A model generated the notes under the pieces. It was not told the origin of the DNA. It made no database searches and saw only the letters and a list, made by a program, of their open reading frames with translations. Position numbers and translations under genes: made by a program. Positions 1 to 39,564 of a DNA stretch of 39,564 nucleotides are shown here, piece after piece (position 1 is the stretch's first letter; every line of letters starts with the position of its first letter). The DNA comes from Planctomycetota bacterium (GTDB lineage Bacteria; Planctomycetota; Planctomycetia; JALXBF01): the NCBI GenBank assembly GCA_026991575.1, contig JALXBF010000162.1, positions 1 to 39,564 of the forward strand. Reading direction: 5' to 3'.

Positions 1-452
1 CGCCAGGCACCGATGTGCGTGTCTATGGGGCGTTGGCGCTAGAGCACGGTACTCGGCGGTTGGTCGCGGTGTGGGGGCGGCGGAAAGATGCCGCTCTGTT
101 TCGGTCGTTGCTGGCGCGACTGGATCGGGTCTACGCGAAGAGGCGTAGGATCCACGTTGTGCTGGACAACGCTGCGATTCACAAGTCGAAGGCTGTGCGT
201 GAGTATCTCCAGCAAAAAGGCGACCGATTCAAGCTCTGGTTCCTTCCGCCGTTCTGTCCTGATGCGAATCCGGTCGAACTCGAATGGCAGGCCTTTGATG
301 CGGCAGTGACGGTCTTGCACAGCCGTGTCGACATCGACACTCTGATCGCCGACGCCAGCCGTTACCTTGCCAATCGCTCCCGATCCAACACACTACGTCA
401 CCGCGATCATCCGTGGGACTGGAAACCTACTGCTTCGCCTGTGCCCTCGTAA
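1..452 (+). mobile_element. IS630-family DDE transposase, C-terminal part (truncated by the window edge)
   Basis: Frame is open back to the left edge. It carries IS630/DDE_3 motifs VYGAL, VVLDNAAIHKS and FLPPFCPDANPVE.EW. Stop TAA at 450-452. Confidence 0.85.
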
Positions 453-475
453 GCTATATGGAAAACCGTTTAGTA
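453..475. repeat. putative right end (terminal IR) of the IS630 element, with flanking TA
   Basis: AT-rich GCTATATGGAAAACCGTTTAG-TA directly after the transposase stop. IS630 elements insert at TA. The partner IR is outside the window, so the boundary is unverified. Confidence 0.35.
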
Positions 476-583
476 ACCATGGCTGGGTGGCGTTCAGAAA
501 CGGCAAGAGTCGAGGTCAGAACCACGTGCACAAGAGGTAGGAGCGACCGGCGTGATGGCAGCGTTGCTCGCCGCGTCGCAGCG

Positions 584-1651
584 TTACCGTACCTCCACTT
601 GCATCTGACGAAGCGCTTCATAGACCGCATAGCGCCGTAGCTCGGCACGCTCCGCCGCCAATGCTCTGAGTTGTCTGATCAGTCCTGGTCGACCTTCATG
701 ACCAAACAGGACCGCTCGCTCCAGATCGAGTAACATCCCCTGTAGTTCCGCGGCCAATCTCCCGGCAGGATCCAACGCCCAGTGCACGGCATAGTCGATT
801 GCTATCGCCAGGAGCAGGGCAATCCAAAACCTCCAACTGCCTCGCTTGACCACGGCGGCCAACTTCCTGGACCGCGCAGCGACTCGGGACACGACGTAGA
901 ACAATGCGCGCTCCACGACTTCTGTGGCCAGCAGCACTGCCAGTTCGCGCGTCAGCGTCTCGAGCGGAACCTGGCCGAGCCTGGCAAGCATCGCGTTCCA
1001 GCACTCCCGCAGCTCGCCCTTCACGGTTTCCAGAAGCTGCTGCTTCTGGTCGGCCGAGAGCGTCGGGCTTTCCACCTGGATGTCGAGCGCCAGCTGGACA
1101 AGCAGCTCCGCTTCTGCGTCAATCTGCGCCTGAACGACGCGTTCGATCGAGCTGTGGATCAGCAAATTGAGCTCTTCGCCGGACAGCACCTGCTGCTCGA
1201 ACTTGCGTTGCAAGTCTTCGCGTCCATACCACAAGTACCGCAGCGCCGTCCACAGCGAGACCGCCTCCTCAGCAAATGCCGGCACGCTCGCTCTGGCTTC
1301 GCGGAAGAACCGGTGGATGTCGCGGCGCGCGTCGGTGATGGCTGCCTGAACAGTCCGTTCGCACTCGGCCAGGTGGCGCTCGACCGCGTCACGCCGGATA
1401 ACGAGTGTTGGCCCGGGTGGCTCAGCGACTTCGGTGCCAGTCACTGCAGCCTGTGGCGTGGCGGGCTGAAGGGGCACCACGTTGGGGCGGGCCAGCCAGA
1501 ACAGAACCCAGCCCACGATGGCCAGAATTCCCAGCAGCACGCATATCTTCGAAGCGACACGCATCTTGACGGAGCACATCTCCTGGATCTCTGCTCGCGT
1601 CTCCCTTGTGGAGTAGTTGTTGCGACGCGTGCTCTTCTGGGCCTTGGGCAT
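584..1651 (-). CDS. hypothetical helical membrane protein (N-terminal TM and C-terminal hydrophobic segments)
   Basis: ATG at 1651 with GAGGTG RBS at 1666-1661 (ORF track starts at 1735). TM ICVLLGILAIVGWVLFWLA, a long helical body, and a second hydrophobic stretch FWIALLLAIAIDYAVHWAL. Confidence 0.75.
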   Translation of the reverse strand: MPKAQKSTRRNNYSTRETRAEIQEMCSVKMRVASKICVLLGILAIVGWVLFWLARPNVVPLQPATPQAAVTGTEVAEPPGPTLVIRRDAVERHLAECERTVQAAITDARRDIHRFFREARASVPAFAEEAVSLWTALRYLWYGREDLQRKFEQQVLSGEELNLLIHSSIERVVQAQIDAEAELLVQLALDIQVESPTLSADQKQQLLETVKGELRECWNAMLARLGQVPLETLTRELAVLLATEVVERALFYVVSRVAARSRKLAAVVKRGSWRFWIALLLAIAIDYAVHWALDPAGRLAAELQGMLLDLERAVLFGHEGRPGLIRQLRALAAERAELRRYAVYEALRQMQVEVR

Positions 1652-2098
1652 ACGGTTGCTCACCTCTTGACCTCGCCTGCCGGCAACCCCCGTCTTCCAG
1701 TGATACGGCCACGCGAGCGGAATCCTGACAAGCATCGCCTGACGTGCTGGCCCCCGTACGGGCTGAGCCGCTTACTCGCCGACCGCTGACCTCGTGCTCA
1801 GACGAAGCAAACGTTACGCAGGTGGCGAGCGGACGCGGGGCCGGAGGCGAGCGCCTCGGTAGATGACCGAGCCCAACCCTCCCGGCAAGACCGCCACGTG
1901 GGACGATCGGAAGACGGGCTACCTGGCATCGGTCTGCCGAAGAGCAGTCGCTGCGTGCCGGTCCCGCGGTGAGCAGGTGTCTGCAAGCGGATCAGAACGG
2001 CATTTCGGTCAGCGCGTGGTGTGTCCGACCGGTCTTCAAGCCGGCCCAACAGCAAGTGTCCGCGGTCGACTCGTGTGGCCGTGACCGCCGCCTGCGGC

Positions 2099-3598
2099 CT
2101 AGAAGAACTTCTCCGGCAGGCTTTCCACGAGCTGAGTTGCTTTCGATCCGCTGACGGTCACCGTTACGGTCCTGCCGCTGCCGGAGATGTAAGTCGCATA
2201 AGAGACGTCCCTGAGGCCGGCGGCGTGCCGCCTGAGCATTACCTCGACGCGTTGCCTGGCCACGTCTCTCGGCACACCGTCGGGGACAGCGGCCACGATC
2301 ACGTAATGCGTGCCCAAATCTACGATACACGTTTCCCAGCCGTTCGCACGATGCAGCTCCTGGAACCACTCAAGGATCCTCACCTTGCGGTCGCTCGACG
2401 TGTAGGGGCTCAGCTGACGGCCTGCGGTTGTCCTCGGCTGGCAAAAGCCTGGAAGAGCGTGCATCGATTGCCAGTGACGCAACGCCGCATCGACCCGCCT
2501 GGCAACGTCGGTCAGATTGGTGAGCCCCAGGAAACGGGCGAGGTTCTCGCAAAGGCAGCAAAAATCGCGGGCGTCCAGCACATCGAGGCTACGCGAGCGT
2601 AGCAGGCTCTTTTCCACGTCCGGAATCACTCGGTTTGGGCGCACGAACAGGTACTTCGCTGCCAGACCGCCCAGTTCCCGCCGCGTTGCATCCGCCTGGC
2701 GGTACTCTTCCGAAATGGGCCGCTCCTTGCTGACGAGCTTACAGTCAATGATGTGGACTCTGCCATTGCAGTTGACGACGATGTCCACCTCCTGATCCAC
2801 GCGGCCTTGCCTGGACCGCTTGACATTGGTCGCGATCTGGCTGCTGGGATTCTTCAGACCAAGCTGGCGGATGCAGGCGGCCAGGAACATCTCAAAAAGG
2901 AACCCGGGCTGCTTGGATGGACGCTGGCCAGCTTGTCGAAAAGCGACCGTCCAGATGTCTTCCTCCGGGCTTTGCAGGTCTGCTCTTGCCGGCAAGTGCC
3001 GGGCGATCTCGTCAACGGGCAGGTCCGGCACATCCTCGCCATACTCGATCACAGCGCCGTCGCCGGCCCAAAGAGCTTCGATCAACGTCCGCACGGGAAC
3101 GGAGTCGGTGATGGAGCGGGGCGGACTCCACGGCACCGCGCGGATTGCCCGGCCGTCTTCGGCTCGCTCAAGGACATACCACGTGCCACTCAGCTCACCG
3201 TAGACGGTAAAGGTGTTCGGCTCGCCTACGAAGCGCAAGATACCGGCCGTCATCAGCTTGGTGCCACCGGTTGCATTGAGCAGCCAGGTTGCGTTGGCCT
3301 GGCTCTTGAGCCATCGACCGACGCAACGCGTGACGTCGACAGGTTGCATGCCCCCTTGACGAAGCTCTGCGGTGACACCAAAGTGCTCACGTGCGATGCG
3401 TGCCAGTGCCCGCGCCGGCTGCGCCGAGCGACGTTCGTCGTCGGTGTGGTAGATGTAGACCCGTTCGAGCCAGGCATACGGCAGCTCGGTTCCGAAGAAG
3501 CACATCGAGGCAATGTTCGGCCAAAGCTGCTCGCTGGCAAGCACCACGAGCCTAACGGGGCCGCGGACGCTATGGAGGGCTTGCACAGGGGTCGTCAT
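2099..3598 (-). CDS. CARF-domain / PD-(D/E)xK nuclease, Card1/Can2 (DUF1887)-like, with C-terminal extension
   Basis: CARF motifs LVVLASEQLWPN (aa 17-28) and LNATGGTKLM (aa 107-116). Nuclease motifs GFLFE (E236), QEVDIV (E270/D272), IIDCK (D285/K287) and LGG (309-311). GGAAGG RBS-like sequence upstream. Confidence 0.8.
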   Translation of the reverse strand: MTTPVQALHSVRGPVRLVVLASEQLWPNIASMCFFGTELPYAWLERVYIYHTDDERRSAQPARALARIAREHFGVTAELRQGGMQPVDVTRCVGRWLKSQANATWLLNATGGTKLMTAGILRFVGEPNTFTVYGELSGTWYVLERAEDGRAIRAVPWSPPRSITDSVPVRTLIEALWAGDGAVIEYGEDVPDLPVDEIARHLPARADLQSPEEDIWTVAFRQAGQRPSKQPGFLFEMFLAACIRQLGLKNPSSQIATNVKRSRQGRVDQEVDIVVNCNGRVHIIDCKLVSKERPISEEYRQADATRRELGGLAAKYLFVRPNRVIPDVEKSLLRSRSLDVLDARDFCCLCENLARFLGLTNLTDVARRVDAALRHWQSMHALPGFCQPRTTAGRQLSPYTSSDRKVRILEWFQELHRANGWETCIVDLGTHYVIVAAVPDGVPRDVARQRVEVMLRRHAAGLRDVSYATYISGSGRTVTVTVSGSKATQLVESLPEKFF

Positions 3599-3950
3599 GG
3601 ATCACTTTCCCTTCCGCTGCACACCGACGGTTGCGCACTACGCTTGGAGTTGGGTTCCGTCTGTGCGAGTTTTCGGAGCCACGGCCGCGGCCGTCGTCTA
3701 CAGGCATCCCCGTGCCGCCGGTGCCGTTGCTCTCCAGGACGCCTACCAGTCTAGCCTGTGCCGGTGGCGAACCACCAAGCCGCGCAGAGCCGAGTCGGTT
3801 CCTTTTGTGTATGCCCACCGCTGCTGCGACCGCGGGCCTGAGCGCAGGCTTTCGCCGTCCGCTGCAACAGGGGAGTAGCCGCTGGAGTCCTTAGCAAGCG
3901 TGACCGGGGCGATGCTGCGGGCGCCGCCAGGAGAACTGTGGTCTGCTAAC

Positions 3951-5384
3951 CTAAGCCAGTACCTCACGCACAACCCGGCCGCCGTCGACCGTGGCGCGTT
4001 CGTCACGCCCGTTTAGCAGGAAAGTTACCTTGCGATGGTCCAGGCCGAGCAGGTACATGATCGTTGCGTGCAGGTCGTGGACGTGTACCGGGTTCTCGAC
4101 AGCGTACAGACCGATCTCGTCGGTGGCCCCCACGACGTGACCCCCGCGTACTCCACCGCCGGCGAGCCACACGGTGAAGCCGTACGGGTTATGGTCGCGG
4201 CCGTTGCCCTTTTCACTCATGGGTGTCCGACCGAATTCACCCCCCCAGATGATCAGCGTCTCCTCTAGCAGGCCGCGTCGTTCCAGGTCCGTTAGCAGTG
4301 CGGCGATCGGTCGGTCGCACGAGCGGCAGCGGGCGGAGTGGTTGGCTTCCAGGTTAGAGTGTGCATCCCACCTGCTGCCCGAGCCGCAGTACAGTTGCAC
4401 GAAGCGAACGCCCCGCTCGACCAGCCGTCGAGCCAGCAGGCAGTTGCGTCCAAACGCAGCGGTGGCCGGATTGTCGACGCCGTACAGTTCGAGCGTCTCG
4501 CGCGTCTCGCGGCTGAGGTCAACGGCCTCCGGAGCAGCCGCCTGCATCCGGTATGCTAGCTCGTAGCTACGGATCCTCGCCTCCAGCAGCGTGTCGTCGC
4601 CGCGGCGCGCGAGATGCTCCTCGTTCACCGCTCGCAGGAAATCGAGCTGCGATCGGACCCGCCGACGGCTAACGCCCGCCGGGGGATTCAAGTACAGGAT
4701 CGGTGACCCGCTCGGGCGTAGCCTCGTGCCCTGGTAGCTCGCAGGAAGGAAGCCGGCACCCCAGTTCTTGGTTCCACCGGGCGGATCGGCACCGTCCAGC
4801 AGCACGACGAACGCGGGCAGGTTCTCGTTCTCGGTACCCAGCCCATAGCTGACCCAGGCACCCAGACTGGGGCGGCCCGGCAGGACGGCGCCCGTGTTCA
4901 TCTGCGACACGCTGCCGACGTGGTTCAAGCCATTAGCCCAGCAGGAACGGATGACGCAGAGCTTGTCCGCGTGCTGCGAAAGGCACGGGAACCAGTCCGA
5001 GATCTCGATGCCGCTTTCACCACACTTGCGGAACGTGCGCCGACTGGCCATCAGCTTGTTGTTCGACACCCCCATCGGCGTGATCGGCACCTTGAAGCTG
5101 GCCGGCAGTTTCTGACCGTCCAGTTTGGCCAACGTCGGTTTCGGATCGAAGGTGTCCAGGTGACTTGGGCCGCCATCCATGAACAGCCAGATCACCGCGC
5201 GGGCCCGGGGACGCACGTGCGGTAGCCGCACGTCGGCTCCAACGTCGCGGGCTAGCAGATCGGCCAGGGCCATGGCGCCAAAGCCCGACCCGGCGCGCAG
5301 CAGAAACTCACGTCGGCTGAAAACCGGTACGCGGTGTGGCGGATGGCTCGAAGACCGGTCGGTGAACAAAGGACCGTCGCTCAT
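3951..5384 (-). CDS. DUF1501 domain protein (planctomycete, Tat-like signal)
   Basis: SRREFL twin-arginine motif. Family motifs IWLFMDGGPSHLDTFDPKP, ARRLVERGVRFVQL, WGGEFGRTP and GRDHNP. Confidence 0.92.
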   Translation of the reverse strand: MSDGPLFTDRSSSHPPHRVPVFSRREFLLRAGSGFGAMALADLLARDVGADVRLPHVRPRARAVIWLFMDGGPSHLDTFDPKPTLAKLDGQKLPASFKVPITPMGVSNNKLMASRRTFRKCGESGIEISDWFPCLSQHADKLCVIRSCWANGLNHVGSVSQMNTGAVLPGRPSLGAWVSYGLGTENENLPAFVVLLDGADPPGGTKNWGAGFLPASYQGTRLRPSGSPILYLNPPAGVSRRRVRSQLDFLRAVNEEHLARRGDDTLLEARIRSYELAYRMQAAAPEAVDLSRETRETLELYGVDNPATAAFGRNCLLARRLVERGVRFVQLYCGSGSRWDAHSNLEANHSARCRSCDRPIAALLTDLERRGLLEETLIIWGGEFGRTPMSEKGNGRDHNPYGFTVWLAGGGVRGGHVVGATDEIGLYAVENPVHVHDLHATIMYLLGLDHRKVTFLLNGRDERATVDGGRVVREVLA

Positions 5385-5426
5385 GCTAGTTGCTTCCGTC
5401 GGTACTGTTGCGACCGATGGTGGGCG

Positions 5427-7715
5427 TCAGTCAATGAACACGAACTCATTGGCGTTCAGTAACGCCAGGCAGAAATCTACCCACGCCGCGGCCGTCGCCG
5501 GCTCAATTCCGTCGATGCCCCCGTCTGGGCCAACGTACGGGACGAGTTTGCCGTTTCCATCCGCCGACTCGGCCGCGATCAATTCCCTTTGCCGCGCAAT
5601 GAACGCCAGCGCACGGCTCAGCTCTGCACGATCCGGCGGCCGGCCGAACGCCAGCCAGTAGGCTCGCTCGACGGCTGCGCCATCGCAAGAGCCTGCCGCG
5701 CGGTGCTGGAGGATCCGCCGCGCAAAATCCGCGGCGCACCGCCGTGCAAACCGGCTGTTGAGCAGATAGTGGGCCTGGGGGGGCGTGATGGTCACCGAGC
5801 GCCGCGTGCACGGTTCGTTGGCGTCCGGGAAGTCGAACGCTTCCAACAGCGGGTGGCGGAGGTTACGCCGTACCAGCAGGTAGACCGAACGACGCTGCCG
5901 CTGGGCCCTTTCAGCGGTCGGCTTCCAGGCGTACGTCTGGCTGATTCCCTCCGGCAGTTCCGGCCGCACCGCAGGGCCGAACATTTGCAGGTTCAACGTG
6001 CCGGCGACCGCAAGCATCGCATCCCGGATCGCTTCGCCAGTGAGCCGCTTGCGGTTCATCCGCCACAGGAGCCGGTTATCAGGGTCGGTCTGCCGGTTGG
6101 TCTCCGATGCCGCCTTGAGCCGTGGTATGGAGCTGCGGCGATAGGTGGCGGAGGTGACGATCAGCCGCAGGGTTCGTTTGATGTTCCAGCCGGAGTCGAT
6201 GAAGTAGTGCGCGAGCCAGTCGAGAAGCTCCGGGTGGGAAGGGGGGCTAGCTCGGCTACCGAAGTCTTCGGAGGTTTCCACCAGGCCCCGCCCGAACAGA
6301 TGCTGCCAGAGCCGGTTTACGAACACCCGGGCTGTCAGGGGATTGTCAGCGGAGGCAATCCACCGCGCCAGCGCCGTTCTGCGACCGCTGGAGCGGTAGT
6401 CTTCAAAGACCACCGGGTGGATCTCCGGCTGATGCGTGCCGCCCGCCAGTGCGCGCGGAAAAGCCGGCTCGACTGCCCGCAACGGTGCTCGCGCATTGCC
6501 GCGGGCCAGCACAAAGCAGACAGGCGGCGTGCTGACTTCGCGCACCGTCATCATCTCTGGCAGTTCGGGCGGCTTCAGGTGGGCGAATGCGTCCAGTCTT
6601 GCCTTCAACTTCTCCCACCGCTTGCGATCCTGCTTGTTCATCCGGCCTACCAAGTCGGCGGTGCTGATCTCCAGTTGGTTTCGAGCCAACGCGTACAGTT
6701 GCCGCTGCACAGGGGTGCGCTTCTCGGGTGGGGTGTCGATGGCCTTCTGAACGTCCGGGGGAAACTTGGCCCGAGCGTCCTCGAAGTGCCGCTGCCGGTA
6801 GGGCGCCTCGATGGCAGCCATCTGGCGGCGAATGGCAGCCGTGGCCGCTTCCCATGCCGCCTGCCGTGCACGATATCGCCGCAGCTCCTCGACAGACCCG
6901 ACCAACCGGTCCTCCGGCTGCACGGCGGCAAAAAAGGCTTGGAACGCATAGTAGTCCTCTTGCGTCAACGGGTCGTACTTGTGCTCATGGCACCGGGCGC
7001 ACTTCAGCGTCAACCCCAGGAACGCAGTTGCTGTCGTATCGGTAAGCTCGTTCAGAATGTCCTGCCGCCGACGCACCAGATCACGCTGGTTGTCCTCAAA
7101 CGGCCAGTGCCTCAGATACGCCGTGGCCGCGACGGCGTCACGGTCGTACGGGGCCACTTCATCGCCGGCGAGCTGCAACAGCACGAACTGGTCGTAGGGC
7201 AGGTTCGCGTTGAATGCCCGGATGACCCAGTCGCGGTAGCGGTATGCCAAAGGACGCAGCGCGTCCCGTTTGAAACCATCGCTATCGGCGTAGCGCACAA
7301 CGTCGAGCCAGTGCCGCGCCCATTTCTCGCCGAAGCGCGGCGAAGCCAGCAGACGATCCACAAGCCGTTCGTACCGATCTGGCCGACGGTCGCGCAGGAA
7401 CGCCCGCACGACCGCCGGGTCGGGGGGTAGACCGATGAGGTCAAAGTGGACGCGCCGCACGAGCACCACAGCGTCGGCTTCGCCCCATGGCTTCAGCCCG
7501 GCCAGGGCCAGCCGGTAGAGGACAAAGGCATCGACCGGGTCCGACGCAGGCAGCTCAGCTCCGACCCGCGGCGGCGGTGCGACGACAACCGGTCGGAAAG
7601 CCCAGGGCAAGTTGGCCTCAGTGGTCGGCGGGGTTCCGGAAGCGCTCCGGGAACCAACCAGCCAGACGCAGACGACGGCAACCGGGACTCGCCAGGCAGT
7701 CGCACCACAGCGCAT
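5427..7715 (-). CDS. DUF1549/DUF1553 (PSCyt2/PSD1) domain protein
   Basis: Motifs GEKWARHWLDVVRYADS, LGLTLKCARCHEHKYDP, NPLTARVFVNRLWQHLFGRGLV and PSHPELLDWLA. Lies directly upstream of the DUF1501 gene, the usual pairing. Start uncertain: ATG 7715 gives a signal-like N-terminus, while the ORF extends to 7811. Confidence 0.9.
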   Translation of the reverse strand: MRCGATAWRVPVAVVCVWLVGSRSASGTPPTTEANLPWAFRPVVVAPPPRVGAELPASDPVDAFVLYRLALAGLKPWGEADAVVLVRRVHFDLIGLPPDPAVVRAFLRDRRPDRYERLVDRLLASPRFGEKWARHWLDVVRYADSDGFKRDALRPLAYRYRDWVIRAFNANLPYDQFVLLQLAGDEVAPYDRDAVAATAYLRHWPFEDNQRDLVRRRQDILNELTDTTATAFLGLTLKCARCHEHKYDPLTQEDYYAFQAFFAAVQPEDRLVGSVEELRRYRARQAAWEAATAAIRRQMAAIEAPYRQRHFEDARAKFPPDVQKAIDTPPEKRTPVQRQLYALARNQLEISTADLVGRMNKQDRKRWEKLKARLDAFAHLKPPELPEMMTVREVSTPPVCFVLARGNARAPLRAVEPAFPRALAGGTHQPEIHPVVFEDYRSSGRRTALARWIASADNPLTARVFVNRLWQHLFGRGLVETSEDFGSRASPPSHPELLDWLAHYFIDSGWNIKRTLRLIVTSATYRRSSIPRLKAASETNRQTDPDNRLLWRMNRKRLTGEAIRDAMLAVAGTLNLQMFGPAVRPELPEGISQTYAWKPTAERAQRQRRSVYLLVRRNLRHPLLEAFDFPDANEPCTRRSVTITPPQAHYLLNSRFARRCAADFARRILQHRAAGSCDGAAVERAYWLAFGRPPDRAELSRALAFIARQRELIAAESADGNGKLVPYVGPDGGIDGIEPATAAAWVDFCLALLNANEFVFID

Positions 7716-8134
7716 GATCACGTCCAAGGGCTGAGCGTTCCGTTCCGGCGTCGCGTAAGCGAGGACTCGACGAGGTCGATCACGAACGCCTGCAGCGTCG
7801 CGAAGCATCAAGCCAGCCTTATGTTAGGATCTGACCGCGATGGATGCAATTCGATTCGCACGCCCGGTCGCTGCGGGCGGTCGAGTGGTTGACGGCGGTC
7901 GTACGCCGGAGCATCTTGATCGGCCGGTTGCGTGGTCGGGAACGGTCCCGCTCCGCCCGGTCGTGCCGTCCGGCGCATTCGGCGTGGTTGCTCGGAAGGG
8001 GCCTCAGAAAGCGATTTGGCCTGGTGGTGTGGGGCATCGATGCGCGGGCCGCGCGCCAGCGTCGCGACTCGTGGTAATCGACCTGCTGTCGGCGTGGGGG
8101 TACCGCTGCAGACGGGCAGCGACTCGGCCGACGC

Positions 8135-8182
8135 AAAAAAAATCCCGACCGTCGGGCCGGGGGGAAACCCAAACGGTCGGGA
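8135..8182 (-). terminator. intrinsic terminator
   Basis: Perfect 10-bp inverted repeat TCCCGACCGT (8143-8152) / ACGGTCGGGA (8173-8182), followed on the minus strand by an 8-U tract (A8 at 8135-8142). Confidence 0.75.
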
Positions 8183-8311
8183 CGACCACCTGTCCCCTCC
8201 GTGGGTTCGCTACAGGACTGCTTGCTGTCAGCGCTAGCAGAGTCTCGGGTGAGGTTCGCTGAGCACTTCGGTTTTGGAGTCTGGTGTCGGTGGCTTTCCT
8301 CTAGGTGACAC
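8135..8311 (-). ncRNA. candidate small RNA or regulatory leader (~175 nt)
   Basis: Bounded by a sigma54-like promoter (8337-8323) and the terminator above. No convincing ORF inside. Internal repeat AGCGAACC twice. Confidence 0.4.
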
Positions 8312-8322
8312 CTCCGACTCGA

Positions 8323-8337
8323 ACAAACAGCGTGCCA
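8323..8337 (-). promoter_or_regulatory. sigma54 (-24/-12)-like promoter
   Basis: Minus strand TGGCACG-CTGT-TTGT versus consensus TGGCACG-N4-TTGC. Spacing is exact, with one mismatch at the -12 C. Confidence 0.5.
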
Positions 8338-8720
8338 TGGGATCCAAACGACAGCGACGAGATGGCGCAACTGGCCACTAACCAGCGTAAGCCGTGAGAC
8401 TTGAGAACAGCAACCGGCGGGCAACCGCCGGCTCCAGCATCCGCCAGCCACAGTGAACTGTTGCCCCACGGCAACAGCGCCAGGCTGCGCGGGGGCAGCG
8501 CACGTTGTGATCGGGCAACGCCAGCGGTAGCTGCGGTGGTCTGTACCATCCTGCTGCGGACTCTCGTTGCATTCTCCGGGCACCGCTCCTACTAGTCGTG
8601 CAATCGGCGCAATGGTTCACGCTGCACCAGCTACTTTCTCCCGTCCAGCCGCCGCGAACTGGCTCCCGATCCGTTTCGTCCTTAGATGTGTACGATGGCT
8701 CGGTCCTTCCTCGGAGAAGC

Positions 8721-10292
8721 ATGCTGATGAAGGTGCGTGGCTTATGCGGCCTTGGCTTGCTGCTTGCTGTTCTGGCAGGCTGTTCGGTCAGCGTTGACGA
8801 TGCCGTTCCCACGCAGGGCACGGCCGACAGGGCGCCGGCGGAGTCCGGTTCGCGCAGCGGGGTCAACCCTGAATCGCTGCTGGAGAGCGCCATGGAGGTG
8901 CTGCGCTCCACGCGGCCCGGCCCGGACACCTACCATCTAGCCGCGGACCGGTTGAACCACTACTTTCGCACGCGACCGGCGGCCGAGCGGGCCCAGTTCG
9001 CGTTGCCGGAGGTTGTCGAACGGGACCTGAACGCACGGCTGGTGCCGGAGCTCATGGATCGGGTCCGGAGGGCGGAATTCGATGCCGAGGATGCGATCTA
9101 CGTGGCCGGTCTGGTGATGCTGAAGGCCGTTGCGGATCGTGTGGCGGCTGACGAGCACGATGCACTAACCATCGCCACTCGCTTGTTCGACTGGGTCATC
9201 CGCAGCTTGCCCCAATCCCTGCTGGATGCCCGCCGAGAGGTTCCGATTCCTCTGTTGCATGCGCTGGTCGGTGGTCACGCGCGCGGGGGCGAACGAGCGT
9301 GGGCGTTCATCGAACTCCTGCACCAGCAGTACATCGATGCGTGCGTGTTGGCCGTGGAGGTCAAGGGGCAGGAAGGGCAGAGCCGGTGGGTGCCGTGGTG
9401 CGTCGGGGTGGTTGTCGACGAGTCGCTGTACCTGTTCGATCCATGGCGGCTGACTGTGCTGGCCGACCGCGATGGCAGACCGCTGACGCTGGAAGCGGTC
9501 CGCAAAGACCCTGCGGTGCTGGAGCGGCTGTCGGAGGCGATGGGCGGAAACTATCCGGCAACCACTGGCAACATCCAGCGAGTGCTGGCCTGGGTCGGAG
9601 GGCGACCTGAATGCTGGGCACCACGCATGAGACACCTGGAATCGCGGCTAGCGGGCCAGTACCAGGTGGTCCTCACAATGGATCTGCCCAAACTCGTCAG
9701 CAAGATCCGTGCGGCAGGAGGAGAGGCGATCGGCCAGATTGAGCTTTGGCCGCTGCCGAACGACGCTGTGGTCGCAGCACGCACTCGCGAAGGTCAACGA
9801 CTGATCGCACGGCTGCTCGGCCCGCTGGCACTGCCGGCCGTGCAGGAGGCCAGGCTTCTGCACTTGTACGGTGAGCTGGCTCGGGCCCGCGACCTCTACC
9901 TGGAGCTTCGCGAGCCGAAGGTTCGGTTGCCGGAGCTGCCGCCGGAGGCCGAGGCTTTGAGGCAGACAGTGCGCGAGTATGCGACATTCTTTATGGGACA
10001 GCTTAAAGCGGACGAAGGTGACTGGAAGGTCGCGCACAGTTGGTTCACGCGATCGTACCTGAAAAAGTACGGCGATGGCGGCATCTGGTCTGGGGCTGCG
10101 TACCTGGCAGCCGGCCTGTGTCTGGAGCACCTGGACCGACTGGACGAAGCCGTTCAGTGGTACGAGCAGCCGCAGGTGCGCAAGCTCGTGCCAGAGCTCG
10201 CCGCGCGCGCGGCGATATTGAAGGCCCGCCAGGAGTCGGCGCGACAGCCGTCAGATGACGAGACGAAGGCGAACAGACCCTCAAGCGATTGA
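8721..10292 (+). CDS. lipoprotein with transglutaminase-like core and C-terminal TPR-like helices
   Basis: GGAGA RBS at 8713-8717, ATG 8721, lipobox LAGC. Central pattern LFDWV...AFIELL...WCVGV...YLFDP. C-terminal A..AAGLCLEHL....EAVQWY helices. Confidence 0.75.
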   Translation: MLMKVRGLCGLGLLLAVLAGCSVSVDDAVPTQGTADRAPAESGSRSGVNPESLLESAMEVLRSTRPGPDTYHLAADRLNHYFRTRPAAERAQFALPEVVERDLNARLVPELMDRVRRAEFDAEDAIYVAGLVMLKAVADRVAADEHDALTIATRLFDWVIRSLPQSLLDARREVPIPLLHALVGGHARGGERAWAFIELLHQQYIDACVLAVEVKGQEGQSRWVPWCVGVVVDESLYLFDPWRLTVLADRDGRPLTLEAVRKDPAVLERLSEAMGGNYPATTGNIQRVLAWVGGRPECWAPRMRHLESRLAGQYQVVLTMDLPKLVSKIRAAGGEAIGQIELWPLPNDAVVAARTREGQRLIARLLGPLALPAVQEARLLHLYGELARARDLYLELREPKVRLPELPPEAEALRQTVREYATFFMGQLKADEGDWKVAHSWFTRSYLKKYGDGGIWSGAAYLAAGLCLEHLDRLDEAVQWYEQPQVRKLVPELAARAAILKARQESARQPSDDETKANRPSSD

Positions 10293-10371
10293 GTCGCGGG
10301 GCTGGCCGTCTGAGGGGGAACCGGCGACCCGACTCGGATGGCTCGTCTCGAACTCCGCTCCAGGCGCGCGT

Positions 10372-11247
10372 TCAGCAACGTGTCATCGGTGCAACCTCAC
10401 CTGCCGCTCGGCCACGCTCGTCTACCGCGGCGCGAACGCGTAAGAGCTCGCGCACGAGTCCGGGCAATTCCGCCAGCGGTACCATGTTCGGGCCGTCGCT
10501 AAGGGCGCGGTCCGGGTCCGGGTGAGTTTCCAGGAAGATGGCGTCGCAGCCGACCGCGACAGCAGCTCGGGCCAGTGGGCGTACGAAGCGGCGTTCACCG
10601 CCGGACCGATCACCGCTGGCACCCGGCAACTGCACGCTGTGCGTCGCGTCGAAGACGACAGGGGTGCCCAGTTCGGCCATCCAGATCAGCGCACGGAAGT
10701 CGTTGACCAACCGTCCATAGCCGAAGAACGTGCCCCGTTCGGTAACCAGGATCCGGTTGTTGCCAGTTTCCAGGGCCTTGTTCACGGCGTTGGCCATTTC
10801 CCAGGGTGCCATGAACTGGCCCTTTTTCAGGTTCAGCGGCTTGCCCGTCTCGGCTGCAGCAACAATCAGGTCGGTCTGCCGCACCAGGAAGGCGGGAATC
10901 TGCAGTAAGTCAACGGCCGCGGCGGCTGGGGCGGCTTGCTCGGGGAGGTGAATGTCGGTTGTGACCGGTAGTCCGGTGCGTTCGCGTGCACGGGCCAGCA
11001 GCTCAAGGCCTCGCTCCAGGCCCGGGCCGCGGTAGGACCGGATCGACGAGCGGTTTGCCTTGTCGAAGGAAGCTTTGAGCACCGCGGGTACGCCGAGCGA
11101 GTCCCGGATGGCCAGCAGCACGTCGGCCACCCGGGCCAGGAGTTCCTCTGATTCGATCACGCACGGACCGGCAATCAAGGCCAGCGGACGGCCGTGCCCA
11201 ATCGCGACTCCTTCGCCAATGCTCACAGGGTTGGCCGGTGTACTCAT
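10372..11247 (-). CDS. kdsA: 3-deoxy-D-manno-octulosonate 8-phosphate synthase
   Basis: Motifs [52 protein letters not shown] and ETHPDP..ALSDGP. Likely start ATG 11247. Confidence 0.95.
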
Positions 11248-11520
11248 ACGTGGACGCTCACTGGGCCGATCGAGCTGATTCTCCGCGCTCGCCAAGGCTG
11301 TTCAGGGTCCTCTCTTCGTCCTAGCGGTTCTTGTGGTTCGGGGGAAGGGCAGTTTGTGGCGTGCTCGCTGGATGCGTTCTGGCTTCGAGTGAACGCGGTG
11401 TTCCGATTTTGCCGATAGTGCGGATAAGAGAGGATCGTTCGGCTGTAGGGATTGTGGGGCACACCCGGAGACAGTGCCGGAGCATGTCTTAAGGAGACCC
11501 GTGCGACAGGAGGTCTATTG

Positions 11521-13032
11521 ATGCGAGTGGTACGCATAGCCGTGGGAGCGTTGGCTGTCGCCTGCTTCTCAGCGTCGCCACTGCCGGCACAGCAGTCAGG
11601 GCAGCCGGCAAAGGTCGACGAGGCCGTAAGTGCAAGCCCCGACGTGCAAGCCCTGATCGAGCGACTGGAGAAGGCTGAGGCCGAGATTGCTCGACTCAAG
11701 CAGCAGCTGAAAGAAAAGGAGACGGCTGGCTCGGAGGCCGGTCCAGCCACCTTGTACGGCCCGTCTGCCGTGCAGCAGGCAAGCATGCCGACGATGGCCG
11801 GGGTACAAGAGCGGTTGCGGATTCTGGAGGAGAAGTGGCGGGCGTTTGAGGCGAGCCATACGGCGGCAGGCTCTTCGTCGTCATCGTCGCGGCCGAGCGT
11901 GAAGGTAGGTGGCCGCATCATGATCGACGCGGCGCTCTTTCATCAGGACTCCGTGAACCGACTCACGGTCGGAGACATCGAGGACGGTGCTGATTTCCGC
12001 CGCGTGCGTATGAAGGTTGAGGGGGACCTGCTCGAGACGACCAGCTACCGCGTCGAGATGGATTTTGCCGGCAGCGGTCGGCCCTCGTTCACCGACGTCT
12101 GGATCGGCTGGCGCGACGTCCCGTTGCTCGGGCATGTCAAGGTTGGTCATTTCAAGGAACCGTTCAGCTTGGAGGAGTTGACCAGCAGCCGGTTCATCAC
12201 GTTCATGGAGCGGTCGCTGCCGAACGCGTTTGCCCCGGCGCGTAACATCGGCATCATGGCGTACGACTACACGCCTGACCTGTGCTGGACGTACGCGATC
12301 GGCTGGTTCCGCACCGCCAGTGATGCGTGGGGGGACGATGTTGGTGACGATGGTGAGCAGTCGGTGACCGCTCGCGTCACTTACAACCCGGTTTACGGCG
12401 ACGATGGCCGGTACGTGGTCCACGTCGGTGCTGCATACAGCTACCGCAATGCGGACGAGGGCGCGTTCCGCTGGCGTCAGCGGCCCGAAGTTCGGATGGC
12501 TGCGGCGGGCGAAGGTGCCGTGCCACGATTCGTAGACACCGGCGTGATCCCATCGATCGAGGCACACCTGATCGGGCTTGAGGCGGCCATCGTCTATGGG
12601 CCGTTTTCGGTTCAGAGCGAGTTGATGTATGTGCCGACCAATCAGATCGGCACCGGCGCCGATCCGGTATTCACCGGCATGTACGTGTACGCGAGTTACT
12701 TCCTCACGGGCGAGAGTCGCACGTACGATCGCAAGCATGGTTACTTCGGCCGCGTGCGCCCGAATCAGGACTTCCTGGTGGTGACCCGTGATGGCTGCAC
12801 GGCTTGGGAAGGGCTCGGCGCATGGGAAGTGGCTCTGCGATGGAGCTACCTCGATCTGAACGATGAGGCGATCCTAGGTGGCCGGCTTCACGATGTGACC
12901 TTCGGCGTGAACTGGTACCTGAACGCTTACACCCGGATCATGTTCAACTACATCCACGCGTTCCTGGACGATCCGGTCTTTGACGACAGCGACGCGGATA
13001 TCTTCGCGATGCGTGCTCAGATTGACTTCTAG
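11521..13032 (+). CDS. OprO/OprP-family phosphate-selective porin
   Basis: AGGAGG RBS at 11508-11513, signal peptide and N-terminal coiled coil. Motifs GADFRRVR, GHFKEPFSLEELTSSRFITFMERS and GVNWYLN. Ends in C-terminal Phe (QIDF). Confidence 0.9.
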   Translation: MRVVRIAVGALAVACFSASPLPAQQSGQPAKVDEAVSASPDVQALIERLEKAEAEIARLKQQLKEKETAGSEAGPATLYGPSAVQQASMPTMAGVQERLRILEEKWRAFEASHTAAGSSSSSSRPSVKVGGRIMIDAALFHQDSVNRLTVGDIEDGADFRRVRMKVEGDLLETTSYRVEMDFAGSGRPSFTDVWIGWRDVPLLGHVKVGHFKEPFSLEELTSSRFITFMERSLPNAFAPARNIGIMAYDYTPDLCWTYAIGWFRTASDAWGDDVGDDGEQSVTARVTYNPVYGDDGRYVVHVGAAYSYRNADEGAFRWRQRPEVRMAAAGEGAVPRFVDTGVIPSIEAHLIGLEAAIVYGPFSVQSELMYVPTNQIGTGADPVFTGMYVYASYFLTGESRTYDRKHGYFGRVRPNQDFLVVTRDGCTAWEGLGAWEVALRWSYLDLNDEAILGGRLHDVTFGVNWYLNAYTRIMFNYIHAFLDDPVFDDSDADIFAMRAQIDF

Positions 13033-13059
13033 CTCTGCCCTACAGCCCGACGCCCTGAT

Positions 13060-13093
13060 GACGCCCCGGTCAGCCCCACCGGGGCGTCTTCTC
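13060..13093 (+). terminator. terminator-like hairpin after the porin gene
   Basis: Perfect 11-bp stem GACGCCCCGGT (13060-13070) / ACCGGGGCGTC (13078-13088) with a 7-nt loop and a short pyrimidine tail TTCTC. Confidence 0.6.
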
Positions 13094-13298
13094 ACAGGCG
13101 CTGCGGCGCCGGCACACGCGTGCCGCGTCCGCGGGACCCTACGGCGCCATTGCCGAGAACCGCGCCACCGGGACGCGCGCAGGCGGTGGAACAACCCTCA
13201 TCCGTAATTCGGCCTTGCAGGCCGCAGGGCAGGCTGGCAACATGACGCGCAACAGCAGTCACGTCCCGGCGACGATTGATCGCGGAGAAGCACGCTCA

Positions 13299-13874
13299 AT
13301 GCACCCGGGTAAACGATCCCTGCTGCTTACCCTGGCCTGCTGCCTTGCAGCCGGTTGCGTGTCGGCCCCACCGGTTGCGGTGCCGAACCCGATCACCGTA
13401 CGCGCTCGGTCCTTCGAGCAGGTCTGGAACACGACGGTCCAGGTGCTGGACGAGTACTTCGACATTGCCAAGGAAGACCGCGTGACCGGCCGCATCGAGA
13501 CCAAGCCTCAAGTGGCGGCGACCCTGCTGGAGCCATGGCGGCGTGACAGCCTGGACTGGCACGATCGGCTGGAGGCGACGCTCCAGAGCGAGCGGCGCCG
13601 GGCGATCGCCACCGTGCGTGAAGTGGCACCGGGACAGTACGCTGTGACGATCGAAGTGTACAAGGAGCTCGAGGACCTGCCCGTGCCGGTCCGAAGTCCA
13701 ACGGGCCATGCACTCTTTCGCAGTGAGCCGACGCTGCACCGCGAGTATGCCGTGGTGACGGGAGAGCCCGTTTCGTCCAACTGGGTCAACCTCGGTCGCG
13801 ATTGGAAGCTCGAAGCCCAGATCCTCGCCGACCTCAGTATGCGCCTGGGCCACACGCCGCCCCCCTCTCCGTAG
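13299..13874 (+). CDS. hypothetical lipoprotein
   Basis: GGAGA upstream, ATG 13299, signal MHPGKRSLLLTLACCLAAG-C. Globular alpha/beta body FEQVWNTTVQVL...DRVTGRIET. Confidence 0.75.
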   Translation: MHPGKRSLLLTLACCLAAGCVSAPPVAVPNPITVRARSFEQVWNTTVQVLDEYFDIAKEDRVTGRIETKPQVAATLLEPWRRDSLDWHDRLEATLQSERRRAIATVREVAPGQYAVTIEVYKELEDLPVPVRSPTGHALFRSEPTLHREYAVVTGEPVSSNWVNLGRDWKLEAQILADLSMRLGHTPPPSP

Positions 13875-14050
13875 TCGTCCTCTGGCGGTCACACATCCGG
13901 GCTGCGCGAAGACTCGGTCCATCGTGCGCCAGAAGGCCCCCCGCCATCCAGCCCGCGCGCACGTCACCCAGCTGTGTGCCGGACCACCATGCCGTCGCCC
14001 GTGTTAAACTAGGGAAGTTGGGGGTAATGCAGCGTGACGGAGGCAACGCA

Positions 14051-15103
14051 ATGAGGCAGCTGACCCGTAGAGGCTTCCTGACAGCGGTGGCAGCGGCCGG
14101 CGGCGCAACGGCGCTTGCCCAACAGGTCGGCAGGCGGTACGGTCCCGGCGCCGAACCAGTCCGGTACCCGGATCCGGATATCGTCGTGCTGGACAAGCGG
14201 TTCGCTCGGTACAAGATCGGCAACACGCCGATCCGACGGCTCCATACGGGCATGCTCTGGGCGGAAGGGCCGGCGTGGAACGGGGTGGGTCGGTACCTGG
14301 TGTGGAGCGACATCCCTAACGACCGACAGTTGCGATGGCTTGAAGAGGACGGCCACGTTAGCGTGTTCCGGCAGCCGGCGGGCAATTCCAACGGGAACAC
14401 GTTTGACCTGCAGGGGCGACAGATCTCCTGTGAACACCTCAACCGCCGTGTCGTTCGCTACGAGTACGACGGGACGGTTACCGTGCTGGCCGACTCCTGG
14501 CAGGGCAAGCCGCTGAATGCCCCCAACGACGTCGTTGTCCACCCGGATGGGTCGATCTGGTTCACGGACCCGGGCTACGGCAGTTTGGGCGACTACGAAG
14601 GGAAACGCCGGCCGCTAGAACTGAAGGAGGCCGTCTACCGAATCGATCCGCGCCAGGGCAAGATGGAGCTGGTAACCGATGAGATCTACAAGCCGAACGG
14701 CCTGTGCTTTTCGCCCGACTACAAGAAGCTCTACGTTGCGGACACCGGCGCGTCGCACTATCCGGAGGCCGAGAAGATCATTAAGGTCTGGGACGTAGTG
14801 GACGGCAGGTTGCGCAACGGTCGCGTCTTCACGTCGATGGAGTACGAAGGCAAGGCGGGCCTGGCGGATGGCATCCGCTGTGACATCGACGGGAATCTCT
14901 GGGCCTCGGCCGGTTGGGTCGGTCCGGGCTACGACGGCGTGCACGTGTTCGCGCCAAACGGCGACCGGATCGGCATGATCCTGTTACCGGAAATCTGCTC
15001 GAACGTCTGTTTTGGCGGTCGCAAGCGCAACCGTCTGTTCATGACGGCGAGCCAGTCGCTGTATGCCGTGTACGTTGAGACCAAAGGGGCTCATTTCTGC
15101 TGA
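14051..15103 (+). CDS. SMP-30/gluconolactonase family protein, Tat-exported
   Basis: GGAGG RBS, TRRGFL Tat motif. Motifs WAEGPAW, SNGNTFD, LNAPNDVVV, PNGLCFSPD and ADGIRCDIDGNLW. Confidence 0.92.
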   Translation: MRQLTRRGFLTAVAAAGGATALAQQVGRRYGPGAEPVRYPDPDIVVLDKRFARYKIGNTPIRRLHTGMLWAEGPAWNGVGRYLVWSDIPNDRQLRWLEEDGHVSVFRQPAGNSNGNTFDLQGRQISCEHLNRRVVRYEYDGTVTVLADSWQGKPLNAPNDVVVHPDGSIWFTDPGYGSLGDYEGKRRPLELKEAVYRIDPRQGKMELVTDEIYKPNGLCFSPDYKKLYVADTGASHYPEAEKIIKVWDVVDGRLRNGRVFTSMEYEGKAGLADGIRCDIDGNLWASAGWVGPGYDGVHVFAPNGDRIGMILLPEICSNVCFGGRKRNRLFMTASQSLYAVYVETKGAHFC

Positions 15104-16575
15104 GCGTCCCGTGTGGGCCGAGGCGGCAGTGGCCAGAGCTGATTGCCTTCGCCGTCGAGCAAAACGGTGGCCTTGCCGCAGACTGCTCGCCGGGCGAGGT
15201 GTTCCAGGTAAAACAGCGTAGGCTCGACAATGTGCTGGTTGTTCAACAGCGGCTCGGTGTATCGAATCGCACCGTAGCGTGCCCGGTTGATGTGGTGCTG
15301 CTGACCGACGTGGTTGTTCCAGTCGACGCCTTCGGTCAGGAAGCCGTAGGGGCCGTAGTGGTGTAAGGCACAAGCACGGAGGATGGTCAGGCCGTCGAGC
15401 TCGTAGGTGAACGCCTCTCGTGGACGCCCTCGCCGGCTGAGATCATGGGCTGCTTCGAAGTACGCCAGAGCCGCCTCGGCGTTCTCCCATAGGTAGGCTG
15501 TGTCCCAGCTCCGCTCCATAAACAGCAGCCCGCGCGTCTGGACGCCGTTGCGGTTCTCGCACATCTTGAACCCGTCCAGCGGACGCAGGCAGTACTCGTA
15601 GGCGTAACGCCGCAGCTCTCCACCCCCCAGAAGCTCAGCAGCACGCAGGATCGTACGGAATGCCACCGCGTAAGCGACGTTCTCGTGCGCGTCGTACGTG
15701 TCATGGTTGATGCTGCCGAAGAAGCCGCCGTTGGCAACGAAGGTCTTAAGCTTGGTTTCGATCAAGCCGCGGTAGTCGGCCAGACCACGACGGGTAAGCT
15801 CAACGTTCAGTAGCACGATGAACAGCCCGTCGGCTGACGTTTGCCAGAACGGGTCCGGGCCGCCAGTGGGCGACTGCCTGTAGACTGCGCCGTCCGGCGT
15901 ACAACGCCGCGGATACCAGCCGTTCGGCGTGCTCTGCAGCTTTTCGTTAAGCCAGCGACCACAGCGCACGGCGGCCTCAATCAACCGCTGGCGCCTCGGG
16001 CTGGCCTGCGGCAGGTCATCGGCAAATTGCAGCATTTGCACGGCAACCCGGGCCATGGATCCGGGACAGAACCAGTCGGAGTTGTGCTTGTAGTTCAGGC
16101 AGAACTGACCCGTGCGCAGGTCATGGTAGGGGAGGATCAGGCCGTTGGGCTTGATGAAACCGTGGTTGAGAACGTGGTCAAGCAAACGGAGTGCTTTTTG
16201 TTCCCAGTCCTGCCGCCCAACCCAGCGGCCCAACCGGTAGATCTCCCACGCGCCGCCTACGGCGTTGGCCGCCCAGCCAGGCCCCTCGAGCGTACCGAAA
16301 TCATGCCAGTCCATTGGGCGGCCCGTGGGGTCGACGAAGCTGGAGTTGGCGCGCAGACCGCCGCATGAGCACGGCACCAGGCAACGCTCCACCGTGAAGC
16401 GCACCGAATCGATAGCCGAGTGTACGATGGTGTAGGGTGCGGCTTCACGGTAGAAAGCGTCTGGCAATCCCGGTGGCGGCTCCGGCGGAGCAGAGCTCCG
16501 GTCCGACGCAACTAGCGCGGGCGCAAGCAGTGCAAGGACGACAAACGGCAGGGCCATCCGGGATCGTCGAGCCAT
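15091..16575 (-). CDS. secreted hypothetical protein, possibly an (alpha/alpha)-toroid glycoside hydrolase-like enzyme
   Basis: 494-aa ORF with a signal peptide and repeated amphipathic helices separated by aromatic/Gly loops. Its stop overlaps the convergent gluconolactonase gene. The fold is an inference. Confidence 0.65.
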   Translation of the reverse strand: MARRSRMALPFVVLALLAPALVASDRSSAPPEPPPGLPDAFYREAAPYTIVHSAIDSVRFTVERCLVPCSCGGLRANSSFVDPTGRPMDWHDFGTLEGPGWAANAVGGAWEIYRLGRWVGRQDWEQKALRLLDHVLNHGFIKPNGLILPYHDLRTGQFCLNYKHNSDWFCPGSMARVAVQMLQFADDLPQASPRRQRLIEAAVRCGRWLNEKLQSTPNGWYPRRCTPDGAVYRQSPTGGPDPFWQTSADGLFIVLLNVELTRRGLADYRGLIETKLKTFVANGGFFGSINHDTYDAHENVAYAVAFRTILRAAELLGGGELRRYAYEYCLRPLDGFKMCENRNGVQTRGLLFMERSWDTAYLWENAEAALAYFEAAHDLSRRGRPREAFTYELDGLTILRACALHHYGPYGFLTEGVDWNNHVGQQHHINRARYGAIRYTEPLLNNQHIVEPTLFYLEHLARRAVCGKATVLLDGEGNQLWPLPPRPTRDAQQK

Positions 16576-16704
16576 GGCCTGGTCCTAAGCATCAAGCGAG
16601 CTGGTTCGCGCGGCCGATATCAGTAACGGATTCTCTTCCTGGCGTGAGGGCCGTATTCCGTTGGCACGTCACGGTCGTCCCTATCTTACCAGCCTGGAGG
16701 AAGC

Positions 16705-17466
16705 ATGGACGCAGCAACGCAGACGGTCGTGGAGGAAGGCGGTAACGCAGCTCTCTTGCAGCTCCAGCGGTTGGCCTCACTTGGCCTACTCAGCAGCTCA
16801 CTGGCACACGAGTTCAACAATTTCTTTACCACGATCATCAACACAGCTCAGTTGTTGGCGGCCGACGAGCCGGACGAGCGTCGACGCCGCTCACTGGAGC
16901 GAATCCTCCGATCAGCGAGGCGAGCGGCGGAGTTGTCCAAGGCGATTCTCGGCTACGCCCGCGGCGACGGCCATGATGCGGAACACAGCTGCGATGCGGC
17001 TGCGGTGCTCGATGACGTGATGCTGCTGGTTCGCAAGGAGCTGCAGAAACACGGCGTTCGCGCCGAAGTGGACGTCGCGCCGTGCCCGCCGGTGTCAGCC
17101 AGCGCGGCCGCTCTCCAGCAGATCCTGCTCAACCTCGTCCTGAACGCGTGCCAGGCGATGCCCGACGGCGGGACGGTGCGCGTTGCGGTGCGACCGCTGC
17201 GCGGCCGGCGTACCGTCGAGCTGGTGGTGGAGGACACTGGGGTCGGGATCCCGAAGGAGAAGCTGCGCCGCGTGTTCGATCCGTTCTTCTCGACCAAGAC
17301 CGGCTCGACGAGCGGCCGATCTGGCACCGGGCTGGGGCTGGCCGTTTGCCGCGAACTGGTGCTGGCGGCAGGGGGGCGGATCCGGGTGGAGAGCAAGCTC
17401 GGCGTGGGCACGCGGTTCATCATCCGCTTACCCGCGCTGCCGAACGGCGAGCGCCGCGTGGCATGA
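16705..17466 (+). CDS. histidine kinase (HisKA + HATPase_c only)
   Basis: GGAGGA RBS. H-box LAHEFNN, N-box QILLNLVLNA, G1 VEDTGVGI, F-box VFDPFFSTK, G2 GTGLGL. Confidence 0.92.
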   Translation: MDAATQTVVEEGGNAALLQLQRLASLGLLSSSLAHEFNNFFTTIINTAQLLAADEPDERRRRSLERILRSARRAAELSKAILGYARGDGHDAEHSCDAAAVLDDVMLLVRKELQKHGVRAEVDVAPCPPVSASAAALQQILLNLVLNACQAMPDGGTVRVAVRPLRGRRTVELVVEDTGVGIPKEKLRRVFDPFFSTKTGSTSGRSGTGLGLAVCRELVLAAGGRIRVESKLGVGTRFIIRLPALPNGERRVA

Positions 17467-17665
17467 TTACCCCCTCGCACACGGACGCGACACACGCGTG
17501 ATCGCCTCGATCAGGCGACCGGCCGCTTGGCACGGTCGACCGCACGATCCCGCGGCAGGCGATCGCGAGATAGTCCCAGCCGCGCTGATGGTGGCGATCC
17601 CGTGTCGAGCCGCCGGGGGGAGCGATCGGCAGTAGCGCTTAGTCGCGTCCCAGAGCCCTGGCTGG

Positions 17666-17694
17666 TTGCCGTTAACACTGGCAGTCCATAGAAT
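17666..17694 (+). promoter_or_regulatory. sigma70-type promoter for the tRNA
   Basis: TTGCCG (17666-17671), 17-nt spacer, TAGAAT (17689-17694). Ends 17 nt upstream of the tRNA. Confidence 0.6.
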
Positions 17695-17711
17695 CAGGTG
17701 GCTTCTTCGCT

Positions 17712-17786
17712 CGGGGCGTAGCGCAGTCTGGTTAGCGCGCTAGAATGGGGTTCTAGAGGTCCCGGGTTCGAATCCCGGCGCCCCGA
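17712..17786 (+). tRNA. tRNA-Pro (GGG), CCA not encoded
   Basis: Acceptor stem CGGGGCG/CGCCCCG, D arm GCGC...GCGC, anticodon arm CTAGA-ATGGGGT-TCTAG, T arm CCGGG-TTCGAAT-CCCGG, discriminator A followed by CTC. Confidence 0.97.
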
Positions 17787-17919
17787 CTCCTTACCCTGTC
17801 GCGGCCGTCGTCTGGACGCGGCGCTGGCGTGTGCGGAGCATCGCGCGCCGCGCTGGTCCGGCCGACGGCGCCGCTGCCATCGGTTCGCGAGCCACTCGGC
17901 CTTCTTCGCTGTCCGTTCC

Positions 17920-18621
17920 TCATCTGCCGTGCCGGCTGTTCCGACGCCAGACCTGGAACAGACGATGCCGGTAGTTGCCGATCGGTTCCAGATCGTGGAC
18001 TTCGGCCGCCAGTCCGTGCTGGCGCAGCTCGTCAGGGAACCGGTCTGCGGTGAACCGGCACGGGTCGACCAGATAGGCAACGCCCGACTCGGTCAGTAGG
18101 CGATCCAGGCAGGAAGCCACAAGCTGTGGGTAGTGGGGCTCATAGAGCACGTCGGCAGCGAGCACCACGGGAAACTGCGGCTCCTGGGGCGGGCGTCGCC
18201 AGTCGAAGCATAGCGCTCGGACGCGCAGCCCATTGCGACGTGCACTGGCCGAGACGGCTGCCAGGGCGGCACGACTGTGATCGTTCACGGTGACGCGGGC
18301 TCCCAGTGCGGCTGCCACAAGCCCAACCAGGCCCAGTCCACAGCCTAGCTCCAGGACCCGGTGCCCGCGGACGAGCTCGGGCCGGGCCACCAGCCACCGC
18401 GCCAGCGCCTCAGACGACGACCAGCTATAAGCCCAGTAGGGCATGTAGTCCGCCTCGTCACTGGCGCGCAGTGTGCCGGGGTCGCCCAGGAGCCGATCCG
18501 GGTCTGACGGGGCCACCAGCCACAGCTCTAGCAGACCGACCTGCGCACGGTGCCAGGTCCACTGGGCCGGCGCAAGCTCCGGCGGTTTGAGCTCTTCTTC
18601 AATCCAGTGTTCCTCCAGCAT
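17920..18621 (-). CDS. class I SAM-dependent methyltransferase (Methyltransf_16 / protein-lysine MTase-like)
   Basis: Motifs PYWAYSWSSSEALA, VLELGCGLGLVG and VLAADVLYE. Likely start ATG 18621. Confidence 0.88.
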   Translation of the reverse strand: MLEEHWIEEELKPPELAPAQWTWHRAQVGLLELWLVAPSDPDRLLGDPGTLRASDEADYMPYWAYSWSSSEALARWLVARPELVRGHRVLELGCGLGLVGLVAAALGARVTVNDHSRAALAAVSASARRNGLRVRALCFDWRRPPQEPQFPVVLAADVLYEPHYPQLVASCLDRLLTESGVAYLVDPCRFTADRFPDELRQHGLAAEVHDLEPIGNYRHRLFQVWRRNSRHGR

Positions 18622-18942
18622 TGCGTGGCATCGCTCCCGGAGCTGGATCGCTGGGGGCCTGCAGCGCAACACGCTATTGTCATTCTTGGCCGGGGACCCA
18701 GCGGCAAGGCGCGTGTGCGGCGGCTGGTGCCGAGACGGCGGTTGTGTCCGCGGGCGTTCCGGGGGCAGCCCGTCACGGGGACGCGGTCTGAAACGACCTT
18801 ACAGCTTGGGGTGTGCCCATCGGAAAAGTTCAAGGCTCGGCCGACGCATCCTCGGATTACAATTAGTGGATGCAACGGCGTCGCCGGGTGTCGCGCGGAC
18901 GTAAGGGCGTGCTGCTTGGCTACCTGCGCAGGAGTCCTGTCT

Positions 18943-20892
18943 ATGGCCAGCGTAATCGACGAGGTGCTAGCCATTCCGGCGACCGACCCGGATCGTACGG
19001 GTCACGTCTCCAGGAGGACACAGAGGCGGCGGCCCGACGCAGAGAAGCGTCGCTCGTACCTGTCAGCAGCCGTTGTCAGTCTGGCCGTGCACCTGGTGCT
19101 GATGGCGCTGTTGCTGCTAGTGCCCGGTCTGGTGCCGCGTCGGACAGATGCGGTCGTCGTGCGTACGGAGCTGACCGAGCTGGATGAGGACTTGCAGTTT
19201 GCGTACGTCATCGACCTGGACTATGAGCAGACCGGCAACAGTCCGCTTACGGCAAACAATCCATCGGCTACGGCGAGTCCGGCCGGTGAGCTGGCTGAGG
19301 AGGATCCGGCCGAAGAGTTGCCGGAGGAGTTGTTGCCCGATCCGGAGCTGCCTACCGTGGCTCGGGTCGAGTTGCTGCGTTCCGAAGAGCTGACCGCCGT
19401 GGTGAATGTCGAGGGGGTTACGGGCGAGTACGTAGGGGGTGTCGAAGGAGCCGTTGATCGGATCACGATCGAGATCCTGCGCAGCCTGGAGCGGAACAAG
19501 ACCCTGGTGATCTGGATCTTCGATTCCACGGAGAGCTTGCGTGATGAGCGCGAGGCGATCGCGCGGCGGTTTGAGCGGGTATACCGTGAGCTTGGGTTGC
19601 TTGGACAGACCGATGCCGAGGTGCTGCTGACAGCGATCGTTGCCTTTGGCAAGACTACTCGGTTCATGACCGACAAGCCCATCGCTGACGTAGCCAGGCT
19701 GCGGGAGGCCGTTCGGCAGATTCCGGCTGACGAGACTGGTGAAGAGCATGTGTTTACAGCTGTGGCCGAGGCCGCGCAGAAATACGCCAGCTACCGGACC
19801 CGCGGCAAGCGAGACATCATGATGATCGTGGTCACGGACGAAGCTGGCGATGATGAAGGCCGTGTTGATGATGTCCTGCCGCTATTGCTGAAGCTTAAAG
19901 CCCGGGTCTACGTGCTGGGGGCGGAGGCTGTCTTCGGGCGGCGGACGATCACGGTCCCATACCGTGATGAGACAGGCAAGGTGCTGGGATATCCGGAGGT
20001 GACACGCGGTCCTGAATCGGCCGCGATCGAGATCGGCTCGCTCCCGTACTGGTTCGGCGGCAGCCCTCCGCTGCTCCGCTCCGGGTTTGGCACCTGGGGG
20101 CTGACCCGATTGTGTCGCGAGACCGGGGGGATCTACTTTCTGGTCGATTACGGCGACGTCAGTGGGCCTCGGTTTGATCCGTTCCAGCTGCAGCCGTTCA
20201 TGCCCGAGTACGTGTCGCGTCGCGAGTACATGGCGCGCGTGTCGCGGAGTCGCTTCCGGTCGACGGTGCTCCAGGTGGCCAAGATGCTGAAAGTCCGCAC
20301 GCGTGCGCCACGACTTGTGTTCCCCGCCTATAACCGCGACGTGATGAGCAACGCCATGAAGCAGGCTCAGGGAACGGCAGCGATCTTAAAGGCTCAGGTT
20401 GATCCGATCGTGTCGCTGCTGGCTTCGGTGGAAAGCGAGCGGGCCAAGGAGACGTCACTGCGGTGGCGGGCCCATTACGACCTGCTGTTCGGCCGCGCGC
20501 TTGCCACGAAGGTGCGGGCGTACACCTACAACGCGCTGCTTGCTCAAATGAGGGTGAAACCGAGGAAATTCGCCAACCCGCAGAACAACACCTGGCGGCT
20601 GGTGCCCGACGAGTCGATCCCTGAGGACACGCCGGCCGGCTACGCGCTGGTGGAAGCGGCCAAGAAGGCGCGCGAGTACTTGGAGCGGTGCGTAGAGCAG
20701 TATCGCGGCACGCCGTGGGCTGTGCTTGCCGAGCGGGAGCTGCAGCAGCCGCTCGGTTTCCGCTGGGAGGAGACCTTCACGCCGCCGCCCGCGGCACGCC
20801 GCGCGCGTCCGAACCGCCCGAACCGCAACCGTCCGAACCAGAACCGACCGGAGAACCGGCCGCGTCCGAAGCCGGTCCCCAAGAAGATCTAA
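18943..20892 (+). CDS. membrane-anchored vWA-domain protein (paralogue 1)
   Basis: AGGAG RBS at 18930-18934, ATG 18943. One TM and an acidic linker. MIDAS-like WIFDSTES, VVTDE, CRETGGIYF. Arg/Pro/Asn-rich tail. Confidence 0.85.
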   Translation: MASVIDEVLAIPATDPDRTGHVSRRTQRRRPDAEKRRSYLSAAVVSLAVHLVLMALLLLVPGLVPRRTDAVVVRTELTELDEDLQFAYVIDLDYEQTGNSPLTANNPSATASPAGELAEEDPAEELPEELLPDPELPTVARVELLRSEELTAVVNVEGVTGEYVGGVEGAVDRITIEILRSLERNKTLVIWIFDSTESLRDEREAIARRFERVYRELGLLGQTDAEVLLTAIVAFGKTTRFMTDKPIADVARLREAVRQIPADETGEEHVFTAVAEAAQKYASYRTRGKRDIMMIVVTDEAGDDEGRVDDVLPLLLKLKARVYVLGAEAVFGRRTITVPYRDETGKVLGYPEVTRGPESAAIEIGSLPYWFGGSPPLLRSGFGTWGLTRLCRETGGIYFLVDYGDVSGPRFDPFQLQPFMPEYVSRREYMARVSRSRFRSTVLQVAKMLKVRTRAPRLVFPAYNRDVMSNAMKQAQGTAAILKAQVDPIVSLLASVESERAKETSLRWRAHYDLLFGRALATKVRAYTYNALLAQMRVKPRKFANPQNNTWRLVPDESIPEDTPAGYALVEAAKKAREYLERCVEQYRGTPWAVLAERELQQPLGFRWEETFTPPPAARRARPNRPNRNRPNQNRPENRPRPKPVPKKI

Positions 20893-20907
20893 GAAAAGAA
20901 GATCTAA
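20881..20907 (+). repeat. 12-bp direct repeat spanning the stop codon
   Basis: AAGAAGATCTAA at 20881-20892 and 20896-20907, separated by GAA. Confidence 0.85.
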
Positions 20908-20941
20908 CGGGCGCTCTGGTCCTTAGCAGGCGGACTCAGTC

Positions 20942-22882
20942 ATGGGCGGTGCAAGACGCCCAGGCTACGATGCTGCTGAAACCGTGAACGCAACCGGGCA
21001 CGGCGACGGGAGAAGGCGGGGCCTGCGCCGCCGGTTACGACGCTGGTTGCAGACAGCGCCTGCGTGGCTGACCAGCTCTGCGGTCCATCTCGCCGTCTTC
21101 GGCGTGCTGATGCTGATTCCTTACCGCATCCCCACTTCGCTACGCGCGATCGTCGTCGAGACGCGGTTGACCGAGGAGACTCCCCCTCCGGACTTTGCCC
21201 GGCTGTTGGAGTCGGACTACGATCCGGACACCGCCTTCTTCGACGCAGCCGGCCGGCCGCAAGCCCATGCACCCAACGCCGGGACGGATGCTGCGCTGAG
21301 TGCGGCTCCCGAACCGAAGCAATCGGAACTGCCTCCGGCAGTCGGCCTGGTCCGCCTGGGCGATGCCGATCTGAGCGTGCGCCTGCCACCGCCGCAACGG
21401 CTGGATGTGGCAGTGACCGTTCGAGGCGAGGAACTGGCGATCGTGGCCGGTCAGGGCGAAGCGATGGACCAGATCACCAGGGAGATCCTCGTGCGGTTGC
21501 GGAAGCGGCCGGTACTGGTGATCTGGATGTTCGACGAGTCACGCAGCATGTTCGACGAGCGGCAGGACATCAAACGCCGGTTCGTGAAGGTGTACGAGGA
21601 GCTGGCGGCACATCCGGAAACGGGCAACCGAGCCTTACTGAGTGCGGTGGTCGGCTTTGGCAAGGATGTCCACTTCCTCTCGCCCCGTCCCACCGACGAC
21701 ACTGAGTTGCTAAGGGAACAGATCGACCGCGTGCCGGTGGACCCGAGCGGCCAGGAGTGGCCGTGCAAACACCTCATCGCAGTTGCTCAACGCTACGCCG
21801 GCTTCAGCCGTCGGGGTGGTCGCGACGTGATGATCGTGTTGCTAACCGACGAGTCTGGCCAACGTTCCCCCGACGGCCTCACGCCACTGGACGGGGCACT
21901 GGTTGAAGAAGCGATTCACGCGCTGCAAGAGGCGCGGATGGCTGTCTATGTCATCGGTCGTCAGGCGGCCTTTGGCTTTCCGTTCGTGCCTGTCTTGTAT
22001 CGTGATCCTGAGACCGGCAGCACGCGGTGGGTGCGAATCACACGCGGGCCGGAGACGCCCGGCATTGAGTGCCTGCAGACCAATGGCTTGAGCCACAGCA
22101 GGCCAGCGATCGCATCCGGTTTCGGCCCATGGGAGCTGGTGCGAATCACGCGCGAGACCGGTGGCATCTACTTCCTGATCCCCGCCGAAGAGTCCGGCCG
22201 GCAGCGTGATTACCAGTACGATCCGTTTGTCATGAAGAACTACCTGCCGCACTACGGTCCGCGGCTACAGTATGCGGAGGCAGTCGCCAAGAGTCCGTTG
22301 CGGCGGCGGTTGGTTGAGGTGTTTCGCAGCACGGCCGACGTAGCCGTCCCGCTTTCCTTTGCCGGTCATCCGGAACGCTTCCGTCAGCAGGCGGTTGCCG
22401 CCGCGGCGGCGGCACGCCGGCAACGTGCGCGGCTGCGGCAGGCTTACGAGGCACTGCGGGCCGTGGCGGACGACTACGCAGCCGAGACGTCACTTCGGTG
22501 GCGTGCGGCCTTTGACCTGGCCGTGGCCCAGCTGTTCAGCTATCAGATCCGACTCTACCAGTACGAGCGGATGCTGGCGGAGCTTGCTAGCGATCCGCCA
22601 CGCCCTGACAGAACGGTGACGCTACGGCCTGGTGAGTCGCTTCACTGGCGGGTGCGTATCTGTCGGGCCAGTGAAAAGAGCTGGGTGTCGCGCGAAGAGT
22701 TGGAGCCCGTGCAGCAGATGGCCAAGGAGCTGTACGCTAGCGTGCAACGCCGCCATCAGGGCACCCCCTGGGCAAAGCTTGCCGAGATCGAACTGGAACA
22801 AGGCTTCAGCACACGGCTGGTGCCCGTGGTCTCGCGTCCAAGCACCGCTTCCGGTCGCTCTGAGCCTGTGCCCGAGCTGTAA
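20942..22882 (+). CDS. membrane-anchored vWA-domain protein (paralogue 2)
   Basis: One TM. MIDAS WMFDESRS, LLTDE, TRETGGIYF. ETSLRWRA and GTPWA are shared with paralogue 1. Start may be GTG 20984. Confidence 0.85.
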   Translation: MGGARRPGYDAAETVNATGHGDGRRRGLRRRLRRWLQTAPAWLTSSAVHLAVFGVLMLIPYRIPTSLRAIVVETRLTEETPPPDFARLLESDYDPDTAFFDAAGRPQAHAPNAGTDAALSAAPEPKQSELPPAVGLVRLGDADLSVRLPPPQRLDVAVTVRGEELAIVAGQGEAMDQITREILVRLRKRPVLVIWMFDESRSMFDERQDIKRRFVKVYEELAAHPETGNRALLSAVVGFGKDVHFLSPRPTDDTELLREQIDRVPVDPSGQEWPCKHLIAVAQRYAGFSRRGGRDVMIVLLTDESGQRSPDGLTPLDGALVEEAIHALQEARMAVYVIGRQAAFGFPFVPVLYRDPETGSTRWVRITRGPETPGIECLQTNGLSHSRPAIASGFGPWELVRITRETGGIYFLIPAEESGRQRDYQYDPFVMKNYLPHYGPRLQYAEAVAKSPLRRRLVEVFRSTADVAVPLSFAGHPERFRQQAVAAAAAARRQRARLRQAYEALRAVADDYAAETSLRWRAAFDLAVAQLFSYQIRLYQYERMLAELASDPPRPDRTVTLRPGESLHWRVRICRASEKSWVSREELEPVQQMAKELYASVQRRHQGTPWAKLAEIELEQGFSTRLVPVVSRPSTASGRSEPVPEL

Positions 22883-22942
22883 GCTCGTCTCTGCGATACC
22901 ACGACTCCGCGACCACGCTCACCGGCCCCGTTCGTGTGCGCG

Positions 22943-24268
22943 CTAATTGGCGACAAGTGGCAACGGCAGGCTCTTGAACCGTACCGTCACCGGAACCCAC
23001 ACCGGCTCTGATGGCACCTCCAGCACCAGGTCGTAGTCGGCCAGTTTGCCCGGCGCGTCGACGAAGAGGTACTCGATGGCAAACGAGCGCTCGCCGGTGG
23101 CCAACAAGTTGTAGCCACCGTTAAGTTCGAACCGCTCTCCGGTCCGGCGGTTCTGCAAGTACGCCGTCGTTTGCAAGAACCAGTCTTCGTAGCTTTCCGT
23201 GAGCGCCTCAGCCGTCAGCTCCTGCTCTCCAATGTACTCGACTCTCGTCTGAATCCGCCATACGCCTGCTTCGTCAGTCACGCGGAGCACGTCCAGACGC
23301 AACTCTGCGGTCTGCTGTTTGGCGGTCAGCCCGGAGCGGAGCGGCCCGATGCGGACGACGCGTGTCGAGGCGGAGACAAGCAGTCGGATGATCGCCTCAA
23401 CGTGCTCGATCTCGGACGCGCCCAGTCTAGGGGGGGCGATCGGCAGCGTTACCGAGACCGCGAACTGACCGGTCTCGGGTCGCACCAGAACCGTTCCCCC
23501 TGCCGCTCCGTTCACGATCAGCGGTCGGCCGGTGTCGTCTACAAGGGTTAGTTCATCCAGGTTCAGGACGACACGTACCACTCGGATCTTCGGCTCCCAG
23601 GCCAGCAGCAAGTCCAGTGAGCCGACGGGACGGCCAATGTGGTAGTCCATCGTGAGCGTCAGCCGCTCGGCAGCCAGCAGGAGCCCCCCCTGAACCGTGT
23701 GCGGTCCCTTTAGCGGCGGACCTGCGATCAGACCGACGGCCTCGCGCGCGTCATAGAACTCGGGCCTCAAGTTCACCTTCCGACACAGCTCCAACAGCGC
23801 ATCCCAGAAGAGCTGCTCGTGCCACGCGACCGTCAGCTCTGGATCGTCAACCGGCTGGCCCAGCTCGGCGCGCCGATCCACAATCCGGTTACCCGTCTGC
23901 TCGTGCAGCAACGCCAGCAGCTGGCTAAGCCGATAACGCCCTTTGACCGTCACGCGGCTACCGGCAAGCTGTTGCTTGGCCTGGCCCAACCGAAGCTTTC
24001 TAATGATCCGCTGCAGTCGGAGCCGCTGCTCCTGACTGAGGTCGGAGTCGTCCAGCGCAGGCAGTAGAGGCAGCACGGCCGGTCCCAACTCGACCAGCCT
24101 CCGCTCTGCCTCGTCACGCTCAGCCGCCCGGTCCGCATCGAGCTGTTCCACAAGGCGTTCGACCTCGCGCCGCTCGATCTGACCGCGATCGTCGGCCGAC
24201 CGGGCAGGCGTGGCGCACAGAAGAACCAGCACGATCATGCAGCAAGCCCGGTGAAGCCCATGTTTCAT
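22943..24268 (-). CDS. secreted hypothetical protein (HEAT-like N-terminus, STN-like segment, beta-rich C-terminus)
   Basis: GGAGGG RBS, ATG 24268, signal peptide. Segments LVEQLDAD...RDEAERRLVELGP and LSQLLALLHEQTG...FWDALLELC. Lies 52 nt downstream of the diheme gene. Confidence 0.7.
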   Translation of the reverse strand: MKHGLHRACCMIVLVLLCATPARSADDRGQIERREVERLVEQLDADRAAERDEAERRLVELGPAVLPLLPALDDSDLSQEQRLRLQRIIRKLRLGQAKQQLAGSRVTVKGRYRLSQLLALLHEQTGNRIVDRRAELGQPVDDPELTVAWHEQLFWDALLELCRKVNLRPEFYDAREAVGLIAGPPLKGPHTVQGGLLLAAERLTLTMDYHIGRPVGSLDLLLAWEPKIRVVRVVLNLDELTLVDDTGRPLIVNGAAGGTVLVRPETGQFAVSVTLPIAPPRLGASEIEHVEAIIRLLVSASTRVVRIGPLRSGLTAKQQTAELRLDVLRVTDEAGVWRIQTRVEYIGEQELTAEALTESYEDWFLQTTAYLQNRRTGERFELNGGYNLLATGERSFAIEYLFVDAPGKLADYDLVLEVPSEPVWVPVTVRFKSLPLPLVAN

Positions 24269-24320
24269 CCGCGTCCCTCCCGACCATATGCGCAATCGGA
24301 CCGGGCCGGAAGCCGGAACG

Positions 24321-26129
24321 TCATGGCGCTGCGGCTGCCGGGCGGTCATATGGCAGTGATTTCAGGAAAGCGACCAGAGCAGCCAGTTCGTCGCGGCTTA
24401 GGTGACTGGTCCGGCCGTGACGGTCCTCGGGATTGAAGGTGGTCAGCACATCAAGCAAGGTAGCTGCTTTGCCGTGGTGCAGGTAGGGGGCAGTGCGATA
24501 GACGCCTAACAGTGTCGGCGTGTCGTAGGCGGGGCCGAGCCGCTCGGTGGGGTCGTCCTGGCCGGTACCGACGTCGTGGAGCTTACGGTCGGTGAAGTAC
24601 GGCCCGGTGTGGCAACGTGCGCAGCCGACGTCTTCTCGGAAAAAGATGCGCCGTCCCCGTTCGGCAAGCTCTGTCAGCTTCCCGTCCGGAGCAAACGGGC
24701 TCGGGCTGAAGTCGAACGAGTTGCAGTACGCGGCCAGGGCGTCGAGATCGGCGGAGCGGCCTGCGTTCGGGGGGCCAAGCGACGGATACGGCTTGCCCCG
24801 CAGCAAGCCTCTGCCGCGCATCAAGGGGCCGCGTATCGTGTGCTCAAAATCCTGCACCTCGTCCCGATCTGCCGACCAGTGCAGCGGCGTGGTGTAGCGG
24901 ATGCCGGCCAGGCTTGGTGTGTTCCGCAGCCCTTCGGGCATCTGCCAGGTGCGACCGTCGGGTTGGCCGTCCGGATGGCAGACCGCACAGCTTACCCAAC
25001 GACGCCCGGCCATCGGCTGAAGCGCCGAGTTGAACAGCACCTTGCCCCGCCAGATCTGCTGAGAGTAGGGCGGGTCGGTCACACGTACGCGTCGAGCGAT
25101 GCGCAGACCGTTCAGGTCGACGATGGCGATCTCGAAGTCCAACGTGCAGTACACGTACGCTTCCGGCCGGTCCGGGTGGGCTACCACGGCCCGCGGGTTG
25201 CGACCGACCCGGAACGCCGGACGCAGAAGCTCGATCTCGTAGTAGTCGTCGTCCAGCACCCGGCTCACGTGCATGTCATCGCTACCGGCGTAGACGGTCA
25301 GTAGAAGGCGACCGTCGGCGGTCAGAGCTGCATCCCAGGGCATCGCTACGGCGCGGAACCCGTTGTAGGTGTCCAAGGCGATCGGTTTCCGCTGGCCATG
25401 ATCACCGCGGCCGCGTTTGACCACCGACAGGATCGGGAAGATGGAGCCCTCTTGCCTGGCAACCGACGTTCTCGACCGCGTGTGGGGCAGGAACGCGCGG
25501 CTACCGTCCGGCAGCACGGCCACCGCACGGCAGAGGTTATACTCGCTGTTTGCATCCCAGCGACGACGCACTTCACCGGTCGAGGTGTCGATTTCCAGCA
25601 AGCGGGCGGTGTAGAACTCGGTAGCGAACAGCGTGCTGCCGTCAGGACTGAGTGCTAGGCCGCGCACGAACCGACCCACCCGATGAGTTGCCGCGACTTG
25701 TCCCGCAGGCAGCTCGATCACCGAGATCGCACCGGGAAAATCGTGGCTCACATACGCCCGCTTTCCCGAGCGGTCCACCACGACCCCGTATGGTTCGTCA
25801 GCAACGGCGATCTTCTTGACCAGGCGCCCCCGCGCCCAGTCCACGATGACCACAAGGTCGTCGCGGTACGCCGTGACCAGAGCCAGCGATGTTCCTGGTA
25901 CGACGGCGACCGCTTGAGGCTCACGACCGACGGCGATCTCGGCCACGGTTCGCAACCGGTCCAGGTCTACGACGCTCAGCGTCCCGCTGTCGGTGTTGGC
26001 CACGAGCAATTTCGTGCCGTCGTCGGTCGTGGCAATCAGCCGACTGGACGACCAGGGAGCGGCAACGGCGGCTGAACAGTTGGCCAGCCAGAGGAGAAGC
26101 AGGAGAACGTTCACGACGGTCGTATGCAC
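24321..26129 (-). CDS. YVTN/YncE beta-propeller fused to a di-heme c-type cytochrome (bCcP/MauG-like)
   Basis: Signal peptide. Propeller repeats (VANTDSGTLSVVD, VG..P..V). Two heme motifs CAVCH and CARCH, plus RNTPSL and YDTPTLLGVYRTAPYLHHG. Confidence 0.88.
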   Translation of the reverse strand: MHTTVVNVLLLLLWLANCSAAVAAPWSSSRLIATTDDGTKLLVANTDSGTLSVVDLDRLRTVAEIAVGREPQAVAVVPGTSLALVTAYRDDLVVIVDWARGRLVKKIAVADEPYGVVVDRSGKRAYVSHDFPGAISVIELPAGQVAATHRVGRFVRGLALSPDGSTLFATEFYTARLLEIDTSTGEVRRRWDANSEYNLCRAVAVLPDGSRAFLPHTRSRTSVARQEGSIFPILSVVKRGRGDHGQRKPIALDTYNGFRAVAMPWDAALTADGRLLLTVYAGSDDMHVSRVLDDDYYEIELLRPAFRVGRNPRAVVAHPDRPEAYVYCTLDFEIAIVDLNGLRIARRVRVTDPPYSQQIWRGKVLFNSALQPMAGRRWVSCAVCHPDGQPDGRTWQMPEGLRNTPSLAGIRYTTPLHWSADRDEVQDFEHTIRGPLMRGRGLLRGKPYPSLGPPNAGRSADLDALAAYCNSFDFSPSPFAPDGKLTELAERGRRIFFREDVGCARCHTGPYFTDRKLHDVGTGQDDPTERLGPAYDTPTLLGVYRTAPYLHHGKAATLLDVLTTFNPEDRHGRTSHLSRDELAALVAFLKSLPYDRPAAAAP

Positions 26130-26347
26130 TGCATCCTCCCATCAAGCAGGCGATCGGGCGGGTTGCTATCCCGAACCGCGTTCATGGAAGGATATCCGGG
26201 GAGAACGCGACAGGCAGGCCGGCACGAGGCAGCTGCGACGAAGCCGCCCGCCAGGCGTGCTTGCCGTCGGCTGCCACCGGCGCTCCGGGGCAGCTGGGGG
26301 CACCGCGTGGGGGCGAGCGTGCCGCCGCCGGTGGCGCCGTAAGCCGC

Positions 26348-26836
26348 TCACGCGCGACGGAAGATCACATACAGGTCGGTGCCGTGGTGCACGGCGTATA
26401 CGAACTGCCAGCCTTCGGCGGCGTACTTGTTGAGCGTATCCTCAAGGTTCGCATGGGCCATGCGGCCGCCCATGTGGACCTTGGCGACCATGTAGCCATT
26501 GGTCGCCTTGTCCTGTTGCTCCGCCGCTTGCTCCGGACCGGTTACCGTCGAAATCATGCTGCTACTGCCAGTGCCGACGGTCGTGGACGGAGCGGGTTCG
26601 GGCTGGCTTTGTTCCGCCGGCGCACCGCGTTTGAGGTCGGCCAGTTCGTCGTCGATCGGGATCTTCTCCTCTTCTTCGTCGGCCAGCTGCACGCCGCCGC
26701 CGGCCTGTGGGGGTTTGACAACGAAGTGAGCCTTGCAGTGTATGCACTCGACTTTCAGTCCCAAGTACTTGCTGGGAATCTTCAGCATCTTGCCGCACTT
26801 GGGACAGGTCCGCTTCAGCGTCGTCTCGGTGGACAT
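26348..26836 (-). CDS. zinc-ribbon + DUF4177-like protein
   Basis: GGAGGT RBS. N-terminal CPKC...CIHC, low-complexity linker, C-terminal LEDTLNKYAAEGWQFV...VIFRR. Confidence 0.8.
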   Translation of the reverse strand: MSTETTLKRTCPKCGKMLKIPSKYLGLKVECIHCKAHFVVKPPQAGGGVQLADEEEEKIPIDDELADLKRGAPAEQSQPEPAPSTTVGTGSSSMISTVTGPEQAAEQQDKATNGYMVAKVHMGGRMAHANLEDTLNKYAAEGWQFVYAVHHGTDLYVIFRRA

Positions 26837-27087
26837 GACCAGACCTCCGCTATAGGCAGACAACGAGGCCCCTGACTAAGTTCCATCCTACCAGAGCAAA
26901 AGGGCCTTGCAACCGGTTTCGGTGCCTCATTGAGGCCGCTGCGGCCCGGGCTGCGTCACCGCCGCCAGCTGCCGCTTTCCCGGGGTGGTGCCCCCGGGCT
27001 TGAAGACCCGCTGTTCGTTCCGGTACGCTCTAGCCCACGCGGTGTCGGTGTCCCTGAGGCAGAGAGCCCACCAGTTGAGGAGCAACG

Positions 27088-29475
27088 ATGAGCACGAGCC
27101 GACGTGGTTTCTTCCGGCGTATGTTCACGGCTCTGGGAGCCGCACTGTTCCCCGGACGTGCTGCCAAGTCGGACCCGGCGGAGGCGACCGAAGCGATTCC
27201 CGGAGCCGAGGCGGACTTCGTCCCGGAGCCAGCACGGCCGCGCTGGCAATCGCTGGAGTTTGACGTCGTGGTGGTTGGAGGAGGGATCGCTGGCACGTGC
27301 TGTGCCATCGCGGCGGCTCGGCACGGAGCCCGCGTTGCACTGGTTCATAACCGTCCCATGCTCGGCGGCAACTCCTCCAGCGAAGTGAAGCTGTACCCGG
27401 AAAACAACAGCGCGCACCAGCCGTGGATCAAGGAGGGCGGGATCCATGAGGAGTTTCACACCGAAGAGCGCGTCCGTAACCATCAGCCCTACATTGAAGG
27501 ATTGATGAACTGCCACTGGGATCTGGTCCTGTACGAATGGGCCATCCGTGAGCCGAACCTGACACTGTTCCTCAATACGCATGTCTATGAGGCGCTGAAG
27601 AGTCAGCCGGATCGAATTCGTGCCGTGCGCGGTCTGCAACTGGGTACCGAGAAGTTCTACGAGTTCACCGGTTCAATCTTCGTGGACTGCACCGGCGATG
27701 GCTACCTGGGACACCTGGCCGGAGCCGTGTACCGCTGGGGAAGGGAGGGTCGCGACGAATTCCAGGAGCCGCTGGCACCACCAAGAGCCGATGAAAAAGT
27801 CATGGGCAACACGCTCTTCTTCCGCGCGTTGAAGATGCCCTACCCGGTGCCGTTCAAACGACCCGACTGGGCCGCTGAATTCCCCACCGAGGAGGATCTG
27901 ACCCACCGGTACCACGGGTTCGTTGAGGGGGGTTACTGGTGGATCGAGGTTGGTGCTCCATACCACCCGATCCAGGACAACGACAAGATCACCCACGAGC
28001 TATTGCGCCAGCTGCTCGGGGTATGGGATCACATCAAGAACAAAGGCGACCACGGCGCGGAGAACTATGGCCTGGAGTTCGTTGGGTTCTGGCCATACAA
28101 GCGGGAATGCCGCCGGATCCGCGGTGACTACATCCTGACGCAACATCACGTACAGGATCCGCCTGAGCTCCCGGACGCAGTCGCCTACGGGTGCTGGGGG
28201 ATCGACATCCATGTCCAGGGCGGGATCCTTGCACGGCGCAAGCGACCGTATCCGCCCCCCCGCCTGAACGAGAACTGGGAGACCTACGGCACGCTAGTCT
28301 ACCCGATCCCGCTGCGGGCCCTCTACTCACGAAACATCGTCAACCTTATGATGGCCGGCCGTCCGATCAGCTGTACGTACATTGCCTTTGCTTCCAGCCG
28401 AGTGCTCTCCACCGGCGCGATCGTTGGCCAGGCCGTCGGTACGGCGGCCGCTGTTGCAGTCCGTCGCGGGGTTGCGCCGCGGGAAGTAGCCCGGCGGCAC
28501 ATCCGCGAAGTGCAACAGATCTTGCTGCGCGACGACTGCTACATCCCCGGCGTTGCGAACGAAGACCCTAACGACCTGGCACGCATGGCCAAAGTCACGG
28601 CCAGCAGTGACTGGCCACTGACGTTCCCCGAGAAGGAACTGGGGGCGTGGAGCCTGGCCCGGCCGTTGGCGCAGATTTTCCCCGTCAGCGAACCGCGTCT
28701 GGAACGGGTGTGGCTGAAGCTCATCTCGACACGCTCCGAACCGACACCAGTCAAACTGGGCCTCCGTCCGGCACCGTACGTCTGGGACTTCCGTGCAGAC
28801 GTCGACCTCGCACAAGCCACGGCCGTTGTACCCCCTAAGCGGGCGGCGTGGGTGAGCTTCGACCTAGGCGTCGAGCTTCAGCCCCGCCGACTCTACTACG
28901 TGCACCTGGCGGCGCAACCGGGCATTCGGTGGGCAGCCCATCGGGACAAGCCCGGTGAACCGAGCCTGGTACCGCCGGGCGTGACCCCAGCGGACTTACC
29001 GGGCAAGAAGCGCTGGCGGCCGGCCGTCGGCGGGCGGGCATTCCTGATGAGGGTTGAGCCGGAGTGCCGGCCATACGGCCCGGAGAATGTCAACCGCGGT
29101 ACAAATCGGCCCGATCGCTGGACCAACATCTGGATCTCCGATCCGACCAGAGGTTTGCCGGCCTGGCTCGAGCTGCGCTGGGATGAGCCGGTGGAATTCG
29201 ACACCGTGCAACTGACCTTCGACACCGACGCCCTCAAACGGGTGACCCTGCCGTTGTTCCGGTATCCGGAGTGTGTGCGGGCATACCGGCTGATGGTAGA
29301 GACCGGTGGGGGATGGCAGGAGATCGTACGCGAGGCGGACAACTACGTACGCCGCCGCGTTCACCGATTTGATCCGGTGAGAACCCGCGCGCTGCGGATC
29401 GTCGTCGAGGCCACCAACGGCGCACCGTCTGCGCGGATTTACGAGGTGCGTGTCTATCGGGAGCAAACCGGCTAG
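27088..29475 (+). CDS. Tat-exported FAD-dependent oxidoreductase (FAD_oxidored family) with C-terminal discoidin/F5-8-like domain
   Basis: GAGGAG RBS, SRRGFF Tat motif. DVVVVGGGIAG...LGGNSSSE, VDCTGDG, KRECRR. C-terminal WLELRW...F.PVRTRALRI...ARIYEVRVY. Confidence 0.9.
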   Translation: MSTSRRGFFRRMFTALGAALFPGRAAKSDPAEATEAIPGAEADFVPEPARPRWQSLEFDVVVVGGGIAGTCCAIAAARHGARVALVHNRPMLGGNSSSEVKLYPENNSAHQPWIKEGGIHEEFHTEERVRNHQPYIEGLMNCHWDLVLYEWAIREPNLTLFLNTHVYEALKSQPDRIRAVRGLQLGTEKFYEFTGSIFVDCTGDGYLGHLAGAVYRWGREGRDEFQEPLAPPRADEKVMGNTLFFRALKMPYPVPFKRPDWAAEFPTEEDLTHRYHGFVEGGYWWIEVGAPYHPIQDNDKITHELLRQLLGVWDHIKNKGDHGAENYGLEFVGFWPYKRECRRIRGDYILTQHHVQDPPELPDAVAYGCWGIDIHVQGGILARRKRPYPPPRLNENWETYGTLVYPIPLRALYSRNIVNLMMAGRPISCTYIAFASSRVLSTGAIVGQAVGTAAAVAVRRGVAPREVARRHIREVQQILLRDDCYIPGVANEDPNDLARMAKVTASSDWPLTFPEKELGAWSLARPLAQIFPVSEPRLERVWLKLISTRSEPTPVKLGLRPAPYVWDFRADVDLAQATAVVPPKRAAWVSFDLGVELQPRRLYYVHLAAQPGIRWAAHRDKPGEPSLVPPGVTPADLPGKKRWRPAVGGRAFLMRVEPECRPYGPENVNRGTNRPDRWTNIWISDPTRGLPAWLELRWDEPVEFDTVQLTFDTDALKRVTLPLFRYPECVRAYRLMVETGGGWQEIVREADNYVRRRVHRFDPVRTRALRIVVEATNGAPSARIYEVRVYREQTG

Positions 29476-29640
29476 GGAAGCGGGCGACGGAAACCGCTCG
29501 CCGCCACGCCGGCCCACGGTGCGCAGCGGGTGTCTGCGGGCACGGTTCCCACCGCCGTTGCGGCCAAGGACCGGTCAGTCAGCGAGCGCGACCTTCTGCA
29601 GAAGGCGTGGTATTTCACTGCGCGCCTAGAGGAGTAGGAA

Positions 29641-31218
29641 ATGGCAGTGAGCCCGGGTGAAATCGGCGATCGGGATCGGCCGTGCGGCGCGGCTATGGGT
29701 GAGCCGACCAGGTCTGAAGCGACGGTGAACCCGGCGATCCTGGTGGTGTTCGGCGCAACGGGCGACCTGATGCGTCGCAAGCTCATGCCCGCGCTCTACA
29801 ACCTCGCGCTGGACGGTCTGCTGCCGGAGGGGACCGTGGTCGTGGGAGTGGGACGCAGGGAGCAGGCCGATGAAGCGTTCCGTGGTGCGATGCGCGAGGC
29901 CGTCGCGCGACACTCGCGCCGCGGCCTCCCCGATGAGACGCTCTGGCAAGACCTGAGCCGGCGACTCTACTACGTGCGCTGCGCATTCACCACGGCCGAG
30001 GGCCAGCGGCAGCTCCGCGAGCGGCTGGAAGCACTCGACGCCAGACATGGCACCGGGGGCCGCCGGCTGTTCTACCTGGCCGTGCCGCCGGAGCTGTTCG
30101 AGCCGACGATTCGGGCCCTGCGAGAGTCCGGCCAGGGGGACCTGCGCGCCCACGTGGCACCCGACTGGCGCCGTATCGTGGTTGAGAAACCGTTCGGTTC
30201 AGATCTCGCTTCGGCCTGCCGTCTTAACGACGAACTGAGCCGAACGTTTCGCGAACGGCACGTGTTCCGCATCGACCACTACCTCGGCAAGTTCACCGTC
30301 CAGAACCTGCTGGTCTTCCGCTTTGCAAACACGCTGTGGGAACCGGTCTGGAACCGCAGCCACATCGACCACGTGCAGATCACGGTGGCCGAGCAGATCG
30401 GCGTCGAGGACCGCGGCGAGTACTACGAACAGACTGGCGCGCTGCGCGATATGGTGCAAAACCACCTGCTGCAGCTTCTCTGCTTGACGGCAATGGAGCC
30501 GCCGGCAACGCTCGACGCCGATGCGATCCGGGACGAGAAGGTCAAGGTGCTGCGCGCGGTCCAACCCATCCCCACCGGGGCAGTCGCCCCAGCAGTCGTG
30601 CGCGGCCAGTATGGGCCAGGCCAAGTTGATGGCGAGCCGGTGCCGGGCTACCGCCAGGAGCCGGAAGTTGCCCCTGATTCCACAGTCGAAACGTACGTCG
30701 CCTTGAAACTGGCCATCGAGAACTGGCGGTGGGCCGGCGTGCCCTTCTACCTGCGCACCGGCAAACGGCTTGCAAAGCGAGTAACACAGATCGTCATCGA
30801 GTTCCAGCAGCCGCCATCGGTGCTGTTCCGCAAGTTATTCCCGCAGAGCATTCAGAGCAACACGCTCGTGATCGAAGTGCAGCCGGACGAGGGCATCTCG
30901 CTGGAGTTCAACGCGAAGGTGCCCGGTACATTGACCCGGATCCGCACGGTCGAGATGGACTTTAACTTTGACGAGAGCTTCGGGTCGTACTCGCCAGAGG
31001 CGTACGAACGCTTGCTCCTCGACGCACTGCTCGGCGACGCGACGCTCTTTACCCGACGCGACGAAGTCGAGGCGGCCTGGTCAATCGTCGACCCGATCCG
31101 GCAGTGGTTCGACCGGCTGCCGCCTCCGGAGCTGTACCCAGCCGGAACATGGGGACCGGCCGCCGCAGATCGGTTGATTGCCCAGGACGGTCGCTATTGG
31201 CGGAACCCTAAGGGCTAG
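29641..31218 (+). CDS. zwf: glucose-6-phosphate 1-dehydrogenase
   Basis: Motifs FGATGDL, VEKPFG, RIDHYLGK, GALRDMVQNHL, RWAGVPFYLRTGK and AYERLLLD. Start could be 29695. Confidence 0.95.
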   Translation: MAVSPGEIGDRDRPCGAAMGEPTRSEATVNPAILVVFGATGDLMRRKLMPALYNLALDGLLPEGTVVVGVGRREQADEAFRGAMREAVARHSRRGLPDETLWQDLSRRLYYVRCAFTTAEGQRQLRERLEALDARHGTGGRRLFYLAVPPELFEPTIRALRESGQGDLRAHVAPDWRRIVVEKPFGSDLASACRLNDELSRTFRERHVFRIDHYLGKFTVQNLLVFRFANTLWEPVWNRSHIDHVQITVAEQIGVEDRGEYYEQTGALRDMVQNHLLQLLCLTAMEPPATLDADAIRDEKVKVLRAVQPIPTGAVAPAVVRGQYGPGQVDGEPVPGYRQEPEVAPDSTVETYVALKLAIENWRWAGVPFYLRTGKRLAKRVTQIVIEFQQPPSVLFRKLFPQSIQSNTLVIEVQPDEGISLEFNAKVPGTLTRIRTVEMDFNFDESFGSYSPEAYERLLLDALLGDATLFTRRDEVEAAWSIVDPIRQWFDRLPPPELYPAGTWGPAAADRLIAQDGRYWRNPKG

Positions 31219-31327
31219 CCCGTGCGGGCGCGGTTGTTTCGTCGCAGCACTGCGACAAGCTGTCGCCGCCGGCAGAAGCGGCACAGGTAACGAGGCCGAT
31301 GCAGGGGCGTTTCCAGCACGTGTTGCC

Positions 31328-31343
31328 CGGCACGTTGGTTGCA
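31328..31343 (+). promoter_or_regulatory. sigma54 (-24/-12)-like promoter
   Basis: CGGCACG-TTGG-TTGCA with exact GG-N10-GC spacing, about 63 nt before the ParB-like start codon. Confidence 0.55.
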
Positions 31344-31406
31344 ATGCATGTCCGTCGGTCGACGGCTCCGGGTGCGGCGTCATCGCGGTTGAACGGAGGG
31401 ACAGCC

Positions 31407-32342
31407 ATGGCTCGGAAAAAGGCGGTTGCTGAAGTCGGCACCAGGGGGCTGAAGCCGGCGGAGGTTCCTGTCCAACTGCCTCCTGAGCTGGTAGGACTGG
31501 CGGCGCAGATCGAGCAGGATGGTGGCCGCGTACTGTGTGCCTATCGCGATCCGTGGGGGGGACACATGCAGCTGCTCGCTGCGCTGCCGTTGGATCGAGT
31601 GGATCCGACGCCGTTCCAGCGTGACTTGTCGTCCGCCCACGTTAGCCGCCTTGCGCTGGTCATCGAAAAGCTTGACCGATTCCTCGATCCGATCATCGCG
31701 GTGCGCACGGACGACGGGCGCTATTGGACACCGAACGGTTACCACCGCACGGCTGCGATGAAGCAGCTGGGGGCCAGCTCGATCGTTGCCATCGTGCTGC
31801 CGGAGCGGGACATCGCGTACCAGATCCTGGCGTTGAACACGGAGAAGGCGCACAATCTGAAGGAGAAGTCGCTGGAAGTCATTCGCATGGCACGCGATCT
31901 GGCCCACCTGGACCCACGGCCGGAGATCGAATTCTCGCTGCAATTCGAAGAGGCCCCGTTCTTGACGCTGGGCATCTGCTACGAGCAGCACGCTCGGTTC
32001 TCAGGCGGTGCGTACCACAGCCTGCTGAAGCGGATCGACCAGTTCCTGGAGTTGCCGCTGCCTGAGGCGCTGGAGCTGCGTGAGCGGCGTGCCGAGAAGC
32101 TGCTGAAGCTGGACGAGAAGGTCAGCGAGATCGTCCAAGCGTTGCGGGACCAGGGCATCGAAAGCCCTTACCTGAAGACTTACGTCGTGGCTCGGCTAAG
32201 CCCGCTGCCGGCCAGACGTCGCACCACGGCCGACTACGACGAGACGATCGATGCCATGCTGAAGGCTGCCGCTCAGTTCGACCCAGCGCACGTGCGACTG
32301 GAGGACCTGGTCGGCCTGGCCGCGGGCGGTAGCGAGGAGTAA
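31407..32342 (+). CDS. ParB/Srx N-terminal domain protein
   Basis: GGAGGG RBS, ATG 31407. VDPTPFQRDL, FLDPIIAV, YWTPNGYHRTAAM (GxHR/GxxR motif), ALNTEK. Confidence 0.8.
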   Translation: MARKKAVAEVGTRGLKPAEVPVQLPPELVGLAAQIEQDGGRVLCAYRDPWGGHMQLLAALPLDRVDPTPFQRDLSSAHVSRLALVIEKLDRFLDPIIAVRTDDGRYWTPNGYHRTAAMKQLGASSIVAIVLPERDIAYQILALNTEKAHNLKEKSLEVIRMARDLAHLDPRPEIEFSLQFEEAPFLTLGICYEQHARFSGGAYHSLLKRIDQFLELPLPEALELRERRAEKLLKLDEKVSEIVQALRDQGIESPYLKTYVVARLSPLPARRRTTADYDETIDAMLKAAAQFDPAHVRLEDLVGLAAGGSEE

Positions 32343-32352
32343 GCTATGCGGA

Positions 32353-32634
32353 TCAGTGGTCGGTGACGTCCTCCAGCAACGAGATGCTCACGATCTTCTC
32401 GGCGCGGATGTGAACCAGATGGCGGTTGCGGCGAACGCCGTACTGGGAGCTTTCCAACACGTAGAGCTCGCGCGTCGCGTCGGAATCGCGTAGGTCGTGG
32501 ACGTCGGCGTCGCGCAGCTCGACGAAGTCACCAGCGTACCGGGTCAGCGTTCCGATGTAGACGTACGGGGCGTCGACGTCCACGACGACCACCTTCCCTA
32601 CGTACCGTGCCAGCGGTTTGGCGTCGTCGCTCAT
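32353..32634 (-). CDS. small Sm/Lsm-fold-like protein
   Basis: Sm1-like YVGKVVVVD....YIGTL.....FVELRDA and Sm2-like VHIRAEKIVSIS. Alternative start 32643. Confidence 0.65.
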   Translation of the reverse strand: MSDDAKPLARYVGKVVVVDVDAPYVYIGTLTRYAGDFVELRDADVHDLRDSDATRELYVLESSQYGVRRNRHLVHIRAEKIVSISLLEDVTDH

Positions 32635-32658
32635 GGCTGCCATTCCGGTGCGCAATGG

Positions 32659-34446
32659 CTACGGCTGGTCCGTTCCGATCTGCTCCGAGGGCCGTTCCGG
32701 CTGCGAACTGCCCGTTCCGGAGGGCGCGTCGTCAGATTGCTGCGACGGCTGCGGGGCGTGCTGCGGTTGAGCTGAGCCGTCCCCGTGGGGCTCGCCCTCC
32801 GGAGGGTGCTCTCCGCTGAGTCGATCCAGAGCCACCTGCACATAGGGCTTCATGTCGCGCAGGCGACCGTAGAGGTTGACGATCGAGTGCCATATCTTCT
32901 GGGCCTCAATGATCCGCCCGTTCCGGTACAGTTCGTCGGCCTGCGCAAGCTTGCGCAGCACGAGCGCCACGCGGTCCGTCTTGCCAGCGGTCTCCTCCAG
33001 CTGCCTGATGCGACGTCGGGCCAGGTTAACGAAGGGACGCGCGTCCTGTTCGTCCTTCAGCAGCTCCACCATGGCCCGATACCGTTCAAGAGCCGTGACC
33101 GGGTCACCAAACTGCTCGTAGTTCCAGGCTTCGCGGTACAGCCGCTCGGCTTCTGAGCGGGGCTCACGGCCCAGCCGGACGTTGCGCAGGAAGCGGTTCT
33201 CGGCCTTGATCATCTCGACCTGGTCGATCCAGGCCCGGATCTCGTCAATGTGCTCGCCGTCGGGGAAGCGCTCGACATAGGGCAGCATATAGTCTTCCAG
33301 GGCCTCGTACATCTGATACTCGTCCTTGGAGGCCATGGCAACCCGAGCCCGCTCGTAGAGCTCATGCTCCGACGGCGGCTGCATCATCCAGACCACAAAG
33401 GTTACCAGCAGCGCCAGGGCGCCGACCAGGACGGCCGGCCGCTCCCACAGCGACCGATCTTCCGTTCTCTTTCGCTTCTTCTTTTTCTTTGTTCGCGCCG
33501 GCAGCGGGCCAGCGGTCGCCTGGGCCCGTGAGGCCGGCACGGCTGTGGCTCCTGCGGCAGCCGGAACTGCTGCCGACAGCGGCCGGCCCTCTGTAACGGC
33601 GGTGGCGGCAGTGCGCTCCAGGGCCTTTTCGCGCGCCTGAAGCAAGGCCTGCTCGACCATGACCGCATCCAGCGGGCGAGCGGCCGGATCCTTCTGCAGC
33701 AAGTGCATTACGATAGCGTCCAGCCAGATCGGGCAGTCGACGGCTCGCTGGATCGGCGGCACCGGACGCTCTTGGATGTGCTTGTACAGCACCTCGGCCG
33801 CCGAGTCAGACACAAACGGTGGCTCGCCCACAAGCATCTCGTACAGGACACAGCCCAGGGCATACAAGTCGGTCTTGGCCGAAAGGCTGTGCTTGCCAGT
33901 GATCTGCTCCGGGGCCATGTACGCGTACGTGCCGACCGTCTTGCCCGGCTGAGTCAACATGGTCGCGTCCTGGCCCTTGGCCAGGCCGAAGTCGCTCAGC
34001 TTCAGCTGCCCCTTGTCGGTCAGCAGCAGGTTGCTCGGCTTCAGGTCGCGATGCACCACACCGTGGCGGTGAGCACAGTCAAGGGCCCGGCAGATCTGCA
34101 CCCCGAAATGGATCACCTCCTCCCACGGCAACCTGCCCTTGCGCCGGATCAAGCCGGCCAGCGTACCACCCGTGACATACTCCATCGCGAAGTAGGGCTG
34201 CGGCGGTTTCGGACTGCCACCATAGCAGCGGACGATGTTCGGGTGACGAAGCTGCCGCAGCACCTTCATCTCGCGGCGAAAGCGGGCAACCAGCGCCTCG
34301 TTCTCTAACATCGATGGGGGAAACAGCTTCACCGCGACGATCTTGCCCGTCGGCACGTGGCGCGCGCGGAATACGACCCCCATGGCGCCGGCACCAAGCC
34401 GCTTCTCCAGGATGAACGGGCCAACTTTTTTCGGCGTTGTCGTCAT
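32659..34446 (-). CDS. membrane Ser/Thr (Hanks-type) protein kinase with helical/TPR-like extracytoplasmic domain
   Basis: Motifs LGAGAMGVV, VAVK, HRDLKPSN, DFGLA, YMAPE and DLYALG. Basic patch TKKKKKRKR followed by a TM. Confidence 0.95.
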   Translation of the reverse strand: MTTTPKKVGPFILEKRLGAGAMGVVFRARHVPTGKIVAVKLFPPSMLENEALVARFRREMKVLRQLRHPNIVRCYGGSPKPPQPYFAMEYVTGGTLAGLIRRKGRLPWEEVIHFGVQICRALDCAHRHGVVHRDLKPSNLLLTDKGQLKLSDFGLAKGQDATMLTQPGKTVGTYAYMAPEQITGKHSLSAKTDLYALGCVLYEMLVGEPPFVSDSAAEVLYKHIQERPVPPIQRAVDCPIWLDAIVMHLLQKDPAARPLDAVMVEQALLQAREKALERTAATAVTEGRPLSAAVPAAAGATAVPASRAQATAGPLPARTKKKKKRKRTEDRSLWERPAVLVGALALLVTFVVWMMQPPSEHELYERARVAMASKDEYQMYEALEDYMLPYVERFPDGEHIDEIRAWIDQVEMIKAENRFLRNVRLGREPRSEAERLYREAWNYEQFGDPVTALERYRAMVELLKDEQDARPFVNLARRRIRQLEETAGKTDRVALVLRKLAQADELYRNGRIIEAQKIWHSIVNLYGRLRDMKPYVQVALDRLSGEHPPEGEPHGDGSAQPQHAPQPSQQSDDAPSGTGSSQPERPSEQIGTDQP

Positions 34447-34848
34447 CGGCGCTCGAACGTGCGCGGCACCGCGTACCTCGCTGACGAAATCTTAGCCACC
34501 CGACTCCGGCCGTGATAGCCCAAACCAGCGAGCACGTGGGACTGAGCTCCTGCATCGAGACCGTCCGAGCGTCCTGCCGGTTTCAATTGCTCCGAGCCGG
34601 GCCGCTGGGCAATCGGTGCAACGGCCGGTGTAAACGACCGTCCAGACCAACTTGCATCCGATCGTTCCGATTGTCGCCCGTGAAACAAGTGAGCTGTACC
34701 CCGTGGATCGAGACAACCGGTCTGACCGACGTGCCTGGCCCCGGGCGTCGCGCCAATGGAATTCGGCTGTGCGCTACGGCGGTCCGCAGTCGTCCAACCG
34801 ATGCAAGCGGTTGCCATGGCCGTCTGCCCGTGAGGACCCGGCCGGCGG

Positions 34849-37800
34849 CTATTGCGACAGTTCTATCGTCACGGCCATCACAATGGGGGCCGTGTTGTCG
34901 TTTCCCTTCGCGAATTCGATCGCTCGAATGATCGCTGTCCGCTTCGGTTCGAGCTTGAGGTACCGGATCTGTTGGCCTCCTTCGAACTTGAACGCCAGCT
35001 CGGAGCCCGGCACGTCCACGACTCGGATGTAGTCGGCCATGTGTACGCCGTTGATCAACTTGTGCTCTTCCACCTGCCCGTCGGCATAATGCAGGCGCAC
35101 GACCATGGAGACCGATCCGGCAGGGGACGCCGGATAGCCCCAGCCCGCGACACCGCTGAGCAAATGGATCGCCCGGGCGGGCAGGTTGCACGGCAACGCC
35201 ACCGACCGGGGCATCGTCCGTGAGACAGCCCCAATGGGGCTATGGAGTAACACCACGTTCGGCACCGTTCCACTACGTGGATCCACCAGGTGGAACGGGA
35301 TGCCCCGGTACCGCTTCGGACCCCAGTCGCGGAAAACCAGCCGCTCCCTCTGAGCATCCCTGCTGTAGAACATCCCACGTACGCTGGTGATTGTCGCCAC
35401 GGCGCGGAGTGAAAGCGGGACGAAACGTCGCCGTGCGGTCAAGAAGCTGAGCAGATCGACCAACTCCTGCTCGGACAACTGTTCTTCGAAGCCTTCAGGC
35501 ATCAACGACTTGCCCGAGTTACGGATCGCCTCGATCTCCTCGCGCAGCACGACATGCCGCTGGCCTTCGTTGTCGATCAACTCCACTGCAGCCCGCGATT
35601 CGGCCGCTAACAGGCCGGTCAGCACGCGACCGTCGGTGGTCAGGACCAGATACTGGGTGAAGTTGCCCTCGACCGAGCGGTTCGGATCCAGGATGTCGGC
35701 CAGAATCTCGTGTTTGCTCCGTGCTGCCAGTCCGCTGAGATCAGGTCCGACCGCGTTGCCGATTTCTCCGAACCGGTGGCACTTGGCACAGTTCTTCTCG
35801 AACACCTGCTGGCCACGCGCCGGATCGCCGTCACGCTCTGCCAGCGGCAAGAGGCGGTTCAAGACGTCGGAGCGGCTACTGCTGGCTGCCGAAGACTTCA
35901 GCAGCTTTGCCGCTCGCTCAGCAATAGCCTGATCGGGATGTTGCATGAGTGCCTGCCGCTGGTCCAACGTCAAATCGCGCACGCTGATCTGCCCTTCGGC
36001 CAGCGCATCCAACAGGGCACGCGACCAGGACGGTCGGCGCAGGCAGAGCGCAACGACCGCGCGGCGCAGGGTGGGCGTCAAGGTGGCCCAGCGGCTGAGC
36101 AGCTCGGTCGCCACGGCATCAGCCGACAGTTCGCTCAACCGCTGCAGCACGCGCTCGTTGAAGGCGGGCGGTTCGCTGACGCGAATCTGCGCCACGACGG
36201 CCCGAACGGTCTCCTCGTCCGGATCCAGCAGCAGAAGGCGATCGATCGTGGCCAGTCGCTGGTCCGGTGAAAGCTCTGGCGACGCAAGCTGAGCGAGCAG
36301 CCTCTTGCGCAGCTCCGCTACGAGCGATTCCGCGAGTTCCTGCAGACCGGCCCGGCGGTACAGCAGGATGAGGTTGGCCTGTGCCGGGCCACGCAGCTTG
36401 CGCAACACGTGAGCCAGCTGGCGGCGTTGGACCTCGTTGGGTGATATCTTCTGGCCCTCCGGCCAACCGGCGAGCAGCCCTTTCGTGACCGCCGTGGCCA
36501 CGTCGGCCGGAGCCGCCCCGATCCGCTGGATCAGCGCAACGGCCAACGCGGTGTCGATTCCTGCGCGAGCAACGTGTTCGGCCACTACCTGACAGGCCTC
36601 CAGGAGCGGTCGCGAGTCCTTGGAACTCGCAAGCGCTTCGGTTAGGAACAGTGCGCCGTGGTTGGCGGCTGCGATCGTTGCCGCCAGGGGCAGCCAGCGA
36701 TCCTGTCCCAGTTGCGGGTCAGCAAACTGATCCACGAGCAGCGCAGCGACCGGTCGTGATGGCGGTGCTTCGCTCAACGCCAGCAGGGCAGCCAACCGCA
36801 CGCGGCCGTCGGGATCAGCCAGCAGCTCACTTTCCAGCACGACGCGAGGCAACTCGGCCGTGCGTGGGAAGACTTGCACGGCAGCGCGCCGGACCGCGGC
36901 GTTCCGCGCGCGCATCGCGTGGCGGAGAGCCTCGACCACTTCCGGCCGTTCTACGACGCCTAGCCCTTCCAGGGTCCAGATCGCGTGCAGTGCCGCCAGT
37001 GAGTCGGCATGATCCTGGACGATCCTGACCAACACGGGGATCTGGTCTAGCGCACGCCGAGTCACCAGCTCCCACTGCGCACGCATCCGCCACCACTGAC
37101 TGGGATGGTGCAGTTGTTCCACCAGCCTGGCTGGTTGCATCCGGTCGAACGCGGGAAGCGGCCACCGCGTGCCCAGGGGGGAGACGATCCGGTAGATGCG
37201 GCCGTGAGTCTTGTCTCTCAAAGGTGTCACATATGCGTTGCCCTTGCCGGTTTCGAAACCGGGTGGCGTCGGATTGTGTTGCACGATGAAGTTGTACCAG
37301 TCCAGGAACCAGATCGCACCGTCCGGACCCGCGGCTGCGGCAATCGGCGCTGCCCACTCGTCGTCGCTGGCCAGCAGGTTGTAACCGTTCCGCGCAAGAA
37401 AGTGGCTGCCGTGCCGCTGTGGCAGGCAGAGGTGGATCAGGTGACCGGTCGGTTCACAGACGAACGCACCGCGGCGCACCGGCTCGGGGAACAACTCGTC
37501 ACCGTAGAAGTTGTAGCCGCTGGCTGCCGTGAACGCCCCGAAGTAGTCCACTTGCCGGTACGGCCCGATCGGATGGTACTTCTTGTGCTCATCGATCGGA
37601 GCGATCCCCAACTCGTACCAGCCACGGACCTGCTCGAAGTAACGATTCGGAATGGCCAGGTAGAAAGCATGCTGGTTGTTGGCCGTTGAGACGAACACGT
37701 CTCCTTCGGGACTGATGCCCAGGCCCCAGGTGTTGTTCGTCGTAGGTGCGACAAACTCGAACTCGCTTCCGTCCGGACGAAAGCGAAACACCCCCTGACG

Positions 37801-39054
37801 GAAGCGTATTTCCCGACCGCCGACGCGCACCGTTCCACCCGAGTACCCGACCGTCGCCCAGATCCAGTTGTCCAGTCCCAGATGAAGGTTAGCGTGAACC
37901 GCGTGCGTGTCCGCACGCCCGAAGCCGGTGAAGAGGATCGTCCGTTCGTCCGCGCGGTCGTCGCCATCGGTATCGCGAAGAACCAGAATGTGCGGGGCGC
38001 ACGCAACGATGAGCGCATCACCGGTGTGCACAAGTCCGGTAGGAATGTTGAGCTTATCGGCAAAGACGGTGAACCGATCCGCTTTGCCGTCCCCGTCGGC
38101 GTCCTCGCAAATGACGATGCGGTCGCTGCCGTTGCGTTCGGGGTGATCGAGAACGCGGTTTGGGTAGTCGGTGCTTTCGATGATCCACAGCCGGCCGCGT
38201 GGCCCGAAGGTCATCGCCAGTGGCTTCTTGATCTGGGGCTCCGATGCAAAGAGCTCGACCCGAAACCGATCCATCGTCGTGTACCGCCTGGCCGAGGCGA
38301 CCGGGGCAAGCGGCTCCTGCATTCGGGTCTGACGCGTCACCTTCCGCCCGGGACCGTACACCGGCACACGGTCCACCTGGCGGTAGCGGAACGGCTTCGG
38401 ATCGTCCAGCCTGCGCGCTGCCCACTGCACCGCGCGGCGCAGGACCGATCGGACGGGTTCGTGCTTCCACGCGGCCGGTGGCAGCAGCAGCACGACGAGC
38501 CGACCGCGGCCCTGGGGCCGGACCCACACGTAGGGCTGGATCGCCCCGTCTTGGTCAGCACCGAGCAGAGGACGGCAGTCGCTGGGCAGCTCACCACTAT
38601 TGATGGCCGGTAGCTCCAGCTCCATTGCCGTCGACTCTGCGGTGATCGGATGCCGGTTGTCGAGCACGAGCAAGTGCAAGCGGCAGGCATCGTGAACGGT
38701 CGGCACAACGCCGAGCAGTTCACCGAGGGCCGCAGGAACCTCGGATGGGATGCCGAGGATGACCAGGCCCCGGCCGTTGGCGAGTCCCTGGCGGGCACGG
38801 GCCAGTATGGACAGATCCGAGTCCTGTGACAGGCCGGTCACGTTCAGGAGGAGAACGTCAGGTTGCTCGCTGGTGACAACCACCTCGTCGCCATGCTCGC
38901 CGTTCAGGCTAGCCACGACGGCAGGGCGTGTCTGCGGATCACCAAGGTACATCACCTTGATTGTCTGGCCCTCTTGCATCGCACTCAGGGCCCAGGGCAT
39001 GCTCGCGAAGGCGGTAGCCACCATGAGCACGGCTGGCCCAAGTCGGCAAGACAT
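34849..39054 (-). CDS. PVC-type heme-binding CxxCH protein (putative membrane-bound dehydrogenase) with ThuA-like N-terminus, HEAT repeats and C-terminal beta domain
   Basis: AAGGAGGTGA RBS before ATG 39054. FRVELFASEP...DADGDGKAD propeller, WYNFIVQHNPTP, HEAT-like repeats, RGQQVFEKNCAKCH...VGPDLS, SLMPEG. Confidence 0.9.
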   Translation of the reverse strand: MSCRLGPAVLMVATAFASMPWALSAMQEGQTIKVMYLGDPQTRPAVVASLNGEHGDEVVVTSEQPDVLLLNVTGLSQDSDLSILARARQGLANGRGLVILGIPSEVPAALGELLGVVPTVHDACRLHLLVLDNRHPITAESTAMELELPAINSGELPSDCRPLLGADQDGAIQPYVWVRPQGRGRLVVLLLPPAAWKHEPVRSVLRRAVQWAARRLDDPKPFRYRQVDRVPVYGPGRKVTRQTRMQEPLAPVASARRYTTMDRFRVELFASEPQIKKPLAMTFGPRGRLWIIESTDYPNRVLDHPERNGSDRIVICEDADGDGKADRFTVFADKLNIPTGLVHTGDALIVACAPHILVLRDTDGDDRADERTILFTGFGRADTHAVHANLHLGLDNWIWATVGYSGGTVRVGGREIRFRQGVFRFRPDGSEFEFVAPTTNNTWGLGISPEGDVFVSTANNQHAFYLAIPNRYFEQVRGWYELGIAPIDEHKKYHPIGPYRQVDYFGAFTAASGYNFYGDELFPEPVRRGAFVCEPTGHLIHLCLPQRHGSHFLARNGYNLLASDDEWAAPIAAAAGPDGAIWFLDWYNFIVQHNPTPPGFETGKGNAYVTPLRDKTHGRIYRIVSPLGTRWPLPAFDRMQPARLVEQLHHPSQWWRMRAQWELVTRRALDQIPVLVRIVQDHADSLAALHAIWTLEGLGVVERPEVVEALRHAMRARNAAVRRAAVQVFPRTAELPRVVLESELLADPDGRVRLAALLALSEAPPSRPVAALLVDQFADPQLGQDRWLPLAATIAAANHGALFLTEALASSKDSRPLLEACQVVAEHVARAGIDTALAVALIQRIGAAPADVATAVTKGLLAGWPEGQKISPNEVQRRQLAHVLRKLRGPAQANLILLYRRAGLQELAESLVAELRKRLLAQLASPELSPDQRLATIDRLLLLDPDEETVRAVVAQIRVSEPPAFNERVLQRLSELSADAVATELLSRWATLTPTLRRAVVALCLRRPSWSRALLDALAEGQISVRDLTLDQRQALMQHPDQAIAERAAKLLKSSAASSSRSDVLNRLLPLAERDGDPARGQQVFEKNCAKCHRFGEIGNAVGPDLSGLAARSKHEILADILDPNRSVEGNFTQYLVLTTDGRVLTGLLAAESRAAVELIDNEGQRHVVLREEIEAIRNSGKSLMPEGFEEQLSEQELVDLLSFLTARRRFVPLSLRAVATITSVRGMFYSRDAQRERLVFRDWGPKRYRGIPFHLVDPRSGTVPNVVLLHSPIGAVSRTMPRSVALPCNLPARAIHLLSGVAGWGYPASPAGSVSMVVRLHYADGQVEEHKLINGVHMADYIRVVDVPGSELAFKFEGGQQIRYLKLEPKRTAIIRAIEFAKGNDNTAPIVMAVTIELSQ

Positions 39055-39307
39055 CGACAGAATCACCTCCTTTCGGGGAAGCGTTCAGGTAGAGCCTGGC
39101 CTGAGTTGCTCACCGTTCGTCCTAAATCATAGTGAGTCGTTCATTGGCCTCCGTTCGGGTAGCTGCATTCGGCGGGCCATTCGAGCGCCCCGCGCTGTCT
39201 ATGCAGGCCAGGAAGGACTCGATTGAGCGGAACGAGTGTGATCGAAGTCGTTTGTTGGTTTGTGCCGTTCGATCGGACCGGCTTGCGTTGTTCAACCGCT
39301 GCTCTGA

Positions 39308-39420
39308 CGCGAACGCCTCCGCGCGGGTTTCGCTTCGCCTCCGTTTGGGCGATGGTCTCGCCCGCGTTGACGGGTTGGTTTCGGCGGCGTTGGGAGCTGG
39401 TTTCGCCTGCGTCGGAGGAC
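39308..39420. repeat. degenerate 22-23-bp tandem repeats (3 clear + 2 weak copies)
   Basis: TGGTCTCGCCCGCGTTG (39353), TGGTTTCGGCGGCGTTG (39376), TGGTTTCGCCTGCGTCG (39398). Weaker copies at 39330 and 39308 share CGCCTCCG. Confidence 0.6.
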
Positions 39421-39448
39421 CGTTCAACTCGCCAGCTACCGTGAACTC

Positions 39449-39479
39449 GCGGGAGGGGGGCTTTACGTCCCCCTCCCGC
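39449..39479. repeat. GC-rich inverted repeat / hairpin
   Basis: GCGGGAGGGGG (39449-39459) / CCCCCTCCCGC (39469-39479), a perfect 11-bp stem. Confidence 0.8.
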
Positions 39480-39564
39480 TGTGTTGATGGGTAGCGCGGG
39501 CAATACCAGTTTTGTTTTTTTCTCCCTCCCATTTGAAGAATCCCCCGACGCCGCCGACCTCGTC

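Follow-up and report, generated by a model that had tools for sequence, protein, structure and literature searches.

A Card1/Can2-family nuclease gene with an additional C-terminal domain lies apart from the type III CRISPR modules of a planctomycete genome

The DNA analysed here (the window) is the entire contig C162 of an assembly of 191 contigs. It is 39,564 bp long (39.6 kb), and nothing further is linked to it. An uninterrupted frame of 499 codons (2099..3598, minus strand) encodes a 499-aa protein in which a CARF domain is followed by a PD-(D/E)xK nuclease domain and an extra C-terminal domain, according to the ORF, Pfam, PADLOC, a family profile, an AF2 model and Foldseek. Upstream of this nuclease gene there is a DUF1553/DUF1501 gene pair, and housekeeping genes make up the remainder of the contig. 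An intergenic region of 352 bp (3599..3950, minus strand) separates the nuclease gene from the DUF1501 gene; it has a purine-rich stretch ahead of the ATG and presumably holds the nuclease gene's own promoter. A scan for sigma-70 consensus promoters around the gene returned no site, and terminator-like sites around it occur at chance level only.

The other, 2-kb side of the gene ends within an IS630-family element, of which the 3' part is present (1..474, plus strand); the contig breaks inside the element, and ORF 3-452 encodes the C-terminus of its DDE_3 transposase (Pfam DDE_3, 5.7e-21). A copy with 95% identity is located at C179:13232-13705, and the similarity stops at window position 474. 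Between the element and the nuclease gene lies a 383-aa ORF with hydrophobic stretches (584..1735, minus strand), for which Pfam, PADLOC and NCBIfam gave no match; NCBIfam gave none for the nuclease either. The single paralogue of this ORF adjoins the type III-D operon on contig C27. Seven loci around its distant homologues contain, by Pfam, integrases, ParB, ArdC, AbiE and a T4SS coupling protein, and Cas domains were found in none of the seven, so that the family was ruled out as type III-associated.

The CARF domain covers about residues 13-160 (3119..3562, minus strand), as judged from Pfam CARF_Card1, the alignment to Card1 motifs and a homodimer prediction that places the interface in it. 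In the translation, its motifs read S22-E-Q24-L-W-P27-N28 (SEQxxPN, 22-28) and N108-A-T-G-G-T-K114-L-M116 (NATGGTKLM, 108-116), which the profile alignment places on LVSEQTIPN and NITGGTKIM of Card1. The nuclease domain covers about residues 229-360 (2519..2914, minus strand; Pfam Card1_endonuc, SthCan2 alignment, family conservation) and contains E236, E270-V-D272 and D285-C-K287. In the profile search, E270/D272 align to the segment 'NELDVV' of SthCan2 (E276/D278), and E276 and D278 are the residues mutated in an inactive double-alanine variant, as a passage of PMC7969007 describes. Residue comparisons with Card1 are based on the PDB alignment and the entry title 'Card1(D294N)'. Across a family alignment of 74 sequences, P27, G112, K114, Y133, E236, E270 and D272 are invariant, while S22, Q24, N108, G111, D285 and K287 are kept in at least 90% of the rows. 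At columns conserved in at least 85%, the protein departs at two, with E298 for Q and T423 for W. A sequence-only reading of this DNA had reported CARF motifs and an apparently intact E...ExD...DxK nuclease, and both are borne out by the translation and the family conservation.

When the protein was searched alone, its Pfam matches came in the expected order and slightly below the curated cut-offs (CARF_Card1, residues 17-133, 22.4 bits vs 24.6; Card1_endonuc, residues 236-320, 22.6 bits vs 26.4), and in a six-frame search of the genome CARF_Card1 reached 24.8 bits, above its cut-off. PADLOC assigned CARF_PDDEXK at 8.9e-14 and a CARF plus nuclease model named 'Csx1' at 6.6e-13, the latter spanning residues 17-332. 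Against the PDB, the family profile matched Can2 7bdv (6.1e-17), Card1 6wxw (1e-15), Cdn1 8z4i (3.1e-12) and VC1899 (5e-7). The AF2 model is confident throughout (pLDDT 92.6, pTM 0.86), and Foldseek with this model returned Card1 6xl1 at 1.9e-18 and Can2 7bdv at 1.2e-17, with target-normalised TM of 0.60-0.67. The comparison with Card1/Can2 structures that the sequence-only reading had proposed thus gives a match by family profile (E 6e-17 and 1e-15) as well as by Foldseek (E about 1e-18), and the profile searches return the CARF match on which that reading depended. Judged by profile, predicted fold and intact motifs, the gene is a divergent Card1/Can2-family CRISPR ancillary nuclease gene.

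Prediction of the homodimer gave an ipSAE of 0.53, against 0.01 for the best control; among proteins solved as one-chain pairs, 20 of 30 attain this mark, and among those known as single chains, 1 of 23 does. The runs shared at least 76% of contacts, and the partner pLDDT was at least 79. The predicted contacts involve residues 85-90, 114-122 and 133-154, all in the CARF domain, with K114 against K114. On this model the nuclease most likely acts as a homodimer, and the pass may stem from likeness to the solved Card1 and Can2 dimers.

Among known systems, Can2/Card1 (DUF1887; PDB 7BDV, 6WXW/6XL1, 8Q3Z, 8BAO) are cA4-binding proteins with an N-terminal CARF domain and then a C-terminal PD-(D/E)xK nuclease. 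The window protein shares with them the SEQxxPN and TGGTK motifs, the catalytic E, ExD and (D/E)xK, the fold and a predicted CARF-mediated homodimer, and its relatives are likewise found in type III CRISPR operons. However, it is about 100-130 residues longer than the solved chains (341-437 residues), with which its structure-based identity is just 12-18%, its Pfam scores are borderline, and cas genes do not adjoin it. The same two-domain architecture and fold are present in Cdn1 (PDB 8Z4I/9U49), a type III-B CARF nuclease of Psychrobacter lutiphocae whose chains (387-405 residues) are without the extra C-terminal domain. A passage of PMC12825302 describes Cdn1 as binding cA3, cA4 and cA6 and as a ssRNA nuclease switched on by cA4 and cA6. 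Can1 (PDB 6SCE) has related nuclease and CARF folds (Foldseek E 2.6e-11), but it is monomeric and carries two CARF domains, resembling a fused dimer, in the description given in part of PMC7969007, whereas the window protein is a predicted dimer with a single CARF domain per chain. VC1899 from Vibrio cholerae (PDB 1XMX, DUF1887) shows the same fold (E 7.7e-15, target-normalised TM 0.65) and differs in having no C-terminal extension.

The surroundings of the gene on the contig contain no type III machinery. Pfam on 26 ORFs of C162 found no cas10, csm/cmr or CD-NTase; PADLOC on 27 ORFs gave, besides the nuclease, generic kinase and methyltransferase matches only; genome-wide Cas10 searches had no match on C162; and a k-mer CRISPR scan detected no array there. 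All of this agrees with the sequence-only reading, which had recognised no cas10, csm/cmr, CD-NTase or array in the window. As the window is a whole contig, the "36 kb upstream" of that reading comprises all linked sequence on that side. Its claim that no signal-generating enzyme is nearby therefore stands for the contig; for the genome it fails, because the whole-genome cas10 search that it suggested found three modules, one of type III-B and two of type III-D, and every Cas10 has a GGDD motif.

The type III-B module is on C183 (Cmr2-Cmr3-Cmr4-Cmr5-Cmr6/1; Cas10 of 891 aa), a type III-D module is on C27 (Cas10d, Cas7/Csx10, Cas7x2, Csx19 and a large Cas7; Cas10 of 552 aa), and a second type III-D variant is on C32 (Cas10 of 549 aa). 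The nuclease gene is neither within nor beside a type III cas operon in this genome. The operon on C27 is without a nuclease, its large Cas7 being followed only by a 534-bp gap and convergent genes. Its proteins share 44-54% identity with their counterparts in the III-D operons at two relatives' loci (L018 and L021), a level to which the nuclease is comparable (41-42%). The genome also has four CRISPR arrays with one common 37-nt repeat, for which exact-word chains count 7, 8, 16 and 20 copies; an RT and Cas1 adjoin one array, and Cas6 is encoded as well. A search for SMODS CD-NTases, the other enzyme class to which the sequence-only reading had pointed, found none in the genome, with the search control positive in 4 of 14 genomes. 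SAVED (PF18145) and Cas_APE2256 (PF09651) were likewise without a match in the genome, but as their controls were negative everywhere, these two results carry no weight. On contig C115 there is another effector, a CARF-Lon.

With an 8-row alignment, 19 loci of the family were retrieved. Of the 17 genomes carrying a homologue, 15 had Cas10 palm2 over the cut-off; among 251 genomes sampled from the phylum, 62 did. Seven of these carriers have a Cas10 within about 10 kb of the homologue on the same contig, and in 8 it lies on other contigs only or 270 kb away; it was not seen in the remaining 2 carriers, both of them MAGs, which is no proof of absence. PADLOC annotation shows the homologue closing a III-D operon at L018, L021, L033 and L034 and flanking a Cmr operon at L023 and L027. 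The neighbourhood survey of homologues, which had been proposed together with the other checks, thus places the family with type III operons at all six annotated loci. In the tree, the window protein and L018/L019 form a clade with support of 100/100, and L021 is the next branch (91/89). The family occurs in 2 of the 251 genomes of the phylum sample at E <= 1e-10, one being the present genome, which is too sparse for co-occurrence within the phylum to be judged.

In our view, the nuclease is probably a displaced type III ancillary nuclease that is activated in trans by a Cas10 signal from the same genome. Activation by a distant type III system was one of two readings offered from the sequence alone, and it is favoured by the three GGDD Cas10 proteins, the arrays, RT-Cas1 and Cas6, and by relatives residing in type III operons. 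Adjacency to a cas operon is usual for cOA effectors and is unnecessary when the signal is diffusible. In the proposed mechanism, the two CARF domains of the homodimer would form a single pocket for cyclic oligoadenylate, most likely cA4, and binding of this ligand would switch on the PD-(D/E)xK domains (E236, E270, D272, D285, K287). The activated nuclease might then cut DNA and/or RNA non-specifically and would need a divalent metal. The signal would be made by Cas10 of the type III complexes encoded elsewhere in the genome. The III-D module on C27 appears the likeliest source, because its operon type normally ends with the nuclease family, and the modules on C183 (III-B) and C32 (III-D) may serve as further sources. 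The gene, which we take to be expressed, would have moved out of its operon to a position beside IS630 and a family from mobile-element contexts.

It is quite unlikely that the detachment is an artefact of assembly and that the gene is an ordinary ancillary gene encoded in cis, with a type III locus or the remainder of a defence island just past the IS630 element and unjoined to it. The contig does end inside an IS630 copy, with 474 bp of it present, and this assembly of 191 contigs has two of its four CRISPR arrays on short contigs (7-10 kb), which indicates that repeats and IS elements fragment it. However, a continuation past IS630 was sought and no contig end carries a matching IS half; the left part of the near-identical copy is absent from every contig end. 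All three Cas10 modules are flanked on both sides by non-IS sequence, and the ends of their contigs are unlike the IS. Moreover, the nuclease gene points towards the IS, with housekeeping genes before it, whereas the copies in relatives follow cas genes on the same strand.

The second reading offered from the sequence alone, a stand-alone effector belonging to an undescribed system, obtained no support, and we regard it as very unlikely. Such an effector would respond to a nucleotide signal other than that of type III systems, from another cyclase or a phage, or would be constitutive. A contig without a signalling enzyme, Cas10 unlinked in 8 of 17 carriers and not seen in 2, and an extra C-terminal domain with no assigned role would be in line with it. 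Against this, the same genome has three GGDD Cas10 proteins, the family is regular in type III operons (all six annotated loci), the search for a SMODS CD-NTase, with its control positive in 4 of 14 genomes, found none, and the CARF motifs match those of the cA4-binding Card1/Can2. A decaying remnant, left over after rearrangement and with expression or function lost, is highly improbable: the gene is apart from the usual operon with an IS fragment close by, and decay does occur in the family, since the homologues at L031 and L034 are apparently split into two ORFs, but here the 499-codon frame is whole, all invariant and nearly all conserved family residues are retained, and the AF2 model is confident along the full length.

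With a trans-activated nuclease as the preferred reading, the main value of the case is corrective, as a CARF effector that seems to be an orphan within 40 kb should not be taken as a sign of a new signalling system until a search has covered the whole genome. The genome becomes that of a planctomycete with a dispersed type III arsenal of one III-B and two III-D modules, four arrays, RT-Cas1 and two unlinked CARF effectors, and such a scatter of effectors and signal generators fits a diffusible second messenger.

The C-terminal domain (about residues 400-499; 2102..2401, minus strand) is predicted to be alpha-beta-beta-alpha-beta-beta-alpha, from the full and domain AF2 models and its length conservation. 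The pLDDT is 90-96 over residues 420-490 in the full model and 83.5 for the domain modelled alone, and the domain length is kept in 10 locus-encoded relatives. These approximately 100 residues are missing from the solved Card1/Can2 chains and could alter regulation or substrate relative to the characterised proteins. Foldseek with the domain against the PDB gave at best E 8e-3, to poxvirus/RNA polymerase and ACT-like small sandwiches, and an ESM Atlas search gave no usable match. With VIA-align, which compared the domain with 48,161 chains, the top of a flat list stood at Z 6.9 (rmsd 3.4 A over 75 residues), a score to be expected of a common arrangement. None of these searches thus gave the domain a clear fold relative.

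A further proposal, which we hold to be rather unlikely, is that the proteins of about 490 aa are an undescribed subfamily of Can2/Card1 whose gene is the standard last one in III-D operons of planctomycetal and verrucomicrobial genomes and whose C-terminal domain gives a property that characterised Can2/Card1 lack, and that the displaced copy serves three Cas10 complexes. The domain might, for example, dock onto the III-D complex, bind a specific nucleic acid or receive a second regulatory signal. No description of the extended subfamily was found in the literature on Can2/Card1, type III-D and Planctomycetota; the supplements of PMC11229360, which lie outside this search, may list such effectors. 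Because type III-D systems depend chiefly on signalling, the subfamily is a reasonable target for biochemistry; a section of PMC11229360 gives HD domains in just 3% of III-D Cas10. At E <= 1e-10 the family comprises 198 clusters, mostly of about 470-520 aa, and the extended subfamily was found here mainly in Planctomycetota and Verrucomicrobiota, mostly with type III-D.

The nuclease gene is a single 499-codon open frame on the minus strand (window 2099-3598), and the motifs quoted for it in the sequence-only reading are all present: S22-E-Q-L-W-P-N28 and N108-A-T-G-G-T-K-L-M116 in the CARF domain, the sensor of cyclic oligoadenylate (cOA), and E236, E270-V-D272 and D285-C-K287 in the nuclease. 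As a single sequence, the protein scores just under the curated Pfam cut-offs for CARF_Card1 (residues 17-133; 22.4 vs. 24.6 bits) and Card1_endonuc (residues 236-320; 22.6 vs. 26.4 bits), and it has no NCBIfam match; the PADLOC models for CARF_PDDEXK (8.9e-14) and CARF+nuclease (6.6e-13, residues 17-332) match it clearly. Only 7 relatives were returned by a word-indexed search (37-42% identity, 380-503 aa; one named Gemmataceae). An exhaustive search of cluster representatives gave 263 at E <= 1e-3, 198 at <= 1e-10 and 71 at <= 1e-30, mostly 470-520 aa long and matched chiefly over residues 14-375.

From the 150 matches listed, 74 were hand-picked among those of 468-526 aa, shorter and longer ones being excluded. 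In this 74-row alignment, P27, G112, K114, Y133, E236, E270 and D272 are invariant, and S22, Q24, S58, P61, N108, G111, D285, K287, R320 and P321 are kept in at least 90% of rows. Where a column is conserved in 85% of rows or more, the window protein departs from the consensus only at E298 (Q) and T423 (W). In the closest relative (P0003, 491 aa), threonine replaces the catalytic-motif lysine K287 ("VVDCTL"), and judged from its sequence this copy may be inactive or altered.

The profile of the alignment matches Can2 (PDB 7BDV, E 6.1e-17), Card1 (6WXW, 1e-15), Cdn1 (8Z4I, 3.1e-12) and VC1899 (1XMX, 5e-7). In the profile alignments, the SEQ and GGTK motifs of Card1 align with the same motifs of the window family, and the NELD motif of SthCan2 pairs with E270/D272. 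PMC7969007 describes Can2 as an Mn-dependent DNA nickase and RNase activated by cA4, and the E276A/D278A variant of SthCan2 as inactive. The AlphaFold2 model of the window protein from the same alignment (pLDDT 92.6, pTM 0.86) likewise retrieved Card1 (6XL1, E 1.9e-18) and Can2 (7BDV, 1.2e-17) as the first Foldseek entries in the PDB, then Cdn1 (9U49), VC1899, two further Can2 proteins and Can1, with probability 1.00 throughout, TM normalised by target of 0.53-0.67 and identity of 12-18%. A two-copy prediction scored above the tool's mark (0.53 vs. 0.01 for the best control), with contact agreement of at least 76% and partner pLDDT of at least 79. Of proteins whose solved structures are pairs of one chain, 20 of 30 reach that mark, as does 1 of 23 single-chain structures. 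The predicted dimer contacts all fall in the CARF domain (85-90, 114-122 and 133-154), with K114 opposite K114. Because Card1 and Can2 dimers have already been solved, this predicted pairing may reflect likeness to them and not independent evidence.

Solved Card1/Can2 chains have 341-437 residues; the window protein exceeds them by about 100-130 residues, as do most members of its family. In the full model, a helical linker (364-399) is followed by an alpha-beta-beta-alpha-beta-beta-alpha unit (408-493; pLDDT 90-96), and modelling residues 360-499 separately, with 11 locus-encoded sequences, gave the same topology (pLDDT 83.5). Foldseek found no convincing fold relative of this domain (best E 8e-3), VIA-align listed small two-layer sandwiches, none standing out (best Z 6.9; rmsd 3.4 A over 75 residues), and the ESM Atlas returned nothing. 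One homologue (P0009 at locus L022 of another Planctomycetota MAG, 380 aa) is without the C-terminal domain.

The assembly consists of 191 contigs (4.96 Mb, 97.8% complete), and the window is all of contig C162. On this contig the k-mer scan detected no CRISPR array, and PADLOC gave only generic kinase and methyltransferase similarities for the other ORFs, so the earlier observation that no signal enzyme or CRISPR locus lies nearby was right. Upstream on the same strand, genes for a DUF1501 protein (3951-5384) and a DUF1549/DUF1553 protein (5427-7811) are set apart from the nuclease gene by a 352-bp gap; other ORFs include DAHP synthase, phosphate porin, gluconolactonase, histidine kinase, methyltransferase, FAD oxidoreductase, glucose-6-phosphate dehydrogenase, Ser/Thr kinase and cytochrome-c proteins. 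Downstream are a 383-aa ORF without any family match (584-1735, minus strand) and the last 474 bp of an IS630-type element, inside which the contig ends. Since no contig end of the assembly carries the other half of this element, something relevant may lie beyond it.

The 383-aa ORF has a single paralogue in the genome (C27:76676-77638, minus strand; 49-51% identical), about 1.3 kb upstream of the type III-D Cas10d on contig C27. Both copies in this genome flank type III components. Distant relatives occur in 8 of 60 related genomes, one of them on a 3.3-kb contig; around the other seven, no Cas domains turned up in Pfam annotation, which gave integrases, ParB, ArdC, a T4SS coupling protein and an AbiE pair. 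Judged from these neighbours, the family looks mobile-element-associated rather than CRISPR-associated, and its mobile contexts, together with the adjoining IS630 fragment, would suggest that the nuclease lies on the margin of a segment that is mobile or has been rearranged. At the opposite end of the contig, the last ~285 bases (window 39279-39564) overlap a 136-aa ORF (39122-39532, minus strand) and recur at 82-89% identity once on C117 and twice on C27, which may represent either a short repeat dispersed in the genome or the conserved end of a gene.

The genome-wide cas10 search identified three Cas10 proteins, all with GGDD, on contigs C183, C27 and C32. The Cmr2 match above cut-off (TIGR02577) on C183 belongs to a complete type III-B module (C183:4111-11421; PADLOC) of Cas10/Cmr2 (891 aa), Cmr3, Cmr4, Cmr5 and a Cmr6-Cmr1 fusion. 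HypD and an alginate-export porin border the module, and within 20 kb of it there is neither a CRISPR array nor cas6 nor an ancillary effector. No Pfam domain matches the first ~220 residues of this Cas10. The two further palm matches are small Cas10d proteins. The type III-D order on C27 is Cas10d (552 aa), Cas7/Csx10 fusion (801), double Cas7 (602), Csx19 (223) and large Cas7 (804), and a second type III-D variant (C32:4971-13150) consists of Cas10d (549), Cas7, Csx10, Csm2, a 147-aa ORF, two Cas7, Csx19 and Cas7. With a 1573-aa helicase-like ORF ahead of the C32 module, and an unknown ORF of 524 aa and a MkoA-like ORF of 1366 aa after it, this region may be a defence island.

Four CRISPR arrays (C47, C96, C182 and C187; k-mer scan) share one 37-nt repeat, in exact-word chains of 7, 8, 16 and 20 copies. 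The 3' end of the repeat is ATTGAAAC in the C182 orientation, which we take to be the kind of 8-nt handle used by type III complexes. The C96 array of 8 repeats (L013:10572-14788) adjoins genes for Cas1 (380 aa) and, as a protein of its own, a reverse transcriptase of 616 aa; this RT-assisted adaptation module is distant from each of the three effector modules. Cas6 is encoded on C164 and C19. Another kind of signal enzyme, a SMODS CD-NTase, was not found in the genome by a search whose control was positive in 4 of 14 genomes.

Scanning a single genome for each species gave 19 loci with a nuclease homologue from 17 distinct genomes, mostly Planctomycetota (Gemmatales, Thermogutta, Pirellulaceae) and Verrucomicrobiota. 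One Planctomycetota MAG has three paralogues (L018, L019 and L022). Cas10 palm2 is above cut-off in 15 of the 17 carriers vs. 62 of 251 genomes in the phylum sample. In this comparison the 17 come from several phyla, and related genomes do not count as independent. By coordinates, Cas10 lies within about 10 kb on the same contig in seven carriers (L018, L021, L023, L027, L031, L033 and L034) and on other contigs or 270 kb off in eight; palm2 was not found in two. PADLOC annotated 49 ORFs in 6 of the 19 loci, and all six are type III-D or Cmr operons: the homologue is the final type III-D gene, right after the large Cas7, in L018, L021, L033 and L034, is directly upstream of Cmr1-Cas10-Cmr3-Cmr4-Cmr5-Cmr6 in L023, with Csx1 after that operon, and ends the Cmr operon in L027. 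In the last, a Gemmatimonadota type III-B locus, a 673-aa ORF without PADLOC match between Cmr6 and the nuclease (L027:7971-9992, plus strand) could be a further unknown ancillary gene. In two III-D-linked loci the homologue appears as two consecutive ORFs (216+306 aa, L031:9914-11490; 158+404 aa, L034:9941-11519), which may result from frameshift, sequencing error or decay.

With three GGDD Cas10 proteins in the genome and relatives in type III operons, activation in trans by a distant type III system, one option of the sequence-only reading, is well supported, and its ranking of the gene as the best candidate for an undescribed system is unsupported. For the partner, the C27 operon has the gene order of L021 and L018, with proteins 44-54% identical to theirs, and the nuclease identity is at a similar level (41-42%). 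After the large Cas7 of C27 there is no nuclease, only a 534-bp gap and then convergent genes; the one nuclease copy in the genome is on C162. In a maximum-likelihood tree of 13 proteins (without the short or weak L022, L028, L030, L035 and L036 and the split L031 and L034), the window protein, L018 (III-D) and L019 form a 100/100 clade, and L021 (III-D) is the next branch (91/89). The simplest reading of these sequence comparisons is that the nuclease was once part of a C27-type III-D operon and is now located elsewhere.

By analogy with established Can2/Card1 knowledge (PMC7969007, PMC11229360), the Cas10 cyclase would be switched on when the type III-D complex (perhaps III-B too) binds target RNA, cOA would diffuse and bind the CARF dimer of the window protein, and the PD-(D/E)xK sites would then cleave nucleic acid. 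PMC11229360 counts Can1-2 among the effectors activated by cA4 and gives the share of III-D Cas10 with an HD domain as only 3%. For the window protein the ligand is not certain by such analogy, because its relative Cdn1 is activated by both cA4 and cA6 (PMC12825302). The novelty is modest: a divergent Can2/Card1 subfamily with a C-terminal extension, typical of type III-D operons in planctomycetes, of which our literature search found no description. The genome also illustrates a type III arsenal that is fully dispersed. On C115 (L017:1453-2841, minus strand; PADLOC CARF_LON 2.3e-81), not adjacent to cas genes, it encodes a second unlinked cOA sensor: a CARF-Lon protein of 462 aa whose CARF domain is C-terminal.
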